In this document: positions 1-64,000 of the stretch, in pieces
How positions within the stretch are numbered: position 1 is the first letter of the stretch
How the letters are laid out: every line of letters starts with the position of its first letter
NCBI GenBank assembly: GCA_963677895.2
Contig: CAXXGJ010000002.1
Coordinates: forward strand, 64,001 to 128,000
Length of the DNA stretch: 64,000 nucleotides
Direction of reading: 5' to 3'
Origin: Treponemataceae bacterium
Lineage (GTDB): Bacteria > Spirochaetota > Spirochaetia > Treponematales > Rectinemataceae
The notes under the pieces: model-generated
What the model was told of the DNA's origin: nothing
What the model saw: only the letters and a program-made list of their open reading frames with translations
Database searches by the model: none
Made by a program: the position numbers and the translations under genes

Positions 1-540
1 GTTCACGGCGCGGAGCGACGCGTAGAGGGCGAACACGACAAGGGGAATGCTCAGCCATACGTCGACGGCAAGGGCGGCGATGAAGCCTGCCGCTGGATCG
101 GTGAGAAGGTTCAGTTCCCTTCCCAGCAATGCCGAAAGCATCGACTTCCCGCCGCTGCCGTGGATGATCATCCGCCAGATGGGCACCGAGATGAAGGATG
201 GCACTCCCCAGGGCACGAGAATGGCCGCGAATATGATCTTGAAAGATTTTTCCGCGTCCAGGAGGACGGAGGCCAGGATGAATCCTATGAGGACGGAGAG
301 GCTGGCCGAGAGGAGGGCCCAACCCAGCGTTATGCCCAGGGAAAGAACGAATGCCCTGTCCTCGACGAGGGTTCTGAAATTGTCGAGACCCGCCCAGGCG
401 GCCTGGCCGTAGCTGTCGTGATAGAGGGAACTGGCCGCGGCAGTGAAGAAAGGGAGTATGCCCGCGGCCAGAATGAGAAAGGCGAGAGGAAGGATGGCCC
501 ATTTCGTCACCCTGGATCTGCCGAGAATCGACGCTTTCAT
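1..540 (-). CDS. Carbohydrate (CUT1/MalF-like) ABC transporter permease, 3' end outside window
   Basis: Manual translation from ATG 540: MKASILGRS...YGQAAWAGLDNFRTLVEDRAFVLSLGITLGW...ILVPWGVPSFISVPIWRMI...VDVWLSIPLVVFALYASLRAVN; MalF-type motifs. Confidence 0.85.
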   Translation of the reverse strand, partial: MKASILGRSRVTKWAILPLAFLILAAGILPFFTAAASSLYHDSYGQAAWAGLDNFRTLVEDRAFVLSLGITLGWALLSASLSVLIGFILASVLLDAEKSFKIIFAAILVPWGVPSFISVPIWRMIIHGSGGKSMLSALLGRELNLLTDPAAGFIAALAVDVWLSIPLVVFALYASLRAVN

Positions 541-547
541 CCCTTCC

Positions 548-2035
548 CTAGAAAACGAGATTGATCGACTGAATCTGTTTTACGTTCTTGATCCCCTCGG
601 GCAGACGGGCGATGTTCTTGTCCCAGACGAGGACGAGGGGGAATTCGCTGGGATCGAGGCCCGCCCCATCCTTGTACATGGCGAGTATGACTTCGTCGTT
701 GGCGTCCAGTTCGCGCGAATCGAGGGTGATCTTGTAGCCGTCGACGGCGGTCACCTCGACTTTGTAGCCGGCCTTGGCCGCCGCGCTGTCATAGGCATGG
801 ATGCTCGTGTCCTGCTTGTGCGGCTGGTAGGCGGGATCGTCGGCGTAGCCCAGGAGGAGGTGGAGGGGGAAGCCGGTATAGCTGCCGCTTATTCCCTTGC
901 GTTCGAAAACGACTTCCTTCTTGTGGCAGCTCACGCAGGACTGCACCGTGGCGCGATCCATCGTTCCGTTCATCTTCCCGCCGTAGGAGATGGCGAAGTC
1001 CTTGAAGTCCTTCTGTTTCACGATGATGCGCTTGATCATCTTGACCGAGGTGTGGCCGTCGATGTTGGGATCGTTGGGACCAATTTTCACCGTCCTGATG
1101 TAGCCCGGATCCTTGGGGAGCCAGTCGCCGTCCATCCTGAAGGCCAGAATCCACGTGCCGTCCGCCTCATCGAGCACTTGTTTGCCGGAATAGGTCATCT
1201 CGTAGCCGTCGGTGGCCGCGAACGTTATGGAATCGTCCGCGGAAAGGCTCATGAAACGGGAGAGGATAACCCTGAGGCCCACCCCGCCATAGACGTTGGA
1301 GTACTTTGTCCCGGCGCTGGTCGTGAAGCTTCCCTTGTTTTCCATATAGGCCGGATCTTTTTCCAGGTCGGCGAGGGTATAGGAGGTCTTCACGCCGTTG
1401 ATATCCAGCTCAAGCGCGAAAGAGGCGGCTTCCGAAACCGCCTTGGACGCTGCGAGGCTCGTGGTTATGGAGGCGATCTGCTTGACCCAAAGGTTTTTGG
1501 CCGTGTCGCCGACGATCATGGGTCTGTCGAGGGGCTTGCCGGCCTCGGTATCGGCGAGGATCAGCGCGTCCTGTGCGACATCCTTCGTGGAGAAGGTGGC
1601 GGAAAAACCGTCGGCCGCCGAGAGCGTGACTTCATAGCCTTTGGCCCAGAGTCCGGCGTCGAAGGCATAGGGATGGGAGGAGTCGGAACCGTCGATCATG
1701 GCGATGGCGAGACGGAGGGGGATGCCTGAATAGGTTGTCGCCACGCCTTTTTTATCCACAGTTTTCTGGACATAATCCTTGCCCGCGGCCTTTATCTTCT
1801 GGTAATAGGATTGAGTCAGGCTGTCCTTCCTCGCGCCCGCCAGTTCGATGCTCCAGCCGGTCTCCGCCGCCGACGCGGCCGATGTCGTGTCCGCCGCTGC
1901 CGCTGCGGCCACCGTTGTCGTCGGGACGATCTCGACGAGGGGCTTTGCCGCTTTCTGCGATTGCGATACGCATCCGGCGAGAACGAAAGCGATGGAGACC
2001 GTGATGGCGAGAATGGTCCTCATTCGTCTAGGCAT
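548..2035 (-). CDS. Lipoprotein with three molybdopterin-oxidoreductase-like (Oxidored_molyb-like) repeats and a CxxCH motif
   Basis: Lipobox VLAGC; three repeats of Y-x-G-x-x-L ... A-x-DG(F/Y) ... (W/S/N)VK-x-I; SCVSCH in third repeat. Confidence 0.65.
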   Translation of the reverse strand: MPRRMRTILAITVSIAFVLAGCVSQSQKAAKPLVEIVPTTTVAAAAAADTTSAASAAETGWSIELAGARKDSLTQSYYQKIKAAGKDYVQKTVDKKGVATTYSGIPLRLAIAMIDGSDSSHPYAFDAGLWAKGYEVTLSAADGFSATFSTKDVAQDALILADTEAGKPLDRPMIVGDTAKNLWVKQIASITTSLAASKAVSEAASFALELDINGVKTSYTLADLEKDPAYMENKGSFTTSAGTKYSNVYGGVGLRVILSRFMSLSADDSITFAATDGYEMTYSGKQVLDEADGTWILAFRMDGDWLPKDPGYIRTVKIGPNDPNIDGHTSVKMIKRIIVKQKDFKDFAISYGGKMNGTMDRATVQSCVSCHKKEVVFERKGISGSYTGFPLHLLLGYADDPAYQPHKQDTSIHAYDSAAAKAGYKVEVTAVDGYKITLDSRELDANDEVILAMYKDGAGLDPSEFPLVLVWDKNIARLPEGIKNVKQIQSINLVF

Positions 2036-2062
2036 GGTGTTACTCCTTTCGCATATTCATGA

Positions 2063-3598
2063 TTACGGCTTCGATCCGCCGCTTATGGTTTCCTGGTTGG
2101 CGTCGATAAGCCGGCGCGCTTCCGCGAGGGCCGCGTCCGGCTTCATGCTGCCCGCGAGTATGAATCGCAGAATTTTCCACATCGTGTTTTTATAGGTGCC
2201 GTAGCCCGAGCTGGGAGGTATGACGGCGCCAATTTCGGCGCTTCTGGTCAGGATGGCTTGATAGCGGTCGGCGCTCTCCGCTACCTTCCACGCGTCGGAA
2301 TTCGCCGGGAGTTTGGAGAGGGCTGCCGAAAAGCGATGCTGGACCCCGACGCCGGACAGGTACTCGAGCAGTCTGCGCGCAGTGACGGGGGATTGGGTGG
2401 AGCGCGTCATCGCGAAACCTTTGAAATCGAGGAGGGGCGCCATGGGTTTGCCTGTGGACGAAACCACCGGATAGGGCGCGACGCCGAAGTCCAGGCCTAT
2501 CCGTTCGAACTCGGGAATGGAATAGGACCCGCTCAGTATCATGGCGATTTTGCCCGAAGCGAAGCGCGCCACCATGGCGTCGCGTTCGAGGGGCTCCAGG
2601 TAGCCTCGGTCGATCATCGAGAGAATCCAGGATATGGCCTGTCTGGTTCCCCGATCGTCGGGACGGACTCCGCCGTCGGCATCGGCGATGGAAGGTTTTC
2701 CGAAGCCCATGGCCATGGGCAGAAGCCAATACGCGGAATAGACATTCCAGGAAATGGGCGTTCCGCCGCTCCGGCTTATCCGCGCGGCCATGGCTTCCAG
2801 ATCGTCGGTCGTCCAGGTCAGGGCGGGCGGAACGGGGACCTGTTTCCTGTCGTAGAAAACCAGCTGCGCATCGAAATAGAAGGGAATCGCCCAACGCCGG
2901 CCTTCGGCGCTGAAGGCTGCCGCCCCCTTCTCCACGATATGAGAGGCGTCGATTCGATCCAGGGGCTGGAGGGCCTGCGCCGCCACGAGATCGGGGACAT
3001 TGTCGGACTGGATCATGAGAAGATCGGGCGCGCGTCCCCCGCCGCGCTGGACGGCCAGGAGCTTGGACCTTGTATCCGGCACGTCCACGGCTCTGACCTT
3101 CGCGCCGGAAAGCGTCGCCCAACGTTGGATTTCCGCCTTGAGTTCGGGGACGCCCTCCCAGGAGAGCCAGATTTCCAGTTCCCGTTCGCGGGCCTGGTCT
3201 CCGCTGATGTTTACTGAACTGAAGGAAGCCACCCTGGCATCCGGCGCGAGCAGATCCCAGCCTCCAGAGGACGATTCGACGATATAGAATCCGGAAAGTC
3301 TGTCCGCGAGATCGTCGCCGGTCCAGATTTTGGTCCCGGCCGGGCCGGCGCACTCGATCCTCCATGCTTCCACGAGGGGAGGAAGCAGTTCGGAGACGGC
3401 AAGGCCGCGTTCGATGAAGTTTTTCGCGGGGATGGAATATGAAAGCGCGCGCAGCGCGGTATCGGAGGGCAAGGTTTTTGAGCCGCCGTTAAGGCGCAGG
3501 TCGAATGCCCAGGCCGAAGCATGAAGCGCGAAGGCGAGGCCTACGGCAAGAACAACCGTCCGGAAACAAGGTTCCGGCGGGCTTGAGCGAGTCATCAT
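2063..3598 (-). CDS. Extracellular solute-binding protein (MalE-like) with extra N-terminal ~110 aa domain
   Basis: Signal peptide; APDLLMIQSD, WAIPFYFDAQLVFYD, FASGKIAMILSGSY, DFGVAPYP motifs of sugar-binding family 1. Confidence 0.85.
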   Translation of the reverse strand: MMTRSSPPEPCFRTVVLAVGLAFALHASAWAFDLRLNGGSKTLPSDTALRALSYSIPAKNFIERGLAVSELLPPLVEAWRIECAGPAGTKIWTGDDLADRLSGFYIVESSSGGWDLLAPDARVASFSSVNISGDQARERELEIWLSWEGVPELKAEIQRWATLSGAKVRAVDVPDTRSKLLAVQRGGGRAPDLLMIQSDNVPDLVAAQALQPLDRIDASHIVEKGAAAFSAEGRRWAIPFYFDAQLVFYDRKQVPVPPALTWTTDDLEAMAARISRSGGTPISWNVYSAYWLLPMAMGFGKPSIADADGGVRPDDRGTRQAISWILSMIDRGYLEPLERDAMVARFASGKIAMILSGSYSIPEFERIGLDFGVAPYPVVSSTGKPMAPLLDFKGFAMTRSTQSPVTARRLLEYLSGVGVQHRFSAALSKLPANSDAWKVAESADRYQAILTRSAEIGAVIPPSSGYGTYKNTMWKILRFILAGSMKPDAALAEARRLIDANQETISGGSKP

Positions 3599-3723
3599 TC
3601 CCCCTTTTCAAGCATGGAAGGCTGAACCGTTTCCGGCGCAACCCGATGGCTTTTAGTCCATGGATTTCAGCGGCTCATTTCCATGATGCCGCATATCTTT
3701 AGGAACTAAGGCTCGAAGGAATT
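3597..3723 (-). ncRNA. Moco/Tuco (molybdenum/tungsten cofactor) riboswitch candidate, P3-less form
   Basis: Minus strand: AUUCCUUC-GAGC-CUUAGUU-CCUAA...AUGG-ACUAA...GGGUUG-CG-CCG-GAAA-CGG-UU-CAGCCU-UCC...GAAAA-GGGGGAAUG; tetraloop/receptor pair; P1 pairs with RBS. Confidence 0.75.
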
Positions 3724-3802
3724 CTATGGCTGATTCTATGGCGCCCATTCGCAGGCGTCAAGCGGATGAACCTGTCTTGACGGACAGAGTTACGCGCGGG
3801 GC

Positions 3803-3832
3803 AAAAAAAAGGCGCCCGGGATGGGCGCCTTT
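3803..3832 (-). terminator. Rho-independent terminator
   Basis: AAAGGCGCCC-GGGAT-GGGCGCCTTT hairpin with A8 on plus strand (U-tract on minus) after OMP gene. Confidence 0.8.
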
Positions 3833-3876
3833 CGTATCCGATCCGAATCCGATCGGGATTCGATCGGGATCCGACG

Positions 3877-4377
3877 CTACAGTTTCAGGAGGACGCCGAT
3901 ATAGGAGGCCTCGAGGCCGGTTTCGGCGTTGATGGCGAAGTTGTTCGACAGGAAATAGCTCGTGCCGCCGATCGTGTTGAAGCCGACGCCGGGAAGGATC
4001 GAAAGACCCAGGCCAAAGTACGAATCGAAGTTGCCGACCCAGGCGAGTTCGCTGGGCAGGTTGAGGGCGCCCCAGTTGAAGTGGAGAGTGCCAACCGCGC
4101 CTACCGCGACCGACACCGTGCTGCCGAGATAGAGTCCCGCGCGGCCGGCGACGCCATAGGTGAAGGGGAGTTTTTCGGCGATCGTGAACTTGCCGATGGC
4201 GTATTCAACGCCGCCGCCGACCGAAAGGCCGTACCAATAGCCGAAACCGATGCCGACATTCGCATTTATCGAACCTGGATTGATGAGCATGCCATTTTTT
4301 GAATAGTTAGTGGTTTCCGCGGACGCGAAACCGACGACGACGCAGAGAAGCGCGACAAGCACCGTGAATTTCTTCAT
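3877..4377 (-). CDS. Putative small outer-membrane beta-barrel protein
   Basis: Signal peptide, Gly/aromatic-rich alternating strands, C-terminal YIGVLLKL; RBS AGGAGAGG. Confidence 0.6.
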   Translation of the reverse strand: MKKFTVLVALLCVVVGFASAETTNYSKNGMLINPGSINANVGIGFGYWYGLSVGGGVEYAIGKFTIAEKLPFTYGVAGRAGLYLGSTVSVAVGAVGTLHFNWGALNLPSELAWVGNFDSYFGLGLSILPGVGFNTIGGTSYFLSNNFAINAETGLEASYIGVLLKL

Positions 4378-4673
4378 TTCCCTCTCCTTTTGCTAAAAAC
4401 GATCAGGTTGATGCTGTGTCCGGTTTGAATCGGAAAACTCGATAACTCAAGCCGGGCAGGACAATATCCACTTATAATTGTATAGATGATTCCCGGAATT
4501 TGCAAATAGTAATTAACTTGATTCCTTTGGTTTTCACCCAATCGCCGTGCCGCCGAACTGTCTCGGTGCATAAAAATGCCAATAGTATGCGGCTTTTATG
4601 TCTTGACACTGCGACGCCCCCTGTTGTACCGTCGCGTAAAGGATATTCACATGAGTTATATTAAAGATTCCTT

Positions 4674-5510
4674 ATGTTTCATGCGAAGCGGCCGGAACAG
4701 GCCGCATTACTCAACCCTCTCGTACTAGTCCAGACAATTCCCCATTTGACATCGCCAGTTCCTCCCTCCAATTCCCCGGCTTTAGCCATAAGGGATATCA
4801 GTAAAAGATTCGGTCCTCATGCGGTTCTGGACGGCGTTTCGCTCTCCATCCCGGCCGGAAGAATTTACGGCATAATCGGACGGAGCGGAGCGGGCAAGAC
4901 CACCCTCATCAGGATCGCCTCGCTGCTCGAACGCGCCGACGGAGGCGAGATTTTCTATTCCGGAGTTTCCGTATCCGGAGCCAAGGGAAAGGAACTGATA
5001 GAGGCGCGCAGAAAAGCTGGGTTCGTGTTCCAGAACTTCAACCTTTTCTCCTCGAGAACCGTCGCGGGCAATGTGGCTTTCCCCCTGGAAGCGGCCGGCT
5101 GGAATAAAACGGCCATACGCGAAAGGGTGGAGGAGCTCGTGGAGCTCGTAGGGCTCTCGGACAAGGCGGACAGGCCGGCCGGCCGGCTTTCGGGAGGCGA
5201 GCGCCAGCGCGTCGCCATCGCCAGGGCTCTCGCGAACAGACCTCAGATACTCTTCTGCGACGAAGCCACCAGCGCGCTGGATCCCGAAACCACGAGGTCC
5301 ATCCTGGATCTGATCCAATCCCTGCGCCAGCGTTTCGGTCTCACCGTCATGATGGTCACGCACCAGATGGAAGTGGTCAGGAGAATCTGCGACGACGTCG
5401 CGATCATTTCCGACGGCTTGATCGTGGAGAGCGGCCCCGTGGCTTCCGTTTTTTCCCGTCCAAGCAGCGAAACCGGACGCCGTCTCGTGGCGGAGGTCAA
5501 CCATGCGTGA
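4674..5510 (+). CDS. metN: Methionine ABC transporter ATP-binding protein (short, no NIL domain); start uncertain
   Basis: GIIGRSGAGKTTL, FQNFNLFSSRTV, LSGGERQRVAIARALA, CDEATSALDPETT. Confidence 0.9.
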   Translation: MFHAKRPEQAALLNPLVLVQTIPHLTSPVPPSNSPALAIRDISKRFGPHAVLDGVSLSIPAGRIYGIIGRSGAGKTTLIRIASLLERADGGEIFYSGVSVSGAKGKELIEARRKAGFVFQNFNLFSSRTVAGNVAFPLEAAGWNKTAIRERVEELVELVGLSDKADRPAGRLSGGERQRVAIARALANRPQILFCDEATSALDPETTRSILDLIQSLRQRFGLTVMMVTHQMEVVRRICDDVAIISDGLIVESGPVASVFSRPSSETGRRLVAEVNHA

Positions 5511-6169
5511 AATTTTCGACCTCATCGCCCAGGCCGGTGCTGGAAACCATCCTCATGGTGATCGCGTCCACGACGATCGCGGGACTGTTCGGCGGTTCCA
5601 TCGGCCTCGCGCTCTACTTCATGTCGAACGAAAGGCTTTCCGAGCATTCGGGCCAGCTTTCGATCGTGAAAAAAGTCGCTGACCGGGTGATCAATACCCT
5701 GAGGTCCTTTCCCTTCGTCATTCTCATGGTTCTTGTGCTTCCTCTTTCGCGCCTCATCGTGGGGACGAGCCTTGGGACGGTGGCGGCCATCGTGCCTCTT
5801 TCCATCGCGGCCATGCCCTTCGTGGCGCGCATCGTCGAATCGTCGTTGGCCGAAATCGATGGCGGCATACTCGACGCGGCTCTCTCTTCGGGAGCCACGA
5901 AGGCCAGGATCCTCTTCGCCATTCTCGTGCCTGAAGCCCTCCCCTCGCTGATCGCCGGTCTCACGCTCACGATGATCAACCTGGTGGGTTATTCCGCCAT
6001 GGCAGGGGTCATCGGAGGGGGCGGTCTCGGCGATCTGGCCATCAGATATGGCTACCAGCGTTTCAGGACCGACATCATGATCGCATCGGTGCTCTCGATC
6101 ATCGTACTCGTCGAGGGAATCCAGATGACGGGCAACAGGATCACGAGGAATCTGAAGCTCAAGCGCTGA
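5503..6169 (+). CDS. metI: Methionine ABC transporter permease, 1-nt frameshift near 5536
   Basis: GGAGG + ATG 5503 gives MREIFDLIAQA; +1 frame continues VLETILMV...RSFPFVILM...GGGGLGDLAIRYGYQRF. Confidence 0.85.
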
Positions 6170-6225
6170 CAAGACAGTCCCCAATGCCCCCTATGGCGGC
6201 ATAATCTCATCGCAGGAGGTTCGCT

Positions 6226-7041
6226 ATGAACCGGAACAACCGCACTGTATCCTTTATCCTGGCGACGGCATTGGCAATCGCCGCCGTCTCCGTCCCGGCC
6301 TTCGCCCAGACCGCGCAGAAGCCCGTGACTCTCAAAGTCGGCGCCAATCCCATTCCCCACGCTGACTTGCTCAACCTGGTAAAGGCGGATCTTCTCGCCC
6401 AGGGCATCAAGCTCGAAATCGTCGAGATCACCGACTATGTGACGCCCAACCTCCTTCTCGCCGAAAAGCAACTCGACGCGAATTTTTTCCAGCACACGCC
6501 CTACCTCAACAATTTCGCGGCGGAGCGTAAGCTGGCCCTGGAACCCGCCGGCCAGGTATTCGTCGCGCCTCTCGGCCTCTATTCCAGGAAGTACAAGAAG
6601 TTGAACGATCTTCCAGTCGGCGCCGTCATCACGATACCGAACGATCCGACCAACGAAGCCCGCGCCCTCATACTTTTCCAGAACAAGGGGCTCATAAAGC
6701 TGGCCGCCGGCTCTGGGCTGAAGGCGACGATACGCGACATCACCGAGAATCCCAAGAAATTCCAGTTCAAGGAAATCGAGGCTCCGCAGCTTCCGAGAAC
6801 GTTGGACGACGCCGCCGCCGCCGTGATCAACGGCAGCTTCGCCACCCAGGCCGGTTTCTATCCCTCAAGGGATAACCTGATGATCGAAGGCGCCGAGTCT
6901 CCCTATCCCAATATCCTGGCCACCCGCAAGGGCGACGCCGACGATTGGCGCGTAGTGGCCCTGCTCAAGGCCCTGCAGTCCGAAAAAGTGCGACAGTATC
7001 TCGAGAACAACTATAACGGGAGTTTCGTGCCGGCTTTCTGA
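6226..7041 (+). CDS. metQ: Methionine ABC transporter substrate-binding protein (MetQ/NlpA)
   Basis: LKVGANPIPH, DYVTPN, DANFFQHTPYL, PNDPTNEARAL. Confidence 0.9.
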   Translation: MNRNNRTVSFILATALAIAAVSVPAFAQTAQKPVTLKVGANPIPHADLLNLVKADLLAQGIKLEIVEITDYVTPNLLLAEKQLDANFFQHTPYLNNFAAERKLALEPAGQVFVAPLGLYSRKYKKLNDLPVGAVITIPNDPTNEARALILFQNKGLIKLAAGSGLKATIRDITENPKKFQFKEIEAPQLPRTLDDAAAAVINGSFATQAGFYPSRDNLMIEGAESPYPNILATRKGDADDWRVVALLKALQSEKVRQYLENNYNGSFVPAF

Positions 7042-7159
7042 GATCTTATTGTTTGACAGCAAGGCGCCTTCGTGCGATAGTGGCCTGATTTTGCGGCCGC
7101 GACTATCGGAAGGCGTCTTTTTTACGCTTGGTTCCGCCGCGGGAAAGGATAGAGCGAGA

Positions 7160-8395
7160 ATGATGTCCGCGACAGGAAAGCTGGGGTTCATAACAGGCCA
7201 GCCGAAGAACTGGAAAGTCACCGCGACCCGCGCTTCTCTCGACAAGCTCATCTATCAGATGGTCTTCCCCTACCTCGGCGTCTATCTCGTCGGCCTCGGC
7301 GCCACGGGCACCACGCTGGGGCTGGCCAATGGCCTGGGCATGGCCTTGAGCGCTCTTTACGGCCTTGTCGGCGCTTCTTTTATAAAGCGATCCGGCACCA
7401 GGCGCATGTATCTTCGCGGACTGGCCATAGTCGCCTTTTCCTATCTGGTTCTGGGGCTGGCCGGCGGGTGGGTCGTGGGCATGGCGGGTGTGATGGCCTG
7501 GTGGCTGGGCTCGGCCGAGACCGGTCTCTGCTGCAATGTCGTCTGCGGCAGTTCCCTGGAAAACAAGGGAAGGGCGACGGCCATGGGCACCTGCGAGAGC
7601 GTCGCGCAGGGGACGATGAGCTTCATCGGACCGGCGATCGGCGCCGGCATCGTCGGTCTCCTCGGCGGCCTTAAGGTCGCCACGATCCGTCCGCTGTTTT
7701 TCCTGGCCTTCGCGGGCGAAATCGGCTGTCTTTATTTCGTGAAGCGCAATCTGACGGACTGCGGCGCCGCCGCGCGCGCCTCGATGCGCGCGGGCGCGGG
7801 CGCCGGCCTCGCCAATCCCTTTCATATCCTAAGAGGAAGAAAGCATCTGGGCAGGTTCATCGCCGTCTCCTGCCTGACCAACCTTCCCGTCGGCATGGTG
7901 CTGCCTTTCACCCAGCTTTTCGCGAGCGAAACGAAATCCGCCAGTCCCTATATCCTCGCCGCTATGGTGACGGGCTCCGCCTTGGTCAGTCTCGCGGTCG
8001 GGCTTCCCCTCGGGAAAGTGGCCGACAGGATCGGCAGGAAAAAAATCCTTTATGGGCTCGCGCCGCTCTTTTTGGCGAGCAATATTCTGCTCATTTCCAG
8101 TTCGGCTCCCGTTCTTCTGATCCTTTCGGGAATCCTCCAGGGCGTCCTCCCCGTCACTCTCGTCATTTCCGCCGCCATGGCTTTCGAGCAGGTGCCCGCG
8201 GAGGATATGGGCGACTGGATGGCCATACTCCGGTTTTTCAAGATGGCCATGGGAGCCGTCCTGACGATTCTCTGCGGACTGATCTGGGATCATCTGGGCC
8301 CGCAATGGGTCTTTATATTCGCGGCCGGCATAGACATTTTCGTGAGAATTCCCCTGCTGATGAGCATTCCCGAAACCCTGGAAAAGAAAGCTTAG
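7160..8395 (+). CDS. MFS transporter
   Basis: About 12 hydrophobic segments; GKVADRIGRKK motif A. Confidence 0.85.
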   Translation: MMSATGKLGFITGQPKNWKVTATRASLDKLIYQMVFPYLGVYLVGLGATGTTLGLANGLGMALSALYGLVGASFIKRSGTRRMYLRGLAIVAFSYLVLGLAGGWVVGMAGVMAWWLGSAETGLCCNVVCGSSLENKGRATAMGTCESVAQGTMSFIGPAIGAGIVGLLGGLKVATIRPLFFLAFAGEIGCLYFVKRNLTDCGAAARASMRAGAGAGLANPFHILRGRKHLGRFIAVSCLTNLPVGMVLPFTQLFASETKSASPYILAAMVTGSALVSLAVGLPLGKVADRIGRKKILYGLAPLFLASNILLISSSAPVLLILSGILQGVLPVTLVISAAMAFEQVPAEDMGDWMAILRFFKMAMGAVLTILCGLIWDHLGPQWVFIFAAGIDIFVRIPLLMSIPETLEKKA

Positions 8396-8497
8396 GTCCT
8401 AGGGGCAGGCTGCCCGACCGGGGCGATATTAAACCGCTGCGTGTCCTTTACCCATGGCCGATGAAATTAGTATTTTTTTATCGGAAGGAGCGCTTCG

Positions 8498-9658
8498 ATG
8501 AAATACATCATCATCGGCAATGGAGCGGCGGGCATGGCCGCCGCCGAAGCGATACGCGATAAGGACCCCGAGGGCGAGGTTGTTATCTATACGAACGAGG
8601 ATCGGTACAACTATTCGCGCCCCAGGATCATCGAATATTTGAACGGAACTTTCCCCGGCGAGAAACTGACGATCAGGGGGAAGGAATTCTACGACAAGAA
8701 GAATCTGCGGCTCGTGAAGCCGGCATCGATCGAGTCCATCGATCCGCCTGCCCGCGCCGTGTCGCTTCGCGGCGGGGCCCTGGATCATTTCGACAGGCTC
8801 ATCATCGCGACCGGGGCTTCGGCCTTCAGGCCGCCCATCGAAGGCGCGGAGCTCGACTCCGTCTTCACGCTGAGGACGATCGACGACGCCGACAGAATCC
8901 TGGCCCGCTGCGCCGGCGGTAAAGAAGTCGTCGTTATAGGCGGCGGCCTTCTGGGAATCGAGACGGCGGCCAATCTCGCGAAGGCGGGCATGAAGACCAC
9001 CATTGTGGAAATGTTCGACCGACTCCTGCCCCGCCAGCTGGACGCAGAAGCCGCCTCGGTGCTCCAAACGATGCTCGAAAAAAGGGGCTTGCGCTTTCTT
9101 CTGGGGAAACAGACCTCGGCGATCCGGAAAAAGGGCGAGGTTTCGGCGCTGATCTTCCGCGACGGCTCGTCGATCGAAGCCGACATAATCATCTTTTCGG
9201 CCGGCATTGTGAGCAACGTCGAGCTTGCCCGCGGCGCGGGAATCCTCTGCGATCGGGGCATCGTCGTCGACGAACATATGGAGACCAATATTCCCGGCAT
9301 CTTCGCCGCCGGCGACGCCGCCCAGTTCCGGGGCAGGGTATACGGCCTTTGGCCTGTCGCCAGGGAGCAGGGCGGCATCGCCGGCCGCAACGCCGCGGGC
9401 GAAGAGGCGACGTACTCCGGCAGTCCCGTATCCGTCAAGCTCAAGGTGAGCGGGATCGAACTCGTTTCCTTGGGATCGATCGAGGCGGGCGAGGGCGTCT
9501 CCGTCGTGACGAAACGCGGCGATGAGCGCTTCAAGCGCCTTTTCCTGAAAGAGGGGCGGCTGGCCGGAGCCATTCTCATCGGCGACGTATCGGGCTTTGC
9601 AGGGCTTCAGAGACTCCTGATGTCAGGGGAAATTGTCGGGGAGCCTGAATCTTTATAA
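8498..9658 (+). CDS. NAD(P)/FAD-dependent oxidoreductase (NADH:rubredoxin oxidoreductase/NirB-like)
   Basis: IIGNGAAG, LIIATG, VIGGGLLGIE, IFAAGD. Confidence 0.85.
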   Translation: MKYIIIGNGAAGMAAAEAIRDKDPEGEVVIYTNEDRYNYSRPRIIEYLNGTFPGEKLTIRGKEFYDKKNLRLVKPASIESIDPPARAVSLRGGALDHFDRLIIATGASAFRPPIEGAELDSVFTLRTIDDADRILARCAGGKEVVVIGGGLLGIETAANLAKAGMKTTIVEMFDRLLPRQLDAEAASVLQTMLEKRGLRFLLGKQTSAIRKKGEVSALIFRDGSSIEADIIIFSAGIVSNVELARGAGILCDRGIVVDEHMETNIPGIFAAGDAAQFRGRVYGLWPVAREQGGIAGRNAAGEEATYSGSPVSVKLKVSGIELVSLGSIEAGEGVSVVTKRGDERFKRLFLKEGRLAGAILIGDVSGFAGLQRLLMSGEIVGEPESL

Positions 9659-9732
9659 TCCATACTCTGGCCTCGCCGTCCGGGGAGCATTATAATCGTG
9701 CTGAAAAGCATCGATTCCACAGGAGGATATTC

Positions 9733-10632
9733 ATGAAGAGAAGACTTTTCGCGATTCTGACCTTGGCGATATTCGCCGCCGCCAGCGTCTGGGCAGCGCC
9801 TGGAGTTTTCGGACCCTACGCCTTCAACGCGATCGCGGTGAGCGTTCCCTCCCGCGGCGTAAACATTCCCGCGCTGCTTACGCTTCCCCAAAAGGAAGGC
9901 AAGCTCCCCCTCGTCGTCATGGCCCATGGGCACGGCGGCAGCAAGGAAGAAAATGGCGGCTTCACTGCCATCGCCGAAGCGCTCGCGGTCCGCGGCGTGG
10001 CGAGCATCAGGATGGACTTCCCTGGCTGCGGCGCGAGCGCCGAATCCTTCACCGCGAATACCCTCACCAATATGCTCGCCGATATGGAAGCGGCGCGCGC
10101 CTACGCGGTGGGCCGGACGCAGATTGATCTCTCCAACATGGGCGTCTTCGGCTACAGCATGGGCGGTCGACTCGCGATCCTCTCAGCCTCGAAGGGCTAC
10201 CGCTCCCTGGGCCTCCTCGCGCCCGTAGGCACCGATGGCCCCGATGCGATGTATGTTTTCATGGGTGGGAAGGAAAAATACGCCGAATACGCCGCGAAAG
10301 CCAAGGCCGAAGGCCATGTGCTCTTCACGACTCCCTATGGTCAGATACAGGATCTGAGCGCGAAATGGTTCAGCGACAACGAAGCGGCCAAGGGTCTCGC
10401 CGCCGTGTCCGCGTTCACCGGTCCCATTCTCTTCGTGACGGGCAGCGCCGACACTATCATCCCGGCGCCCGTAATCCAGGCGACGGCTGGAGCGGCGGTG
10501 GCCAGCTCGTATATCGAGATCGTGCCCGTGGCCGGCGCCGACCACGGCTACGGCTTCTACGGCGGCGACTCCGCCCTCAAAGCCCAGACGGCCGAAGCGA
10601 TCGCCAGCTTCTTTGCCCTCACGCTGCGCTGA
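9733..10632 (+). CDS. Secreted alpha/beta hydrolase
   Basis: Signal peptide; HGHGG, GYSMGG nucleophile elbow, GADHGY. Confidence 0.85.
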   Translation: MKRRLFAILTLAIFAAASVWAAPGVFGPYAFNAIAVSVPSRGVNIPALLTLPQKEGKLPLVVMAHGHGGSKEENGGFTAIAEALAVRGVASIRMDFPGCGASAESFTANTLTNMLADMEAARAYAVGRTQIDLSNMGVFGYSMGGRLAILSASKGYRSLGLLAPVGTDGPDAMYVFMGGKEKYAEYAAKAKAEGHVLFTTPYGQIQDLSAKWFSDNEAAKGLAAVSAFTGPILFVTGSADTIIPAPVIQATAGAAVASSYIEIVPVAGADHGYGFYGGDSALKAQTAEAIASFFALTLR

Positions 10633-10724
10633 TCCGTAAACGGGGGGTCGCGGCGCTGATTAAGCCGCGGCCACCTTCGGAGCCGTTCTGGCGGACTGAG
10701 CAGCGGTTCCAGGCTGATCTTCAG

Positions 10725-11246
10725 TTATTCGCGCTCCTTGCCGCGATCGTGGCTGAGGAACAGCCCCATGCAGACGAGGTCCTCATATTCTCCCTTGAAT
10801 TTTCGTTTTTTCCTGAGGCAGCCTTCTTCGGTAAAGCCTGCTTTCATGTATAGGGCTCGGGCTGCCGTATTCGTTTCGAACACTTCGAGCTCCAGCTTCT
10901 CGAGGCCAAGCCTCATGGCCCCTTCGATGCAGGCACTCAAGAGCCTTTCGCCCAGCCCTTTGCCCCGGTGCTCCGCGGCTATGCCCATTCCGACGGTCGC
11001 CGTATGGCGTATCTCCTCGAAACCGCCGATATTGATGTCGATCCAGCCGACGAGCTCGCCGGAGTCGGTGTAGGCTCCAAGCATGGGATTGCCTGCTTCG
11101 TTGTGCGCTTCTATGTACTTTCTCGTACTTCCTGAGGGGAAACGCAGCGAGAAAAAGAGGTATTTCTCCTCGTCTTTTATCCTGTTGATGAGCGAAAAAA
11201 GAATGTCGGCATCATTGGGCGATACTGGTCTGATCTCATAGTTCAT
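10725..11246 (-). CDS. GNAT family N-acetyltransferase
   Basis: MNYEIRP start overlaps upstream stop; HRGKGLG, NTAARALYMKAGF. Confidence 0.85.
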   Translation of the reverse strand: MNYEIRPVSPNDADILFSLINRIKDEEKYLFFSLRFPSGSTRKYIEAHNEAGNPMLGAYTDSGELVGWIDINIGGFEEIRHTATVGMGIAAEHRGKGLGERLLSACIEGAMRLGLEKLELEVFETNTAARALYMKAGFTEEGCLRKKRKFKGEYEDLVCMGLFLSHDRGKERE

Positions 11247-12136
11247 GACGGCCTCCCCGCCGACCACAACATCTTGTTGTCTTCGAAGCCGTACCGAACC
11301 TTGCCTTCGTTTTTGAGGTAGGAAAGGAAGGAACGGAGCGTGCTGCCGGCGAGGACATATTGCCCATGATCCAGTCTTATCCCGTAGCGGCCCGATATTT
11401 CCGCGAAAAGGTCTTCGAAGATGAGAGGCTTTTCGAGCGCCTTCAGGATGCTGGCCTCGATCTTCTCGACCCTGTCCCTGTTCGCTTCGACGAGAGGATA
11501 GATGGAGTCGCACACTTCGCCGTGGGAAGGGACGAAATAGCGGGACTTTATGCCGCCTAACGTCTTTAAGCTTTTCTTGAACGCCTCGACGTCATAGATA
11601 AAGGGAATCTTGTATTTTTCCAGAATATTTTCCCCGAAAAGGCTGTCTCCCAGGTAGAAGACGCCGTCCTTCGTGAGAACGCCTATCATGTCGATGAAAT
11701 GGCCGGGCAGGGGAACGAAGGTGAGCGATTCCGTGCTGTCGCTTGGGCTGATCAATCGCGTAACCTTCGACGATTTGGCCTCGAAGAATTTGGAGCGCAG
11801 TTCCCTGAAGGGAAAACCGCCCCATAGAAGGCTGCTCTCGAGGTATGGATTTTCTATGAACGAAGATTCGCCCCGCGTGGCCCATATTTCGCAGCCCGTC
11901 ATCCCCTGCAGGTAATTGTTGGCGCCGATGTGGTCGGCGTTGGAGTGCGTGTTGATGATTGTCTTGAGGGACCAGGCCTTCTCGCCGAGGATCTTGAGGA
12001 TTCTCCTGCCCGCGTCCTTGTCGTTGCCCGAATCTATGAGCTGCGCCGCGCCCGCGTCGGCGTAAATGCCTATGTTCGTGGGGCCTGGAACGAGCCAGGA
12101 ATTGCCTTCGAGGTGAAGCAAAGGAAGATTGTCCAT
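11243..12136 (-). CDS. MBL-fold metallo-hydrolase
   Basis: LIDSG, THSNADHIG, LPGH, YLGD, VPSHG; RBS AGGAG before ATG 12136. Confidence 0.85.
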   Translation of the reverse strand: MDNLPLLHLEGNSWLVPGPTNIGIYADAGAAQLIDSGNDKDAGRRILKILGEKAWSLKTIINTHSNADHIGANNYLQGMTGCEIWATRGESSFIENPYLESSLLWGGFPFRELRSKFFEAKSSKVTRLISPSDSTESLTFVPLPGHFIDMIGVLTKDGVFYLGDSLFGENILEKYKIPFIYDVEAFKKSLKTLGGIKSRYFVPSHGEVCDSIYPLVEANRDRVEKIEASILKALEKPLIFEDLFAEISGRYGIRLDHGQYVLAGSTLRSFLSYLKNEGKVRYGFEDNKMLWSAGRPS

Positions 12137-12224
12137 GATGGCTCCTATGGCCGCCGCGTCTGGACTGTCCGGGAATCGCTTCCCGGGCAATCCAGATTCA
12201 AGCTTCTCTTCGCTTCAGTCCAGT

Positions 12225-14303
12225 TCACCCGAACAGGTGATACTGGGCGATGAGTGGGGCGAAGAGGCTGGAGACGAGGCTCATGACCGTGATGAGCGTA
12301 TTCAGGGAAGGACCGGCCGTATCCTTGAAGGGGTCGCCGACGGTGTCGCCGACCACGGCGGCCTTGTGCGCTTCGGATCCAGGTCCGCCGCAGTTGCCCG
12401 CTTCGATATATTTCTTGGCGTTGTCCCAGAGTCCGCCGGCGTTGGACATCAGAAGGGCGAAGACGACGCCGGTGAATATGGCGCCGCCGAGGAAGCCACC
12501 CAGAGCGGTCGGTCCCAGGACGAAGCCTACCACGAGGGGAAGGACGACGGCGAGCAGGGCCGGGAACACGAGGGCGCGAAGGGCTCCCGAGGAAGCTATG
12601 CCGACGCAGCGCGAGTAATCCGGGAGTTCGGTGCCGGCGAGAATGCCCGGCTTTGCCTTGAACTGGCGGCGGATTTCCTCGATCATCGTGAAGGCGTTGC
12701 GCGTCACCGCGAGCATGGTCAGGGCGCTGAAGAGCGGCGGGACGATGCAGCCAAGGAATATGCCGCTAAGGACTATCGGGTCCTGCAGGTTCATGAGGAA
12801 GCTTCCGCCCGAGTATTTGACGATGACTTCCGAATAGGCTGCGTACATCGCGAGGACGGTGAGGGCGGCCGCGCTGATGGAGAAGCCTTTCGTGATGGCC
12901 TTGGCCGTATTGCCGGCCGAGTCCAGGACGTCCGCGGTGTCCACTACCTCGTGGCTCATGCCGGACATCTCGGCGATGCCCTTGGCGTTGTCGACGATGG
13001 GGCCGTAGGCGTCGTTCGAAACGACGATGCCGGTGAGGGAGAGCATGCCGACCGCGGCTATGCCGACGCCGTAGATCCCGGGCAGGCCGAAAGCCTGGGC
13101 CGAGAAATAGGAGGTGAGGGTCGCGATTACTATGCCGATGAGGGCGGGCGCTATGGAGATGAGGCCGTAGCTGAAGCCCGTGATGATCGTGAGTCCGGTA
13201 CCCGAGGCGGAAATTTCGGCGACGTTGCGCACGGGTCTGTATTCATCGTTCGTGAAATAGTCGGTGGTGAAGCCGATGATCACGCTGATGACGAGGCCGG
13301 AAATCGTCGCGATGAGGGCTCCGTAATTGAAGACCGTTTCGCCCGCCAGAGCGTTCACGACGACGAAGAGAATGGTCGCGAGCACGCAGAATACCACGCA
13401 GGAGAAAACCGTCCCGAAGTTGAGCGCCTTGCCGGGTTTGCCGTCGGGTCCCACCTTGACGAACTGGAGCCCTATCAGGGCGCTGACGATACCGACGATG
13501 CAGAGGATGAGGGGGAGTATGGCGTACTGCATGCCTATCGTTCCGGCCGCCGCGAAGGAGGTGCCGAGGAGCATGGAGGCTACGGTCGCCGCCACGTAGG
13601 AGTCGAAGATGTCGGCGCCCATGCCGGCCACGTCGCCCACGTTGTCGCCGACGTTGTCGGCGATGACGGCTGGGTTGCGCGGGTCGTCTTCGGGAATGCC
13701 GAGCTCTACCTTGCCCGTCAGGTCGGCCGCGATGTCGGCCGTCTTCGTGTAGATTCCGCCTCCGGCTTTCGCGAGCAGGGCGAGGGAGGAAGCGCCGAAG
13801 CTGAATCCGAGCACGATTTCAGCGTCATGGAAGATCAGGTACAGGAGGCTCATGCCGAAGACGGCTACGCCGACCATCGCCAGGCCCATGACCGCGCCCG
13901 CCTTGAAGGCTACGTTGAATCCCTGTCCGAGGCTTCGTCCGCAGGCCGTGGCCGTCCTGACGTTCGCCTTGACGGCGATCGACATGCCAAGCCAGCCGGC
14001 GAGCGCTGAGCAGAGCGCCCCAAACCCGAAGGCGGCGGCGGTGTAGACGCCATGGAGGGGCCGTTCCGGATCGCCGGAGAAGATGACCCCCAGGACGACG
14101 ACGAGGACCACGGCGACGGCGATGAGCGCGCGATACAACATTTTGAGGTAGGTGGACGCGCCGTCCTTGATCCATGATGCGATTTGCACTGCCTTCTCGG
14201 TTCCTGGTTCCTGACGGAAAACCCAGCGGTAGTACACCAGAGCCGCGGCGATGGAGCCCAAGCCGCAGCCAATGCCAATGTAGAGCCAAAGATCACTATT
14301 CAT
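12225..14303 (-). CDS. hppA: Membrane-bound ion-translocating pyrophosphatase, K+-independent signature
   Basis: GGGIYTKTADIAADLTGKVE, EDDPRN, DNVGDNVGD, GNTAKAITKG, GDTVGDPFKDT. Confidence 0.95.
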   Translation of the reverse strand: MNSDLWLYIGIGCGLGSIAAALVYYRWVFRQEPGTEKAVQIASWIKDGASTYLKMLYRALIAVAVVLVVVLGVIFSGDPERPLHGVYTAAAFGFGALCSALAGWLGMSIAVKANVRTATACGRSLGQGFNVAFKAGAVMGLAMVGVAVFGMSLLYLIFHDAEIVLGFSFGASSLALLAKAGGGIYTKTADIAADLTGKVELGIPEDDPRNPAVIADNVGDNVGDVAGMGADIFDSYVAATVASMLLGTSFAAAGTIGMQYAILPLILCIVGIVSALIGLQFVKVGPDGKPGKALNFGTVFSCVVFCVLATILFVVVNALAGETVFNYGALIATISGLVISVIIGFTTDYFTNDEYRPVRNVAEISASGTGLTIITGFSYGLISIAPALIGIVIATLTSYFSAQAFGLPGIYGVGIAAVGMLSLTGIVVSNDAYGPIVDNAKGIAEMSGMSHEVVDTADVLDSAGNTAKAITKGFSISAAALTVLAMYAAYSEVIVKYSGGSFLMNLQDPIVLSGIFLGCIVPPLFSALTMLAVTRNAFTMIEEIRRQFKAKPGILAGTELPDYSRCVGIASSGALRALVFPALLAVVLPLVVGFVLGPTALGGFLGGAIFTGVVFALLMSNAGGLWDNAKKYIEAGNCGGPGSEAHKAAVVGDTVGDPFKDTAGPSLNTLITVMSLVSSLFAPLIAQYHLFG

Positions 14304-14381
14304 ACTATCCTTTCAGGCTTTCGCGTATTTCTCCAGCGCTTTGTCTCGTGAGGCGGCGGAGCCGGCGAAAACCTTATGTTC

Positions 14382-15146
14382 TCAAATAGTCGCGGATTTC
14401 CACCAGAGATAGTTGGTCTCTTTGAGGGTGTCCATGGACGGGAGCGAATAGGCGGCTAAGCCTTCGGTCTTATTGCCGATATAGAGGCCGTTCTTTATCG
14501 TGCGATAGGAAAAAGTGCCTGGATGGAGCCTGTCGACCACTTTTGCCGCCACTTCCTTGCTTTTGACCTGTTCGAGGCAGGAGCGAAGATGACTGGTGTT
14601 GTCGTAGGGCAGATCTCCGAGCGAGCCATTCAGCGGGTCAGTGGCCAGGTCTCCCAGCCGAAGTTCGACGAAAGTGATGGCCGGTATGCTGAGAGGAGTA
14701 TCCGATCCTCCGCAGAGGAGCCTGAAAAATGGTTCGGGTCCCAACCTGGAAACGACGAGAGGCCTGACGGGAGCGAGTTCGTGATAGAGATGGAGCCCCT
14801 CGCTCGAATCGGCTTTTTCGGCGCTGCGCTGGATGCCGAGCGTCCTCCCGTCTTTTGTGACGAGATACAAGGTGCCGATGGCGGTAAGCGGGACTCTCTC
14901 GAGCACCCTGTATACCGAGGCGTAGACGGTATGTTTAGGCTGGCCGTCCGCATGGGGAACGCAGCGGGCTAGGGCTGTCTCGATGGGGATGTCGGCGTGC
15001 CTGAAGGCGGGATCCACCTCGAAAAAGACCGCCTGGCCCTGCGTCGTATGTTCGGCGCCGACGGCGTAATAATTTCCGAATTCTTCTGGACTCAGCATCG
15101 ACGCGATAAGCGCTTCCGGCATGAGCGAAAGATATAGGTGACGCAT
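14382..15146 (-). CDS. Hypothetical protein
   Basis: 254-aa ORF with GGAGG RBS (LYLSLMPEALIASMLSPEEFGNYYAVG); no family recognised. Confidence 0.7.
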   Translation of the reverse strand: MRHLYLSLMPEALIASMLSPEEFGNYYAVGAEHTTQGQAVFFEVDPAFRHADIPIETALARCVPHADGQPKHTVYASVYRVLERVPLTAIGTLYLVTKDGRTLGIQRSAEKADSSEGLHLYHELAPVRPLVVSRLGPEPFFRLLCGGSDTPLSIPAITFVELRLGDLATDPLNGSLGDLPYDNTSHLRSCLEQVKSKEVAAKVVDRLHPGTFSYRTIKNGLYIGNKTEGLAAYSLPSMDTLKETNYLWWKSATI

Positions 15147-15237
15147 ATGGCCTCCATTTTTTCGGAATTTTGCAGATTATAATCCCATATCCCGAAGCGC
15201 GCAATGTATGCCATAATTTTAAAAAATCAATTAATAT

Positions 15238-16014
15238 TCATTTTTTGAGATTCGCCTTCATTTCCGGCAGAAAGCGCCAGTATTTCTTGGGCATATGCCC
15301 CGACTGGACGCGCGGATTCCTGCGCTGCGCTATCGCCACGGTATCGAAGTAATGAATCCACCCCGATCTTACGGTCATTTCCCGTTCCGAAAAAGGCGGT
15401 TCATCCCCCGGCGCGAGGGAGAACCCTTCGACCATTTCCCAGGGAGCGCCTGGAGCGTAAAGAATCGCCATGCCGCGTTTCCTGTCGTGGATGGCAAACC
15501 TCATATCCGCGTAGCGGGCGGCGAAATGGTCGCCGATCAGGGGAAGGATGTCGCAGTCTGGCTCTATGGGCGCGTACCAGGAACCATCGGCCAGCTCGGA
15601 GAACCTGATCAGCCCCGTGACGAGATGGGCCTGAGCTTTCGTGCGCAAGGCGGCCTTTACCACGAAGCATATATCGGCATCGCCCATGTTTTCCAGGGCT
15701 TTTCCGCCCTCGCTGGATATTCTCGCGAGAGTTCGGGCGATGGCGTTTTCCTTATCAGGCGCGTCGGAGCAGAAGGCTTCCAGGCAGGTGCGCAGGGCCG
15801 CTTCGCCGGCTTTGCGGGAAAGGCGCCTCCAGAGCAGCGTCGCTCGCGCCTTGTCGCTTGGAACGGTTATGGTTTCGTCGAAGAGTTCCTCGATCGATGA
15901 GGGACCGCGGATGGAAGGCAGGGGGAAGCCCGAACGCGAAGCATTGATCAGCTCGGCGGCGGCGCAGAGGAAACCGGGAAAACCGCCGTCATAATTCAGG
16001 ACGACGGAGTTCAT
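15238..16014 (-). CDS. TIGR03915/DUF4130 putative DNA repair protein
   Basis: YDGGFPGFLC, GLIRF, HFAARY, IHDRKR, RRNPRVQSGHMPKKYW; coupled to radical SAM gene. Confidence 0.85.
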   Translation of the reverse strand: MNSVVLNYDGGFPGFLCAAAELINASRSGFPLPSIRGPSSIEELFDETITVPSDKARATLLWRRLSRKAGEAALRTCLEAFCSDAPDKENAIARTLARISSEGGKALENMGDADICFVVKAALRTKAQAHLVTGLIRFSELADGSWYAPIEPDCDILPLIGDHFAARYADMRFAIHDRKRGMAILYAPGAPWEMVEGFSLAPGDEPPFSEREMTVRSGWIHYFDTVAIAQRRNPRVQSGHMPKKYWRFLPEMKANLKK

Positions 16015-17489
16015 CCCGCGGCGTCCTTTATTGATTCGCTTTCCCAAGGCAGGTCGAGCTGCATGGATGGATCCTCCCTGAACGCCGGATCCAGAAGGGC
16101 GCGGCGCAGCATCTCCGGATTCTCCAGCATTCCCCCTCCCCGGTACGCGCCCTCATTGTCAGGCAACCTGCCCGACACCGTGATGAACCATTTCGCCCGC
16201 CTCATGACCACGCCCAGACGGGAGAGGGATGAAGCCTTGATGGAGGACTGTTTCCTGGCCTTCAGGATGCGCATGGCCGACTTGGGGCCGATCCCCGGCA
16301 CGCGCAGGAGTTCCTTGTAATCGGCTGTCGATAGCTCCACGGGAAAAAACTGAATGTTGCGAAGCGCCCAAGAGCTCTTGGGGTCCATGTTTTGGTCCAG
16401 GAAGGGGTGGGATGAATCCAGGATTTCCGAGGCTTCGAAACCGTAGAAGCGGAAAAGCCAGTCGGCCTGGTAAAGCCTGTGCTCTCTCGCGAGCGGGGGT
16501 CTGGCGACGACGGGAAGCCTCGGATCCGTCCCTGTCGGTATGAACGCCGAGTAATAGACCCGTCTGACATCGTAGGCCAGGTAGAGATTCTCGGCGAGGG
16601 TGAGAATGGTGGCATCGGATTCGGGGCTGGCTCCGACCACCAGCTGCGTCGTCTGCCCGGCGGGCATGAGCGGGGCCTCCGGGTTTCGCGTCCGGGTCTT
16701 CCTCGCGTCGAATACGCTGATTCCCCTCGACAGGTCGCGGTCGGCTGGCTTCAGGTCCCGAGCACTGGGTTTAATATAGGGGATGAGGGAGCTGTCGCCG
16801 GCTGGAGCTTGGGCCGAGGCCCCGACAGGGGCTCCGCCCTGCGCGGCCGCCAGGGCGGTCGGGTTTGTCGCGGACGCGATCTGCGGCGGTTCGAAGCCGC
16901 CGGCCTTCGCGAGCGCTCGCATGGGACCGAAAATCGCTTTGGGCGTCTTGTCCGGCGCTATTCTCGAAAGGCTGGCCGCGCTCGGCAGCTCTATGTTCAC
17001 CGAAACCCTGTCCGCCCATCTGGCCGCTTCGAGGACAAGCCTTTCCGAGGCGCCGGGTATCACCTTGAGATGGATATAGCCGTTGAAACGCTCCCTGGTC
17101 CTCAAGGTCCTGGCGACCCAGATCAGGCGTTCCATCGTCGCGTCCGGGCAGCCGATTACGCCCGATGAAAGAAAAGTGCCTTCAATATAGTTGCGGCGAT
17201 AGAAGTCGATGATGAGCCGGACGAGTTCCTCGGGCTCGAAAGCCGCCCGCCTGACATCGTTCGAGCGTCTGTTTACGCAATAGGCGCAATCATAGGCGCA
17301 GGCGTTGGAAAGCAGCACCTTGAGGAGGGCGACGCAGCGTCCGTCGGATGCCCAGGAGTGGCAAATGCCGCCGACGGCGCCGTTGCCCAGACCTCCCGGG
17401 GTGTTTTTTCGCCCGCTTCCCGAGGTGGAACAGGAAGCGTCATATTTGGCGGCGTCGGCCAGGACGCCGATTTTATCGTTTACGTTCAT
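16011..17489 (-). CDS. Putative DNA modification/repair radical SAM protein (TIGR03916-type) with HhH
   Basis: AAKYDASC, GICHSW, CAYDCAYC, REHRLYQADWL, LRVPGIG. Confidence 0.9.
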   Translation of the reverse strand: MNVNDKIGVLADAAKYDASCSTSGSGRKNTPGGLGNGAVGGICHSWASDGRCVALLKVLLSNACAYDCAYCVNRRSNDVRRAAFEPEELVRLIIDFYRRNYIEGTFLSSGVIGCPDATMERLIWVARTLRTRERFNGYIHLKVIPGASERLVLEAARWADRVSVNIELPSAASLSRIAPDKTPKAIFGPMRALAKAGGFEPPQIASATNPTALAAAQGGAPVGASAQAPAGDSSLIPYIKPSARDLKPADRDLSRGISVFDARKTRTRNPEAPLMPAGQTTQLVVGASPESDATILTLAENLYLAYDVRRVYYSAFIPTGTDPRLPVVARPPLAREHRLYQADWLFRFYGFEASEILDSSHPFLDQNMDPKSSWALRNIQFFPVELSTADYKELLRVPGIGPKSAMRILKARKQSSIKASSLSRLGVVMRRAKWFITVSGRLPDNEGAYRGGGMLENPEMLRRALLDPAFREDPSMQLDLPWESESIKDAAG

Positions 17490-17532
17490 GTATACTAAAC
17501 ATAAGTTTAGTATACATGAAAGCGACTGTCAA
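17485..17532 (-). promoter_or_regulatory. Sigma70 promoter overlapped by a perfect 16-bp inverted repeat (operator candidate)
   Basis: TTGACA(17532-17527)-17nt-TAAACT(17509-17504); IR TTCATGTATACTAAAC-ATAA-GTTTAGTATACATGAA. Confidence 0.75.
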
Positions 17533-17975
17533 CGATTGTCGTCCAGCTTCGCTTCGAATACGAACTGTTCCTTGACCTTCAGGAATCCTTCCCTTCCGTA
17601 GAAACGATGGGCATCCTCGCGTATGACATTCGCTCGCAGGCGGACAATGCCCAGATGTTTGGCTTTCGTCCATTTTTTCACTTCGCCCATGAGCGACGCG
17701 CCGATGCCGGCGCTTCGGTGCTTCGAGTCGACGACGAAACCCGAAATTTCGACATAGGCAGGCGTGTAAAAATGGTCAATGACGCCTACGCTCGTCCAGC
17801 CGACAACCTGGCCGGAAAGCTCAGCGACCATGACCCGTTCATCGGGATTGCCGGCATATCTCCGGAGACCTGCCTGAACCGAGTCGATCGAGGCGGGATA
17901 GCCAAGCTGGGCGGCGAGATCGGCAAGGGATGCGGCATCGGCGCCGGTCGCGTCCCTGATGGTCAGAGTATTCAT
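17529..17975 (-). CDS. GNAT family N-acetyltransferase
   Basis: QLGYP, HRSAGIG, AHRFYGREGF. Confidence 0.85.
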   Translation of the reverse strand: MNTLTIRDATGADAASLADLAAQLGYPASIDSVQAGLRRYAGNPDERVMVAELSGQVVGWTSVGVIDHFYTPAYVEISGFVVDSKHRSAGIGASLMGEVKKWTKAKHLGIVRLRANVIREDAHRFYGREGFLKVKEQFVFEAKLDDNR

Positions 17976-17993
17976 TGTAGGTTCCTTCCCTCG

Positions 17994-18884
17994 TCAGTTT
18001 TCGAGCGAATAATAGCCGACGACGTCTATGTCGTCGAATCCCGCGTTTTTGTACAGCTTCATGGCGTTGACGTTGGTGCTGTCGACATCGATCAATAGTT
18101 CATGATCGCGGCCGACCAGATCGAGGACGGCGCAGAGAAATTCCATCCCGTATCCCTTGCCCTGCTCGTCGGGGGACACGGCCAGCGTATTGACCGAGAG
18201 CACGCCTTCCTCGTCGGCGACGAAGCAGGTGGCCATGATTTTCCCTTTGAGGGAACCGAGATATGCCCGCCTGGCGCCCGAAGCGAAACTAGAGCGCACG
18301 AAGGCTTCGGTTTCCGCTCCCGGATCGTTGAAAGCGGAGGAGAGAATCCTCGTCATGACTGGAACGTCGGGCAGCCCTCCCTCCCGCAGCTTCAGCCGGT
18401 CGGGGTGCTGCCAGAGTATATGCCGTGTCAGCCTGAGCGCGTGCTCCTCGTGTTCCGGCACGGCCCCGACCCTCGACGCGAACGCTTTCCCTGACGCGGA
18501 ACGGTCGTTGCATACGAGGAGCTGTCGCGCGCCGCCTATCCTGGCGCCGCCCGCCCTGGATTCGGCGCCGCCTATCGTGGCGCCGCCAGCGAGTGCCTTC
18601 CGCGCCGCCGCAAGGAGCCTGCCGGCATGGCCTTTTCTTCTCGCCTCCGGCGCCACGCAGATGGCGATCTCGCCTTCCTCTAGCCTGGGCGCGAAGATCG
18701 AGGCCAGGCCCAGGAGCCTGCCCTCATCATACAGAAGGAACCAGCTGTCCATGTCCTTGCGGAAATTCAGGCGATGGTCGATCTGCACGCAGGGAGAACA
18801 GCCGTCCAAGGCCGCGCAGGCTCCGATCAAAGCCTTTACGTCGGCTTCCTTCGCTTCATCGAGACTCCGAAGTTCATATATCAT
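17994..18884 (-). CDS. Tandem-domain GNAT acetyltransferase
   Basis: Two acetyl-CoA loops: ARRKGHA and EQGKGYG; NAMKLYKNAGF. Confidence 0.8.
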   Translation of the reverse strand: MIYELRSLDEAKEADVKALIGACAALDGCSPCVQIDHRLNFRKDMDSWFLLYDEGRLLGLASIFAPRLEEGEIAICVAPEARRKGHAGRLLAAARKALAGGATIGGAESRAGGARIGGARQLLVCNDRSASGKAFASRVGAVPEHEEHALRLTRHILWQHPDRLKLREGGLPDVPVMTRILSSAFNDPGAETEAFVRSSFASGARRAYLGSLKGKIMATCFVADEEGVLSVNTLAVSPDEQGKGYGMEFLCAVLDLVGRDHELLIDVDSTNVNAMKLYKNAGFDDIDVVGYYSLEN

Positions 18885-20111
18885 TTATTGTCCTTTTATG
18901 GTTTGGCCGATTTTCCGTCCGGACAGCGAGGAAGCCCTGAGATACAGGAGAGACGAAGCGCCGAACATCGCGCCCGCGATGATCCAAACCCCGGGTATCC
19001 TCAAATGGGTAACGAGGGCGGCGAAGGCGAGGGATCCAGCGGCTCCGCCCAACTGGACCGCGAGCGATCCAAGGGATAGCATCGAAGACCTTCTATCCTC
19101 TGGGATTTCGACATTGAAGACAGTGCTTTCGGGTACGTTGGCCATGCCGTTGAAAAGAAACATCGAAAGATAGAACACCGAGAAGGAAATCGTCGTTTTC
19201 TGGAACGCAAGCGCGAGTATCAAGACTCCCGCGGCGATCCTAAGCAGGAAAAGCAGGAAAAGATGGGGGATTTTCCGCCTGGAGAGAAGCAGGCCGACGA
19301 GGAGGACGCCAGCCAGGGAGGCGATGAAATATCCGCTGTTCACGATGCCAAAAATCCAGGTCTTTTGATCCGACCCGAGAATTTCCTTCAAGCGAGGCTG
19401 CCAGTAGACCTCTATCGCGGAAAAAGTGAATCCCCAGAGGCATGTCCCCGCCAGCAACAGTCCCAGGATCCTGCTTCCGCGGATTATCCTGAGTGAATCG
19501 GCCACGTAATCCCCGAATTTGACGGAAGGCCCGACCGGCGGCTCATCCTTTTTGGTCGTAAGCAAGGTCAAGGCCAGAAGCGCCAAAAGGATCAGTATCT
19601 GCGCGACGAGGTTGCCGTTGTAGCGGTCGGAAGCCGGCCAGAGCTTTTCCCAGAGGAGAGGGAGAAAGCCTCCGAGAAGGGCGCCCGAAGCGAGGCCCGC
19701 CGTTTCGCCTGCGCTCATAACGCTCATTAGCCTGTGGAGGTTTTCCTTGCCGTGGACGGTTATATAGTCATTTATGTAGACGGCCTCTATGGAGCCTGAG
19801 GAGAAGGCCCTCGAAACGGCATACAGGGCGAAACCGGATAGAATCGGCATGAAGCCTTCGGCCCATATAAGGATGAAACGCGCCGCCAGGGAAAAACCTA
19901 TGGAGATGAGATAGATGCGCCTCCTGCCTATCGAGTCCGACAATATCCCGCTGGGGAATTCCAGAAGCACGACGATGATGGAGACGATCGCTCCGACTAT
20001 GCCAAGGTTTTCGATCGACACACCCCTGGACAGGATCATGAGGCTCATCACCGTCGTCATGATGCCCATGACCATCCAGTGCAGGAATCTGTTCAGGAAG
20101 GGAATTATCAC
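18885..20111 (-). CDS. MFS transporter (start approximate, GTG 20111)
   Basis: LEFPSGILSDSIGRR, AFSSGS; hydrophobic helices. Confidence 0.8.
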   Translation of the reverse strand: MIIPFLNRFLHWMVMGIMTTVMSLMILSRGVSIENLGIVGAIVSIIVVLLEFPSGILSDSIGRRRIYLISIGFSLAARFILIWAEGFMPILSGFALYAVSRAFSSGSIEAVYINDYITVHGKENLHRLMSVMSAGETAGLASGALLGGFLPLLWEKLWPASDRYNGNLVAQILILLALLALTLLTTKKDEPPVGPSVKFGDYVADSLRIIRGSRILGLLLAGTCLWGFTFSAIEVYWQPRLKEILGSDQKTWIFGIVNSGYFIASLAGVLLVGLLLSRRKIPHLFLLFLLRIAAGVLILALAFQKTTISFSVFYLSMFLFNGMANVPESTVFNVEIPEDRRSSMLSLGSLAVQLGGAAGSLAFAALVTHLRIPGVWIIAGAMFGASSLLYLRASSLSGRKIGQTIKGQ

Positions 20112-20348
20112 CGCAGCTCCCGGCGCGTCGCAGCTTGATCTTTGTATTCGGGGTATTCGGGCGCCAGGCGAATTATCGCCCGCGGTTCTTCCCTGGTCAA
20201 TGCGCCCGCTCCCAACTTGACGGCGCTTTTCGTGGAGGGCTACAGTCAGTGTGTCTTGCCGATAGCCGCGAGTCGGCGAATTCGGGCTCCGGCGCAGTCT
20301 GGCTCCGGCAAGATCAAAAAACGGCGAAACAAGCGCCGAGGAGAAGCC

Positions 20349-21449
20349 ATGGGAACCGAGGATGTTCGAACGAAGCGCGCGGCGATAGTCTCGATGCTCC
20401 ACCCGCGGGGGATCCCTTCCCTCTGGTGTCCGCCCATCACGCACTACGACGAGCGCGGGGGAATCGACATGGCGAGATCACGGGCCCATCTCGCGAGGAT
20501 TATTCCTTACGCGCCCTGCCTTCTCATTCCGGGCTCCACCGGCGACGGCTGGGAAATGGGCGAGGCCGAGACGGAAACGATGCTCCGCGACCTGCTTCCC
20601 ATCGTCGGATCCCTGGGCGGCAAGGTTCTGGCCGGAGCCCTGCATCCGAGCGCCTCCGCCGCCAGACGCGCGATGGAAGCCAGGATGGACCTGGCTCTTG
20701 AAACCGTCGGCTCCAGAATCCGCGCCGAAAGCCTGCTCGGCGATCCGCTGAAATCGGCCGCGGCATGCGCCGAGGCGGGAATCGCGGGTTTTGCCGTCTG
20801 CGCCCCGGCGGGAGTCGATCTCACCCAGGATCAGATTGGCGTTGCTCTCTCCGGCATTCTCGACATGGGGCTGCCCACCGCCGTTTACCAGCTTCCTCAG
20901 GTGACGAAAAACGAGATTGAACCCGAAACCTTCGCGCTTCTCGTGGCGAACTACCCCAATCTCTATCTTTTCAAGGATACGAGCGGACTGGATCATGTGG
21001 CCTTGGCCGATATCGACAGGGGAGGGGTCTTCTTCGCGCGCGGCGCCGAGGGGGAATTCTCGCGCTGGATATCCAGGTCGGGCAGCCCGGAGGGCTCGGC
21101 GGCCGAGCATCGCTACGACGGATTCCTCCTCAGTTCGGCCAACGTCTTCGCGAAGGACTTGGCCGAGATTATTGAGGCCGCGCGAAACGGCGACGAAGCC
21201 AAAGCCGACCTGATTTCGGGAAGGATCGACCGCGTGGTCGCCGCCGTATTCGCCGAGGCGGCTAAGCTACCATTCGGAAACGCCTTCAGCAACGCCAACC
21301 GCGCGTTGGAATGGGCGATGACCGCGAGAGGCGGCTCCGTCGAGCTTCTGCCGCCGAGAACGCATTGCGGCGAGAAGCTTCCCGCTTCCCTGCTTCATTT
21401 TGCCGCCGCGGCCTTGGCTTCGGAGGGGGTGAAAGCGGTATATTCCTGA
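20349..21449 (+). CDS. Dihydrodipicolinate synthase family (class I aldolase) protein
   Basis: PPITHY, PGSTGDG, YQLPQVT, FKDTSG Schiff-base Lys. Confidence 0.75.
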   Translation: MGTEDVRTKRAAIVSMLHPRGIPSLWCPPITHYDERGGIDMARSRAHLARIIPYAPCLLIPGSTGDGWEMGEAETETMLRDLLPIVGSLGGKVLAGALHPSASAARRAMEARMDLALETVGSRIRAESLLGDPLKSAAACAEAGIAGFAVCAPAGVDLTQDQIGVALSGILDMGLPTAVYQLPQVTKNEIEPETFALLVANYPNLYLFKDTSGLDHVALADIDRGGVFFARGAEGEFSRWISRSGSPEGSAAEHRYDGFLLSSANVFAKDLAEIIEAARNGDEAKADLISGRIDRVVAAVFAEAAKLPFGNAFSNANRALEWAMTARGGSVELLPPRTHCGEKLPASLLHFAAAALASEGVKAVYS

Positions 21450-21451
21450 GC

Positions 21452-22699
21452 ATGGGCAAAAACTGGAAGAAGGACCTGGCTCTTTTCCTGGGCAGCCAGG
21501 CAGTATCAATTTTCGGATCCATGCTGGTGCAGTACGCCATCATGTGGCACATAACGCTCACCGCGAATTCGGGATCGGTGCAGACGCTCTACATAGTTTG
21601 CGGCATACTGCCCACGTTTTTCATATCGCCCTTCGCCGGGGTCTGGGCGGATCGTCATGATCGCAGGAAGCTCATCATGCTCTCCGACTCGATGATCGCG
21701 GTCACGACGCTCATCGTCGCCATCGTATTCCTGGCAAGCAGGGAGAAAAGTCTTGTCCTTCTCCTGGCGGCTTCGGCGGTGCGCGCCCTGGGACAGGGAA
21801 TCCAGACGCCGTCGGTGGGGGCCTTCCTTCCGCAGATCGTGCCTCAGGAGCATCTCACCAAGGCCAACGCCTTCGCTACGACCATCCAGTCCGTCATCAT
21901 GCTGGCCTCGCCCCTGCTCAGCGCCGCCCTTCTTTCCTTCGCCTCAATAGAAGCAATCTTTTTCATCGACGTGGCGACGGCCCTGGCCGCCGTATCCATA
22001 CTCGGACTTTTCCTCAAAACCCCTCCCCACGAACGCGCCTCCAGGAAGATCGAACTGAGCTATTTCCACGACCTTCGCGAGGGATTTTCCTATATAGGTT
22101 CGCACGCCTATCTGAAGTTCTTCTTCCTCTACTGCGCGATGTTCTTTTTCTTCGCGGCTCCCATCGCCTTCCTGACGCCCCTCCAGGTAGCCCGTTCTTT
22201 CGGAGGCGACGTCTGGCGCCTAACGGCCATCGAGATCAGCTTTTCGCTCGGGATGATGGGAGGCGGGCTGCTCATGGGCACCTGGGGCGGTTTCAGGAAC
22301 AGGGTCCATACCATGGCTTTTTCCAGCTTCCTCATGGGAGCCATGACCCTGGCCCTCGGCCTCGTGCCGGTTTTCTGGATCTACCTTCTTTTCATGGGGC
22401 TGACCGGCGTTTCCATGCCCATCTTCAATACGCCCGCCTCCGTCCTTCTCCAGGAGAAGGTGGAACCCGATTTCCTGGGGCGGGTCTTCGGAGTCCTGGG
22501 CATGATATCCAGCGTCATGATGCCGATCGGGATGCTTCTCTTCGGGCCCATCGCCGACATGGTGAGGATCGAATGGCTGCTTGTGGGCAGCGGTGGCGTG
22601 ATTGCCCTCCTCGGGCTCTTCCTGATGGGCAACAAGGTATTGGCAAGCCACGGATTGCCCGCGGATCCAGTAGGTCGGGAACCTTCAGGCCAGGTTTGA
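21452..22699 (+). CDS. MFS efflux transporter (MefA/DHA3-like)
   Basis: SQAVSIFGSMLVQYAIMW, GVWADRHDRRK, LLQEKVEPDFLGRVF. Confidence 0.85.
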   Translation: MGKNWKKDLALFLGSQAVSIFGSMLVQYAIMWHITLTANSGSVQTLYIVCGILPTFFISPFAGVWADRHDRRKLIMLSDSMIAVTTLIVAIVFLASREKSLVLLLAASAVRALGQGIQTPSVGAFLPQIVPQEHLTKANAFATTIQSVIMLASPLLSAALLSFASIEAIFFIDVATALAAVSILGLFLKTPPHERASRKIELSYFHDLREGFSYIGSHAYLKFFFLYCAMFFFFAAPIAFLTPLQVARSFGGDVWRLTAIEISFSLGMMGGGLLMGTWGGFRNRVHTMAFSSFLMGAMTLALGLVPVFWIYLLFMGLTGVSMPIFNTPASVLLQEKVEPDFLGRVFGVLGMISSVMMPIGMLLFGPIADMVRIEWLLVGSGGVIALLGLFLMGNKVLASHGLPADPVGREPSGQV

Positions 22700-22728
22700 A
22701 TAAAAGATAATGTTTGCCGCGCGTCGGC

Positions 22729-23679
22729 TCATCCGCTCATCCGGGCGAGAGCGCCAGAGTCGGCCACCAGGCAGTCCATAGCCCTTTTTACGACGAAACC
22801 CTCGGCCAGATAAAGCGCGAGCGCGTTCTTGTTGCTCGCGTTCACCGAAAGGCTGGCCGACCGGAAACCTCGGGACGCACCGAAGCTTATCGCGCTCCTG
22901 ATGAGGACTCTCCCGAGCCCCAGGTGCCTGTACGCCTTGTCCACCGATACGGCGCTTATGAAAATCGATCCTTCTTCATCGTCGCGTTCGCAGTAGATGG
23001 TACCGCAAGCCTTGCCCTCGGGATCGAGGAGAAGCATGGCTCCGCCTTCCAGGGCTTCGGCGCCGCCAAGCCTTTCCACCCAATCCTCCACCCTCGTGTC
23101 GCTGGAGCCAGTCACCTCGCGGAAATTGCGGTTCCTCACGAGGACGAAATCGGCCAGGGCTTCCACATCATCCCGCCGCAGGACGGTCAGCGCAAACCCA
23201 GGCGGAAGGCTTGGCTCTCCGCAGTCCATGTCGTCGCGGCGCATGGCGCAGGCCATCCTTTCCAATATAAAGCCGGATTCAAGCAGGAACTCGCCGAGAA
23301 AAGGCAGTCCTGAGGGAAGAAAGAGATAAAGGCTCAGGCTTTGTCCCGCGCCAGCGGCCTCGGCGGCGCGGACGGTCCTGGCCGCCGAGGCCAGGAGCAT
23401 CCGGTAGGCCGCGCGCCTTTCGGAAGGATCGCTGACCGAAGCGTGGAGTATCGCTATCCTGATCCTGCCCGACGCTATCATCGAGGCGCTGAGCATGAGC
23501 GAGAGGACGGCGACTATGGAACCCTGCTCGTCCCGGAGGACGAAGCTGGGCTGTTCACGTTTGCCAGCGAAATCGGCGCCGGGAACATAGGATTCGTCGT
23601 GTTCGTTTCCGTGTCGGGCGCAATATTTCAGAAAAGCGGCTTTATTTCCCTGACTGTATGGTTCCAGCTTGAAGTTCAT
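22729..23679 (-). CDS. GNAT family N-acetyltransferase (two-domain)
   Basis: YRHLGLGR, NKNALALYLAEGF. Confidence 0.8.
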   Translation of the reverse strand: MNFKLEPYSQGNKAAFLKYCARHGNEHDESYVPGADFAGKREQPSFVLRDEQGSIVAVLSLMLSASMIASGRIRIAILHASVSDPSERRAAYRMLLASAARTVRAAEAAGAGQSLSLYLFLPSGLPFLGEFLLESGFILERMACAMRRDDMDCGEPSLPPGFALTVLRRDDVEALADFVLVRNRNFREVTGSSDTRVEDWVERLGGAEALEGGAMLLLDPEGKACGTIYCERDDEEGSIFISAVSVDKAYRHLGLGRVLIRSAISFGASRGFRSASLSVNASNKNALALYLAEGFVVKRAMDCLVADSGALARMSG

Positions 23680-23701
23680 GCCCTGAATAATACCACCGTA
23701 A

Positions 23702-24634
23702 TTATTGAAAATGAATGCCGTAACGCTTCAGCACCCTCAACGCGCGCAGCGTATTCCATCTGCCCTCCGCCCCGTTTTTTTCGACCATGAAATATGTCTT
23801 TCCCGCCTGCGACGCGGCTTTCCACCTGCCGTCCTTGCCGGCCGCCTTCCTTACGATCTCGAGCGCTTCCTCCATTCTTTCGTCATAGAGGGCGCCGAGC
23901 GTCCGAAACAAGTCCAGGCATCGCAAAATGTCGTATTTCCAGCGAACGGGAAAGCAGAACTTGAGGAATTCGTCTTTGATGACCTCGCCGGTCCGTTCCG
24001 ACTTGTAGAGCCTATGGCGAAGCATGAATTCGATGCCCCCGGCGATGGCGAGCTCCACCTCGCCCTTCCTGTGTTCGTTCCCGCCCCGGAGACAGGCGCC
24101 AAGACCCTCGATGACGCTGATCGTCGTATGCAGGGAGCTGTGCCTCGCCCCGTGCGGATATTCGCAATTCCAGCCCCCGTCGGGCATCCTCACCTTCATC
24201 AGGTAATCGATGATCCCTTCCACCGCCTCGCTTCCGATGCCGAAATGGCCGGCGATCGTCAGGATCATGCCGTTGACGCAGACATCGCTGTATTCCACCG
24301 TCCTCGCGTAATTGATGCCTCCGTCGCTTCCGACCGGATAGGACAAAAGCATCATGGCCGATTCCCTGCAGGCTTCCTGATCGTCGGGAACGGCGAGCTG
24401 CGTCAGCTCGTAGAGCACATAGTGGGTGCAGGTCCATTTGGGGTTGTAGACCCCGTTTCCCCAATGGCCGTCCGCCTTCCTTTCATCCAGGAGGGCTTTG
24501 GCCCAGCCGCTTGCGGGAATCCGAAGCCGGAGCTTTTCGGTTTCCGTCGCCGGTGAGGAAAGCAGATCCCTGCGCACCTGATACTCCAGCGCGGGGTCGG
24601 CGTCATCCAGCAGCCAATCTATGATTTCATTCAT
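23702..24634 (-). CDS. Hypothetical protein, prenyltransferase/squalene-oxidase-repeat-like
   Basis: WLLDDADP, DGHW, PDGGWNC, FPVRWKYDILR, WNTLRALRVL. Confidence 0.6.
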   Translation of the reverse strand: MNEIIDWLLDDADPALEYQVRRDLLSSPATETEKLRLRIPASGWAKALLDERKADGHWGNGVYNPKWTCTHYVLYELTQLAVPDDQEACRESAMMLLSYPVGSDGGINYARTVEYSDVCVNGMILTIAGHFGIGSEAVEGIIDYLMKVRMPDGGWNCEYPHGARHSSLHTTISVIEGLGACLRGGNEHRKGEVELAIAGGIEFMLRHRLYKSERTGEVIKDEFLKFCFPVRWKYDILRCLDLFRTLGALYDERMEEALEIVRKAAGKDGRWKAASQAGKTYFMVEKNGAEGRWNTLRALRVLKRYGIHFQ

Positions 24635-24769
24635 GGCGCGATCCACATCCTGAATCAATGATAGGCCGCTTCCCCGCTTTGTCAATCGAAGGATCCCGAG
24701 ACTTGCCTGTCCAGGATTCCCTCATTAGATTAATCGGATACGATCGACGCTCAGGAGGATCCCGCTATA

Positions 24770-25087
24770 ATGAAGATTACGAAAGAAAACTTGATTCGCC
24801 GGATGGCCGTGGTTGTCGCTATGCTGGCCGTCGCCCTTCTCTTCAGTTCCTGCCTGCCGGGAGACGGAAAGAACAGCGTGGAGAAGCCCGCCAACTTCCT
24901 GATGGGAATCTGGCATGGATGGATTGCGCCTCTGTCGATGATCGTGGGCATTTTTAACGGCAATATTCGCGTCTATGAAGTGAACAACAGCGGCTGGTGG
25001 TACGATCTGGGCTTCTATATGGCCATCATCTCGGGATTCGGCGGAATCGCCTTATCCAGGAAAGCCAGGAAAGAAAGGCACGTCTGA
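24770..25087 (+). CDS. Small membrane lipoprotein
   Basis: Lipobox LFSSC; GIWHGWIAP, YEVNNSGWWYDLGF. Confidence 0.65.
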   Translation: MKITKENLIRRMAVVVAMLAVALLFSSCLPGDGKNSVEKPANFLMGIWHGWIAPLSMIVGIFNGNIRVYEVNNSGWWYDLGFYMAIISGFGGIALSRKARKERHV

Positions 25088-25100
25088 GTTCAGGGCCGGT

Positions 25101-25775
25101 TCACTCCGCGACGATGAGGGACAGATCGACGAATTCCGCGCCGTAGCGCGTTTCGAGAATATGACGCGCGAGATCGAAGGCTGGCGAGTTGGCTTTCGCG
25201 ATGATCGCGGAGTCGGAGGTGGCTATAGCCCCGCCTTTCCAGGCTGAAACGAAACCGTCGGCGCTTGGGACCAGGATGACTTCGCCGGCGATGTCGCGAC
25301 GGGCCAGGCCTCTCCGTAGCGCTTCCGCGTGATCGGCGCTGCGGGGTATGGGGGCATCGAGGAAAAACGTCGCTTGGGTAATTTCGAGCAGGGCAAGATT
25401 CCCGCAGAGTTCGTCGATGGCCGCGTAGAACTGGGCGGCATCGGCCACCCGCCCGTGGGCTCCCCCGGCGTCGCGCAGGAATCCGTCGGTCGAGATGAAA
25501 AGCGGGTGCCCCCGAAGATAATTCGTGATAGTGAAAAGAATATTGTAGCCATCCACCGCGATGCGCGAATCCCGAGGAACTGAAGCGGCGCGCCGCAGCG
25601 CATTGGCGCGCGAAAGAGTCCCGGGCAGGACTCCCCTGAAAAGAACCATGCGTTCCGCCTTGTCGAGCCTGTAGCGATCGCCCGTGAGCTTGATGCTCGC
25701 GTCGACCGGATAGCCTCTGTCCAGAAGTAGCCGATAGTCTCGCGCCGCCTCGCGAAAATCACCGTCGAAATTCAT
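25101..25775 (-). CDS. DUF434 domain protein
   Basis: DYRLLLDRGY, GDRYRL, VDGYNIL, DGFLRD, ATSDS. Confidence 0.75.
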   Translation of the reverse strand: MNFDGDFREAARDYRLLLDRGYPVDASIKLTGDRYRLDKAERMVLFRGVLPGTLSRANALRRAASVPRDSRIAVDGYNILFTITNYLRGHPLFISTDGFLRDAGGAHGRVADAAQFYAAIDELCGNLALLEITQATFFLDAPIPRSADHAEALRRGLARRDIAGEVILVPSADGFVSAWKGGAIATSDSAIIAKANSPAFDLARHILETRYGAEFVDLSLIVAE

Positions 25776-25818
25776 CCATTCGTCCTTCCGCATGATCACC
25801 GATGCCTTGGAGGTCCTT

Positions 25819-27531
25819 TTATTCAAGCAGCGGCATCGTTTTCCGAAGTTTTTCCTTGAACGCGTCCGAGGAGTTCAAGGCGATATCCTGCAGTATGGCG
25901 CTCTTCACCATCCTGCCTTGTTCGGTACTGATTTTAGCTTTGTATAGATCCGCGTCCAGGACGATGAAGGAAGGCTGGGCTTCCCTGGAGTCCCAGGCTT
26001 CCCATAGCGGCAATCCTTCCGTCGCGCCAAGCCCGTTAGGATTTCCCGTCCGGACGAAGTTGGCCAGATAGGAGCCGATCTTCGTCTGAAGGTCCAGTCG
26101 GCCCTTGCCGTTGGCCCTGGGAGGAATTGGGAGAGGGAGGACATTCCCGTATTGGGAATCCGTCTGGAGGAAGAAGGATATTTCGACGGCATGGCCGGCG
26201 CCAAGCCGGACTCCCGCGTATCTCCCCATCACGCTATTGCCGTCTTTGTCGGGGGCGCCCCAGTCGAAGCGGTAGAGGTATACCTTTCTGCCTACGTTCT
26301 TCGAGTCAACGGCGTCGGCTATCGAATCGGCGCCTTCGGCCTTCCATACCGCTGTAGTCTTCTCCACCAACTCCCGGTAATCAGGACCTCGCTTGGTTTG
26401 CCACTTGTACAAAAGGAAGAGTTTCGTCTCTTCCTTATTGGTCCCTATGATGAGGGGGACATCGGCGCACCAGGCAGGATCGGCGAAGGCCGCGAATCCC
26501 CGCGATGGGAGCACCTTGCCATCGAAGATCGGAGAGGGAAGGGAGAGTATGCTTCCGGAGTCGGATTTCGAAAACCGAAGAAGCTCTCCAGGTCTTGCCG
26601 TCTTCAGCCATTCCGCCGTTCCCTCCCTGCCTAAAGAAGCCATGAATTCATTGGCTTCCTTTTCGGTAGCGGCTTTTCCCTGGGAGATCGCGAGCTTGCG
26701 CGCGATACCTTCCGCGAACTCCACGGGATCTATTTGGGGCTGACGCGTATAGCCGCTTTCGGCTATCACTTTGTGGAATAGACCCCTTGCCTTGGGCGCC
26801 ATGAGAAGGGTGAGCACATTGAGGGCTCCCGCCGATTCCCCGGCTATGGTCACATTGCCGGGATCTCCGCCGAAGGCCTCTATATTGTCGCGTATCCACT
26901 CGAGCGAGGCTATGAGATCCAGCGTGCCGAAGTTACCGGAATCCGTCTCGGGGTCCCCCGTGCGGAGGGCGGGATGGGCGAACCATCCCAGGATATCGAG
27001 CCTGTAGTTCACCGAAACATAGACGAGATTCGCCTTCGAAGCCAGGGCATGACCTCTGTAGTTGCGGCTGCCGCTGGAGGATCCCGTCGTGTTGGCCCCG
27101 CCATGGACCCAGACGTAAACGGGGAGCTTCTTTTCCTCGGTGGCCGGCCTCCAGACATTGAGAAAGAGGCAATCCTCCGAACCGACGGGCAAGTCGGTCA
27201 ACAGGGCACGCTGAACCGCCTTCGCGCCGAATTGGCTGGCCTTGCGGATACCTTGCCAAGGTTCGGGGGGTTGGGGTTTCTGCCAGCGAAGATCTCCCTC
27301 CGGAGGGGCCGCGTACGGAATGCCGAGCCAAGAGTAGGTATTCTCCTTGTCCGTCGATCCCTCGAGAGTTCCATACACCGTCCTTACTATCGGGAAGCCC
27401 GCCCACTCGCCGGGAGCGAATGTGGAAGACGAAGGGGTGGGAATGCTCGCGCATGATGCCAGAACCAGGAGTATAGGGATCGCCAGAAAGGCCGCACCCT
27501 TATATAAAACAGTCGATTTTTCCCCTCTCAT
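25819..27531 (-). CDS. Carboxylesterase type B lipoprotein
   Basis: Lipobox LASC; WLGIPYAAPP, SEDCLFLNVW, VHGG, GESAG. Confidence 0.9.
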   Translation of the reverse strand: MRGEKSTVLYKGAAFLAIPILLVLASCASIPTPSSSTFAPGEWAGFPIVRTVYGTLEGSTDKENTYSWLGIPYAAPPEGDLRWQKPQPPEPWQGIRKASQFGAKAVQRALLTDLPVGSEDCLFLNVWRPATEEKKLPVYVWVHGGANTTGSSSGSRNYRGHALASKANLVYVSVNYRLDILGWFAHPALRTGDPETDSGNFGTLDLIASLEWIRDNIEAFGGDPGNVTIAGESAGALNVLTLLMAPKARGLFHKVIAESGYTRQPQIDPVEFAEGIARKLAISQGKAATEKEANEFMASLGREGTAEWLKTARPGELLRFSKSDSGSILSLPSPIFDGKVLPSRGFAAFADPAWCADVPLIIGTNKEETKLFLLYKWQTKRGPDYRELVEKTTAVWKAEGADSIADAVDSKNVGRKVYLYRFDWGAPDKDGNSVMGRYAGVRLGAGHAVEISFFLQTDSQYGNVLPLPIPPRANGKGRLDLQTKIGSYLANFVRTGNPNGLGATEGLPLWEAWDSREAQPSFIVLDADLYKAKISTEQGRMVKSAILQDIALNSSDAFKEKLRKTMPLLE

Positions 27532-27762
27532 GCGTATAATGTATCGCTGCTTTCCGATTTTCACAAAGCCTGGAGGCTGTCCGCGGTTTTTTCTTCGCCG
27601 CGGGGCCGAATGCGAATACTTTTCCATAGGATGACATTTCTTGACGCGGAGTGCTTCGTCCTTTAGAATGCAATGGCATTTCCAAAACTCATCTAGTCCA
27701 AGTTTTCCGGGAGGGGTATCGATGAAAAAACATAGTCGATTCCTGCGGCATTTTTGAGCGCG

Positions 27763-28359
27763 ATGGGAACTCAGGACAAAGCTAAGGGGTCCGAAACATT
27801 TCAGCGCTGCTCCTGGTGCGGCGCCGATCCGCTCTACGTGCGCTACCACGACCTGGAGTGGGGAACGCCCCTGCACGACGAGGGCAAGCATTTCGAATTC
27901 CTCCTCCTCGAAACCCAACAGGCGGGACTCTCGTGGATCACGATCCTGCGCAAGCGGGAGGCATACAGGAAAGCCTTTGCCGGCTTCGATCCGGAGGCTG
28001 TCGCCCGATTCGGGGATGACGATGTGACAAGGCTCCTAGGCGACGCTGGCATCATCCGCAACCGTCGGAAAATCGAGGCGAGCGTCCGGAACGCCCGCGC
28101 CTTCCTCGCGATCAGGGAAGAATTCGGCAGTTTCGATGCCTGGCTCTGGCGTTTTGTGGAAGGGAAACCCGTACAGGGAAATCGCCGCGTGTTGGCTGAC
28201 CTGCCGGCGACGACGCCGCTTTCGGACACGGTGAGCGCCGAGATGAAGAAGCGCGGCTTCGCCTTCGTCGGCTCGACGACGATCTATGCCCACCTGCAAG
28301 CCGTTGGCCTGGTCAACGACCATCTCGTGTCCTGTTTCCGCTGGAAGGAGCTTCAATGA
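27763..28359 (+). CDS. tag: DNA-3-methyladenine glycosylase I
   Basis: RCSW, YHDLEWG, QAGLSWITILRKRE, IIRNRRKI, NDHLVSC. Confidence 0.95.
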   Translation: MGTQDKAKGSETFQRCSWCGADPLYVRYHDLEWGTPLHDEGKHFEFLLLETQQAGLSWITILRKREAYRKAFAGFDPEAVARFGDDDVTRLLGDAGIIRNRRKIEASVRNARAFLAIREEFGSFDAWLWRFVEGKPVQGNRRVLADLPATTPLSDTVSAEMKKRGFAFVGSTTIYAHLQAVGLVNDHLVSCFRWKELQ

Positions 28360-29262
28360 CTATAATCGAGGCGATGGAGTCGCGCGTTTCCACTCGCAGT
28401 TTCGACGGGGCCAGCCTGACGGCGCCCGAGGCGGCCGAACTTGCCGCCATGCTCGAATCCGTCGCCCGGGAGACAGCCCCCTTCGGCAACAGCGTGCGCC
28501 TTACTCTCGCCGGGGGAGCCGAAGTCATGGGCAAGGGGGCCGGGGGCGAAGGAACTACGGGCGACGGCGCGAAACCTGTCAGGCTCGGCACCTATGGCCT
28601 CATTGCGGGGGCCTCGGCCTTCATCGTGCCGGCTGTCCTTCCCGGCGTCGGCGCCATGGAGGACGCGGGCTTCATCATCGAGAAAGCGGTTCTCGAGGCG
28701 ACGGCGCTGGGCTGGGCGAGCTGCTGGATAGGAGGCGTCTTCTCCAGGAGCAAAGCGGCGAAGATCGCCGCGGCCGCCGACGGAGAACTCATACCCGCCG
28801 TCATCGCGCTGGGCAAGCCGGCATCGAAGCGGAGTCTGGCCGACAGAATCGTGGCCGGGGCGGCGAAAGCGCGTTCCAGAAAAGCTCTCGCGGACATAGT
28901 CTTCGCCGCCGAAGGGACTGGATAAAGCCTGGGAAGGGGCGGCCGCAGCCCTGCGGAACGCCCCTTCGGCGTCCAACAAGCAGCCCTGGCGTCTCCTGCG
29001 GCTCGCCGGACGGGACGAGTGGCTCATCTTTCTCGAAGAGGACAGGGTGTACAACAACAGCCTCGGAGCGGTGCATATACAGAATATCGATATCGGCATC
29101 GGGATGCGCCATTTCCATGAAGCGGCGATCGCCTCAGGAATGAAAGGCCGATGGATTCCTCTGCCAGCCGCCGACGACTCGATTCAGCCAGCTCTGCGTT
29201 ATGGCGAAGAAAAAGGATGGATTCCCGTCGCTCTCTGGCGATTTGCCCCGGCGGATTTTTAA
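28356..29262 (+). pseudogene. Two-domain nitroreductase family gene with 1-nt frameshift at ~28914-28917 (or sequencing error)
   Basis: N-half RVSTRSF...LGWASCWIGG; +1 frame continues LDKAWEG..RNAPSASNKQPWR..IDIGIGMRHF to stop 29262. Confidence 0.75.
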
Positions 29263-29334
29263 CGCTATATTCAATTACGTGAATAATAAGCGTGAAACCA
29301 CACGCGCAATAGCGAGCAACCCGGGAGGATTCAT

Positions 29335-29853
29335 ATGATTTCCAGTAAAATGACCGATAGAATCAATCTTCAGATCAACCGCGAAATGTATTCGGCATAT
29401 CTCTATCTCGCCATGGCGGCGAAAATGAAAGAAACCGGATACGCGGGTGTCGCCAACTGGCTTACCGTGCAGTACCACGAAGAAATGTTCCACGCGATGA
29501 AGTTCGTGAAATATCTCGAGGAACAGGGCGCGGCCGTCAAGTATGCCCAGATCGACACGCCCGTCTTCGCCGAGACCGCCATCAAGGAGCTGTTCCAGCA
29601 CATCCTCAAGCACGAGCAGTTCGTGACTTCCAGTATCCGCGAGATTGTCGAGCTGGCCAGGGCCGAGAAGGACTATGCCACCGAGAACCTCCTCCAGTGG
29701 TATATCGACGAGCAGGTCGAGGAAGAGAAAAACGACTTCGAGATCCTTCAGGCCATCGATCTTCTTGGCAACAACGCTCAAGGGCTCTATATGCTCAATA
29801 TCGAATTGGGCAAGCGCGGCAACGGCGCCCAGCTCGACTTCACGAAGATTTAA
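29335..29853 (+). CDS. ftnA: Non-heme ferritin
   Basis: QINREMYSAYLY, EEMFHAMK, HEQFVT, LQWYIDEQVEEE. Confidence 0.9.
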   Translation: MISSKMTDRINLQINREMYSAYLYLAMAAKMKETGYAGVANWLTVQYHEEMFHAMKFVKYLEEQGAAVKYAQIDTPVFAETAIKELFQHILKHEQFVTSSIREIVELARAEKDYATENLLQWYIDEQVEEEKNDFEILQAIDLLGNNAQGLYMLNIELGKRGNGAQLDFTKI

Positions 29854-29896
29854 GCCTCGGGCTGAATCCCGCTCCTTTCATCACCTGTCGAATTTA

Positions 29897-29939
29897 CCCC
29901 GTCATCGCGGCCTGAAAGCCGCGGGCGGGGCTTTTTTTT
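29897..29939 (+). terminator. Rho-independent terminator
   Basis: CCCCGTC..CGCGGC-CTGAAA-GCCGCG-GGCGGGG followed by T8. Confidence 0.8.
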
Positions 29940-29966
29940 GCCCTCCGTTTGCCGTATTTTAGATAG

Positions 29967-31574
29967 ATGCAGGCCATACAATACGTGAGTACGAGAATTT
30001 CTCCAGGCGGCAGGGTTGAAGACCCCGTAGGCATCGAGACCGCGATAGCGCGCGGCATGCCCCCCGACGGAGGTCTTTACGTTCCGACTTCATTGCCTGC
30101 CCTTCCGGGGCGCGTTTTCGACCCCGGCCCCCTTTCCTATACCGAACTGGCCACCATGATTCTGACGCCCTTTTTCCCGGGTTGGGAGGACGGATCGCTG
30201 CGGGCCATCCTCGAAAAAGCCTATGGTTCAAGCGGGAAAGATCCATATTTCGATACGTCCGAGATCGCGCCCCTCCTGCCTCTGGATGGGCTCGACCTGT
30301 CCGGCAACCCGCCGCTGTATCTTCTCGAGCTTTTCCATGGTAGAACCTGCGCCTTCAAGGATATGGCCTTGAGCGTGCTGGGCGGCTTCCTGCGCGAAAG
30401 CCTGGACAGGATGGGGGAAAAGGAACCTGTCCTCGTCCTCGTGGCCACCTCGGGAGATACGGGTTCGGCGGCCCTCGAGGGCCTCGCGGCGGTGGAAGGA
30501 ATCCATACGGCCGTCATTTATCCCGGCGAGGGAACGAGCGAGATACAGCGACTGCAGATGACGACGGCCAGCTTACAGCGGCGTTTCGTCGCCGGCGTGA
30601 AGGGAAATTTCGACGATGCCCAGGGCGCGGTGAAGCGGATATTCGCGCGCGCGGCGCGCGGCGAGGGGCTTTTGGCCGGCCGGGGCCTTTCGTCGGCCAA
30701 CTCGATCAACATCGGCAGACTTCTGCCGCAGATCGTCTATTATGTGGCCGCCTGGAGGGCTCTCGCCGCGCGCGGGGCGCTGGGCGAGGACAGACTCATG
30801 CACGTGGCCGTGCCCACGGGGAACTTCGGCGATATCCTCGCGGCCAAATACGCGAAGGAAATGGGGCTGCCGATAGGCAGGCTCATATGCGCTTCGAACG
30901 CGAACAAAGTCCTCGCGGATTTCTTCGCGACGGGCGTCTACGACAGGCGCCGCGAGCTCGTGAAAACCGAGAGCCCTTCCATGGATATTCTGGTATCCAG
31001 CAACCTGGAGCGGCTTCTTTTCATGGCGTCGGGGAGAAATCAAAAGCGCGTAACGTCGCTCATGCGGGAACTCGCGGCGCGAGGCTGGTTCGAGATAAAC
31101 CAAGCCGAAAAGGCATATATCGCTGACTTCTCGTCGGGATGGTGCAGCGACGCTTCGGCGAAATCGGCCATCGCGAATGTCTGGGAATCCTGCTCGATTC
31201 TCGTCGATCCGCATACGGCGACAGCTCTGGAAGTGGCGATACGCGCCTCTTCGCCGCTTCGCCCTGTGGCGCCCATCGTGGTCGCGTCGACGGCGAGCCC
31301 GTTCAAGTTCCCCCGGGCCTGCCTCGAGGCCTTGAAAGGCGCCACCACGGATAACGGCGGGGCGGAGACGGTGAATGACGACGATGAACGATCGAGCCCG
31401 GTCGGCGATCTGACTCTCGCGGAGGGATTGTCCGCGATGACGGGCTGTTCGATGCCTGCCCCGATACGCGCCCTCAAATCCAGAAGAATCCTGCACGACG
31501 CGTTGATAGCCGTCGACGGCGTGGAGGACGCTTTGGCCGAATACGCGCGCGATAAGATGGGCGCGCGGCCATGA
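29967..31574 (+). CDS. thrC: Threonine synthase
   Basis: DGGLYVP, ELFHGRTCAFKDMAL, ATSGDTGSAA, NSINIGRLLPQ, VPTGNFG. Confidence 0.95.
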   Translation: MQAIQYVSTRISPGGRVEDPVGIETAIARGMPPDGGLYVPTSLPALPGRVFDPGPLSYTELATMILTPFFPGWEDGSLRAILEKAYGSSGKDPYFDTSEIAPLLPLDGLDLSGNPPLYLLELFHGRTCAFKDMALSVLGGFLRESLDRMGEKEPVLVLVATSGDTGSAALEGLAAVEGIHTAVIYPGEGTSEIQRLQMTTASLQRRFVAGVKGNFDDAQGAVKRIFARAARGEGLLAGRGLSSANSINIGRLLPQIVYYVAAWRALAARGALGEDRLMHVAVPTGNFGDILAAKYAKEMGLPIGRLICASNANKVLADFFATGVYDRRRELVKTESPSMDILVSSNLERLLFMASGRNQKRVTSLMRELAARGWFEINQAEKAYIADFSSGWCSDASAKSAIANVWESCSILVDPHTATALEVAIRASSPLRPVAPIVVASTASPFKFPRACLEALKGATTDNGGAETVNDDDERSSPVGDLTLAEGLSAMTGCSMPAPIRALKSRRILHDALIAVDGVEDALAEYARDKMGARP

Positions 31575-32578
31575 AACTCGAAATCAGAGTGCCGGCCACC
31601 ACCGCCAACATCGGCCCGGGCTTCGACTCCCTGGGCGTCGCCCTTTCGCTTTTCAACAGCTTTACCCTGGAGCCCGCCGAAAGCACGGAGATAAAGGGCT
31701 GCGATGAAAAATATGCCGGCCCGGACAATCTCTTTCTCAGGGCGATGCGTCATGCCGGCGGGCTTCTGGGGCGGTCCGTACCCGAAGTCCACCTCGCCAT
31801 CGAAGCGAAGATTCCCGTGGCGCGGGGCTTGGGTTCGAGCGCCGCGATGGTTGTCGGAGGCGTCGCCGCCGCCGTTCTGCTGGATGAACGCAGGGCCGAA
31901 GGCGCTCCGCTCACCGAGGAGGAGAAGCGTTTCATTCTCGACGCTTCCGCGGCCCTGGAGGGACATCCCGACAATGCCGCCCCCGCCATATACGGAGGTT
32001 TTTGCGCTTCCATTGCCCTGGAGGGCGCGCCCGACGGAGATGCGCCTCGGGAAGATGTACTTGGAAGCGGCGCGCCCTCCGGGGATGCGCCTGAAGGGCG
32101 CGCGGCGCTACCGCGCATACTTACCTCGAAGTGCGATGTCGATCCGGAATGGAGTTTCCACGCCCTCATCCCGCCCTTCGAACTTTCCACGCGGAAGGCG
32201 AGGGCCGCCCTGCCCGCCTTCCTGCCCCGGGCCGACGCGGTCTTCAATCTGGGCAGGGCGGCACTCCTCGCCCTCGCCTTCGAGAAAAAGAATGTGGCTA
32301 TGCTCGGCGCGGCCTGCGGCGACAGGATACATCAGCCTTACCGCAAAGCCCTGATTCCCGGATACGATGCCGTGACGGAAGCCTGTCGCGAGGCGGGCGC
32401 CGACGCGTTTTGGCTGTCGGGCGCCGGACCCACGATCCTCGCGCTCACGGCGGGCAAGGAAAACGGCCTGCGTTTCGCCCGGATGATGGCGCCCGTCCTC
32501 GCGTCGCGGATCGAAGGTCCCTGGGCGCACGAAATCCTGTCTTCCGATCCCGAAGGCCTGAGCTGTCGATTTGATTGA
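31571..32578 (+). CDS. thrB: Homoserine kinase
   Basis: VPATTANIGPGFD, PVARGLGSSA, EGHPDN, HQPYR, LSGAGPT. Confidence 0.95.
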   Translation: MKLEIRVPATTANIGPGFDSLGVALSLFNSFTLEPAESTEIKGCDEKYAGPDNLFLRAMRHAGGLLGRSVPEVHLAIEAKIPVARGLGSSAAMVVGGVAAAVLLDERRAEGAPLTEEEKRFILDASAALEGHPDNAAPAIYGGFCASIALEGAPDGDAPREDVLGSGAPSGDAPEGRAALPRILTSKCDVDPEWSFHALIPPFELSTRKARAALPAFLPRADAVFNLGRAALLALAFEKKNVAMLGAACGDRIHQPYRKALIPGYDAVTEACREAGADAFWLSGAGPTILALTAGKENGLRFARMMAPVLASRIEGPWAHEILSSDPEGLSCRFD

Positions 32579-32631
32579 GATGGTCTGAATGAGATGAGAA
32601 GCGCTTCCGTACGGCGCGCGAGGAGAAGTTC

Positions 32632-33411
32632 ATGAAGAAAATGCCTTCGCTGTTCGTGGGTCACGGCTCGCCGATGAACGCGGTCGCCCATAATTCCTAT
32701 ACCGAAGCCTTGGGCTCCTTGGCGGCGGCCTTGCCCGCTCCCCGCGGCATCCTGGTCGTATCAGCCCACTGGGTGACGCCGGGACTGCGGGTCACTTCCT
32801 CCCCCTCGCCCAGGCAGATCTACGATTTCTTCGGCTTTCCCGATGAATTATACAAAATTCAATACGAAACCAAGGGGAGTCCCGAACTCGCCGCGAGGAC
32901 GGCGGAGCTCCTCGTCCGGGCGGGATTTCCCTGCGCGGAAGATCCGGCCCGCGGCATCGACCATGCCGCCTGGGCGGTGCTTCTTCACATGTACCCCAAG
33001 GCCGATATCCCCGTGGTCGAAATGAGTCTGGACTATAAAATGAGAGCCGGACACTGGTTCGAGATAGGCGCGGCGCTGGCCGCCCTGCGGGAGGAAGGCT
33101 TTCTCGTCATGGGAAGCGGAAATGTTGTCCACAACCTGTACCGTTTCGAAGCCGCGATCGACGCGAAGCCCTATCCCTGGGCCTTGAAATTCAACGATAC
33201 GGTGAAGGCCGCCGTCGCCGGAAACGATAGAGCCCGGCTTTCTTCATTCGCGCTGCCCGTGGAAGAATCGCGCGATGCCGTGCCTACGCCCGAACATTAT
33301 CTGCCGCTCCTGCCTGTGCTCGGCAGCATGGGTGAGGGGGAAAAGGCTTCGATATTCCACGAATCCATCCAGAACGCCAGCATCGCGATGACGGGCTTTT
33401 CGATCGGATAG
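32632..33411 (+). CDS. ygiD: 4,5-DOPA extradiol dioxygenase (LigB family)
   Basis: FVGHGSPMNA, SAHW, IYDFFGFP, GIDH, GSGNVVHNL, PTPEHYLP. Confidence 0.85.
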   Translation: MKKMPSLFVGHGSPMNAVAHNSYTEALGSLAAALPAPRGILVVSAHWVTPGLRVTSSPSPRQIYDFFGFPDELYKIQYETKGSPELAARTAELLVRAGFPCAEDPARGIDHAAWAVLLHMYPKADIPVVEMSLDYKMRAGHWFEIGAALAALREEGFLVMGSGNVVHNLYRFEAAIDAKPYPWALKFNDTVKAAVAGNDRARLSSFALPVEESRDAVPTPEHYLPLLPVLGSMGEGEKASIFHESIQNASIAMTGFSIG

Positions 33412-33419
33412 GGGGAGCG

Positions 33420-34115
33420 CTATTTCCTCACGATGACGACGCAGCGTTCCTCGTCGAGGAATGGAACCCAGATCGGCTTGACCTCGGCTCTCGAGAATGG
33501 TCCCGCGAGAAGGGGATCGGTCGCGAGGGCTGCCATCTCCATTTTCGCGTTGAACTGCTTGCCTTTATAGGCGAAAAGGGCGCCGCCTGGAGCCAGGTTT
33601 TTCCATATCGACTTGAAGAGTTTCAGCTCGGTAAAAGGCCTGAAAGCTCTGAATATCACGATGTCCTGGGGGCCTGGCGCCCGTTCGATCTCGCTTTCGA
33701 CGATTTCCACGTTTCCCAGCGAGAGGATTGCCTTCTGGCTTTCGAGAAAGGATATGCGCTTTCCCATGCGCTCGACGAGACGGATCTTCCTCTCCGGCAT
33801 GATGATGCTCAAGGGAATGCCGGGAAGACCCGCCCCGGTTCCTATATCGCTCAACGTCGCCGCGCGGCCTTGGGACTTGTTCTCGGGCGAGTTGTCGCAC
33901 TCTTGGAGCAGGTCCTCAAGGAGGCGCCAGGGCGCGAGACTGTCCAGGATATGCTTTATGACGAGCTCGTCTCCCGAGGAGTTCACGAGTCCGTAGGCGG
34001 GATTCCAGGTTTCGATCTCTCCGATATAGCGTAAAAGCGTCTCCGCTTTCTTGTCGTTGCCGTCGAGGCCGAGGATGGCGAGTCCCCTGACAAGAAGCGA
34101 CTGTGGATCGTTCAT
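33420..34115 (-). CDS. rsmG: 16S rRNA m7G527 methyltransferase
   Basis: WNPAYGLV, KHILDSL, DIGTGAGLPGIPL, FRAF, YKGK. Confidence 0.9.
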   Translation of the reverse strand: MNDPQSLLVRGLAILGLDGNDKKAETLLRYIGEIETWNPAYGLVNSSGDELVIKHILDSLAPWRLLEDLLQECDNSPENKSQGRAATLSDIGTGAGLPGIPLSIIMPERKIRLVERMGKRISFLESQKAILSLGNVEIVESEIERAPGPQDIVIFRAFRPFTELKLFKSIWKNLAPGGALFAYKGKQFNAKMEMAALATDPLLAGPFSRAEVKPIWVPFLDEERCVVIVRK

Positions 34116-34166
34116 AATCTCCATTGTAATCATTTGCCCGATTTTATTCCATTCCGGCGGGGAGGA

Positions 34167-34196
34167 TTGACAAAGTGAGGTCGTTTTCCCGATACT
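34167..34196 (+). promoter_or_regulatory. Sigma70 promoter of pyrG
   Basis: TTGACA 34167-72, 18 nt, GATACT 34191-96, 8 nt before ATG. Confidence 0.55.
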
Positions 34197-34204
34197 GAAA
34201 TCCC

Positions 34205-35824
34205 ATGAAGAAGCTAGTATTTGTCACTGGCGGGGTCTGCTCTTCATTGGGCAAAGGCATCGCGGCCTCGTCGATCGGCGCTCTCATGGAATCTCGCGGC
34301 TTTACCGTCCGTATGGTAAAGATCGATCCCTACCTGAACGTGGATGCCGGGACGATGAGTCCCTACCAGCACGGCGAGGTGTACGTCACCGACGACGGCG
34401 CCGAAACCGACCTGGACCTCGGCAATTACGGAAGGTTCACGTCAGCTCCCCTATCACGCATCAACTCCATCACGACGGGCCAAGTCTACAAGACCGTCAT
34501 CGAAAAGGAACGCGCGGGCGATTTTCTCGGCCGCACGGTCCAGGTCATTCCCCATATAACCGACGAGATAAAGCGCCGCGTCCTCGCCGTGGCCGAAAGC
34601 CCCGATGTCGACATGACCATCGTCGAGATCGGCGGAACAGTGGGCGACATGGAATCGGTGCCTTTCCTGGAGGCCGCACGCCAGCTCATCCACGAATTCG
34701 GCAAGCAGAACGCCATCTCCGTCCACGTCACCCTCGTTCCCTCCGTCTCGGGAGGGGAGATAAAAACCAAACCCACCCAGCACGCCGTCAAGGAACTGCA
34801 GGAAATGGGAATCCAGCCGGACGTGGTCATCCTGCGCTCCAAAGAACCGCTGGACGAGGGCATCCGCCGCAAGATCTCGTCCTTTACCAACGTCGAATTC
34901 GAGGGCGTGATCTCCGGCTACGATGTCTCGACGATCTACGAACTGCCCCTGGTCTACTACCAGTCGGGCATCGATGCCTTCATCCTGAAAAAGATGAACG
35001 TGGAAAGCAGGCACGCCGAACTTTCGGCCTGGAAACAGGTCGTGGAGAAGGTGAAGAAGCCGGCGGCGCAGGTGCGCATCGGCGTGGTGGGCAAGTACAT
35101 GGAGCTTCACGACGCCTACAAGTCAGTCTGGGAAGCCCTTGGCCATGGCGGCATCGCCAACAACGCCGGCGTCGAGATCGTCAAGATCGACTCGGGAAGC
35201 CTGGAAGGACCCGACGCGAAGCTGGACGACATATTCGCCTCGATCGACGGCATTCTGGTGCCCGGTGGTTTCGGCGAACGCGGCATCGAAGGCATGATCG
35301 TCGCCGCCCGCTATGCCCGGGAGCACAAGCTTCCCTATTTCGGCATTTGCCTCGGCATGCAGATCATGGTGATAGAGTATGCCCGCAACGTGCTGGGATG
35401 GACCGACGCCCACTCCACCGAGTTCAGCAAATCGTCGAAATATCCTGTCGTAGCCCTTCTCGAGGAGCAGATCGACGTAAAAGCCTACGGCGGCACGATG
35501 CGTCTGGGGGCGAGCGAGTCGCTGACGAAGGCTGACACGGCTATACGCAGGGCTTATGGCGCCGAACATATCCTCGAGCGGCACAGGCACCGATACGAGG
35601 TGGCCAACGCTTTCAGGAAGGACCTGGAGAAGGCGGGGCTCGTCATAGCCGCGACGACGCCGGACGATAGTCTCGTGGAAGCCTGCGAGTGGCCGAACCA
35701 CCCATGGGGCCTGGGCGTCCAGTTCCATCCCGAGTTCAAGTCGAGGCCCACGAAAGCTCACCCGATCTTCAGGGCTTTCATCACCGAGTGCGCCGCGATG
35801 GCGAAAGCTCGTCAAGCACGCTAA
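34205..35824 (+). CDS. pyrG: CTP synthase
   Basis: [46 protein letters not shown]. Confidence 0.98.
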
Positions 35825-35922
35825 TAGCGTGTTGACGTTCGCCAAACGCGCTCATAAGCGCTTTGGCGCTCGGCGGGCTTTGTATTGACAGGGCGACGGC
35901 CCCAAACCATACTCAACACGCG

Positions 35923-36558
35923 ATGCGAAGCGAAAATCAGCGCGAAAAAACCTCATCGGCCGCCGATGCCCCTTCGGCAAGGGGCCCGGCGAGGGCGGGC
36001 ATATGCGCCCTGATCCTGGCTTTCGCCATGATGACGCTGGCCGCCTCCTGCTCGATGTCCGAAGCCGAGGCCGCGCTCGCGTTGAAAGAAGACGAACCCG
36101 ATGCCACTTTCCTGGGCTTCAGCCGCGAGGAGGTGGAGAACGGGGTAGTGACTTTTTCGGCGAAAGCCGAACGCGCCGAGTATTTTCAGGATAGGGGCCT
36201 TTTCGTCATCTACAACATTGTTTTCGAGGACAGAGGCCCGGAAGGCGGAAGCGCGGAAGCTACCGGCGAGGCCGGCAAAGCCGTCTACTACGAAGATACG
36301 GGCAACGCCGAATTCTCTGGCTTCGTCCAGATTTACTCTCCCGAAGAAGATACCTATTTCGAGACAAGCGGACTCAACTACTTTTCTGCCACGAGGACGA
36401 TCGAAGGGCTGCCTGACAATCCGGTCATCGTGAAGGTCGGGGAAAAGCTCTTCATCCAGGGAATGGGCTTTTTCGCCGATATACAGGAAAAGGCTTTTTC
36501 CTTTCGCGATGGGGCGCAGGGCGTCTTCCACGTGGATTCCGCCGCCGGTTCACAGTAA
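35923..36558 (+). CDS. lptC: LptC-like LPS export protein
   Basis: Lipoprotein-like N-terminus, beta-jellyroll-like sequence, position before lptA/lptB. Confidence 0.65.
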   Translation: MRSENQREKTSSAADAPSARGPARAGICALILAFAMMTLAASCSMSEAEAALALKEDEPDATFLGFSREEVENGVVTFSAKAERAEYFQDRGLFVIYNIVFEDRGPEGGSAEATGEAGKAVYYEDTGNAEFSGFVQIYSPEEDTYFETSGLNYFSATRTIEGLPDNPVIVKVGEKLFIQGMGFFADIQEKAFSFRDGAQGVFHVDSAAGSQ

Positions 36559-36569
36559 GGAGAAGAACG

Positions 36570-37340
36570 ATGAGGTTTCATGACATAGATACGGGCCGGG
36601 AACGCCAAGACGCCGCGACGGGTAAAGTTCTTGTTCTGGCTGGCTTGCTCCTCGTGCTTCTGGCCGGTTTTCCGGCATTCGCGCAACAAACGCCAGCGCC
36701 AGCAAAAGCTGACACGCCAGCAATAGTTGGCGCGCCGGTAGCCGCAGGCGAGGCGGGAAGTTCCGACACCATCACCTTCACCGCCCGTCGCATGGAAAGC
36801 GTCATCGCCAAAGGCAAGGAAAAGACGATCCTCATCGGCGGAGCCGTCGTCAACACGGGAACCATGGAAATCAAGGCCGAAAGAATAGAACTCTTCGGCG
36901 TAGACTATAACGATGTCCTCTGCACGGGAACGGTGGTCGTTTTCGACGAGTCCAAGGGCTTCCTCCTCAAATCGGCTACCCTCACGTACGCGCGGGATAC
37001 CGAAATCGGCCTCGCCCAGACGCAGGTGGTGCTGGAAGATTCCAAGAACGACGTTCTCCTCAAGGCCGAGTGGGTGCGTTTCGACCAGAAACAGTCCCTC
37101 GTGGACGCGCGCATCGGCGTCCATATCCTGAAGGAAGATTTCGCCGTAAGGGCTGAATTCGCCCGCTACAACCGAGACGACGAGAGCCTCCAGCTCTCCG
37201 GAACCCCCGTGGCCGTTTCTTCCGATGGGACCATAGCAGCCGACGCGATGTCGGGCAAGACCGACAAGGAAAGCATGCAATTGGACGGACGGGTGAGCGG
37301 CACCATAACGACCAAGAAAAAGGAAGCGACGCAGCCTTGA
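36570..37340 (+). CDS. lptA: LptA/OstA family protein
   Basis: ITFTARRM, TILIGGAVV, IKAERIEL, LQLSGTP; synteny. Confidence 0.75.
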   Translation: MRFHDIDTGRERQDAATGKVLVLAGLLLVLLAGFPAFAQQTPAPAKADTPAIVGAPVAAGEAGSSDTITFTARRMESVIAKGKEKTILIGGAVVNTGTMEIKAERIELFGVDYNDVLCTGTVVVFDESKGFLLKSATLTYARDTEIGLAQTQVVLEDSKNDVLLKAEWVRFDQKQSLVDARIGVHILKEDFAVRAEFARYNRDDESLQLSGTPVAVSSDGTIAADAMSGKTDKESMQLDGRVSGTITTKKKEATQP

Positions 37341-38068
37341 ACGATTCCGTCCTCGAAGTGAAGGGACTTCGCAAGCTCTACGGACGCAAGGTGGCGGTGG
37401 CCGACGTGGGATTCTCCATGCGGACTGGGGAAATCGTAGGTCTGCTGGGTCCCAACGGAGCAGGAAAGACCACCGTCTTCTATATGCTCGCCGGCTTTCT
37501 CCATCCTAGCTCCGGAAAAATCGAGCTCGACGGAGCCTCGCTGAACAACTTGTCCATGTACAGGCGGGCGCGGCTGGGCATTTCCTATCTGCCACAGGAA
37601 GCTTCTATTTTTCGCAAGCTTACGGTGGAGGAAAACATCCTCGCCGTCCTGGAGGCGCGATCCGGACTGGATGGCCCCGCCCGCCGCGTCCGAGCGGGGA
37701 TGCTCATGGAAGAGTTCGGCATAGAGAAACTGGCCAGGCAGCCGGGCTACACCCTCTCCGGCGGCGAGCGCCGGCGTACGGAGATCGCGCGCGCCCTGGC
37801 CATCGACCCCAAGTTTCTCCTCCTGGACGAACCTTTTACGGGCATAGATCCCATCGCCATACACGAGATCAAGATAATCGTGCAGAAGCTTTCGGCGGCC
37901 GGCATCGGCGTGCTCCTGACCGACCACAACGTGCGCGACGCGCTGGACATCACCGATCGGTCCTATATCATCCACCTTGGCCGCATCATCGTCTCGGGAG
38001 ACAGGGAATCCATCCTTCACGACGTCGACGCGCGCAATCTCTATTTAGGCGAAGAGTTCCGTATGTGA
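37337..38068 (+). CDS. lptB: LPS export ABC transporter ATP-binding protein
   Basis: GLLGPNGAGKTT, YLPQEASIFRKL, LSGGERRRTEIARALA, LTDHNVRD. Confidence 0.95.
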   Translation: MNDSVLEVKGLRKLYGRKVAVADVGFSMRTGEIVGLLGPNGAGKTTVFYMLAGFLHPSSGKIELDGASLNNLSMYRRARLGISYLPQEASIFRKLTVEENILAVLEARSGLDGPARRVRAGMLMEEFGIEKLARQPGYTLSGGERRRTEIARALAIDPKFLLLDEPFTGIDPIAIHEIKIIVQKLSAAGIGVLLTDHNVRDALDITDRSYIIHLGRIIVSGDRESILHDVDARNLYLGEEFRM

Positions 38069-38173
38069 GCACTCTTTTATAACTTTAAAATAAACGTTGA
38101 CGTCGAAACCCATACATGTTACATTTAAGTTTGCCCGTACGGGCAAGCCCACCATTTTTTTAACGGAAGACAG

Positions 38174-38953
38174 ATGCGGTATTTTGACACTCATGCCCAC
38201 ATCGGGCTGATTTATGATGACCCGATTGAACAACTTTTAGTTTGCCAGCAGGCGAAGCAGTCCGGCGTAGGCAGAATCATAAGCATCTGCAACAGTCTCG
38301 TTGACTTCAAACAGGTTTATGAAAACCTTAAGCCCGCCGAACATGTCTACCATGCCGTAGGCGTTTCTCCTTCCGAGGTGCAGAGCCCCGGCAAGGACTG
38401 GCAGTCCACCATCGAAGAAGCGGTCAAGCTGCCTCGCGTCATAGCGATAGGGGAAATCGGCCTCGATTATTTCCACAAGTACGGCGACAGGCGCACCCAG
38501 ATAGAACTTTTCATCGATCAGCTCGAAATGGCGGCGCGTCTCGATCTCCCCGTGATCATTCACAACCGCGAGGCGGGAAAAGACGTGCTCGAGGTGCTCC
38601 GCGACAGAATGCCGCCGGCGGGCGCCGTGCTCCACTGCTACTCCGAGGATGCCGAGTACGCCGATCGCGTGCTCTCCGCGGGACTCAATGTCTACTTCTC
38701 TTTCGCGGGAAACCTGACGTACAGGAACGCGAGGAATCTGCACGAGACAGCCTCCATGCTGCCTTTCGACAGGATTCTCGTCGAGAGCGAGGCGCCCTTC
38801 ATGGTCCCCGCCGAATACCGCGGCAAACGCAACAAGCCAGAGTTCCTGCCGTCGACGGTATGGTTCCTCTCCGAGATCCTCCAGATGGCGCCGGAAGAGG
38901 CCGCCGAAACCACCTACCAGAACGCCTGCAGATTCTTCAGGCTTGAACCCTGA
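38174..38953 (+). CDS. tatD: TatD family hydrolase
   Basis: FDTHAH, AIGEIGLDY, IIHNR, LHCYS, VESEAPF. Confidence 0.9.
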   Translation: MRYFDTHAHIGLIYDDPIEQLLVCQQAKQSGVGRIISICNSLVDFKQVYENLKPAEHVYHAVGVSPSEVQSPGKDWQSTIEEAVKLPRVIAIGEIGLDYFHKYGDRRTQIELFIDQLEMAARLDLPVIIHNREAGKDVLEVLRDRMPPAGAVLHCYSEDAEYADRVLSAGLNVYFSFAGNLTYRNARNLHETASMLPFDRILVESEAPFMVPAEYRGKRNKPEFLPSTVWFLSEILQMAPEEAAETTYQNACRFFRLEP

Positions 38954-38978
38954 GGATAGGGCGGGGTAGACTGGCGCC

Positions 38979-39998
38979 ATGCTGATTTCCCCGCCCCTTG
39001 AACCCATGAAAGCCTCAGCAAGAACACCCGCTCTCGCGGGTGTTCTTTTAAGAAATCCCTTCTTTCTCGCGCCCGTGGCCGGCTACTCCGACGCCGCTTT
39101 CCGCTCGATCTGCTATGAGCTGGGCGCGGCGCTCTGCTATACCGAGATGGTCAGCTCCGAGGCCCTGACGAGGGATCACCCCAAGACTAAACTTCTGCTG
39201 GAACGGGCCGAAGCCGAGGACAGGTACGCGGTACAGCTTTTCGGGACCAAGCCGGAGGTGCTCGCGCGCGCGGCCGCGATGCTCGGGCCATACAAGCCGC
39301 TCGTCATCGACCTCAACTGCGGCTGCCCCGTGCCCAAGATAGTGCGCACGGGAGCGGGCTCTTCGCTGCTCAAGGATCCCAGGCTCATCGGGAACATCGT
39401 CCGCGCCATGCGCGACGCCATCGACATCCCCATCACGGTCAAGATACGAAAAGGCTGGGACGATTCATCGGTCAATTTTCTGGAAACCGCCGGCGCCGCC
39501 GTCGAGGCGGGGGCGGCAGCCGTCACCCTGCACGCGAGGACGCGGGCTCAGGGCTATTCCGGAAAGGCGGACTGGGCTTCCATCGCTTCTCTCGTCGCCG
39601 CCCTCGCGCCGGCCGGCGTTCCCGTTTTCGGCTCCGGCGACGTGTTCGGCGCGGCCGCCGCCTTCCGCATGCTCGCGGAAACGGGCTGTTCGGGGGTGAT
39701 GGTGGCGCGGGGCGCCATGGGCAATCCCTTCGTGTTCGCCGAAGCCTTGGCCCTATGGGAAGGCAGGGAGAGCCCCTCCTTCACCGATGCCGAGGTGGCA
39801 GAGATCGCCATGAAACACCTGGAACGTTCGGTCCGGTTTCTGGGCGAAAAAACCGCCTGCGTCGAATTCAGGAAGCATTTCTGCGCCTACTCCAAGGGGA
39901 GGCCCAGGGGCGCGGCCCTGCGAGAAAGGGCCGTCCACTGCTCGACGATGGCCGAATTCGGGGAAGTGCTGCGCGAATTTGGGACGAAGGCCGGCTGA
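38979..39998 (+). CDS. dusB: tRNA-dihydrouridine synthase
   Basis: LAPVAGYSD, TEMVS, DLNCGCP, TVKIRKGW, LHART, MVARGAMGNP. Confidence 0.9.
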   Translation: MLISPPLEPMKASARTPALAGVLLRNPFFLAPVAGYSDAAFRSICYELGAALCYTEMVSSEALTRDHPKTKLLLERAEAEDRYAVQLFGTKPEVLARAAAMLGPYKPLVIDLNCGCPVPKIVRTGAGSSLLKDPRLIGNIVRAMRDAIDIPITVKIRKGWDDSSVNFLETAGAAVEAGAAAVTLHARTRAQGYSGKADWASIASLVAALAPAGVPVFGSGDVFGAAAAFRMLAETGCSGVMVARGAMGNPFVFAEALALWEGRESPSFTDAEVAEIAMKHLERSVRFLGEKTACVEFRKHFCAYSKGRPRGAALRERAVHCSTMAEFGEVLREFGTKAG

Positions 39999-40020
39999 GG
40001 CTCGACTAGCGCGATTCGCC

Positions 40021-41394
40021 CTATCGAAGATCGCCTGATCGCAGATCAGGATTCTTGTCGAGATAGGCTTCCAGGCTGGAGGCGAATTCGGCGTCGACGG
40101 GGGATTCGCGCTCTTTGCCGGCCGTCCCGTCCAGCCAAGGCAGGATGAATTCGGTTTTCATCTTGTCCCAGAAGGCCGGAAGGGGTTCGGGCGGGAGGAT
40201 CATGTTTTCGGGCGCGGTGTGGCCCAAAAGATCGGTGTAATAGGACGGAAAAAGCGTCTCCGTGACGGATTGGAGGGATGAGAAGCCGCCGGCTATGCCG
40301 AAGGCGCTCTCCGACAGCCGCAGCGCCCGCGATTTTTCGAGGATTTCCTTCTGATGCTCGGCGTTGAAAAACCAGCGCAGGAATTGTTCGGCCGATTCCT
40401 TGTTGGGCGCGCGCCGGGGGATGCCGGTGTATTTGATGTCTTCTGAAACGGCGAGCCTTTCCTTTTCCGAAAAATACTTATAATCGTATCTGGCTCGGAC
40501 GACGGGCGCCAAGGTGAAATAATCGGCGGAATTCATCGCGGTATAGAGGATCTTCCCCGTTTCGACATTTTTATAGCCGGGGGCGAAGAGGTATTTGAAG
40601 GCGAAGGCATCTTCTTCGGCGATCGAACCGTTCACCGCGCGGATATAATCGCGAAGCAAGGCGACGCCGTTCTGGATGCCGGCGGGATCCCAGGAAATGG
40701 GGAAAGATTCCCCGTCGGAACTTTTGCGGTCTCGCTTAGGCTTGTTTTCGCCGAAAGCGGCTCCGTTCAGTTGTATCCATTGGAACATGAAATCATTATC
40801 CGGCCATCGCGGCGAAAAGCCTATGCGCTTTGCGGCATCAGTGGATGTGCCGTTGAAAATGGCGGCGTATCGCTGGATTTCATCCATGGTGATGATGGAT
40901 CCATCGGCCTGGGGTACGGCCAGATCGTCCAGGCTGTTTTGCCGTCTCGATTCCCTCCCGCTCAGGATGAGAAGAAGGTTGAAGCTTACCGGAACGAGGA
41001 TCTGGCGGTTGTTTTCGACGCCGCCCTCGAGGAGGGTCGGGTAGAATGAACTTTTCGAGAGGACGAGCTCGCCGAAAAGATACTCCAGGGAAAGGAAATA
41101 ATCGTTGAGCGTCCTGGTCCGCAGACTCCGCCCGACGACGATCGAGGGGCCGGGGCGGTTGTCGGCGGAGGCGAGACGGAGGGCTTCGCTCAGCTCATCC
41201 ACGTAATGCACTTCTATGAGGTGGCGGTTTTGGGACGCGTTGAACAGTTCCGCGGCGATGAGCATCTCCGGCGTGTCGGTCCAGAGGACGGCCGGCTTGT
41301 TCTCGAAGAGGGAGCAGGAAGCGGCGAGCAGGCTTGTCATCGCGATAGCGAATCTGAGAAGATGCAATCGCGAGCGTTTCCGTTTAGGCGCCAT
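40021..41394 (-). CDS. Lipoprotein, solute-binding-protein-like
   Basis: Lipobox LAASC; VLWTD, LVPVSFNL, AEQFLRWFF. Confidence 0.6.
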   Translation of the reverse strand: MAPKRKRSRLHLLRFAIAMTSLLAASCSLFENKPAVLWTDTPEMLIAAELFNASQNRHLIEVHYVDELSEALRLASADNRPGPSIVVGRSLRTRTLNDYFLSLEYLFGELVLSKSSFYPTLLEGGVENNRQILVPVSFNLLLILSGRESRRQNSLDDLAVPQADGSIITMDEIQRYAAIFNGTSTDAAKRIGFSPRWPDNDFMFQWIQLNGAAFGENKPKRDRKSSDGESFPISWDPAGIQNGVALLRDYIRAVNGSIAEEDAFAFKYLFAPGYKNVETGKILYTAMNSADYFTLAPVVRARYDYKYFSEKERLAVSEDIKYTGIPRRAPNKESAEQFLRWFFNAEHQKEILEKSRALRLSESAFGIAGGFSSLQSVTETLFPSYYTDLLGHTAPENMILPPEPLPAFWDKMKTEFILPWLDGTAGKERESPVDAEFASSLEAYLDKNPDLRSGDLR

Positions 41395-41423
41395 GGTTCG
41401 ACGATATAATGTCAGGCGGGGTA

Positions 41424-42425
41424 ATGGCAAGCGATTCGCGGAGTTTACCATTCGGAGCGTCCATGGTTTCCAGATTCAACCGTCACGCCGATCGCCTCGT
41501 CGAACGCCATGGGGAAAAAGTATGGCGGCTCGGCGTAGACGCGGGATTCACCTGCCCTCATCGCGAGGCGGGGAGGGGAAGGGGCGGTTGCGCCTTCTGT
41601 TCACCGGAAGCGGGGCTGGCTACCTACCAGCACGAAGGCCTTCGCGTAGTCACCGATCTCGAGGAACAGATCGGGCGGGCGGTAGGATTCACGAGGAGCC
41701 GCTACGAAGCCAGGCTTTTCTTCCTTTATTTTCAGGCATATTCCTGCACGAATCTCCCTCCGGACGAGCTGAGGCTGGTCTACGATCGGGCTATAACGAT
41801 CCTGGAGGGCATAGCGCCCGGCTCGCTCCGCGGCATCGTGGTATCGACGCGCCCCGACTGTTTCGATGAGGAAAAGGCGGCGCTTCTGGCCTCCTACGCG
41901 GCATCGGGGCTGGAGGTCTGGCTGGAATTCGGCCTGCAGAGCTCGAACGACGAAACGCTGCGCCGCATCCACCGGGGGCACCTCGCGCGCGACTACGCCG
42001 AAGCCATGGCAATCGCCGGCGCGGCCGGCCTTCGCCGTGCCGTCCATGTCATGCTTGGCCTGCCGGGCGAGGGGCGTCGGCAGATGCTCGACACCATCGA
42101 ATTCGTGGCCGCCTGCGGCGGCGAAGGCATCAAATTCCACGACCTCAGGCTCGCCATCGGATCGCCCCTCGCCCATGCCTATCCGGCCGGCGAGTTCGCC
42201 CCCCTTCATCCTTCGCGGCTTCCCGGCCTTCTGGCGGACTGCCTGGAAATCCTGCCCCCCGGATTCGAAGTGATGCGCCTCTCCGCCGACTTCAGACCGG
42301 GCGAGGCCATCGATATCTTCCCCGCCACCGAAAAGACGCGGCTCTATATGGCCGTGGAAGCGGAATTGCGTCGCCGAGGCACGCGGCAGGGCTTCCTGAA
42401 GATTGAGCCTCCACAAAAGTCTTGA
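41424..42425 (+). CDS. TIGR01212 (YhcC/YtqA) radical SAM protein
   Basis: DAGFTCPHR..GGCAFC, YFQAYS, STRPDC, EFGLQS, GIKFH. Confidence 0.85.
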   Translation: MASDSRSLPFGASMVSRFNRHADRLVERHGEKVWRLGVDAGFTCPHREAGRGRGGCAFCSPEAGLATYQHEGLRVVTDLEEQIGRAVGFTRSRYEARLFFLYFQAYSCTNLPPDELRLVYDRAITILEGIAPGSLRGIVVSTRPDCFDEEKAALLASYAASGLEVWLEFGLQSSNDETLRRIHRGHLARDYAEAMAIAGAAGLRRAVHVMLGLPGEGRRQMLDTIEFVAACGGEGIKFHDLRLAIGSPLAHAYPAGEFAPLHPSRLPGLLADCLEILPPGFEVMRLSADFRPGEAIDIFPATEKTRLYMAVEAELRRRGTRQGFLKIEPPQKS

Positions 42426-42471
42426 GTTAACAATAAATTAACTTGCGTTCTCTTCCCCCCGGGAGCATACT
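42425..42471 (+). promoter_or_regulatory. Promoter of ABC operon with adjacent palindrome
   Basis: AGTTAA-CAATAAA-TTAACT abutting TTGCGT-17nt-CATACT. Confidence 0.5.
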
Positions 42472-42527
42472 TATCAACGGTTCCGCGCATAGCACGCGGA
42501 AATTGTAAAAACGGCGCAGGAGGAGAT

Positions 42528-43625
42528 ATGAAGCGGTTCGGAACGATCATTCTGAGTATTTTCATGCTTTTCGCGCTCTGCACGGGCACTTTCGCCCAAT
42601 CCAAGGAACTCATAGCCGCCGCCCAGAAGGAAGGGCAGCTCACGGTCATCGCTCTTCCCCACGACTGGGTCAACTACGGGGAGATGATCGAAACCTTCTC
42701 TAAAAAATACAATATCAGGATCAACGAAATCAATCCCGACGGCTCGTCCGGCGAGGAAATCGAGTCCATCAAGGCCAACAAAGGCAATACCGGACCCCAG
42801 GCGCCCGACGTCATCGACGTAGGCCTCTCCTTTGGTCCCCAGGCCAAGGCCGACAAGCTCATCGTTCCCTACAAGGTTTCCACCTGGGATTCCATACCCG
42901 CCGATGTCAAGGATAAAGACGGCTACTGGTATGGCGACTATTACGGAGCCCTCGCCTTCGAAGTCAACAGCGACATCGTGAAGAATATCCCGAAGGACTG
43001 GTCCGACCTCCTGAAACCCGAGTACAAGGGCAAAGTCGCGCTCGCCGGAGATCCCCGCACCGCCAATCAGGCAGTCATGACCGTCGTGGCCGCGTCACTC
43101 GCCATGGGAGCCAAGACCCCAGCCGATGTCAACCCCGGCCTGCAGTTCTTCGACAAGCTCAACAAGGCAGGGAACTTCGTGCCCATCATCGCCGTTCCCG
43201 GCACGGTCGCCTCGGGCGAAACCCCCATCACCATTCGCTGGGACTACAACGCCCTCTCCAACCGCGACAAGAGCGCCGGCAATCCCGAAATCGCCGTCGT
43301 CATCCCCGCCAAAGGCGTCATAGCCGGCGTCTACATCCAGGCCATCAGCGCCTACGCGCCGCATCCCAACGCCGCGAAGCTCTGGATGGAATTCCTCTAT
43401 TCCGACGAGGGCCAGCTCATATGGCTCAAAGGTTACGGACATCCGGTGCGCTTCAACGACATGGCCAAGCGGAAAGTGATACCCGCCGACCTCGCCGCGA
43501 AGCTTCCCCCGGCCGAAGCCTACGCGAACATCGTATTCCCCTCGCTGGCGGATCAGGATACGGCCAAAACCGCCATCGCCGCCAACTGGGATAAAGTCGT
43601 CAGCGTCGAAGTGATGAAGAAGTAG
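42528..43625 (+). CDS. ABC transporter substrate-binding protein (AfuA/PotD-like)
   Basis: AAQKEGQL, APDVIDVG, PKDWSDLLKPEYKG, APHPNAAKLW. Confidence 0.85.
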   Translation: MKRFGTIILSIFMLFALCTGTFAQSKELIAAAQKEGQLTVIALPHDWVNYGEMIETFSKKYNIRINEINPDGSSGEEIESIKANKGNTGPQAPDVIDVGLSFGPQAKADKLIVPYKVSTWDSIPADVKDKDGYWYGDYYGALAFEVNSDIVKNIPKDWSDLLKPEYKGKVALAGDPRTANQAVMTVVAASLAMGAKTPADVNPGLQFFDKLNKAGNFVPIIAVPGTVASGETPITIRWDYNALSNRDKSAGNPEIAVVIPAKGVIAGVYIQAISAYAPHPNAAKLWMEFLYSDEGQLIWLKGYGHPVRFNDMAKRKVIPADLAAKLPPAEAYANIVFPSLADQDTAKTAIAANWDKVVSVEVMKK

Positions 43626-43631
43626 CGTCCT

Positions 43632-44531
43632 ATGCCCATATCCGCATCAGGGCGAAGGGGGGCGCGCTCCGCGCGCCCCCTTTTCTCGCGTAAAAACCTG
43701 GCCTGGCTGGGGCTCGCGCCATTTTTCCTCTTCGTGCTTGCCTTCATGATACTTCCGGCGGGCAACATCCTCATCGGAAGCTTCCAGGACAGGGAAGGGG
43801 CCTTCACCCTCGCCAATTTCGCCAATCTCCTGCGTCCCAACATCGTCAAGTCCTATCTCGTCACGATACGCCTGAGCGCCGTGACGGCCCTCATAGGGAG
43901 CCTTTTCGGCTTCCTCGTGGCCTACGCCATCATCCTGGGGGGCTTGCCCAAGCCTATCCGTTCCTTCGTCAGCACTTTTTCCGGCGTGGCTTCGAACTTC
44001 GCCGGCGTGCCGCTGGCCTTCGCCTTCATCGCCACGCTGGGCCGCGTCGGCCTCGTCACCACCCTGCTCAAGACATTCCTCGGCATCGACCTCTATGATA
44101 AAGGCTTCAGCCTCTACAGCTTCTGGGGTCTCGCCTTCACCTACATATACTTCCAGATTCCGCTGATGATCCTCATCATCAGCCCGGCCATCGACGGCAT
44201 GAAAAAGGAGTGGCGCGAAGCCTCCGAGAACCTCGGCGCCACGCCTCTCCAGTACTGGCTTCACGTCGGCATCCCCGTCCTCGCGCCCTCCCTTCTGGCG
44301 GCCTTCATCCTTCTTTTCGGCAACGCCTTCGGCGCCTACGCCACCGCCTACTCGCTCACGGGGGGCCTGATAAACCTGGTGCCCATCCTCATCGGCGCCC
44401 AGATACGCGGCGATGTCCTCCACGATCCAAATCTGGGCTATGCCCTCGCCTTCGGCATGGTGATAATCATGGGACTGAGCATCAGCGTCTATTCCTGGGT
44501 GCAGAAAATAGCGTCGAGGTGGATGAAATGA
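43632..44531 (+). CDS. ABC transporter permease (PotB-like)
   Basis: FQIPLMIL, EWREASENLGA (EAA motif). Confidence 0.85.
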   Translation: MPISASGRRGARSARPLFSRKNLAWLGLAPFFLFVLAFMILPAGNILIGSFQDREGAFTLANFANLLRPNIVKSYLVTIRLSAVTALIGSLFGFLVAYAIILGGLPKPIRSFVSTFSGVASNFAGVPLAFAFIATLGRVGLVTTLLKTFLGIDLYDKGFSLYSFWGLAFTYIYFQIPLMILIISPAIDGMKKEWREASENLGATPLQYWLHVGIPVLAPSLLAAFILLFGNAFGAYATAYSLTGGLINLVPILIGAQIRGDVLHDPNLGYALAFGMVIIMGLSISVYSWVQKIASRWMK

Positions 44532-45379
44532 AGAACCGTAAAAGCAAGGCGCTGTCCTGGCTCGTGCTCGCCGCCGGCCTGCTCTACTTCCTCCTGCCGC
44601 TCCTGGCCACCTTTCTGTTTTCCCTCAGAGGCAAAAAAGGCGTCATGAGTTTTGTCGCCTACGAGCATGTCTTCGCCGATCCACAGTTCCTGAAGACTTT
44701 TGTCTTTTCGTTCAAGATGTCCATTTTCACCGTCGTCACCGGCCTTGTCCTCATCATCCCCACGACGATCTGGATACATCTCAAGGTGCCGAAGGCCAAG
44801 CCTCTCATCGAAGTTTTCGCCCTCATGCCCTTCGTCATTCCGCCCATCATCCTCGCCTTCGGGCTCATCAGGAGCTACTCTAGGCCACCCTTGGCCCTCG
44901 TCACCTCTCCCGCCCTCCTCGTCGCCGGCTATGTCATCATCGCCTTCCCCTACATCTACCGTTCGATAGACGCGGGCTTGAGGGCCATGGACCTGAAGGC
45001 CCTCACCGAAGCCGGCATGAGCCTCGGCGCCGGCTGGTTCAGCCTCCTTTTCCGGGTGGTGCTGCCCAATCTGCGCACATCCATCCTCGCCGCCATCTTC
45101 CTCACCTTCGCGACGGTCATCGGCGAACTCACGCTCGCCGTCCTCCTCGCGTGGCCCGCCTTCGGACCCTATATGGCTCTCGTCGGCAGGGATCTGGCCT
45201 ACGAACCGGCCGCCCTCGCCATACTCAGCTTTGCCCTCACCTGGGGATCGATCGGCATAATACAGGCTTTGAGCCGCGGCAAGATCCGTCCCAGCGCGAT
45301 GCCCGCGCCCGGCTGGGCGGCGATGGCTGAAGACACGAAACCCGCGGAAAAAAGGAGCGCGACGAATGGCCTTTCTTGA
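44528..45379 (+). CDS. ABC transporter permease (PotC-like)
   Basis: ATG 44528 overlaps upstream stop; PFVIPPI, LTEAGMSLGA, VVLPNLR. Confidence 0.85.
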   Translation: MKNRKSKALSWLVLAAGLLYFLLPLLATFLFSLRGKKGVMSFVAYEHVFADPQFLKTFVFSFKMSIFTVVTGLVLIIPTTIWIHLKVPKAKPLIEVFALMPFVIPPIILAFGLIRSYSRPPLALVTSPALLVAGYVIIAFPYIYRSIDAGLRAMDLKALTEAGMSLGAGWFSLLFRVVLPNLRTSILAAIFLTFATVIGELTLAVLLAWPAFGPYMALVGRDLAYEPAALAILSFALTWGSIGIIQALSRGKIRPSAMPAPGWAAMAEDTKPAEKRSATNGLS

Positions 45380-46445
45380 ACTGCATGACGTCGTCAAGGT
45401 ATTCGGGAAGAATACCGTCGTTCGAAACCTGTCGTTGGATGTCGAAAAAGGCGAATTCGTCTCATTCCTCGGGAGTTCGGGCTGCGGCAAGACGACGACG
45501 CTCCGGATGATCGCGGGCTTCGAAACCCTCACCGAGGGCTCCATCATCCTGGATGGCGTGAACGTGGAACGCACGCCCCCGAACAGGCGGAACCTCGGCA
45601 TGGTGTTCCAGAGCTACGCCCTCTTTCCCAACATGAACGTGCGCCACAATATCGGCTTCGCGCTGAAAATCGCCGGCCTTCCCCGGCCAGCGATTGAAAA
45701 GCGCGTGGACGAAATGCTCGACCTCATCAAGATGGGCGAATACGCCGCCCGCTACCCGCATCAGCTCTCGGGCGGCCAGCAGCAGCGCGTCGCACTCGCC
45801 AGGGCTTTGACCCGGGAACCCGCCGCCCTCCTCCTCGACGAGCCTCTCTCCGCCCTCGACGCCAAGATACGCGTGCGTCTCCGCGACGACATACGCGACA
45901 TTCAGCGAAAACTGGGCATCACCACGGTCTATGTCACTCATGACCAAGAGGAAGCCCTCTCCATCTCCGATCGCGTCGCCGTCATGAAGGAAGGAAAAAT
46001 CGAGCAGATCGGAAGCCCTTTCGAAATCTACAACAAGCCCGCGACGCCCTATGTGGCGGCCTTCATTGGCACGCTCAACCGGCTGCCCGTCCTCGTCATC
46101 GATCCCTCGGCGGGAATCGTCGATGTCGAAGGACAGCGAATCGCGACCGCCTCGCCCATCCAGACGGCAGCGGGTACCGTCCTCCAGCTGCGCTTGAGAC
46201 CCGAAGCCCTCTCCCTTGGCCCCGGCGACGGATCCTCCAACCGCTTGAAGGGAAACGTGGAAAACGTGAAATTCCTGGGCTCGATCGTGCGGCTTGTCCT
46301 GCGCGTCGGCGCCCATCAGCTGTCGATAGACAGCTTCAACGAGCCCCGCCTCGTGCTGCCCGACTTGGGCGAGGAAATCGCCGTTTCGTTCGACAGGGAA
46401 GCCTGCGTCCTGGCCGAGCCGGAGGCGCAGCCGACGAGGTCCTGA
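45366..46445 (+). CDS. ABC transporter ATP-binding protein (PotA-like, TOBE domain)
   Basis: GSSGCGKTT, FQSYALFPNM, LSGGQQQRVALARAL, VTHDQEEA. Confidence 0.9.
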   Translation: MAFLELHDVVKVFGKNTVVRNLSLDVEKGEFVSFLGSSGCGKTTTLRMIAGFETLTEGSIILDGVNVERTPPNRRNLGMVFQSYALFPNMNVRHNIGFALKIAGLPRPAIEKRVDEMLDLIKMGEYAARYPHQLSGGQQQRVALARALTREPAALLLDEPLSALDAKIRVRLRDDIRDIQRKLGITTVYVTHDQEEALSISDRVAVMKEGKIEQIGSPFEIYNKPATPYVAAFIGTLNRLPVLVIDPSAGIVDVEGQRIATASPIQTAAGTVLQLRLRPEALSLGPGDGSSNRLKGNVENVKFLGSIVRLVLRVGAHQLSIDSFNEPRLVLPDLGEEIAVSFDREACVLAEPEAQPTRS

Positions 46446-46511
46446 CAAACCCTGACAAATCCTGGCCCGGCGGGCTCCGAACCGCCGGCTGGCTCTTGCG
46501 GGAGGGGAATC

Positions 46512-46784
46512 ATGAAAGCCATCCATGCCGTCGTCGAGGGCGAAGTCCAGGGCGTCGGATTCCGCTATTCGGCCATGAGGGAAGCGAAAGCGCTCGGCCT
46601 CACGGGCTGGGTGCGCAACGCCGAGGATGGATCGGTGGAGGTTTGGGCTGAAGGCGAAGAGAGCTCCCTCGATGAATTCTCCCGATGGCTGGAACATGGG
46701 CCGGATTACGCGCGCGTCGAGAAACTGCGCGTCACCAGGGTAAAGGCTTTAGGCATCTACGCTTCTTTCTTGACGATTCCGTAA
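46512..46784 (+). CDS. acyP: Acylphosphatase
   Basis: [21 protein letters not shown]. Confidence 0.9.
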
Positions 46785-46831
46785 CCTCCACTGACGCTGT
46801 TTTCCTACGCAGACGGTATTTTCCTATCTTA

Positions 46832-46874
46832 TGTGCGCTGTCGCACAGACTCGATCCCCGCCTCGGATTATCCT
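46832..46874 (+). promoter_or_regulatory. CRP/FNR-like site 1 plus -10 box
   Basis: TGTGCGCTGTCGCACA(GAC), 21 nt, TATCCT. Confidence 0.7.
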
Positions 46875-47187
46875 TCATTCAGTCCAGTGAATAACGGGGC
46901 AAGGGGGCTGTATGAAAAATAATTTTAAAAGAGAGGAAGCGTCATCCATGCGGTACGGGAACGGCGGGAGCCAGATGGAAGATCCGGCGAGACTGTCTCC
47001 GTCCATGAGCAGCATGGCGCTGCTCTCGCGGGGCGGCAATCGCGAAATGAAGGATTCTTGTATCACGCCAAAAGTAATAGAGCTCGGCGATGTCGCCGAC
47101 AGGTCCTGCTTCAACGGGCAAGACCTGTAAAAGACATGCAGGTTTTGCCTGCCGAAATTTTCCATCATCCAAACCACGGAGGTTTCC

Positions 47188-47715
47188 ATGAAACGTATCA
47201 TTCCCTTATTGATGTTGCTGGCTCTACTGCCGGTCGGCGTCTTCGCCCTTGATTTCTATGCTGGCGCCAACGCCTATTATGCCAGCCTGATCCAGCCGGC
47301 CGACATTCAGGCTATCGACACCGCCAACCTCAACATGGCTGACTTCTCTTTCGGCGGAGAGGCGCGCATTGTCGGTCACCTTCTTTGGGCCAGCGCCATC
47401 GGAACCTACACTCCAGCCGACGCCAACATGCCGCATCGTCTCGATGTAATGCTGGACGGCGGTGTCGGCCTCAGGCTGGGCATCGTGCGCGCCGGTATCG
47501 GAATCGGACCCAATTACGGGATCGAAATGGGCGACAACGCGGGGAACTACTTCAAGACGGGCGCCAATATGCGCCTCACCGGCGATGTCCTGCTGGGACC
47601 TTTCTCGGTCGGATTGAGCTGGATCAGCAAGATCGAATTCACCCGCGCATCGTTTGTCGAGGCTTTCGAAAACCCTTATGGCCAGCTTGGCCTGGCGGTT
47701 CTCTACAAACTGTAG
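47188..47715 (+). CDS. Putative outer-membrane beta-barrel protein
   Basis: Signal peptide (VFA/LDF), alternating strands, C-terminal LGLAVLYKL; GGAGG RBS. Confidence 0.6.
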   Translation: MKRIIPLLMLLALLPVGVFALDFYAGANAYYASLIQPADIQAIDTANLNMADFSFGGEARIVGHLLWASAIGTYTPADANMPHRLDVMLDGGVGLRLGIVRAGIGIGPNYGIEMGDNAGNYFKTGANMRLTGDVLLGPFSVGLSWISKIEFTRASFVEAFENPYGQLGLAVLYKL

Positions 47716-47757
47716 GCGCGGCCGCTCCCGCCGAAGAGTATTCGGCAAGAAGATAAA

Positions 47758-47790
47758 GAAAGGGCACCGGAAAATTTCCGGTGCCCTTTT
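47758..47790. terminator. Bidirectional terminator
   Basis: AAAAGGGCACCGGAAA-A-TTTCCGGTGCCCTTTT between convergent genes. Confidence 0.8.
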
Positions 47791-47825
47791 CGTACCCAGG
47801 CGGTACTGTTTTTCCTATCGTTTTA

Positions 47826-48905
47826 TCACATCGTCGGTTCAGTCACCGCATCGGCATCCAGGGTCACCGCGGTCTGCGCGAGCAGCCTGCCGTTCACCAT
47901 GGCGCCGGTGTTGACTTCCACCAAGGTTTTGCAAAGGATGATTCCCTTGAAGTCCGAGGTCGTGCCGAGCGTGGTCTGTCCGGCCACCTGCCAGAAAATA
48001 TTCTTGGGCTGCGCGCCGCCGCTCAGGGTGACGATGGTTCCGTTGCCCACCGTGAGGTCCTGCGCTATCTGGAATATCCAGACATCGTTGGCGCCGCCGT
48101 TGAGCGTGACGCTGTTGTTAATCAGAACTCCCGTTCCCCATACGTACAGGCCGGGAACGATGGTCTGTCCGCTGAGATCGCCCGCGTGCAATTCCGTGGC
48201 GTCGGGCAACGTGCGTCCCGCGGCGTCGGTGTAGGCGATTTCCATGTCGCCGATGGCCGTCGTCATGTTGGATGGCGTAGGCGGCGTATAGTCAGCCGCG
48301 TAGATGCTGCCGGTGACGTAGGATGATGTCGAGAATACGTTCGAAGCGTCCATGATGAGGTCAAATCCGGTGATGTAGGTAGCGGCGGCAGGACTCACGC
48401 CGATGTCGCCGGTGATCGCCGTCGTTCCCGTCGTCGATACTCCGGTTTTAGCCAGGATGACAAAGTTGCCCGCGGTGCCGAGATTTACGGGCGACGGACC
48501 GGAAGCCAGGTTGACCCCGGTTGTAAAGCTCCATGCGTACTCAGCTTCAAGAGCATTTCCCGCAACGTCCGTGGCCGCGATCGTTATCTTCGCCGTATAG
48601 ACAACGCTGGATGTAAGTTCTGTCGTCGGTTCCAGCGTGGCGACGAGATCGACATAGGAGACGGAAGCGGGAACGGGCGTCGCGCCCTGGCTCAACGTAA
48701 AGGAAAGCGCCGTGATCGTCGAGGAGTCCATCGCTTCGCTGAAGGTCGCGGTGACGCTCCTGTTCCTGGCGACATCGGTCGCCGAGGCGGCCGGCGTCGT
48801 CAGATCGACGGTGGGAGGAATGACGTCGTCATTGTTGACGGGACTTTTGCATCCCGCGATGACAAGAACCATCAGTAAAATAGGCATAAACCACATCTTT
48901 CTCAT
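47826..48905 (-). CDS. DUF3494 ice-binding-family lipoprotein with one Ig-like (Big_5) domain
   Basis: VIAGC-KSPV; VTATFSEAMD; VNLGTAGNFVILAKTG, AYTDAAGR, PGLYVW, WIFQI, NIFWQV, NGRLLAQTAVTL. Confidence 0.9.
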   Translation of the reverse strand: MRKMWFMPILLMVLVIAGCKSPVNNDDVIPPTVDLTTPAASATDVARNRSVTATFSEAMDSSTITALSFTLSQGATPVPASVSYVDLVATLEPTTELTSSVVYTAKITIAATDVAGNALEAEYAWSFTTGVNLASGPSPVNLGTAGNFVILAKTGVSTTGTTAITGDIGVSPAAATYITGFDLIMDASNVFSTSSYVTGSIYAADYTPPTPSNMTTAIGDMEIAYTDAAGRTLPDATELHAGDLSGQTIVPGLYVWGTGVLINNSVTLNGGANDVWIFQIAQDLTVGNGTIVTLSGGAQPKNIFWQVAGQTTLGTTSDFKGIILCKTLVEVNTGAMVNGRLLAQTAVTLDADAVTEPTM

Positions 48906-49004
48906 AAAAAGCACCTCCTTAATCAGTGCATAAAATTCTGAAAATAGGGCGCGAAGTCCGCCATGGTCGTGACGGACGCCGCACCCCGCATTCCGATGCT
49001 CAAA

Positions 49005-50084
49005 TTACAGTGCTGGTTCCACGATGGTATTGGCATCCATCGTGACCGCGGTCTGCGTAAGCAGTCTGCCGTTCACGGTTGCTCCCGCAGCCAGGGTTAT
49101 CGCGCCCGCCGACATGACTACGCCTTCCATATGGGAAGTCGCGGCGAGGGCGACGGCGCCGCCCACCTGCCAGAAAATGTTCTTGGGAAGCGCTCCGCCG
49201 GTCAGGAGGACCTGAGCCGTCGCGGCTTCGGTGAGCCCGCTGGCGATCTGGAATATCCAGACATCGTCGGCGCCGCCGTTGAGGGTGACGTTGGTCGTGA
49301 TCGACACTCCGGTTCCCCATTTATAGAGGCCGGGCGCGAGGGTCATGCCGCCGATTTCTCCGGCTCCCAGCTCCGAGGAATTGGGATCGAGCCGGCCGGC
49401 CGCGTCATCAAAGGCAGCCTGCATCGCAAGCACCGCCGCGGTCAGGTTCGTAGGCGTAGGCTCCGCGTAGTTCGCCGCATAGACATTCCCCGTCACCAAG
49501 GTCGAAGTGGCGAAGGTGTTCGACACATCCATCGTCAAGCCGAATCCAGTCATGGCCGCCGCATCGATGGGGCTCACGGCGATGTCGCCGGTGATCGAGG
49601 TCACTCCGGTGGTCGTTATTCCCGTCTTGGACAGGATCGCGTAATTCCCGGAGGTTCCGAGATTCACCGCCGCGGGACCGGCGGGAGGATTGGCCGTGGT
49701 CGTGAAGGTCCATACCTTATCGGCCGCAAGCGCATTGCCAGCCGCATCGGTGGCGCCTGTCGTGATCGTGGCCGTATAGACAGCGCTGGCCGCGAGATCG
49801 TTGGTGGGGTTAAAGGTCGCCACCTTGTCGGCATAGCTGACCACGCCGTCGATCGCGGTGACGCCCTGCATCAGGGTGAAGTTCGCCGCCACGATGGTCG
49901 CAACATCCATGTCTTCGCTGAAGGTGGCGGTGACATTGCTGTTCCGCTCTACCGCGACCGCGGCGTCAGCCGGAACTGTGGAATTGACAGTAGGAGCCGT
50001 GAGGTCCTCTTCAACCACGGGATTGCTGCAGCCGCTCAGTGAAAGGGCTACCATAAGCAGTCCCAGAAACAACATCTTCTTCAT
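49005..50084 (-). CDS. DUF3494 ice-binding-family lipoprotein with one Ig-like domain
   Basis: LSGC-SNPV; same Ig and DUF3494 motifs; alternative start at 50120. Confidence 0.9.
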   Translation of the reverse strand: MKKMLFLGLLMVALSLSGCSNPVVEEDLTAPTVNSTVPADAAVAVERNSNVTATFSEDMDVATIVAANFTLMQGVTAIDGVVSYADKVATFNPTNDLAASAVYTATITTGATDAAGNALAADKVWTFTTTANPPAGPAAVNLGTSGNYAILSKTGITTTGVTSITGDIAVSPIDAAAMTGFGLTMDVSNTFATSTLVTGNVYAANYAEPTPTNLTAAVLAMQAAFDDAAGRLDPNSSELGAGEIGGMTLAPGLYKWGTGVSITTNVTLNGGADDVWIFQIASGLTEAATAQVLLTGGALPKNIFWQVGGAVALAATSHMEGVVMSAGAITLAAGATVNGRLLTQTAVTMDANTIVEPAL

Positions 50085-50147
50085 AATCGATATCTCCTTG
50101 TTCTTCATTCTCTTGTTCATGTTCAAAAATCCTCCTTCTTATCTGCA

Positions 50148-50251
50148 AGAATACGTATGGAATCCGAATTGGTCTGTTCGGTAGCACACACAGTCCGGCG
50201 CCGTCTGTGTGTGCTGGCGCACAGACGAGGTTGCTCCGCGAGAATCATATT
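50148..50251. promoter_or_regulatory. Back-to-back CRP/FNR-like sites 2 and 3 with divergent -10 boxes
   Basis: Minus: TGTGTGCTACCGAACA (50190-50175), 21 nt, TATTCT. Plus: TGTGTGCTGGCGCACA (50208-50223), 22 nt, CATATT. Confidence 0.7.
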
Positions 50252-50316
50252 TATGGGCAGATGGGGAGGATCGCTTCTATATGAATCATATGTCCAAGAG
50301 AAAAAGGAGAAAAACA

Positions 50317-51714
50317 ATGAAGAAGATTTTAGTCTCGATGCTCGTGCTGGTCGCGTTTTTCGCGGTCAGCTGCAAAAGTCCGGTGGCTGAGGACGTTGTC
50401 GCGCCCACGGTTGATCTGACGAGTCCAGCCGATCTCGCCACCAATATAGCGATAACGGCGGACGTGACGGCGACCTTCAGCGAAGCGATGGATTCCGCGA
50501 CCGTCGTCGCGGCGAACTTTACGGTAAGCCAGGGAGCGACGCCAGTCGCGGGCACGGTGAGCTTTGCCGATGATGTCGCCACCTTCAATCCGACCAGCGA
50601 TTTCGCGGCGGGAACCGAGTACACGGCAACGGTCTCGACCGGTGTCATGGATCTGGCAGGCAACGCGCTGGCCTCCGCCAAAGTATGGACCTTTACGACA
50701 GCGGCGTTGGTCGACATCATCGCTCCCGTAGTGAGTTCGATCAGTCCCGCGGCCCTTGCCGTCGATGTGGCCACAACATCGAATGTCACCGCTACCTTCA
50801 GCGAAGCCATGACTTCCGGAACGATCATCGCCGCGAACTTCACGTTGACGCAGGCGGCTACGCCCATTCCCGGCGCGGTCAGCTATCTGGGCAACGTCGC
50901 CACGTTCAATCCTGACAGCAATCTAGCCTTCAACACGATCTACACCGCAACCGTGAAGACGGACGTCACCGACCTGGTAGGCAACCATCTCGCGGTCAAC
51001 AAGGTATGGACCTTCACGACCGTAGCCGCCCCAGCGGCGGGCCCCGCGGCCGTAGACCTTGGAACGGCGGGCAATTACGTAATCCTGGCGAAAACCGCCA
51101 TCAGCACCGTTCCAACCTCAGCGGTAACGGGCAATATTGGGCTGAGCCCGGCCGCCGCGAGCTTCATCACGGGATTCTCACTCGTAGCGGACGCCACGAA
51201 TGTGTTCGCGACAGCGAGTCAGCTTACCGGAAGGGCTTATGCCGCCGATTATGCTTCTCCCACCCCCACGAACCTGACCACCGCCGTGAGCAATATGGAA
51301 GCGGCGTATACCGATGCCGCGGGGCGACCGACGCCGGACTTCCTGAATCATGGAGCCGGAGAGATAGGCGGCTTGACCCTCGCGCCCGGACTCTATAAGT
51401 GGACCACGAATCTCTTGATCACCACCAACGTCACGCTGAACGGCGGCGCCAACGATGTCTGGATCTTCCAGATATCGGGCGGCATCACCCAGGCTTCCGG
51501 CGCGAGCGTCAATCTGACCGGCGGCGCTTTAGCCAAGAATATCTTCTGGCAAGCGTCGGATGATGTCGCGCTTGGCACGACCGCCCATATGGAAGGCATC
51601 GTGCTTTGCGCCACGGCCATCCACCTCGGCACCGGCGCTTCCGCCAATGGCAGGCTGCTGGCCCAGACCGCCGTCACGATAGACGGCAGCGCGGTAGTCG
51701 AACCCGTACTGTAG
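50317..51714 (+). CDS. DUF3494 ice-binding-family lipoprotein with two Ig-like domains
   Basis: AVSC-KSPV; two VTATFSEAM...WTFTT repeats; DUF3494 motifs. Confidence 0.9.
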   Translation: MKKILVSMLVLVAFFAVSCKSPVAEDVVAPTVDLTSPADLATNIAITADVTATFSEAMDSATVVAANFTVSQGATPVAGTVSFADDVATFNPTSDFAAGTEYTATVSTGVMDLAGNALASAKVWTFTTAALVDIIAPVVSSISPAALAVDVATTSNVTATFSEAMTSGTIIAANFTLTQAATPIPGAVSYLGNVATFNPDSNLAFNTIYTATVKTDVTDLVGNHLAVNKVWTFTTVAAPAAGPAAVDLGTAGNYVILAKTAISTVPTSAVTGNIGLSPAAASFITGFSLVADATNVFATASQLTGRAYAADYASPTPTNLTTAVSNMEAAYTDAAGRPTPDFLNHGAGEIGGLTLAPGLYKWTTNLLITTNVTLNGGANDVWIFQISGGITQASGASVNLTGGALAKNIFWQASDDVALGTTAHMEGIVLCATAIHLGTGASANGRLLAQTAVTIDGSAVVEPVL

Positions 51715-51758
51715 ACGAATCGATAGATCCGCCCGCAATGCGAGGCTAATGTAAAAAA

Positions 51759-51798
51759 GAAGGGGCTGCCCGGGAAGAACTTCCCGGGCAGCCCCTTC
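51759..51798. terminator. Terminator hairpin between convergent IBP and catalase genes
   Basis: GAAGGGGCTGCCCGGGAAG-AA-CTTCCCGGGCAGCCCCTTC preceded by A-tract. Confidence 0.8.
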
Positions 51799-51850
51799 AA
51801 TTATTTCTACTGATCAACCTGCCGCATCGACCCGATGATCGGATTCTTGC

Positions 51851-53356
51851 CTACCGGCTGGTTGCCCCGACACGTTCTTCCTGAGACATGGCCGCGAGCC
51901 TCTTCACTTCGGCGCGGTCCAGCTTCAGTCCTTGGGCGACGCGTTCCCCGTACTCGACATCCACCTTATAGAACAGGGCCGTCTGGCGCAGCTGAATGCG
52001 CGTTTGCGCCTTGCCCAGATGGGATACGATATTGCTGACGAGATGGTCGCGGTCCGTGTCGGACATGACCTTCCTATACAGATCGCCTGCCTGGACAAAG
52101 TCCACGTCCCCGCTTTCGTAGACATGCCGCGTCGCCGTCCCTGAAACCGTAAGGGGCGGCGCGGAGAATGACGGATCGGGCGCGGGACCGCCGACGCTGT
52201 TGGGCCAGTAGTTGGGACTCCCGCCGCCGTTCGGGCCCGACCGCATGGGGCCGTCGCGCTGATAGCCGCTATCCATGGAAGCCTTAGGCGCATTGATAGG
52301 CAGAAGATTGAAGTTCGGGCCCAGCCTGTGCCTCTGCGTATCGGGATAGCTGAACAGGCGTCCCTGCAGAAGCCTATCCGGCGACGCCCCGATTCCCGGC
52401 ACGAAATTGCCTGGCGCGAAGGCGATCTGCTCCACTTCGGCGAAATAATTGGACGGATTGCGGTTGAGCACCATGCGTCCAAGGGGAAGGAGCGGATAAT
52501 CCGCGTGCGGCCAGACTTTGGTTATATCGAAAGGATCGAATCGATAGGTTTCGGCTTCCGCCGGCGTCATGATCTGCACGGACACTCGCCACGCGGGATA
52601 CTCGCCGCGCTGTATGCTGTCGAAGAGATCCCTCGTCGCGTGGTCGGGATCGACGCCGGCGAGACGAGCGGCTTCTTCCCGAACGAGATTCTTGATCCCC
52701 TGTTCCGTCACGAAATGCGTCTTGACCCAGCAGTAACCGCCCTTTTCGTCGTACCACATGAAGGTGTGGCTGCTGAAGCCGTGCATGTGACGGTAATCGA
52801 GAGGGATGCCGCGGTCGGAGAAAAGAATCGTCACTTGATGAATGGACTCCGGAGTAAGCGAGAGAAAATCCCAGAACATATCGGGGTCTTTCAGGTTGGT
52901 CGCGGGATTGCGTTTTTGGGTATGGATGAAATCCGGGAATTTTATCGCGTCGCGGATGAAGAACACCGGCGTATTATTGCCCACCAGATCGTAGTTGCCT
53001 TCCTCAGTATAGAATTTGACGGCGAAACCGCGGGGATCGCGGTCCGCGTCGGCGGAACCCTTTTCGCCGCCCACCTGCGAGAATCGCGCGAAGATTTCCG
53101 TGCGCTTTCCCGGGCTGGAAAGAAATTTTGCGCGCGTATACTTCGTCATGTCATGGGTAACCTCGAAGTATCCGCCCGCTCCGGCGCCTTTCGCGTGCAC
53201 AACCCTTTCGGGCACGCGTTCCCTGTCGAAGTGCGCCAGTTTTTCCAGGAGGTGGGTATCCTGGATGAGCGTGGGGCCATCAGCTCCCGCCGTCATCGAG
53301 TTCAGGTCATTCTCGACAGGTCTCCCCGTATTCGTCGTCAATATATTTTTTTTCAT
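51851..53356 (-). CDS. katA: Monofunctional small-subunit heme catalase
   Basis: [45 protein letters not shown]. Confidence 0.95.
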
Positions 53357-53403
53357 GATTTTCTCTCTCCCGCCCATATGCCGCGATTTTCGATCGACAG
53401 GAA

Positions 53404-53850
53404 TTACTTTCCCGAAGTCAAAGAGCGGTAGATCAGCTGCATCAGCTCTTCGAAAAGGTGGAAGTATCCGGTATTGTCTTTCTTGTAGGCAGTAACTGTA
53501 TCGTTGATGCCCGATCCCATTTTTTCCATCACGTCGCTGGCCAGGGTCAAGCTGCCTTTTGCCGTGTTGGCGACATGCTCGACTTCCTGGATGATCGCGG
53601 GAAATGAAACCTTCAGCTGAGAGGTCGTGTCCTTGAGATCGCCGCTTATCTGCTCGAGATCCCCGATTATGGCGGGCACTCTTCTGAAGGAATGCTTTAT
53701 GGAATCTTTATTGATCTCCACAAGCGGACTGATGATTCCCACCATTTTTTTTATGTTCAGGAGTATGGGGACGAGAATGGCGCCGATCAGGATTCCCATC
53801 ATGCAGACCAGGAAAATCATCAGATCAGGCAACGTGAATTGTATTGTCAT
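53404..53850 (-). CDS. DUF948/YoxC-like membrane-anchored coiled-coil protein
   Basis: N-terminal TM helix followed by amphipathic coiled coil; next to YtxH gene. Confidence 0.55.
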
Positions 53851-53865
53851 GGTTTTTGCCCCGCT

Positions 53866-54195
53866 CTACGCTGAAGCCGTTCCGCTTCTCTTTTTCCTGG
53901 CCGCCGGCTTCGGCTGCAAGGTGCTTTTCAGTTCCTGAGCCGCGTGGGCCGTTGTTTCCTTTACGATTTCCGCCTTGCGCCTGAGTTTTTCCCTGATGGT
54001 CTCCAGGGTTTCTTCCGCTTTCTTTTTCAGCTCCTCCCTGGTTTCTTTCCCCGATTTCGGCGCGTAGAGAATTCCTTTCAGCAGTCCGATAGTGGCGGCT
54101 ATGCCCATTCCCAGCGCGAAATTTATGGAAGCCTTTCTTCGGTCCTCGTCCCTTTTTTTCCTGTTTACCATATCCAGCATATTATTGAAAAACAT
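53866..54195 (-). CDS. YtxH-domain general stress protein
   Basis: FALGMGI..GILYAPKSGKETREELK; GGAGG RBS. Confidence 0.8.
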   Translation of the reverse strand: MFFNNMLDMVNRKKRDEDRRKASINFALGMGIAATIGLLKGILYAPKSGKETREELKKKAEETLETIREKLRRKAEIVKETTAHAAQELKSTLQPKPAARKKRSGTASA

Positions 54196-54298
54196 ACAAA
54201 TTCCTCCGCAGAAAATTCTGCTGATCTCGAGACGCCCTGCCGGTCGCATTGGACCGGCTAAGCTCTACTCGGTCGAAATAATATCGGCGATCGCGCGG

Positions 54299-54475
54299 TT
54301 ACATGATCTTTTTGATTTCTGCCTTGGCGTCGCCGAGTCCAGCCTGAACGGCCCCTTTGATTTTTTTGGCCTTTCCCTTTTTCTCCATTTTTTTATCGCC
54401 GACGACAATGCCTATCGCCTGCTTGACCTTGCCTTTCACTTCGTCGATGCGTCCCTTGATTTGATCATTATTCAT
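54299..54475 (-). CDS. csbD: CsbD family stress protein (58 aa, below ORF-track cutoff)
   Basis: MNNDQIKGRIDEVKGKVKQAIGIVVGDKKMEKKGKAKKIKGAVQAGLGDAKAEIKKIM; GAGGAG RBS. Confidence 0.85.
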   Translation of the reverse strand: MNNDQIKGRIDEVKGKVKQAIGIVVGDKKMEKKGKAKKIKGAVQAGLGDAKAEIKKIM

Positions 54476-54547
54476 TCTTGTCTCCTCTCGTGAAATCTTT
54501 TGGAAATGGTCCCATTTATCAACGTTCCCATTCTCTTGCCTGATCCA

Positions 54548-54665
54548 AAGATACTTTCAAGGCCTAGCCGGGTCTGTGCGGCAGCACACATAGGGCAGGG
54601 CAAAGGCGGGCCGGACAGTCTATGTGTGCTGCCGCACAGACCGGTTCGAGCCTGGAACGTATGCT
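54548..54665. promoter_or_regulatory. Back-to-back CRP/FNR-like sites 4 and 5 (23-bp perfect inverted repeat) with divergent -10 boxes
   Basis: TGTGTGCTGCCGCACA on both strands (54590-54575; 54623-54638), each 21 nt from TATCTT / TATGCT. Confidence 0.75.
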
Positions 54666-54726
54666 TTTACGTATATGGAGGACTGCGCTTCCAAAATTCC
54701 GGAAAATCAAAAGAGGAGATAATCGT

Positions 54727-55806
54727 ATGAAGAAAATGGCCTTATTGGCTCTAGTATCTATTATCCTAATTGTGGCGGGCTGCAATAGCCCCGTTGTCGG
54801 AGGCGATGCCACCGCTCCCACGGTCGATGCCACCTCTCCCGCCGCCGCGGCAACCTCCGTCGGCAGAAATATCGGCGTGACGGCGACCTTCAGCGAAGAG
54901 ATGGACGCCGCGACGATCGGCGACGCGACCTTTACCCTTTCTATGGGGGGGAATCAGGTCGCCGGCGCCGTAACCTACGCGAACATGGTGGCGACCTTCG
55001 ATCCAACCGCCGATTTATCGGCTAATGCCGTGTATACCGCCACGATCACGACAGGCGCCAAGGATGTGTCGGGCAACGCTCTCGCGGAAAACCGCGAATG
55101 GGTTTTCACCACGGGCGGCACGTCGGCTTCCGGTCCCGTGACGGTGAACCTGCGGACCGCCGGCGATTTCGCGATCCTGACCAAGGCCGGCATCGGTACG
55201 ATTCCGACCTCGGTGGTGACGGGCGACATTGGCGTGAGTCCGATAGACTCGACGGCCATCACGGGATTCTCGCTGGTGATGGACGGCTCGAATACTTTCG
55301 CCACATCCAGCCAGGTCGTCGGGAAGGCTTACGCGGCCAATTATGTTCCGCCTACCCCCACGAAAATGACCACCGCCGTCAGCGACATGGAAACAGCCTA
55401 CACCGACGCGGCCGGCAGGGCCACGCCCGATTTCATCGAACTGGGCAGCGGAGAGATCGGCGGACTCACGCTGGTGCCGGGCCTCTATAAATGGGGCACC
55501 GATGTGCTGATATCCAACGATGTAACGCTCAACGGCGGACCGACCGATGTCTGGATATTCCAGATATCCGGCGGAATAACGCAAGCCTCCGGCAAAAGCG
55601 TAAACCTGACGGGCGGCGCCTTGCCCCAGAACATATTCTGGCAGACCTTCGGTCCCGTCGCCCTCGATACCACCGCGCATTTCGAAGGAGTCGTGATGTC
55701 GTACACGGAAATAACCCTGGCCACTGGCGCGTCCGTGAATGGCAGGCTCCTGTCGCAGACTGCCGTCACGATAGATTCCGGCACCGTTACGCAGCCTTCG
55801 CCGTAA
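54727..55806 (+). CDS. DUF3494 ice-binding-family lipoprotein with one Ig-like domain
   Basis: IVAGC-NSPV; Ig repeat; DUF3494 motifs. Confidence 0.9.
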   Translation: MKKMALLALVSIILIVAGCNSPVVGGDATAPTVDATSPAAAATSVGRNIGVTATFSEEMDAATIGDATFTLSMGGNQVAGAVTYANMVATFDPTADLSANAVYTATITTGAKDVSGNALAENREWVFTTGGTSASGPVTVNLRTAGDFAILTKAGIGTIPTSVVTGDIGVSPIDSTAITGFSLVMDGSNTFATSSQVVGKAYAANYVPPTPTKMTTAVSDMETAYTDAAGRATPDFIELGSGEIGGLTLVPGLYKWGTDVLISNDVTLNGGPTDVWIFQISGGITQASGKSVNLTGGALPQNIFWQTFGPVALDTTAHFEGVVMSYTEITLATGASVNGRLLSQTAVTIDSGTVTQPSP

Positions 55807-55814
55807 GTCGGGAT

Positions 55815-55847
55815 GAAGGGCCGGCCCGACCGGGCGGCCCTTCATTT
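55815..55847 (+). terminator. Terminator-like hairpin
   Basis: GAAGGGCCG-GCCCGACCGGG-CGGCCCTTC-ATTT. Confidence 0.6.
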
Positions 55848-55883
55848 GCCGCATAAGATTTTGGAACCGAAAGGAGGAGCATT

Positions 55884-56078
55884 GTGAATACATTGAACGC
55901 AAAAAGCGCTACATATGGATTGAACGTCGAGTTCGGAAATAAAGCGAGATATATCGGCGTCGCGGACATGTTTTTTGAAGAGAGAAAAGTCGAAGAGTTG
56001 CTGAATAGAGTAGAGAAGCGAATAGGAAGGTCGAAGGAAGACGTTGTCGGATACATCGATACGATGGCAACCAGATGA
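55884..56078 (+). CDS. Small hypothetical protein
   Basis: AAAGGAGG RBS before GTG; ATGA overlap with next gene. Confidence 0.55.
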   Translation: MNTLNAKSATYGLNVEFGNKARYIGVADMFFEERKVEELLNRVEKRIGRSKEDVVGYIDTMATR

Positions 56079-56530
56079 TCAATGTCGTTGGTATTAAGAA
56101 TCGCATAACTTTTCATAAATACACCGAAGCGGCGAAAGCCATCAAGTCCGAACTCGCCCAAAAATTTCCCGGCGTCTCCTTTTCGATCAAATCGAAATCG
56201 TTCGCGAGCGGAGACAATGTAACGATAGATTGGACGGGAGGCCCGACAAGCGATGCCGTCGAATCGATAGTGATCAAATACCGGTACGGAACCTTCGACG
56301 TGTCGAAAAATCTCTATCTCTACGACAGTCGCGACGATGCCCTCCCGCAGGCGCAGTATGTGATGGTTTCCCACCATCACAGCGATTCCTCGAAAAAAAA
56401 GGCCAAGCAGGAAATCGCCGATGGTTTCAATGTGGACATGAATGACAGCCAGGCGGTGTTCGCCGCCTTCGGCGACTGGCCGCAGCCTTTGATCCGCGCG
56501 AAGCTTGAGCATCGCAGCCCGTTCAATTAA
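56075..56530 (+). CDS. LPD29 (large polyvalent protein-associated domain 29) protein
   Basis: AAKAIKSELAQKFPGVSFSIKS...IDWTGGPT..VESIV.KY.YGTFD pattern recognised. Confidence 0.7.
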   Translation: MINVVGIKNRITFHKYTEAAKAIKSELAQKFPGVSFSIKSKSFASGDNVTIDWTGGPTSDAVESIVIKYRYGTFDVSKNLYLYDSRDDALPQAQYVMVSHHHSDSSKKKAKQEIADGFNVDMNDSQAVFAAFGDWPQPLIRAKLEHRSPFN

Positions 56531-56664
56531 GCCGAATGCAATAAACAGAATCCCGACTTTGTTTTTACCGCTCCTCTCAGTATTTTAGGCATACTTCACC
56601 TGCGCGGCATGGTGGCGTATGTTCTATGTGAAGGATGAATCCAAAACCTGAGAAGGAGTTTTTA

Positions 56665-57465
56665 ATGGAACTTGGACTCAAGAATAAAATACTCTTCGCT
56701 TCGGCTTCGACCGATGGCTTGGGGCTGGGCATAGCGGAAAGCGCGCTCGCCGAGGGCGCTTTCGTGTTTTTGGGCGGCAGATCGCAAGAGAGGCTCGACG
56801 CGGCGCTGAAACGCCTGGACGCGGTGGGGGCGGCATCGGGCGGGCGGTCCGCCGGCGCCGTCCTGGACATGTCTTCGGCCGGCTCCATCGAAGCCTGGGT
56901 CGCGGCGGGAATGGCCGCGATGGGGGAGCCGGACGCGCTGCTGGTGAACGCCGGCGGACCGCCCCCCGGAGACTTCGAAACGCTGGCGGGCGATGAGCCC
57001 TGGCAGGCGGCCTTCAACCTCACCCTCATGTCTTCCGTGCGGCTCATCCGCGCCGTCCTACCCTCCCTCAAGGCGAAGGGCGGTTCGATTCTCACGATAA
57101 CGTCGAGTTCGGTGAAGGAGCCGTGGCCGGGGCTGATTCTTTCGGGCGTCATGCGCTCGGGAGTCGCCAGCCTCGTCAAATCGCTGTCGATCGAGCTCGC
57201 GCCTTACGGCATCCGCGTCAACAACATAGCGCCGGGCAACATCATGACGGGCCGCCTCGAAAGGCTCATCGCCGCCGAAGCCAAGGGCGCCGGAATCTCC
57301 AGCGACGAGCGGCGAGCCCAGCGGCAAGCCAATATCCCCATGGGTCGCATCGGGGAAGTGGAAGAGTTTGGCAGGGCGGGGGCCTTCCTTCTGTCGCCGG
57401 CGGCTTCTTATCTGAACGGCCAGACCTTGGTCGTGGACGGGGGCGCTTCCAAGTTCCTATATTGA
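56665..57465 (+). CDS. SDR family oxidoreductase
   Basis: MELGLKNK, ASTDGLG, VNAGGPPPG, GIRVNNIAPG, VDGG. Confidence 0.9.
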   Translation: MELGLKNKILFASASTDGLGLGIAESALAEGAFVFLGGRSQERLDAALKRLDAVGAASGGRSAGAVLDMSSAGSIEAWVAAGMAAMGEPDALLVNAGGPPPGDFETLAGDEPWQAAFNLTLMSSVRLIRAVLPSLKAKGGSILTITSSSVKEPWPGLILSGVMRSGVASLVKSLSIELAPYGIRVNNIAPGNIMTGRLERLIAAEAKGAGISSDERRAQRQANIPMGRIGEVEEFGRAGAFLLSPAASYLNGQTLVVDGGASKFLY

Positions 57466-57515
57466 GACGACAGGCGGCGCGGGACGCGCTTCGCGTTCAG
57501 GCCGCCTGCCCGCCT

Positions 57516-58442
57516 TTACTTGATTTTCGAGTTCCCCGACGGGCGGACGGGGCGGGCTTCTATGTACCCGCGCCAGCCCTGCGGCGCCAGCTGGAAACGC
57601 GGCGCCGAATCGGGCGCCCAGGCGAAACCGTAGAGAGCGGGATCGAAGCTGTCGATTTTCTTCATCACCGCGACGACGGCTTCCTCGAAATCCTCGTCAT
57701 CGTAGGGCTCTCCCTGGAATATCATCATCATCGCCGGCCCGAACTCGGCGAGTTCGTATCCTTCCGGAACAGGCCCGCTCCAATCCAGGGGCAGCTCGAC
57801 GCCCTGCACGTACTCAGAGGTGCCGGTCGGGCGGAGTTTTGCGGGCAGCCAGAGGCCGACCGGCTCATAGAGCGCTTCCTTGACGCTTGATAGGACGCCC
57901 CAGACGTCGCAGCCAACTTCCTCGCAGTAGGCGAAGTACTCGTTCGCCGTCTTGGCCCGCTTGATGAGGACCTTGCGGGCCGGTCTTTCAATCACCTGCA
58001 CGAAAATAGTCTTGCTCGTGCCTTCTTTCATGTCGTTTTCTCCTTTTTCATGCTTTTGGCGCAATGGAAGAGGATAGGGAAGAAACAGCTTCACGGGGCG
58101 GGGCTGTTTGCGGTACTTCGCCGGGGTTACGCCGAATTCTTTCGAAAAAGAGCGCGTAAATCCCTCGTGCGAGTCGAACATGAAGTCCAAAGCCACGTCG
58201 AGAACCCTCGAGGGCTTGTCCCGCAATACCAGAGCCGCCTGTGAAAGCCTCAATCTGCGGATGTATTCGAAGGGCGGCTGACCGGTCAGCTCCCTGAACA
58301 TCCGCTGCGCGTGCCACGCGGAATATCCCGCCGCACGCGCCAGATCATGGACCGAGATTTTGTCGCGCACATTCGCGAGAATATAATCCTGCATTTGGCG
58401 TACTGCGCGGATCATGTCCTCTCGCGTGTGTTCCCGTTCCAT
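57516..58442 (-). CDS. AraC family transcriptional regulator with C-terminal effector domain
   Basis: LARAAGYS, YIRRLRL, FDSHEGFTRSFSKEFGVTP; AAAGGAGG RBS. Confidence 0.9.
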   Translation of the reverse strand: MEREHTREDMIRAVRQMQDYILANVRDKISVHDLARAAGYSAWHAQRMFRELTGQPPFEYIRRLRLSQAALVLRDKPSRVLDVALDFMFDSHEGFTRSFSKEFGVTPAKYRKQPRPVKLFLPYPLPLRQKHEKGENDMKEGTSKTIFVQVIERPARKVLIKRAKTANEYFAYCEEVGCDVWGVLSSVKEALYEPVGLWLPAKLRPTGTSEYVQGVELPLDWSGPVPEGYELAEFGPAMMMIFQGEPYDDEDFEEAVVAVMKKIDSFDPALYGFAWAPDSAPRFQLAPQGWRGYIEARPVRPSGNSKIK

Positions 58443-58526
58443 GATCGCCTCCTTTAGCGCCATGCGATGGAGTGTCGCAGATTCCTGGTTCCCGTTCTTG
58501 ACCTGCACTGCGAAATTGAAAAGATT

Positions 58527-58562
58527 CGCCGCCGCGCCGCCGCGCCGCCGCGCCGCCGCGCC
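58527..58562. repeat. Tandem 8-mer (CGCCGCCG) x4.5
   Basis: Direct reading of intergenic sequence. Confidence 0.85.
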
Positions 58563-58573
58563 AAGGTTTGCTT

Positions 58574-59386
58574 TCATTTTCGCCACGTGGTGGGGTCGCG
58601 GTGGAAAAAGAGCTTGAGCTGTTTATGGACGGCCGGATATTCCCGCAAAAGGACGGCCGGGCGCTCCCAGAAATATTCGCAGACCACGGCGAAGAATTCG
58701 TCGGGGCTCTCGGCCGCGTAAGGGTCCAGCCTGGATCGCGTTTTCGAGGTTCCCCTGCGGGCGGCGCGTCGCGCCTTCGGCGAATCCGAGAGTTTGGCGT
58801 TCAGGTCCTTCCAGGCTTCGGTGAACGCCTCGTTCCAGCGCAGCGGGTCCATGCCGGCGTGCAGGGGAGGGCGGCCGTCATAAAGGCCGTCCAGGCCGTC
58901 GAGTTTGTGGGCCATCTCGTGTATGACTACATTGTAACCATCGCCCCAGCCCGAGGCGTCTATGTCGGGAATCGACAGCGCGATAGGCCCCAGCGAGAAC
59001 GCTTCGCCGGCCAAGGCTTCCTCCCGCTCGTGGACTATGCCCGATTCGTCCGTCCAGCGCTGCGTGACGGCATAGGCGTCGGGCGTGACAAATATCGTGT
59101 TGAAGTCACGGTACCAGGACAAGTCCAGACCCAGCAGCGGAAGACAAGCCTGGGCGGCGACTGAAACCTTCAGCTTTTCGTCGATTTCGGCCCCGCCCAC
59201 GGGGCGGAAGCGCTTAATGGCCAGAAACTGTCCCGAAAGCTCGCGCAGCCGTGTCCGATCGTCATCGGGCAAGCCCGCGAAAATGCGGTGCTCATCCAAG
59301 GCCCATGCCCATAGTTCGTCGCGGATGGCGCCTCTCTCGGCGAGCCGCCGGCGTCTCGCCTCCAGAAATCCGTCGAAAATTCCCAT
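58574..59386 (-). CDS. mtfA: MtfA / peptidase M90 zinc metallopeptidase
   Basis: VAAQACLP, NVVIHEMAHKLD, DPYAAESPDEFFAV. Confidence 0.85.
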   Translation of the reverse strand: MGIFDGFLEARRRRLAERGAIRDELWAWALDEHRIFAGLPDDDRTRLRELSGQFLAIKRFRPVGGAEIDEKLKVSVAAQACLPLLGLDLSWYRDFNTIFVTPDAYAVTQRWTDESGIVHEREEALAGEAFSLGPIALSIPDIDASGWGDGYNVVIHEMAHKLDGLDGLYDGRPPLHAGMDPLRWNEAFTEAWKDLNAKLSDSPKARRAARRGTSKTRSRLDPYAAESPDEFFAVVCEYFWERPAVLLREYPAVHKQLKLFFHRDPTTWRK

Positions 59387-59505
59387 GCCTCCAGCCTACA
59401 CGGGAATCGCCTTTCGCTGAAGCCTCCGATCGCCGCGTATTGGAGGCGCCGGCCTCCTTCCGCGATCTTCCGGCGTTTCGGCTCGGTCTTTGGCAGGCAT
59501 GGCTA

Positions 59506-59533
59506 TTGACAATTCGAGGCCTTTCAACATAAT
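59506..59533 (+). promoter_or_regulatory. Promoter of tRNA cluster
   Basis: TTGACA-16nt-CATAAT. Confidence 0.65.
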
Positions 59534-59566
59534 GTCGGTACTCGCCGATTCATTTTTTCTGTCTGT

Positions 59567-59651
59567 GGAGCGGTGTCCGAGGGGTTTAAGGAGGCGGTCT
59601 TGAAAACCGTTGAACCGCGAGGTTCCGGGGGTTCGAATCCCCCCTGCTCCG
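59567..59651 (+). tRNA. tRNA-Ser(TGA)
   Basis: GGAGCGG/CTGCTCC acceptor stem, CT-TGA-AA loop, long variable arm, GTTCGAATC. Confidence 0.95.
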
Positions 59652-59670
59652 GATACTGCGATATTTTGTT

Positions 59671-59758
59671 GGAGAGGTGCGAGAGCGGCCGAATCGGGCT
59701 CCCTGCTAAGGAGTTGTACCTCTAAAGGGTACCGAGGGTTCGAATCCCTCCCTCTCCG
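59671..59758 (+). tRNA. tRNA-Ser(GCT)
   Basis: GGAGAGG/CCTCTCC acceptor stem, CT-GCT-AA loop, long variable arm. Confidence 0.95.
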
Positions 59759-59764
59759 CTACGC

Positions 59765-59838
59765 GAGGCTATAGCTCAGCTGGATAGAGCTTCAGATTGC
59801 GGATCTGAAGGTCGGAGGTTCGAATCCTCTTAGCCTCA
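59765..59838 (+). tRNA. tRNA-Arg(GCG)
   Basis: GAGGCTA/TAGCCTC acceptor stem, TCAGA-TT-GCG-GA-TCTGA anticodon arm. Confidence 0.92.
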
Positions 59839-59847
59839 TTCTTCGTT

Positions 59848-59933
59848 GGAGAGATGCGAGAGCGGCTGAATCGGGCGGTCTCGAAAACCGTTAAACCTTT
59901 TAGGTTTCGAGGGTTCGAATCCCTCTCTCTCCG
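59848..59933 (+). tRNA. tRNA-Ser(CGA)
   Basis: GGAGAGA/TCTCTCC acceptor stem, CT-CGA-AA loop. Confidence 0.95.
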
Positions 59934-60019
59934 CAAGCCGCGCTTCTTCGTCGCTCCAACGTCGATAAAGCAGGCGTTTTCAGTTTTTCGTTTCTGTTTT
60001 CGTTTCTTTTTTTCTTTTT

Positions 60020-60106
60020 GGAGAGATGACCGAGCGGCCGAAGGTGCGCGATTGGAAGTCGCGTGTACCCGTAAGGGTACCTAGGGTTCAAATCCCTATC
60101 TCTCCG
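60020..60106 (+). tRNA. tRNA-Ser(GGA)
   Basis: GGAGAGA/TCTCTCC acceptor stem, TT-GGA-AG loop, long variable arm. Confidence 0.95.
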
Positions 60107-60116
60107 TAGCATTTAG

Positions 60117-60228
60117 AGCGCAAGAAGCCAGGCACTGTGCTCGTAACCACTGCGGAACCCGCCAGGTCCGGAAGGAAGCAACGGTACGTGGAAGGTGCGG
60201 TGCCGCAGAGCGCCTGGCTTCTTGCGCT
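60117..60228 (+). ncRNA. ffs: Signal recognition particle RNA (small/4.5S type)
   Basis: CAGGTCCGGAAGGAAGCAAC helix-8 motif within long hairpin; directly upstream of dnaX. Confidence 0.9.
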
Positions 60229-60271
60229 TCAAGTGCTTTACCCTTCCACGCCTCCATGCTATTTTGATGCC

Positions 60272-62446
60272 ATGCCCTATGAAGTCACCGCGGCCAGAAA
60301 ACGCCCCCAATCATTCGAACAGCTCGCTGGCCAGGAGTTCGTCGCCGCCACCCTCGAGAAGTCCCTCGAGACCGGCAGGATAGCCCACGCCTATCTTTTT
60401 TCGGGTCCAAGGGGCTGCGGCAAGACAAGCACGGCGCGCATCCTCGCTAAGGCGCTCAACTGCGAAAAAGGTCCCACCGCCCAGCCCTGCGGCGTCTGCG
60501 ATTCCTGCATGTCGATAACGGCCGGTTCCTCCCTCGACGTGATCGAGATCGACGGCGCGTCGAACACCTCGGTCGAGAACGTGCGCCAGATAAAGGATGA
60601 GGTTCTTTTCCCGCCCAATTCCAGCCGCTATAAAATATACATCATCGACGAAGTCCATATGCTCTCGACGAGCGCCTTCAACGCCCTGCTGAAGACGATC
60701 GAGGAGCCGCCGCCCTACGTGATTTTCATGTTCGCCACGACCGAGCAGCACAAGGTGCCGGCTACGATCAAGAGCCGCTGCCAGCAGTTCACGTTCAGGC
60801 TCGTATCCTCCGACGTGGTCGTGCGGCTTCTCGCCGCCGCCGCCGCCGATCTCGGCGTGACCGCCGAACCCGAGGCTCTGCTCTGGATCGCCCGCGAATC
60901 GGGCGGCTCCGTGCGCGACGCTTACACCCTCTTCGACCAGGTAGTCTCCTTCGCCGAAGGCCACATCACGGCGGCCCTTATCCGCGAAAAGCTCGGCCTC
61001 GTAGGACAGGACAGGATGAACGCGCTTTTCGGGCTTTTCGTCGCGGGCGATACAGCGGGCTCCCTTTCGGCCTTGGACTCGATTCTCGGCGGCGGCGTTT
61101 CGCCAGAGCAGTTTGTGGCCGACACCGTCGAGTACTGCAGGGCTCTGCTTCTCATCAAGCACGGCCTCACGCGCGAGAGCATCCTCGGCGCCCCGCTTTC
61201 CTCCTTCGATCTTTCGATCACCGAGGCCTTGTCGGGCGAACGCATCGAGCGCGTCCTCTCGACCTTCCTGTCCGCGTACAGAAATCTGAAAGAGTCCATC
61301 GATCCCCGCTACGAACTGGACCTCGCCGTGGCGAAGGCTTCCCATATCGGGAGCTACGTGCCGCCCTCCGATCTCGTCCGCGCCGTGGGCACGCTCAAGC
61401 GCTATCTCGAGAAGAACGCCCCGATGACCGCGGCCCCCGCTTCGGCGGCCACCCGGGCTCCGGCGCCGGTCCCAATCCCGGAACAGATCCGGACAGCGGC
61501 CGCCCCAATGGCATCGGCCGCCTCAATGGCATCGGCCGCCCCCGCGGCCTCACCCGCCTCTCCGGTCCCGGCCGCTCCTTCGGTAAGTGCCCAGGTCGCT
61601 CCTTCTGTCGCCGCCCAGCCCGCCGTTTCATTCGGGGGCATCGATCCCGCGAAGCTGCCGGAACTCAAGAAAATCCTCGTCGCCGACATAAAGAAGAATA
61701 ACGTGCTCCTCGCCACGGCCCTGGACAAGAGCCGTTCCTGGCATCTCAAGGGGCAGACGCTTTCCATCTCGGTGACGAAACAGATGGACTGCGACCTCCT
61801 CAGGCGATTCCTCGCCATCATCGCCGAAGTGCTGGCCGTGAGAGTGGGCTCTCCCCAGAAGATCGAAGTGACGCTGGCGGCGGAGGATATTCCCGAGGAG
61901 AGCCAAGGCCAAGGTGATTCCCCTTTTGATTCCCCCGGCGCGGACGCCGGGTTCGCTTCTCAGGGAATCAACGAGGCTCAGGGCGTCGGCGCTGGAGCCG
62001 TTGGAGTGCCTGGAGGCTCTGGAGCCTCCGGAGGCGCCGAAGGCGAAGCCCGCTTGCCGGGATCCTTCAACGAGCGGCCGCGGGAAGATCGACAGGAAAA
62101 CAGGCAGGCTCGAGGACAGCAGCCTAAGCCCGATTCCGGCAGAGGCCAGGCCAACCCCGTGAATGTACCGCAGGTGAGCCTTCCCGAAAGGGAGGCGATC
62201 GGCATGGTCGAACGCCTTTTTAAAGGGAATCTCGCGGGCTATTCGCATGCCGCGCAGGCGGCGGCTTCAAGTACGGCGGCTCCAGGTTCGCCGGCCCAAA
62301 GCCCGATGGCGCCAGGTTTAGCCACGTCCGGCTCAGCGGCGCGGAGACCCGTCGGACGGGGCCCGACGGAAGAAGACTCTGAAATGAACGACGACAGGGC
62401 CGCTACCTATAGTCCCGATATCGACGAAAACGAAACATCAGAATAA
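60272..62446 (+). CDS. dnaX: DNA polymerase III subunit gamma/tau
   Basis: ARKRPQSF, HAYLFSGPRGCGKTS, EIDGASN, IIDEVHML, TIKSRC. Confidence 0.97.
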   Translation: MPYEVTAARKRPQSFEQLAGQEFVAATLEKSLETGRIAHAYLFSGPRGCGKTSTARILAKALNCEKGPTAQPCGVCDSCMSITAGSSLDVIEIDGASNTSVENVRQIKDEVLFPPNSSRYKIYIIDEVHMLSTSAFNALLKTIEEPPPYVIFMFATTEQHKVPATIKSRCQQFTFRLVSSDVVVRLLAAAAADLGVTAEPEALLWIARESGGSVRDAYTLFDQVVSFAEGHITAALIREKLGLVGQDRMNALFGLFVAGDTAGSLSALDSILGGGVSPEQFVADTVEYCRALLLIKHGLTRESILGAPLSSFDLSITEALSGERIERVLSTFLSAYRNLKESIDPRYELDLAVAKASHIGSYVPPSDLVRAVGTLKRYLEKNAPMTAAPASAATRAPAPVPIPEQIRTAAAPMASAASMASAAPAASPASPVPAAPSVSAQVAPSVAAQPAVSFGGIDPAKLPELKKILVADIKKNNVLLATALDKSRSWHLKGQTLSISVTKQMDCDLLRRFLAIIAEVLAVRVGSPQKIEVTLAAEDIPEESQGQGDSPFDSPGADAGFASQGINEAQGVGAGAVGVPGGSGASGGAEGEARLPGSFNERPREDRQENRQARGQQPKPDSGRGQANPVNVPQVSLPEREAIGMVERLFKGNLAGYSHAAQAAASSTAAPGSPAQSPMAPGLATSGSAARRPVGRGPTEEDSEMNDDRAATYSPDIDENETSE

Positions 62447-62457
62447 GAGGATACGTT

Positions 62458-62799
62458 ATGGAAATTTCGGATCTCATGAACATGCTCAAGAATCCCCAGG
62501 CCATCCAAGCCAAGGCCAACGAACTGAAGCAGAAAACGGCAGCCCTCAGGGCTACGGGCCAGTCGGGGGGCGGCATGGTAAAAGTCACCCTTTCGGGCGA
62601 AATGGAAATGCTCGAATGCTCGATAGCCCCGGAAGCCGTCGACCCCTCCGACCCTAAAATGCTCGAAGATCTCATCCGCGCCGCTCACCACGACGCCGCC
62701 GAACGCATCCAGGAATCCATACGGACGCAGATGGCGGAGATGATGGGCGGCATGCCTCCGGGAATGTTCGGCGGCGGGAATCCCTTCGGAGGATTCTGA
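62458..62799 (+). CDS. ybaB: YbaB/EbfC nucleoid-associated protein
   Basis: GQSGGGMVKVT, MLEDLI; dnaX-ybaB-recR synteny. Confidence 0.9.
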   Translation: MEISDLMNMLKNPQAIQAKANELKQKTAALRATGQSGGGMVKVTLSGEMEMLECSIAPEAVDPSDPKMLEDLIRAAHHDAAERIQESIRTQMAEMMGGMPPGMFGGGNPFGGF

Positions 62800-63422
62800 T
62801 GCGAGCCCTCGAGGATCTCGTTTCGCTGCTCACCCGGCTTCCGGGCATCGGCCGGAAAAGCGCGCTCCGCATGGCCTATTATCTTCTGAAGGCCGACCAG
62901 CGCTATGCCGAAGCCCTCTCCGAGCGCATCGCGAAACTGCAGAGCGAAATCAGGTTCTGTTCCGTCTGCGGCTCCTACACGGAAACCGACCCCTGTCCCG
63001 TTTGCGACGGCCTCGATAGGGACCGCCGGATCATCTGCGTCGTCGAACAGCCCCAGGACGTTCTCACCATCGAGGCGTCGAAGGAATATAAAGGCCTCTA
63101 CCATGTCCTCGGCGGCCTTCTCTCGCCGCTTGACGGCATCGGCCCCGACAAGCTGCGGATAGCCTCCCTCGTGCAGAGGATCAGGACGGGCAGGAACGCT
63201 TCTCCTGAGGCCGCCGCTCTCCCCGGCCGGATCGAGGAAGTCGTGCTCGCGACCAATCCCACGGTCGAAGGGGACACGACAGCCCTGTACATAAAAAAAG
63301 TCTTGGAGAGAGAAGGCATCCAGGTGACCAGACTCGCGACGGGCATTCCCGTGGGCGGCGACCTGGAATATGCCGACCGCCTCACGCTCGCCCGCTCGTT
63401 TCATGGGAGAATGCCGCTGTGA
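62799..63422 (+). CDS. recR: Recombination mediator RecR
   Basis: LPGIGRKSA, C4 zinc finger, YHVLGG, ATNPTVEGDTTA. Confidence 0.97.
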   Translation: MRALEDLVSLLTRLPGIGRKSALRMAYYLLKADQRYAEALSERIAKLQSEIRFCSVCGSYTETDPCPVCDGLDRDRRIICVVEQPQDVLTIEASKEYKGLYHVLGGLLSPLDGIGPDKLRIASLVQRIRTGRNASPEAAALPGRIEEVVLATNPTVEGDTTALYIKKVLEREGIQVTRLATGIPVGGDLEYADRLTLARSFHGRMPL

Positions 63423-63450
63423 AGCGGCGCCAATCATCGGAGGTATCTGA

Positions 63451-63810
63451 ATGAAAGTCAGCGATATCGTGACAATACTCGACGCGAAGGTCTTCGCCGG
63501 CGGGAACCAGCTCGATCTCGAAGTCCAATCCGCCTGCGGGGCCGATCTCATGAGCGACGTCATGGCTTTCGTGAAGGAAAGGGTCGTTCTCCTGACCGGC
63601 CTGATGAATCCGCAGGCGCTCAGGACGGCCGATCTCCTCGACATCAAGGTGATCGTGTTCGTCCGCGGCAAGAAACCGACGGCCGACCTGCTGGAAATGG
63701 CCGATGAATCGAAAATGATACTCATGACGACCAAATATTCGATGTTCCTCGCCTGCGGCCGTCTCTACGAGGCGGGCTTGAGGGCCGGCGGCATCAGGGA
63801 AATTTCCTGA
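63451..63810 (+). CDS. DRTGG domain protein
   Basis: ACGADLMSDVM, LLTGL, FVRGK, CGRLY. Confidence 0.8.
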   Translation: MKVSDIVTILDAKVFAGGNQLDLEVQSACGADLMSDVMAFVKERVVLLTGLMNPQALRTADLLDIKVIVFVRGKKPTADLLEMADESKMILMTTKYSMFLACGRLYEAGLRAGGIREIS

Positions 63811-63821
63811 AGGAATCCGGC

Positions 63822-64000
63822 GTGAAGCTCAATTTTTCCATACCTTCGATGGACTTTTCCGCGGCGGGAAAGGCTTCCACCGAGGTGAAGCGCCTCCTCG
63901 CGAGGCTGGGCCTCAATTCCGACCTCGTCAAGCGGATCGCGATAGCCATGTACGAGGGCGAAATGAACATCGCCATCCACGGCGGCGGGGGGGAGGCCGA
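63822..64000 (+). CDS. Anti-sigma-factor-like Ser/Thr kinase (RsbT/HATPase), partial
   Basis: GTG 63822: MKLNFSIPSMDFSAAGKASTEVKR...IAIAMYEGEMNIAIHGGGG. Confidence 0.75.
   Translation, partial: MKLNFSIPSMDFSAAGKASTEVKRLLARLGLNSDLVKRIAIAMYEGEMNIAIHGGGGEA

Follow-up and report, generated by a model that had tools for sequence, protein, structure and literature searches.

A conserved spirochaetal transporter operon behind a P3-less Moco/Tuco riboswitch: a candidate importer of tungsten- or molybdenum-pterin cofactor

The operon and its leader RNA

The window, a 64,000-nucleotide stretch of a Treponemataceae genome (contig CAXXGJ010000002.1), opens with an operon of three genes on the minus strand. 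The last of these, coding for a permease, runs off the window, reaching G000:C2:62771, and is followed by a convergent gene. The features of the locus are:

1..540, minus strand: 5' part of the fused permease gene, MalF-like, with two BPD_transp_1 domains
548..2035, minus strand: lipoprotein of 495 aa (lipobox LAGC, PF00174, predicted fold)
2063..3598, minus strand: substrate-binding protein of 511 aa (SBP_bac_8/SBP_bac_1, weakly MalE-like)
3585..3730, minus strand: P3-less Moco/Tuco riboswitch aptamer, translational OFF platform (RF01055 match, covariation in aligned leaders)
3733..3761, minus strand: sigma-70-like promoter TTGACG-17-TAGAAT (consensus match only)
3803..3833, minus strand: intrinsic terminator of the upstream gene, a GC-rich hairpin followed by eight U (read in the sequence, fold)

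The initial annotation had proposed a Moco-RNA architecture ahead of the gene at 2063..3598. A search with Rfam cmscan, run at the gathering threshold, bears this out: the Moco RNA motif (RF01055) matches 3585..3730 on the minus strand with 56.2 bits (E 9e-11), well over the gathering cut-off of 36 bits. The match spans model positions 1-135 of 135, with the whole P3 stem deleted in the alignment. The individual elements described in that annotation can all be read in the sequence: P1 is formed by AUUCCUUC (3722-3715) paired with GGGGGAAU (3604-3597), the latter strand covering GGGGG, the ribosome site, together with the A and U of the AUG at 3598; P2 is UUAGU/ACUAA and encloses CCUAA...AUGG; P4 carries a GAAA tetraloop; and 8 nt separate P2 from P4, with no P3. 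The fold energy of the single sequence is by itself not unusual (z -1.33), and the support for the riboswitch comes instead from the covariance model and from conservation. Using RNAalifold on 42 homologous leaders we recovered P1, P2, P4 and P5, with changes on both sides in 13 of the 22 pairs, and P3 was absent from all 42 aligned RNAs.

The promoter TTGACG-17 nt-TAGAAT has 10 of 12 consensus matches and ends 3 nt before the riboswitch match; a pattern scan found one such site against 0.2 expected in shuffles. The upstream terminator, which is absent from the listing of the same scan, folds with -20.2 kcal/mol (z -4.42; 0 of 200 shuffles were as good), suggesting that the operon is a separate transcription unit. 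Excerpts of Regulski et al. 2008 (PMC2408646) report that the E. coli Moco RNA represses when Moco is made, that molybdate/tungstate transporters are commonly preceded by Moco RNAs, and that P3-less versions are associated with tungsten-cofactor genes.

Binding protein, lipoprotein and permease

The products of the three genes conform to their initial description as a MalE-like binding protein with an extra domain, a triple molybdopterin-fold lipoprotein and a MalF-like permease. The binding protein combines a signal peptide, a beta-rich extra N-terminal domain of about 105 residues (~residues 33-135), which is conserved in 46 orthologues, and a MalE-like two-lobe core. It matches SBP_bac_8 with an e-value of 5.7e-21 and the MalE model with 1.4e-18, the latter far under that model's cut-off. 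In the structure predicted by AlphaFold2 (pLDDT 93.2), the core has GacH, T. maritima MalE and MBP as its structural relatives (TM 0.79-0.85 on target). The full-length permease (589 aa) is a fusion of two BPD_transp_1 domains and is likewise MalF-like. No ATPase gene was found in the operon in any locus examined. CUT1 systems are known to share one ATPase, and the window's genome has one ATPase of the OB_MalK type, beside whose gene no permease or binding-protein gene was recognised.

The lipoprotein displays a lipobox (LAGC), a low-complexity linker and three tandem, paralogous domains with a minimal SUOX/PruR fold (~60-195, 205-340 and 347-495), the PF00174 match (9.9e-12) falling on domain 2. 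Its predicted structure (pLDDT 87.7) recovers sulfite oxidase, SorA and SoxCD (E ~1e-7) and also YedY, and the pterin-binding PruR proteins match its domains singly (TM 0.64-0.73 on target). According to excerpts of PMC11194511, PruR binds pterins at the site corresponding to the Moco site, and the cysteine of SUOX enzymes sits in a hairpin. In 109 relatives compared, the sole conserved cysteine of the lipoprotein is C370 (97%), in a predicted helix of domain 3, with none conserved in domains 1 and 2; C370 lies outside the above hairpin position, and no metal-binding cysteine could be placed from the predicted structure and the relatives. A strict Tat (twin-arginine) motif is present in 0 of the 109 relatives and the lipobox cysteine in 70% of them, which suggests that the lipoprotein would exit the cytoplasm unfolded and free of cofactor.

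Complex models of the binding protein with the lipoprotein gave ipSAE values of 0.76, 0.76 and 0.78, against 0.00 for the best of three controls; the runs share at least 77% of contacts, with a partner pLDDT of at least 84. In a benchmark, 116 of 157 solved complexes attained the ipSAE mark, as did 2 of 215 mismatched pairs; these counts hold only roughly here since our own alignments were used in the models. The modelled interface involves the conserved residues Q211, R399 and P404 of the binding protein and a conserved D-G-F/Y strand (142-149) in domain 1 of the lipoprotein.

Distribution of the operon and of cofactor genes

The order binding protein, lipoprotein, permease is kept in 55 of 55 related loci, as far as each extends, from Spirochaetota and a few Thermotogota. 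The orthologous operons also keep the RNA: among the 45 loci that include the start of the binding-protein gene, 44 have a gathering-score RF01055 match directly before it on the same strand, and the 45th (L053) has a sub-threshold copy (28.8 bits), whose P4 contains an insert of 58 nt. In most loci the RNA match takes in the start codon, which falls among its final 5-13 nt. In genome G069 the same RNA is followed by a variant operon whose lipoprotein has two domains. Many additional Moco RNAs of the carrier genomes precede cofactor-using AOR genes.

A census of Mo/W enzymes and moa genes in the window's genome (92.76% complete, 5.5% contamination) recovered users of the cofactor and none of the genes for making it. 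The users are three intact AFOR_N genes, i.e. tungsten-type AOR, and one PF00384+PF01568 enzyme of the molybdopterin-dinucleotide type; domain searches of this genome found no MoaC, Mob_synth_C (MoaA), MoaE, MoeA_N or MoCF_biosynth (MogA/MoaB). The genome is incomplete and moa/moe genes are often clustered, and hence a single gap might hide several. A 229-aa MobA-like protein is kept: 11 of its 11 NCBIfam matches are MobA/MocA models, the best at 1e-21, under cut-offs. Five of the seven SBP_bac_11 matches were checked and resemble PhnS or ThiB, and the sole PBP_like_2 match is PstS; thus no ModA, WtpA or TupA was seen among them.

Across 50 carrier genomes, which are metagenome bins, some of them incomplete, and include related, non-independent genomes, AFOR_N is present in 48, MoaC in 13 and MoeA_N in 15, and 33 combine AFOR_N with the lack of both MoaC and MoeA_N. 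The carriers without MoaC are spread over at least 12 families, and 27 of these 37 genomes have a MobA-like match at E <= 1e-12, a threshold that in 14 control genomes fires only where MoaC does too. When 300 genomes were sampled evenly across the class (49 carriers, 251 non-carriers), AFOR_N occurred in 47 of the 49 carriers, and of the 162 genomes lacking AFOR_N only 2 carried the operon. With a threshold for strong AFOR_N matches that was chosen after the data were seen, the operon is present in 23 of 34 such genomes without MoaC versus 24 of 83 with MoaC. One of the 11 apparent exceptions among the former is G069 with its variant operon, leaving 10 of 34 in which the operon was still not found; a Moco RNA was not found in 8 of the 11. 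Furthermore, 18 genomes of a single family (f16) show weak AFOR_N matches with neither MoaC nor the operon. MoaC itself is present in 25 of 49 carriers versus 98 of 251 non-carriers, indicating that carriage as such is unlinked to loss of biosynthesis: about half of the sampled carriers are able to make the cofactor, and the operon is not limited to auxotrophs.

A possible role in cofactor salvage

Drawing on comparative genomics and structure prediction, we infer that the operon probably encodes a feedback-controlled importer that salvages ready-made W/Mo-pterin cofactor (Tuco/Moco) or a compound of at least molybdopterin level. The initial annotation had envisaged a CUT1-type importer for such a cofactor, its precursor or a metal chelate; the importer is supported and the cofactor fits best, whereas precursor and chelate fit poorly since many carriers lack the MoaE, MoeA and MogA/MoaB needed for using either. 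A Sec-exported, lipid-anchored protein of predicted fold would use its three SUOX/PruR-type pterin-binding domains to capture the labile cofactor, its putative ligand, outside the cytoplasm. This lipoprotein is predicted to attach to the binding protein through domain 1, at a site to which the extra N-domain would contribute, and might pass the ligand on there. The fused permease would then import it, presumably driven by the genome's single, unlinked MalK/MsmK-type ATPase, as the absence of an ATPase gene from all loci suggests. Inside the cell the cofactor would be loaded into the AOR enzymes, and the MobA-like enzyme may guanylylate it for the molybdopterin-dinucleotide enzyme. Once plentiful, it would bind the P3-less riboswitch, P1 would form over the first gene's ribosome site and start codon, hiding both, and importer synthesis would stop; the RNA has the membership and architecture of its family, from which the ligand response is extrapolated.

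Several points count against this importer. The operon is also found in cofactor-making genomes, the nearest solved relatives of the binding protein bind sugars, and the bis-pterin tungsten centre of AOR would need assembly without MoeA. We know of no environmental pool of free Moco/Tuco, and no outer-membrane component for these diderm cells was found in our analysis. Free Moco/Tuco is moreover described as very labile in the excerpted text of PMC9026282. We found no bacterial importer of W/Mo-pterin cofactor in the literature searched; if the proposal is true, bacteria would scavenge ready-made a cofactor thought always to be self-made in them.

The operon might instead take up a different pterin or intermediate (cPMP, metal-free molybdopterin breakdown products, or neopterin/monapterin) or serve PruR-like extracellular pterin sensing, which we consider rather unlikely. 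Among structures of a single domain, PruR proteins match most closely; cPMP is the most stable intermediate of the pathway, and carriers with moa/moe genes (13 of 50; 25 of 49 in the even sample) could use an intermediate. PruR, as excerpted from PMC11194511, binds small non-Moco pterins and has a shortened cleft. However, control in 44 of 45 loci is by a Moco/Tuco riboswitch and not by a sensor for folate or another pterin, the operon tracks AOR (47 of 49 carriers; 2 of 162 genomes without AFOR_N), a DcpA-type signalling partner is absent from the loci, and 33 of 50 carriers have AOR with neither MoaC nor MoeA_N. MoaE and MogA/MoaB are missing from the window's genome as well, leaving it no way to complete cPMP or a metal-free pterin. 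The same gaps bear on uptake of tungstate/molybdate, whether as such, chelated or as a thio- form, in which the SUOX-fold domains would bind an oxyanion and the system would replace ModABC, TupABC or WtpABC: a cell that can neither make molybdopterin nor insert the metal has no use for it, and genes for these steps are missing in the window's genome and most carriers. Titles of SUOX structures solved with sulfate or phosphate point to oxyanion binding at these active sites, Moco RNAs are common before molybdate/tungstate transporters (PMC2408646, excerpts), and the window's genome, where no ModA, WtpA or TupA candidate was recognised, might be expected to have some route for the metal. Yet the binding protein is MalE-like and not of the ModA/WtpA (PF13531) or TupA (PF12849) kind, and retention of a MobA-like enzyme after loss of the earlier steps fits supply of cofactor, not metal; we hold metal uptake to be unlikely.

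That the lipoprotein is an extracytoplasmic Mo/W oxidoreductase of the sulfite-oxidase/MsrP kind within a CUT1 sugar operon appears very unlikely, as does the attendant view that the riboswitch controls a cofactor-using enzyme. P3-less RNAs do precede putative sulphite oxidase genes in S. wolfei (Regulski et al., PMC2408646, excerpts). The PF00174 match and SUOX fold, the maltodextrin- or acarbose-binding relatives of the binding protein and the extra Moco RNAs before AOR genes in carriers also speak for such an enzyme. Against this, exported cofactor-containing enzymes use Tat, and 0 of 109 relatives have a strict motif for it; domains 1 and 2 lack a conserved cysteine; and no haem, cytochrome, YedZ-like partner or dimerisation domain was found. 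The three genes always occur together, complex models place the lipoprotein on the binding protein, and an enzyme would still require a cofactor that most carriers cannot make.

As a cofactor importer, the system would combine features of several known ones. It shares with MalEFGK2/CUT1 the core fold of the binding protein (GacH 3jzj, T. maritima MalE 2gha/6dtu, E. coli MBP), MalF-like permease domains and reliance on an unlinked MalK/MsmK-type ATPase; it differs in the extra N-domain, the fused permease domains, the added pterin-fold lipoprotein, the cofactor-riboswitch control and the absence of sugar-use genes from the loci. Vitamin B12 uptake relies on riboswitch-controlled BtuFCD with BtuB, and in Bacteroides the surface lipoprotein BtuG captures the corrinoid. 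There too, cells that make the large, costly metal cofactor scavenge it just as those that do not, a lipoprotein binds it before it reaches the transporter, a riboswitch that senses the finished cofactor turns off the importer, and auxotrophs keep late tailoring enzymes; the cofactor and riboswitch class are different, and a type II ABC core and beta-propeller capture protein take the place of the type I (MalFGK-like) core and SUOX fold seen here. PruR of Agrobacterium tumefaciens, Vibrio and Klebsiella (PDB 7kou/7kos, 7kom, 7kp2, 7rkb; PMC11194511, excerpts) has a minimal SUOX fold of ~140 residues, is exported via a signal peptide, and is non-catalytic and pterin-binding; each lipoprotein domain matches it. 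In contrast, PruR has one domain, signals to DcpA, a c-di-GMP enzyme, and takes small pterins of the folate branch as ligands, whereas the present protein is lipid-anchored, has three fused domains and is invariably encoded within an ABC importer operon, under Moco/Tuco riboswitch control and co-occurring with AOR. ModABC, TupABC and WtpABC are likewise ABC importers in the Moco/Tuco riboswitch regulon supplying Mo/W enzymes (PMC2408646, excerpts); their binding proteins (PF13531/PF12849) carry oxyanions, unlike the MalE-like protein here, and bare metal would be of no use to most carriers of the operon. Moco uptake is known from a single case according to the excerpted part of PMC9026282, namely dietary uptake by Caenorhabditis elegans. 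This species likewise acquires Moco ready-made, and probably protected by protein, from other organisms; that case is an animal, and here it would be a defined bacterial transporter.

The operon and its Moco RNA leader

The operon comprises three minus-strand genes behind an RNA leader and is followed by a convergent patatin-like gene:

3585..3730, minus strand: leader matching the Rfam Moco RNA motif, RF01055
2063..3598, minus strand: binding protein, 511 aa (SBP_bac_8, 5.7e-21; SBP_bac_1, 4e-16)
548..2035, minus strand: lipoprotein, 495 aa, with lipobox LAGC and one Pfam match (PF00174, 9.9e-12), in domain 2
1..540 and beyond the window, minus strand: permease, a 589-aa fusion of two MalF/MalG-type BPD_transp_1 domains

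The initial annotation had described a leader of the Moco RNA type, and each of the elements it named can be read in the sequence: P1, in which AUUCCUUC (3722-3715) pairs with GGGGGAAU (3604-3597), P2 (UUAGU/ACUAA) enclosing the tetraloop receptor CCUAA...AUGG, P4 capped by the GNRA tetraloop GAAA, and a P2-P4 spacing of 8 nt. The Rfam covariance model agrees, matching the leader with 56.2 bits (gathering score 36; E 9e-11) across positions 1-135 of 135, with the P3 stem wholly deleted in the alignment. Inside the 3' strand of P1 lie the ribosome site, GGGGG, and the AU of the start codon (AUG, 3598), so that P1, once formed, should block translation; the predicted design is a translational OFF switch, in which the ligand would repress. 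A sigma-70-like promoter (TTGACG, 17 nt, TAGAAT) ends 3 nt before the riboswitch match, and the strong terminator hairpin of the preceding gene sits just upstream of promoter and leader, indicating that the leader begins a transcription unit of its own. A terminator call of the pattern scan inside coding sequence was disregarded; the upstream hairpin was not among its calls. The fold energy of the single leader sequence is unremarkable (z -1.33), and the case for the RNA is its covariance-model score and conservation, not fold energy. The upstream ORF (3877..4377, 166 aa) has no Pfam or NCBIfam family, and between its stop and its terminator there is a short run of imperfect GGAUC/CGAUC-type repeats (window 3836-3880, minus strand). 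Elsewhere in the window, a cluster of five tRNA genes is directly followed by a small SRP RNA gene (59567-60222, plus strand).

The lipoprotein family is common among uncultured Spirochaetia. In a survey taking one genome per species we collected 55 loci, mostly from Spirochaetota and three from Thermotogota, and the order binding protein, lipoprotein, permease holds in all 55 as far as the contigs extend. Fifty of these loci were scanned with Rfam, the remaining five having no upstream region. Orthologous operons keep the RNA: in 44 of the 45 loci containing the gene start, RF01055 is found at gathering score, on the same strand and directly before the binding-protein gene (39.6-85.6 bits). 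The 45th, L053 (3260-3427), has a sub-threshold leader of 28.8 bits in which a 58-nt insert takes the place of the P4 tetraloop region; possibly this riboswitch is decaying or has been remodelled. In the five scanned loci that gave no match, the contig breaks off within or past the binding-protein gene. The start codon falls in the last 5-13 nt of the RNA match in most loci. P3 is absent from all 42 aligned full-length leaders, in which 13 of the 22 RNAalifold consensus pairs change on both sides. With P3 absent and AFOR_N genes in its genome, the window leader fits the P3-less subclass of RF01055, proposed to be Tuco-specific. In the part of the study by Regulski et al. (2008) consulted, P3-less Moco RNAs go with tungsten-cofactor genes, and those found ahead of putative sulphite oxidase genes in S. 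wolfei are left unexplained (PMC2408646).

The proteins point to a transporter of the CUT1 type. The Pfam matches of the binding protein are confined to SBP_bac_8 and SBP_bac_1 and its NCBIfam matches to the MalE and GanS models, with scores far under the cut-offs of these equivalog models; the likeness to MalE is weak (1.4e-18, 67 bits versus a cut-off of 291). In neither database does it belong to the ModA/WtpA/TupA families PF13531 or PF12849. In its predicted structure (pLDDT 93.2) the core, which can be superposed on GacH, Thermotoga MalE and E. coli MBP, follows an additional beta-rich domain spanning about residues 33-135; a two-lobe MalE-like binding protein, as in CUT1 importers (SBP_bac_1/8), is therefore present. 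The extra N-terminal domain was considered as a possible fourth SUOX-like module: comparison with lipoprotein domain 2 gave an hhalign E of 0.0015 at a probability of 8-17%, over 46 columns only, and in a protein atlas it fell among small hypothetical proteins, 19-22% of whose members carry PF00174, with a score of 0.78 that is below the meaningful level.

The permease matches the MalF model with 9.3e-11, and its membrane domains are separate or fused depending on the locus. No locus examined has an ATPase gene in the operon, an additional conserved gene beside it or sugar-use genes, and the genes after the permease vary between loci. The sole MalK/MsmK-type ATPase of the window's genome (373 aa; ABC_tran, OB_MalK and TOBE_2) is encoded at G000:C21:120150-120314 (L073:3399-4520, minus strand), with no permease or binding-protein gene recognised next to it. 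CUT1 systems habitually share one energiser, and a single unlinked MalK-type ATPase together with an operon lacking one fits this habit; by analogy this ATPase probably energises all CUT1-type importers of this genome.

The lipoprotein and its predicted docking on the binding protein

The one Pfam match of the lipoprotein is to PF00174, which is the Moco-binding domain of sulfite-oxidase-type (SUOX) enzymes. The structural model (pLDDT 87.7) consists of three similar domains that match sulfite oxidase, SorA, SoxCD and YedY in Foldseek searches, with probability 1.00 against 1sox, 2blf, 2xts and 1xdq, showing that the SUOX Moco-binding fold is present; each domain taken singly also matches PruR structures. 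Profile comparisons relate domain 1 to domain 3 (99.4%), domain 2 to domain 3 (94%) and domain 1 to domain 2 (80%), by which sequence measure the three are paralogues. Against the sequences of solved structures the lipoprotein profile reached only E 0.5-0.8, to sulfite oxidases, and the relationship to SUOX accordingly rests on Pfam and the fold.

Among the relatives of the lipoprotein, domains 1 and 2 contain no conserved cysteine. C370 of domain 3 is conserved in 97% and lies in a predicted helix, whereas the Mo-binding cysteine of SUOX occupies the tip of a long beta-hairpin. A conserved serine of domain 2 was considered as a stand-in for this cysteine and rejected, as the three-domain profile alignment places the motif elsewhere. 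A heme c site in domain 3 (C-x-x-C-H) was likewise discarded as a defining feature, its first cysteine being present in 71% and replaced by glycine in 29 of the 109 relatives. None of these 109 has a strict twin-arginine motif and seven have a loose one, the lipobox cysteine being conserved in 70%; neither a dimerisation domain in the lipoprotein nor a redox-partner gene in the loci was found. Lacking a twin-arginine motif, the lipoprotein would cross the membrane unfolded and without cofactor, which makes a binding protein encountering its ligand on the outer side a better fit than an exported Mo/W enzyme.

PruR is a small periplasmic protein with a single degenerate SUOX fold; in the lipoprotein, three domains are fused and lipid-anchored. 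In the portion of the PruR study consulted, pterins are described as bound in a site equivalent to the Moco site, between a conserved Tyr and Trp and with a hydrogen bond to Asn (PMC11194511). All three lipoprotein domains conserve a D-G-Y/F strand, and domains 1 and 3 have a Trp near their end; judged from the alignments, these are possible counterparts of the PruR pterin-site residues. The operon has no partner in the PruR style, that is, no DcpA-type diguanylate cyclase/phosphodiesterase or sensor kinase, and the flanking genes are varied and unrelated.

Variants of the lipoprotein occur. A variant operon in G069 (C59; L077:202-4324), behind a Moco RNA of 65.3 bits, codes for a 487-aa binding protein, a 288-aa two-domain lipoprotein and a 637-aa fused permease. 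This lipoprotein has counterparts of domains 1 and 2 alone (hhalign 99.3%, E 1e-20), suggesting that domain 3, with its conserved Cys-His, is dispensable in some lineages. In families f5, f10 and f38 of the class sample, which include some closed genomes, the lipoprotein aligns to the profile as two separate segments, at about 8-380 and 407-479 (e.g. G113:C1:2950053-2951408 and G163:C1:1421742-1423148, both in genomes that also have MoaC), indicating that the loop preceding the final stretch of domain 3 differs in these families. G187 is a further example of a carrier in the sample whose genome, like those of G113 and G163, is closed or near-closed and has MoaC.

Complex models of the binding protein (residues 30-505) with the lipoprotein (58-495) gave ipSAE values of 0.76, 0.76 and 0.78, the best of three controls scoring 0.00. 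Of 157 solved complexes 116 attain the docking mark used, and of 215 mismatched pairs 2 do; own alignments entered the models, so that the calibration holds only roughly. The runs have at least 77% of contacts in common and the pLDDT of the partners is at least 84. To our knowledge no complex of this kind has been solved, and memorisation by the predictor thus seems unlikely. On the lipoprotein side the predicted interface (residues 96, 135-149, 179-181, 197-203 and 304-307) involves domain 1, including the conserved D-G-F/Y strand at 142-149. On the side of the binding protein (76-79, 132-138, 179-186, 206-215 and 399-405) it involves the extra N-terminal domain and both lobes, with Q211 and P404 invariant and R399 nearly so. 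The lipoprotein is hence predicted to dock on the binding protein through domain 1, in a modelled geometry that would suit ligand hand-over.

Cofactor demand and supply

In the window's genome (92.76% complete, 5.46% contamination), three intact genes belong to the AFOR_N (aldehyde:ferredoxin oxidoreductase, AOR) family, whose enzymes are tungsto-bis-pterin enzymes, and one further gene codes for an enzyme with Molybdopterin and Molydop_binding domains. Searches of this genome for MoaC, the MoaA C-terminal domain, MoaE, MoeA_N and the MogA/MoaB domain returned no match, each being positive in 11 to 13 of 14 control genomes. The census of Moco/W enzymes and moa genes thus finds cofactor users with these biosynthesis domains unmatched. 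As for a molybdate/tungstate binding protein, the five SBP_bac_11 matches checked, out of seven, resemble PhnS or ThiB, and the single PBP_like_2 match is PstS. A MobA-like protein of 229 aa is kept, all of its NCBIfam matches being MobA/MocA models (1e-21, below the strict cut-offs); this nucleotidyltransferase gene stands alone at G000:C38:473454-473888 (L071:1333-2022, minus strand). MobA performs the last tailoring step, required by the dinucleotide enzyme, and loss of early pathway steps with retention of late ones is the usual signature of salvage.

A similar pattern recurs in other genomes carrying the operon, whose counts include related, hence non-independent, genomes and many incomplete bins. 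Among the 50 of 55 carriers searched, AFOR_N is found in 48, MoaC in 13 and MoeA_N in 15 (14 over the cut-off), and AOR is present with both MoaC and MoeA_N absent in 33. Of these 50 carriers, 37 have a MobA-like match (E <= 1e-12); 37 lack MoaC, and 27 of the latter have the match. At this threshold nine control genomes were positive, all with MoaC.

We also sampled the class evenly, taking 300 genomes and counting as carriers those with the lipoprotein at E <= 1e-20. AFOR_N is present in 47 of the 49 carriers in this sample, and only two of the 162 genomes without AFOR_N have the lipoprotein. Fifteen carriers that are at least 90% complete lack MoaC, and MoaC-less carriers are spread over at least 12 families. 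MoaC is found in 25 of the 49 carriers versus 98 of the 251 non-carriers, showing that carriage extends beyond auxotrophs. Among genomes with a strong AFOR_N match (E <= 1e-55, a cut-off picked after family f16 proved to have weak matches only), the operon is present in 23 of 34 without MoaC versus 24 of 83 with it. The 11 strong-AFOR_N, MoaC-less genomes that seemed operon-free include three with a Moco RNA: in G069 it precedes the variant operon, which had been missed at the first threshold, in G293 an AOR gene and in G212 an aldehyde dehydrogenase gene. The other eight have neither Moco RNA nor operon.

In f16, 18 genomes combine a weak AFOR_N match with the absence of MoaC and of the operon. 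The genomes of this family are small (1.2-3.4 Mb) and mostly near-complete; in 19 of 21 the AFOR_N match is single and weak (E 1e-13 to 1e-52), MoaC is found in one genome and the operon in none. Two explanations offer themselves for f16: its AOR-like protein has diverged and works without the cofactor, or need without supply occurs here once more.

The salvage reading, its rivals and other Moco RNAs

The initial annotation had proposed a CUT1-family transporter importing a pterin cofactor, its precursor or a metal chelate. This interpretation is supported and can be narrowed to salvage of the cofactor by the riboswitch class, the tie to AOR and the missing MoaE, MoeA and MogA, and we regard it as rather probable that the operon encodes an importer salvaging the W/Mo-pterin cofactor. 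Under this proposal the lipoprotein would capture the cofactor outside the cytoplasm and hand it to the binding protein; the fused permease, driven by the shared ATPase, would import it to supply AOR and, following the MobA step, the dinucleotide enzyme; and the riboswitch would close the feedback on the importer.

The likeness of the lipoprotein domains to PruR would suit import of a precursor or of another pterin, but this fits ill with the same riboswitch class, AOR tie and missing MoaE, MoeA and MogA, and we think it unlikely. Uptake of the metal agrees in a general way with a Moco RNA regulon but conflicts with the family of the binding protein and with the missing pathway, and seems to us quite unlikely. 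That the lipoprotein is an exported enzyme encoded beside a sugar transporter is suggested by the Pfam name of its domain; the export route disagrees with this, as do the absence of partners, the constant grouping of the three genes and the predicted docking, and we hold it to be very improbable.

According to the textbook view, the instability of Moco and of its tungsten form rules out uptake, hence every cell using them must make its own. Full-text literature searches turned up neither a bacterial Moco/Tuco importer nor this operon, though supplements (e.g. of PMC2408646 and PMC3766115) and subscription journals could list it. In the parts of these sources consulted, a 2021 review names C. 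elegans as the only organism known for Moco uptake (PMC9026282), a 2013 census of riboswitch regulons has uptake systems for B12, thiamin, riboflavin, queuosine and folate with Moco filed under biosynthesis only, and a 2025 paper raises, as speculation, a role of certain type 11 secretion proteins in taking up cobalamin or molybdopterin (PMC12282271). The B12 and thiamin systems are of the same kind, being riboswitch-controlled ABC importers for cofactor salvage; on the salvage reading, what is new here is the substrate class and a capture module docking on a modified binding protein.

Taken together, the observations allow a wider reading, to which we give an even chance: with this operon, a bacterial importer of the complete cofactor would be defined for the first time. 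Genuine auxotrophy for Tuco/Moco would follow for many anaerobic, free-living spirochaetes, and for some Thermotogota, all fed by cofactor released from their neighbours. A tandem pterin-binding lipoprotein would capture it and dock on a specialised binding protein, and two of the paralogous domains may jointly hold the bis-pterin form used by AOR. The W/Mo cofactor would be a common good of the community, as vitamin B12 is, and cofactor-independent backups, namely NAD-dependent aldehyde dehydrogenases, would be lowered by the same riboswitch when cofactor is available. If true, an importer in many anaerobic lineages would overturn for bacteria the view that every user must make Moco, the W/Mo cofactor would join the vitamins traded within microbial communities, and AOR or formate dehydrogenase genes without moa would no longer be dead ends in genome reading. 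The operon would also supply natural high-affinity proteins that bind and stabilise a hard-to-handle molecule, useful for its biochemistry and of interest for cofactor delivery in human Moco deficiency, as well as a physiological test bed for the proposed ligand of the P3-less riboswitch class.

The window's genome has two further Moco RNAs, at G000:C37:2972-3109 (plus strand; L005, 39.4 bits) and G000:C18:174615-174752 (minus strand; L006, 36.4 bits). Each precedes a gene for a 562-aa NAD-type aldehyde dehydrogenase (PF00171) and adjoins genes for a PAS histidine kinase and a TRAP transporter, forming a duplicated block. A Moco RNA also lies ahead of an Aldedh gene in an unrelated family (G212:C308:649-767; L076). 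By analogy with MetE, which stands in a parallel arrangement under B12 riboswitches, the RNA-controlled aldehyde dehydrogenase looks like a cofactor-independent backup of AOR that would be repressed when cofactor is present.

Many extra Moco RNAs in carriers lie about 0.8-1 kb upstream of an AFOR_N match, of an AOR class of roughly 700-715 aa (e.g. G001:C29:79448-79608, G024:C6:172070-172252, G006:C193:4861-5031 and G046:C136:78925-79095), and Moco RNAs stand directly ahead of ordinary AOR genes in G030, G035, G036, G032, G029 and G028. Carriers with the pathway have Moco RNAs ahead of moa/moe clusters (G031:C118, G026:C56, G017:C138 and G046:C136). In G036 and G016 a MobA-like gene immediately precedes a Moco RNA and an AOR gene.

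What the first reader, a model, noticed from the sequence alone, without database searches (positions are those of the whole stretch)
46832..54665. Five-copy CRP/FNR-like site defines a regulon of ice-binding lipoproteins, an OMP and stress genes
Seen: cores TGTGCGCTGTCGCACA (46832+), TGTGTGCTACCGAACA (50190-), TGTGTGCTGGCGCACA (50208+) and TGTGTGCTGCCGCACA (54590- and 54623+). Each is followed by GAC and then a -10-like hexamer 21 nt after the core (TATCCT, TATTCT, TATCTT, TATGCT; CATATT at 22 nt). Known: a 16-bp TGTGA-N6-TCACA core 21 nt from the -10 is class II CRP/FNR geometry (-41.5). Here A/T is replaced by Y/G and the asymmetric spacer is conserved. The OMP, IBP and csbD-katA units each have one site, arranged back-to-back at divergent pairs. 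Inference: an uncharacterised CRP/FNR-family activator, not encoded in this window, runs a general-stress/surface-adhesion programme in place of SigB/RpoS.
Basis: partly seen in the sequence, partly recalled or inferred. Interest (0 to 1): 0.86.

Follow-up and report, generated by a model that had tools for sequence, protein, structure and literature searches.

The report
Stress-gene boxes of an unstudied Crp regulator
The five repeated 16-bp boxes are real and most likely are docking sites from which an unstudied Crp/Fnr-type regulator, encoded elsewhere in this spirochaete genome, switches on stress and surface-protein genes; the same regulator-and-box pair is found in several bacterial phyla.

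Summary
Observation confirmed: five boxes at the stated coordinates, none expected by chance. Each has GAC, then a -10-like hexamer 21 nt (once 22 nt) after the core.

The window holds a third of a larger set. The genome has 15 oriented boxes of the form ta-TGTGYG-N4-CGMACA-GAY-N18-TAnnnT. Fourteen of them lie 58-155 nt upstream of a same-strand ORF. Targets are csbD-ytxH-katA, four DUF3494/Big_5 lipoproteins, three small beta-barrel OMPs, cbpA, a second csbD, DUF5670, RNB-hydrolase-sod-bfr and a hybrid kinase.

The likely regulator is a 251-aa Crp/Fnr protein at G000:C6:177829-178581, with boxes on both sides. Among 31 related genomes the strict box occurs only in four that carry a >80% identical ortholog (12, 13, 8 and 3 copies; 0 in the other 27). 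In relative G002 the regulator gene adjoins this very cluster.

Homologs in Proteobacteria and Acidobacteriota are also flanked by boxes, upstream of CsbD, KGG, BON, SOD and ferritin genes.

Best reading: a class II-type activator of a general-stress-like regulon. No TSS, binding or expression data exist. "In place of SigB/RpoS" is untested.

The scan had already noted this pair seven times on other DNA. No paper describing it was found.

The parts
46832..46850 (+). Box S3 (TGTGCGCTGTCGCACA + GAC), facing the leader ORF and the OMP gene
   Evidence: identical box in G001 and G002
46869..46874 (+). -10-like hexamer TATCCT, 21 nt after the core
46912..47130 (+). 72-codon ORF or leader between box S3 and the OMP gene; no Pfam hit; highly conserved in G001 and G002
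47188..47715 (+). 175-aa signal-peptide protein, predicted 8-stranded beta-barrel outer-membrane protein; family found only in Rectinemataceae-type records
47759..47789 (.). Hairpin between the convergent OMP and IBP genes (terminator-like)
47826..48914 (-). Lipoprotein with Big_5 + Ice_binding (DUF3494) domains; second gene of the unit driven by box S4
49005..50126 (-). Lipoprotein with Big_5 + Ice_binding domains; first gene downstream of box S4 (likely ATG at 50120)
50148..50153 (-). -10-like hexamer TATTCT of box S4
50172..50190 (-). Box S4 (TGTGTGCTACCGAACA + GAC)
50208..50226 (+). Box S5 (TGTGTGCTGGCGCACA + GAC)
50246..50251 (+). -10-like hexamer CATATT, 22 nt after the core
50317..51714 (+). 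Lipoprotein with two Big_5 domains + Ice_binding domain
51759..51798 (.). 18-bp-stem bidirectional terminator-like hairpin between the convergent IBP and katA genes
51851..53377 (-). Catalase (last gene of the csbD unit)
53404..53850 (-). 148-aa membrane protein, no family hit
53866..54249 (-). YtxH-like protein
54299..54475 (-). CsbD-like protein, first gene downstream of box S6
54548..54553 (-). -10-like hexamer TATCTT of box S6
   Evidence: conserved in G002
54572..54590 (-). Box S6 (TGTGTGCTGCCGCACA + GAC)
54623..54641 (+). Box S7 (TGTGTGCTGCCGCACA + GAC)
54660..54665 (+). -10-like hexamer TATGCT of box S7
54727..55806 (+). Lipoprotein with Big_5 + Ice_binding domains

Best explanation
The boxes are operator sites of one Crp/Fnr-family transcription factor, the 251-aa protein at G000:C6:177829-178581, outside the window. 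A dimer is inferred to bind the dyad TGTGYG-N4-CGMACA. On the promoter side the box runs straight into GAC, the core of a weak -35 (CAGACN against TTGACA). A -10 (TAtnnT) follows after a 17-bp spacer, which puts the box centre at about -41.5. That is the position from which CRP and FNR contact RNA polymerase and activate class II promoters. The regulator is therefore inferred to switch on about 14 transcription units with general-stress content: CsbD x2, YtxH, catalase, SOD, bacterioferritin, a CbpA-type DnaJ with a MerR-like partner, and DUF5670. In this lineage the set also includes envelope proteins, namely four DUF3494/Big_5 lipoproteins and three 8-stranded OMPs.

Shown here: the boxes, their fixed geometry, their placement before genes, their co-occurrence with the regulator gene, and the conserved recognition helix. 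Inferred: binding, activation rather than repression, the TSS, and the inducing signal. The signal is unknown; candidates are a near-invariant Cys/His set in the regulator, or the box-driven hybrid kinase next to its gene.
For: 1. Statistics: 5 boxes in the window against 0 in 100 shuffles. The strict 19-mer pattern gives 12 hits in G000 and 0 for the reversed-pattern control in all 31 genomes.

2. Geometry: of the 15 oriented boxes in G000, 12 have TAnnnT exactly 18 nt after GAY, 2 have TAnnnC there, and 1 has CATATT one nt further. In 34 boxes from four related genomes, positions not fixed by the search are conserved: T at -1 in 33, A at 0 in 28, and the -10 T in 32, A in 32, final T in 30 (these rows are orthologous and not independent).

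3. Placement: 14 of 15 boxes have a same-strand ORF start 58-155 nt after the core start. A consensus scan finds no canonical sigma-70 promoter at any box, as expected for a 3-of-6 -35.

4. Regulator link:
- Boxes lie on both sides of the regulator gene in G000 (C6:178665 and 177618-177636).
- They also flank it in G001 (both paralogs) and G005.
- In G002 the regulator gene (C58:40839-41573) directly adjoins the OMP-IBP-csbD cluster, with boxes at C58:41713, 45132, 45168, 50003 and 50053.

5. Co-occurrence: strict boxes number 12, 13, 8 and 3 in G000, G001, G002 and G005, the four genomes with a >80% identical ortholog, and 0 in the 27 others.

6. Across phyla: 120 boxes in 61 of 80 homolog loci against 14 in 13 for reversed sequence. 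Within 400 bp outside the gene ends the figures are 60 boxes in 43 loci against 3 in 3.

7. Protein:
- Pfam cNMP_binding (31.5 bits) and HTH_Crp_2 (59.8 bits), both above cut-off.
- Full-length CRP fold, TMt 0.80 to M. tuberculosis CRP.
- The recognition helix GVRREGVT is invariant in 16 sequences from three phyla.
- It keeps the Arg-Glu pair that aligns with the SRETVGR helix of E. coli CRP.
- The other three Crp-like proteins of G000 lack that pair.

8. Regulon content recurs elsewhere: CsbD x2, KGG, BON x3, SOD, ferritin-like, DUF4112, STAS and REC genes lie downstream of boxes in Methylobacter, Nitrosomonas, Methylotenera and Pyrinomonadaceae.
Against: No experimental datum exists: no TSS, no expression, no binding. 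No RNA run was listed for this DNA.

A box overlapping the -35 could equally serve a repressor.

The relatives carrying the strict box are close kin, so the co-occurrence is few independent events. The intergenic alignments are 85-94% identical overall, which makes the footprinting weak.

In G014, G022 and G174, which carry 66-70% identical homologs, boxes lie next to the regulator gene but are not enriched genome-wide over the control. Methylophilus flavus gave 0 hits against 3 control hits for the relaxed pattern.

In G000 the box upstream of the regulator gene faces the divergent kinase gene, so autoregulation is not evident here.

One of the 15 boxes (C6:177618 +) points into the 3' end of the regulator gene with no ORF downstream and is doubtful as a promoter.
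Confidence: 0.72

Rival explanations
1. The same regulator binds the same boxes but represses: by covering the -35 it keeps the stress genes off until a signal releases it.
For: The box overlaps the -35 region. Crp/Fnr-family proteins can repress from such positions (general knowledge, recalled).
Against: The spacing to the -10 is exact in 14 of 15 boxes, and the -35 is weak at 3 of 6 matches with no canonical promoter detected. Both are expected for polymerase recruitment. An operator that merely blocks needs neither.
Confidence: 0.12
2. The element is the promoter of an alternative sigma factor, with an extended -35 such as GCACAGAC plus TATnnT, and the dyad is incidental.
For: The element is directional, with invariant spacing to the -10. 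The genome encodes about nine sigma-70-family proteins, including three RpoD/RpoS-like paralogs.
Against: The promoter-distal arm TGTGYG is as conserved as the proximal arm. One palindromic box with GAC on both sides serves divergent directions (C6:177618-177636). Boxes co-occur with and flank the Crp-like gene in three phyla. Boxes with TA flanks on both sides also exist.
Confidence: 0.05
3. The boxes belong to a different regulator, such as another Crp-like paralog or an unrelated dimeric protein, and the adjacency to the C6 gene reflects only that this gene is itself a target.
For: G000 has three other Crp-like proteins. One, of 193 aa, lies about 0.7 kb upstream of box S13.
Against: Their recognition helices (PESLSRIRK, ARPSLSRE, NRVTISR) lack the Arg-Glu pair that fits a TGTG arm. 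Only the C6 protein tracks the box across genomes and phyla.
Confidence: 0.06
4. The boxes are REP-like or mobile-element repeats without promoter function.
For: The sequence is repeated and palindromic, and the regulator family is patchy and partly plasmid-borne.
Against: 14 of 15 boxes are oriented toward a nearby ORF with a -10 at fixed distance. None was seen inside the coding parts of the window. Box and -10 are conserved while the inter-box spacer diverges with indels between G000 and G002.
Confidence: 0.02

Closest known systems
E. coli CRP (CAP) at class II promoters such as galP1; box TGTGA-N6-TCACA centred at -41.5 (recalled knowledge)
   Same: Same protein fold and the same Pfam domains. 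Same TGTG/CACA outer arms and the same 16-bp register. Same distance to the -10 and the same overlap with a weak -35. The Arg-Glu pair of the recognition helix is retained.
   Different: Only 18% identical, with no hit to the NCBIfam CRP equivalog. Box positions 5-6 and 11-12 are YG/CG instead of A-N/N-T. The residue aligned with the last Arg of CRP's SRETVGR helix is Glu200 here and varies in the family, while an extra invariant Arg194 precedes the pair. There is a C-terminal extension with a CxC motif. The effector is unknown and the regulon is stress genes, not catabolism.
NtcA (cyanobacterial nitrogen regulator), the closest solved structure by sequence
   Same: Best PDB sequence match (2xgx, E = 2e-5). 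It is also a class II-type activator of the Crp/Fnr family (recalled).
   Different: Far below the NtcA equivalog cut-off (25 against 245 bits). The NtcA helix has R-V-T-V-T-R where this protein has R-E-G-V-T-E. The NtcA box GTA-N8-TAC (recalled) differs.
FNR/Anr-type oxygen sensors and their TTGAT-N4-ATCAA box, including the Burkholderia cenocepacia lxa motif TGA-N6-TCA (PMC3721108, passages read)
   Same: Same superfamily and promoter geometry. Homologs of the present regulator occur in Burkholderia replicons.
   Different: No N-terminal cysteine cluster: the first Cys is C154. The box is different. The lxa motif and its Anr-related candidates are a separate system.
Sigma-factor-based general stress regulons: SigB of Bacillus, RpoS of Enterobacteria, EcfG of Alphaproteobacteria (recalled)
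   Same: Overlapping gene content: CsbD, YtxH, catalase, Dps/ferritin, SOD, KGG (YciG-like), BON (OsmY-like) and CbpA.
   Different: Control would be by a DNA-binding activator at housekeeping-type promoters, not by a replacement sigma factor. No stress induction has been shown here.
CgrA of Rhodospirillum centenum, a cGMP-binding Crp homolog controlling cyst formation (PMC4681086, passages read)
   Same: A Crp-family regulator of a dormancy and stress programme.
   Different: CgrA uses the canonical TGTGA-N6-TCACA box.

Membership tests
Crp/Fnr superfamily transcription factor (the regulator at G000:C6:177829-178581) | N-terminal cNMP-binding-type beta-barrel domain | tested here: met
   PF00027 31.5 bits against cut-off 27.5; strands 41-119 in the model
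Crp/Fnr superfamily transcription factor (the regulator at G000:C6:177829-178581) | C-terminal Crp-type helix-turn-helix | tested here: met
   PF13545 59.8 bits against cut-off 27
Crp/Fnr superfamily transcription factor (the regulator at G000:C6:177829-178581) | Overall fold like solved CRP/FNR/NtcA structures | tested here: met
   Model pLDDT 85.9; Foldseek TMt 0.80, E = 4e-14 to M. tuberculosis CRP; GlxR, FNR and NtcA also match
Crp/Fnr superfamily transcription factor (the regulator at G000:C6:177829-178581) | Homodimer binding a dyad-symmetric site | not testable with these tools
   The dyad box fits a dimer; neither dimerisation nor binding was assayed
E. coli-type CRP (cAMP receptor protein) orthologs | Membership of the curated CRP equivalog and the canonical box TGTGA-N6-TCACA | tested here: not met
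   No PRK11753 hit for this protein; 18% identity; box positions 5 and 12 are Y and G
FNR-type oxygen sensors | N-terminal cysteine cluster and box TTGAT-N4-ATCAA | tested here: not met
   No Cys before residue 154; box differs
Class II activator-dependent promoter | Activator site centred near -41.5, overlapping the -35 | tested here: inconclusive
   Met by arithmetic relative to the -10 in 14 of 15 boxes; the TSS is not mapped (no RNA holder listed)
Class II activator-dependent promoter | Poor -35 hexamer, so that the promoter depends on the activator | tested here: met
   The -35 reads CAGACN, 3 of 6; no canonical promoter was called at any box in 46500-56200
Class II activator-dependent promoter | Transcription depends on the activator | not testable with these tools
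   Needs a knockout, a reporter or in vitro transcription
DUF3494 ice-binding-like proteins (the four lipoproteins) | Ice_binding (PF11999) domain | tested here: met
   E = 1e-70 to 1e-78 over the full 208-position profile in all four. Ice binding itself is untested. Lipobox cysteines were read.
Small 8-stranded outer-membrane beta-barrels (OmpX / OmpA-TM / OprF-N class) | Signal peptide plus an eight-stranded antiparallel barrel | tested here: met
   Model pLDDT 80.3 with eight strands; Foldseek E = 5e-5 to OmpX and TMt 0.77 to OprF-N; no sequence-family hit

The most novel reading that the evidence does not exclude
This Crp-family protein is the master switch of a transcription-factor-based general stress response, a functional counterpart of SigB, RpoS and EcfG. 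It would sense its signal through a near-invariant Cys3His-type set: C154, H158, C231 and C233, lying between the start of the DNA-binding domain and a C-terminal extension absent from E. coli CRP. It would travel between phyla together with its box as a plug-in regulon. In Rectinemataceae it would have captured lineage-specific surface proteins, namely the DUF3494 lipoproteins and the small OMPs.
Probability: 0.3. Interest if true: 0.78.

Novelty: new variant of a known kind. Interest (0 to 1): 0.58.

Why it matters
The regulator family is very large: 3,957 clusters at 50% identity with E <= 1e-30. It occurs in Beta- and Gammaproteobacteria, Acidobacteriota and Spirochaetota, and on Burkholderia, Ralstonia, Cupriavidus and Pseudomonas replicons. 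Sources name it only 'Crp/Fnr family'.

If the reading holds, three things follow:
- Many small stress proteins of unknown regulation (CsbD, YtxH, KGG, BON, DUF5670) gain a regulator and a testable operator.
- General-stress-type gene sets would be shown to run from an activator rather than an alternative sigma factor.
- An anaerobic groundwater spirochaete would be seen coupling catalase, SOD and ferritin with a remodelling of its surface lipoproteins.

The box is specific enough to predict regulons by pattern search: there was zero background in 27 related genomes.

Tried and rejected
RNA evidence: the look-up of sequencing runs listed 21 runs, and no listed holder is on record as RNA. Read laying was therefore not used, and the TSS and expression stay untested.

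Literature: seven full-text searches were answered. Terms included the half-site letters with Crp or Fnr, CsbD with Crp and related terms, and Rectinema. None returned a paper describing this box or regulator. Two leads were read as passages and rejected:
- CgrA (PMC4681086) uses TGTGA-N6-TCACA.
- The B. cenocepacia lxa motif (PMC3721108) is TGA-N6-TCA, with Anr-like candidate regulators.
Subscription-only papers and supplements were not searched.

B. cenocepacia homolog locus: it has no annotation in that collection and no good box within 9 kb.

Rfam over 46500-56200: only sub-threshold hits on the terminator hairpin.

Phylogenetic footprinting among G000, G001 and G002: the IBP intergenic region is 94% identical, too close to be informative. 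The csbD/IBP region, at 85%, shows boxes and -10 conserved and the spacer diverged.

Relaxed bare 16-mer in G014, G022 and G174: not enriched over the control in G014 and G174.

Sigma factors: the RpoS and SigB/F/G equivalog models had no hit above cut-off. This neither shows nor excludes a sigma-based stress response.


Full report
**1. Observation**

The pattern TGTGNGCTNNCGNACA matches exactly five times in the window. The coordinates are 46832 (+), 50190 (-), 50208 (+), 54590 (-) and 54623 (+). None of 100 dinucleotide-preserving shuffles gave a match.

Reading the sequence confirms the rest. Each core is followed by GAC. A -10-like hexamer starts 21 nt after the core in four cases: TATCCT, TATTCT, TATCTT and TATGCT. 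In the fifth it starts 22 nt after (CATATT).

- Box S3 faces a 72-codon ORF and a 175-aa signal-peptide protein.
- S4 faces two Big_5 + Ice_binding lipoproteins.
- S5 faces a third such lipoprotein.
- S6 faces csbD-ytxH-(148-aa membrane protein)-catalase.
- S7 faces a fourth lipoprotein.

Strong hairpins at 47759-47789 and 51759-51798 close the convergent units. The 175-aa protein has no family hit. Its model is an eight-stranded barrel (pLDDT 80.3) matching OmpX, the OmpA transmembrane domain and the OprF N-terminal barrel. Its homologs form a small family of 22 clusters, and those that carry a name are Rectinemataceae or Rectinema.

**2. The window holds only part of the set**

The window is G000:C2:64001-128000. 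G000 is a 3.51-Mb assembly of 39 contigs with 56% G+C. A scan of ten core positions with up to one mismatch gave 101 hits, counting both orientations.

Fifteen of those hits are oriented boxes of the form ta-TGTGYG-N4-CGMACA-GAY. Among the 15:
- 12 carry TAnnnT exactly 18 nt after GAY.
- 2 carry TAnnnC at that place.
- 1 carries CATATT one nt further.

Three further hits have GAC but no -10 (C18:232581, C38:339397, C6:292628). I take these as chance.

GAC is the core of a -35 hexamer that reads CAGACN. The spacer to the -10 is then 17 bp, and the box centre lies 29.5 bp before the first base of the -10. That equals -41.5 if the -10 spans -12 to -7. This arithmetic is the only basis for the class II assignment, because no TSS is known.

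Fourteen of the 15 boxes have a same-strand ORF start 58-155 nt after the core start. The fifteenth (C6:177618 +) is the mirror side of a palindromic box. It points into the 3' end of the regulator gene, and I count it as doubtful.

Outside the window, the downstream genes are (Pfam):
- DUF5670.
- Two further paralogs of the small OMP.
- A DnaJ/CbpA-type protein with a MerR_2 partner.
- Small membrane proteins and a second CsbD.
- An RNB exonuclease, a hydrolase, Fe/Mn-SOD and a ferritin-like protein.
- A lipoprotein and an alkaline phosphatase.
- A REC-PAS-HisKA-HATPase hybrid kinase followed by a TldD/PmbA-like protein.

No canonical sigma-70 promoter is called at any box in 46500-56200. This fits a weak -35.

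**3. The regulator**

G000 encodes four Crp-like proteins. One, of 251 aa (C6:177829-178581, minus strand), has a box about 90 bp upstream of its start (C6:178665). That box faces the divergent kinase gene. A palindromic box lies about 200 bp past the gene's stop (177618-177636).

Its properties:
- It passes both Pfam domain cut-offs.
- It models as a full-length CRP fold (pLDDT 85.9; TMt 0.80 to M. tuberculosis CRP).
- It is only distantly related to anything solved (NtcA, E = 2e-5).
- It is only distantly related to anything curated.

Aligned with E. coli CRP, its helix R194-R195-E196-G197-V198-T199-E200 matches S-R-E-T-V-G-R. The Arg-Glu pair is therefore kept. From recalled structural work, that pair reads the G:C pairs of TGTG. 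The last Arg is replaced, and an extra Arg precedes the pair. This fits a box that keeps TGTG/CACA but differs at the inner positions.

The other three Crp-like proteins have helices without the pair.

**4. Comparative evidence in relatives**

Among 31 related genomes, homologs with E <= 1e-100 occur in G000, G001 (two copies), G002, G005, G014 and G022.

| Genome | Strict box TGTGYGNNNNCGMACAGAY | Relaxed pattern |
|---|---|---|
| G000 | 12 | 15 |
| G001 | 13 | 15 |
| G002 | 8 | 13 |
| G005 | 3 | 8 |
| G014 | 0 | 3 |
| G022 | 0 | 3 |
| Other 25 genomes | 0 | 0-3 |
| Reversed-pattern control | 0 everywhere | 0-1 |

In G014 and G022 the hits are TGTWCG variants lying next to the regulator gene.

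In G002 the regulator gene lies directly beside the orthologous OMP-IBP-csbD cluster. In G001 and G005 boxes flank the regulator genes.

Between G000 and G002 the csbD/IBP intergenic region is 85% identical. Both boxes and both -10 hexamers are conserved, while the spacer between the boxes has substitutions and indels. These genomes are close kin, so this is few independent observations.

**5. Beyond the lineage**

Titles of records with 82-92% identical regulators name Rectinemataceae, Treponemataceae or Spirochaetes MAGs. I use this only as a taxon placement.

In an even sample of 201 genomes of the phylum (G000 included), only G000 and one other have the protein at E <= 1e-50. Homologs of 58-72% identity occur in many Beta- and Gammaproteobacteria and in Acidobacteriota. 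They also occur on plasmids and secondary replicons of Burkholderia, Ralstonia, Cupriavidus and Pseudomonas.

A quick maximum-likelihood tree of 85 rows was built from all rows with an alignment of at least 200 residues. It puts the spirochaete rows in one group (SH-aLRT 91) and the acidobacterial rows in one clade (99). Both lie among proteobacterial lineages in a poorly resolved backbone. This fits transfer between phyla but does not prove a direction.

Across the 80 homolog loci (607 kb), boxes were counted against a reversed-sequence control:

| Count | Real sequence | Reversed control |
|---|---|---|
| Boxes in all | 120 | 14 |
| Loci with at least one box | 61 | 13 |
| Boxes within 400 bp outside the gene ends | 60 | 3 |
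| Loci with such a box | 43 | 3 |

Whole-genome scans with the relaxed pattern gave these counts, hits against control:

| Genome | Hits | Control |
|---|---|---|
| Methylobacter marinus | 10 | 1 |
| Nitrosomonas nitrosa | 8 | 0 |
| Marinobacter sp. | 7 | 0 |
| A Pyrinomonadaceae genome | 5 | 2 |
| Methylophilus flavus | 0 | 3 |

I sent 30 box-downstream ORFs, hand-picked, to Pfam. Twenty-one had hits: CsbD x2, KGG, BON x3, DUF4112, PLDc_N, ferritin-like, SOD, STAS x2, REC x2, OmpA-type x2 (one protein reached through two loci), DUF3185 and others. Nine had none. ORF choice there was by longest frame and is rough.

The recognition helix is invariant in 16 sequences from three phyla and nearly so in 98 representatives (R194 in 93, R195 in 95, E196 in 91). 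This explains why the box is the same across phyla.

**6. Mechanism, and what is shown versus inferred**

Shown:
- A directional composite element made of dyad, GAC, 17-bp spacer and -10.
- Its position before genes.
- Its co-occurrence and adjacency with one Crp-family gene.
- A conserved recognition helix compatible with the arms.

Inferred:
- A dimer of that protein binds the dyad and activates from about -41.5, as CRP and FNR do at class II promoters.

Repression from the same site is the main rival. An alternative sigma factor, another regulator and REP-like repeats are less likely, for the reasons given under the rivals.

The signal is unknown. Two observations are leads only:
- C154, H158, C231 and C233 are present in 97, 97, 88 and 91 of 98 representatives. 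The last two lie in a C-terminal extension that E. coli CRP lacks.
- The gene next to the regulator is a box-driven hybrid sensor kinase, in G000 and also in L065.

**7. The phrase 'in place of SigB/RpoS'**

The genome has about nine sigma-70-family genes. None passes the RpoS or SigB/F/G equivalog cut-offs. Three RpoD-like paralogs score 219-271 bits on the RpoS model. The claim cannot be judged from this.

'Surface adhesion' for the DUF3494 lipoproteins is also untested.

**8. Novelty**

Sources name the protein only 'Crp/Fnr family transcriptional regulator' or 'CRP-like cAMP-binding protein' (120 best listed of 8,000 scored). My seven literature searches found no description.

Earlier notes of this scan had reported the same regulator-and-box pair seven times in Proteobacteria, as an undescribed stress-island regulator. 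I re-derived the pair independently here.

What is new in this window:
- The pair occurs in Spirochaetota.
- The regulon is dispersed genome-wide, with about 14 promoters.
- It has recruited lineage-specific surface lipoproteins and OMPs beside catalase, SOD and ferritin.

It is a new variant of a known kind: a Crp/Fnr activator with its own box. It is not a new kind of system.

Noticed in passing
G000:C6:177829-178581 (outside the window; L001 1429-2184, minus strand): The regulator family has a near-invariant Cys/His set: C154 in 97, H158 in 97, C231 in 88 and C233 in 91 of 98 representatives, with C165 in 80 of 98. The CxC lies in a C-terminal extension absent from E. coli CRP. It may be a metal or redox site.
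   Followed up: partly
window 46912-47152: The 72-codon ORF between box S3 and the OMP gene is more conserved in G001 and G002 than the promoter spacer. It is followed by a small hairpin at 47138-47152. It could be a small protein or a regulatory leader. It has no Pfam or Rfam hit.
   Followed up: partly
G000:C6:178733-180256 (L144 5234-6757): A REC-PAS-HisKA-HATPase hybrid kinase is transcribed divergently from the regulator gene and carries the box upstream. The same arrangement occurs in L065. It is a candidate signalling partner.
   Followed up: no
G000:C38:287413-287994 (L008 1414-1995): A second Crp-like protein of 193 aa, with an FNR-like helix (PESLSRIRK), lies about 0.7 kb upstream of box S13, which faces the RNB-hydrolase-sod-bfr genes.
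   Followed up: partly
L068: A contig titled Candidatus Shapirobacteria carries an 81% identical regulator and groups inside the spirochaete clade in the tree. It is probably a mis-binned contig.
   Followed up: no
G001:C3:1242762-1243505 and G001:C5:842315-843067: The sister genome has two paralogs of the regulator (81% and 97% identical to the G000 protein), each flanked by boxes.
   Followed up: no
window 47759-47789 and 51759-51798: Two long perfect hairpins (14 and 18 bp stems) lie between convergent genes and are likely bidirectional terminators. The second gives sub-threshold Rfam ftsZ-DE hits that are probably meaningless.
   Followed up: partly
window 47188-47715; G000:C18:242006-242521; G000:C6:290500-290997: Three paralogous small barrel OMPs, all box-driven, belong to a family with only 22 clusters in the 5.8-billion-protein collection. 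All named members are from Rectinemataceae or Rectinema.
   Followed up: partly
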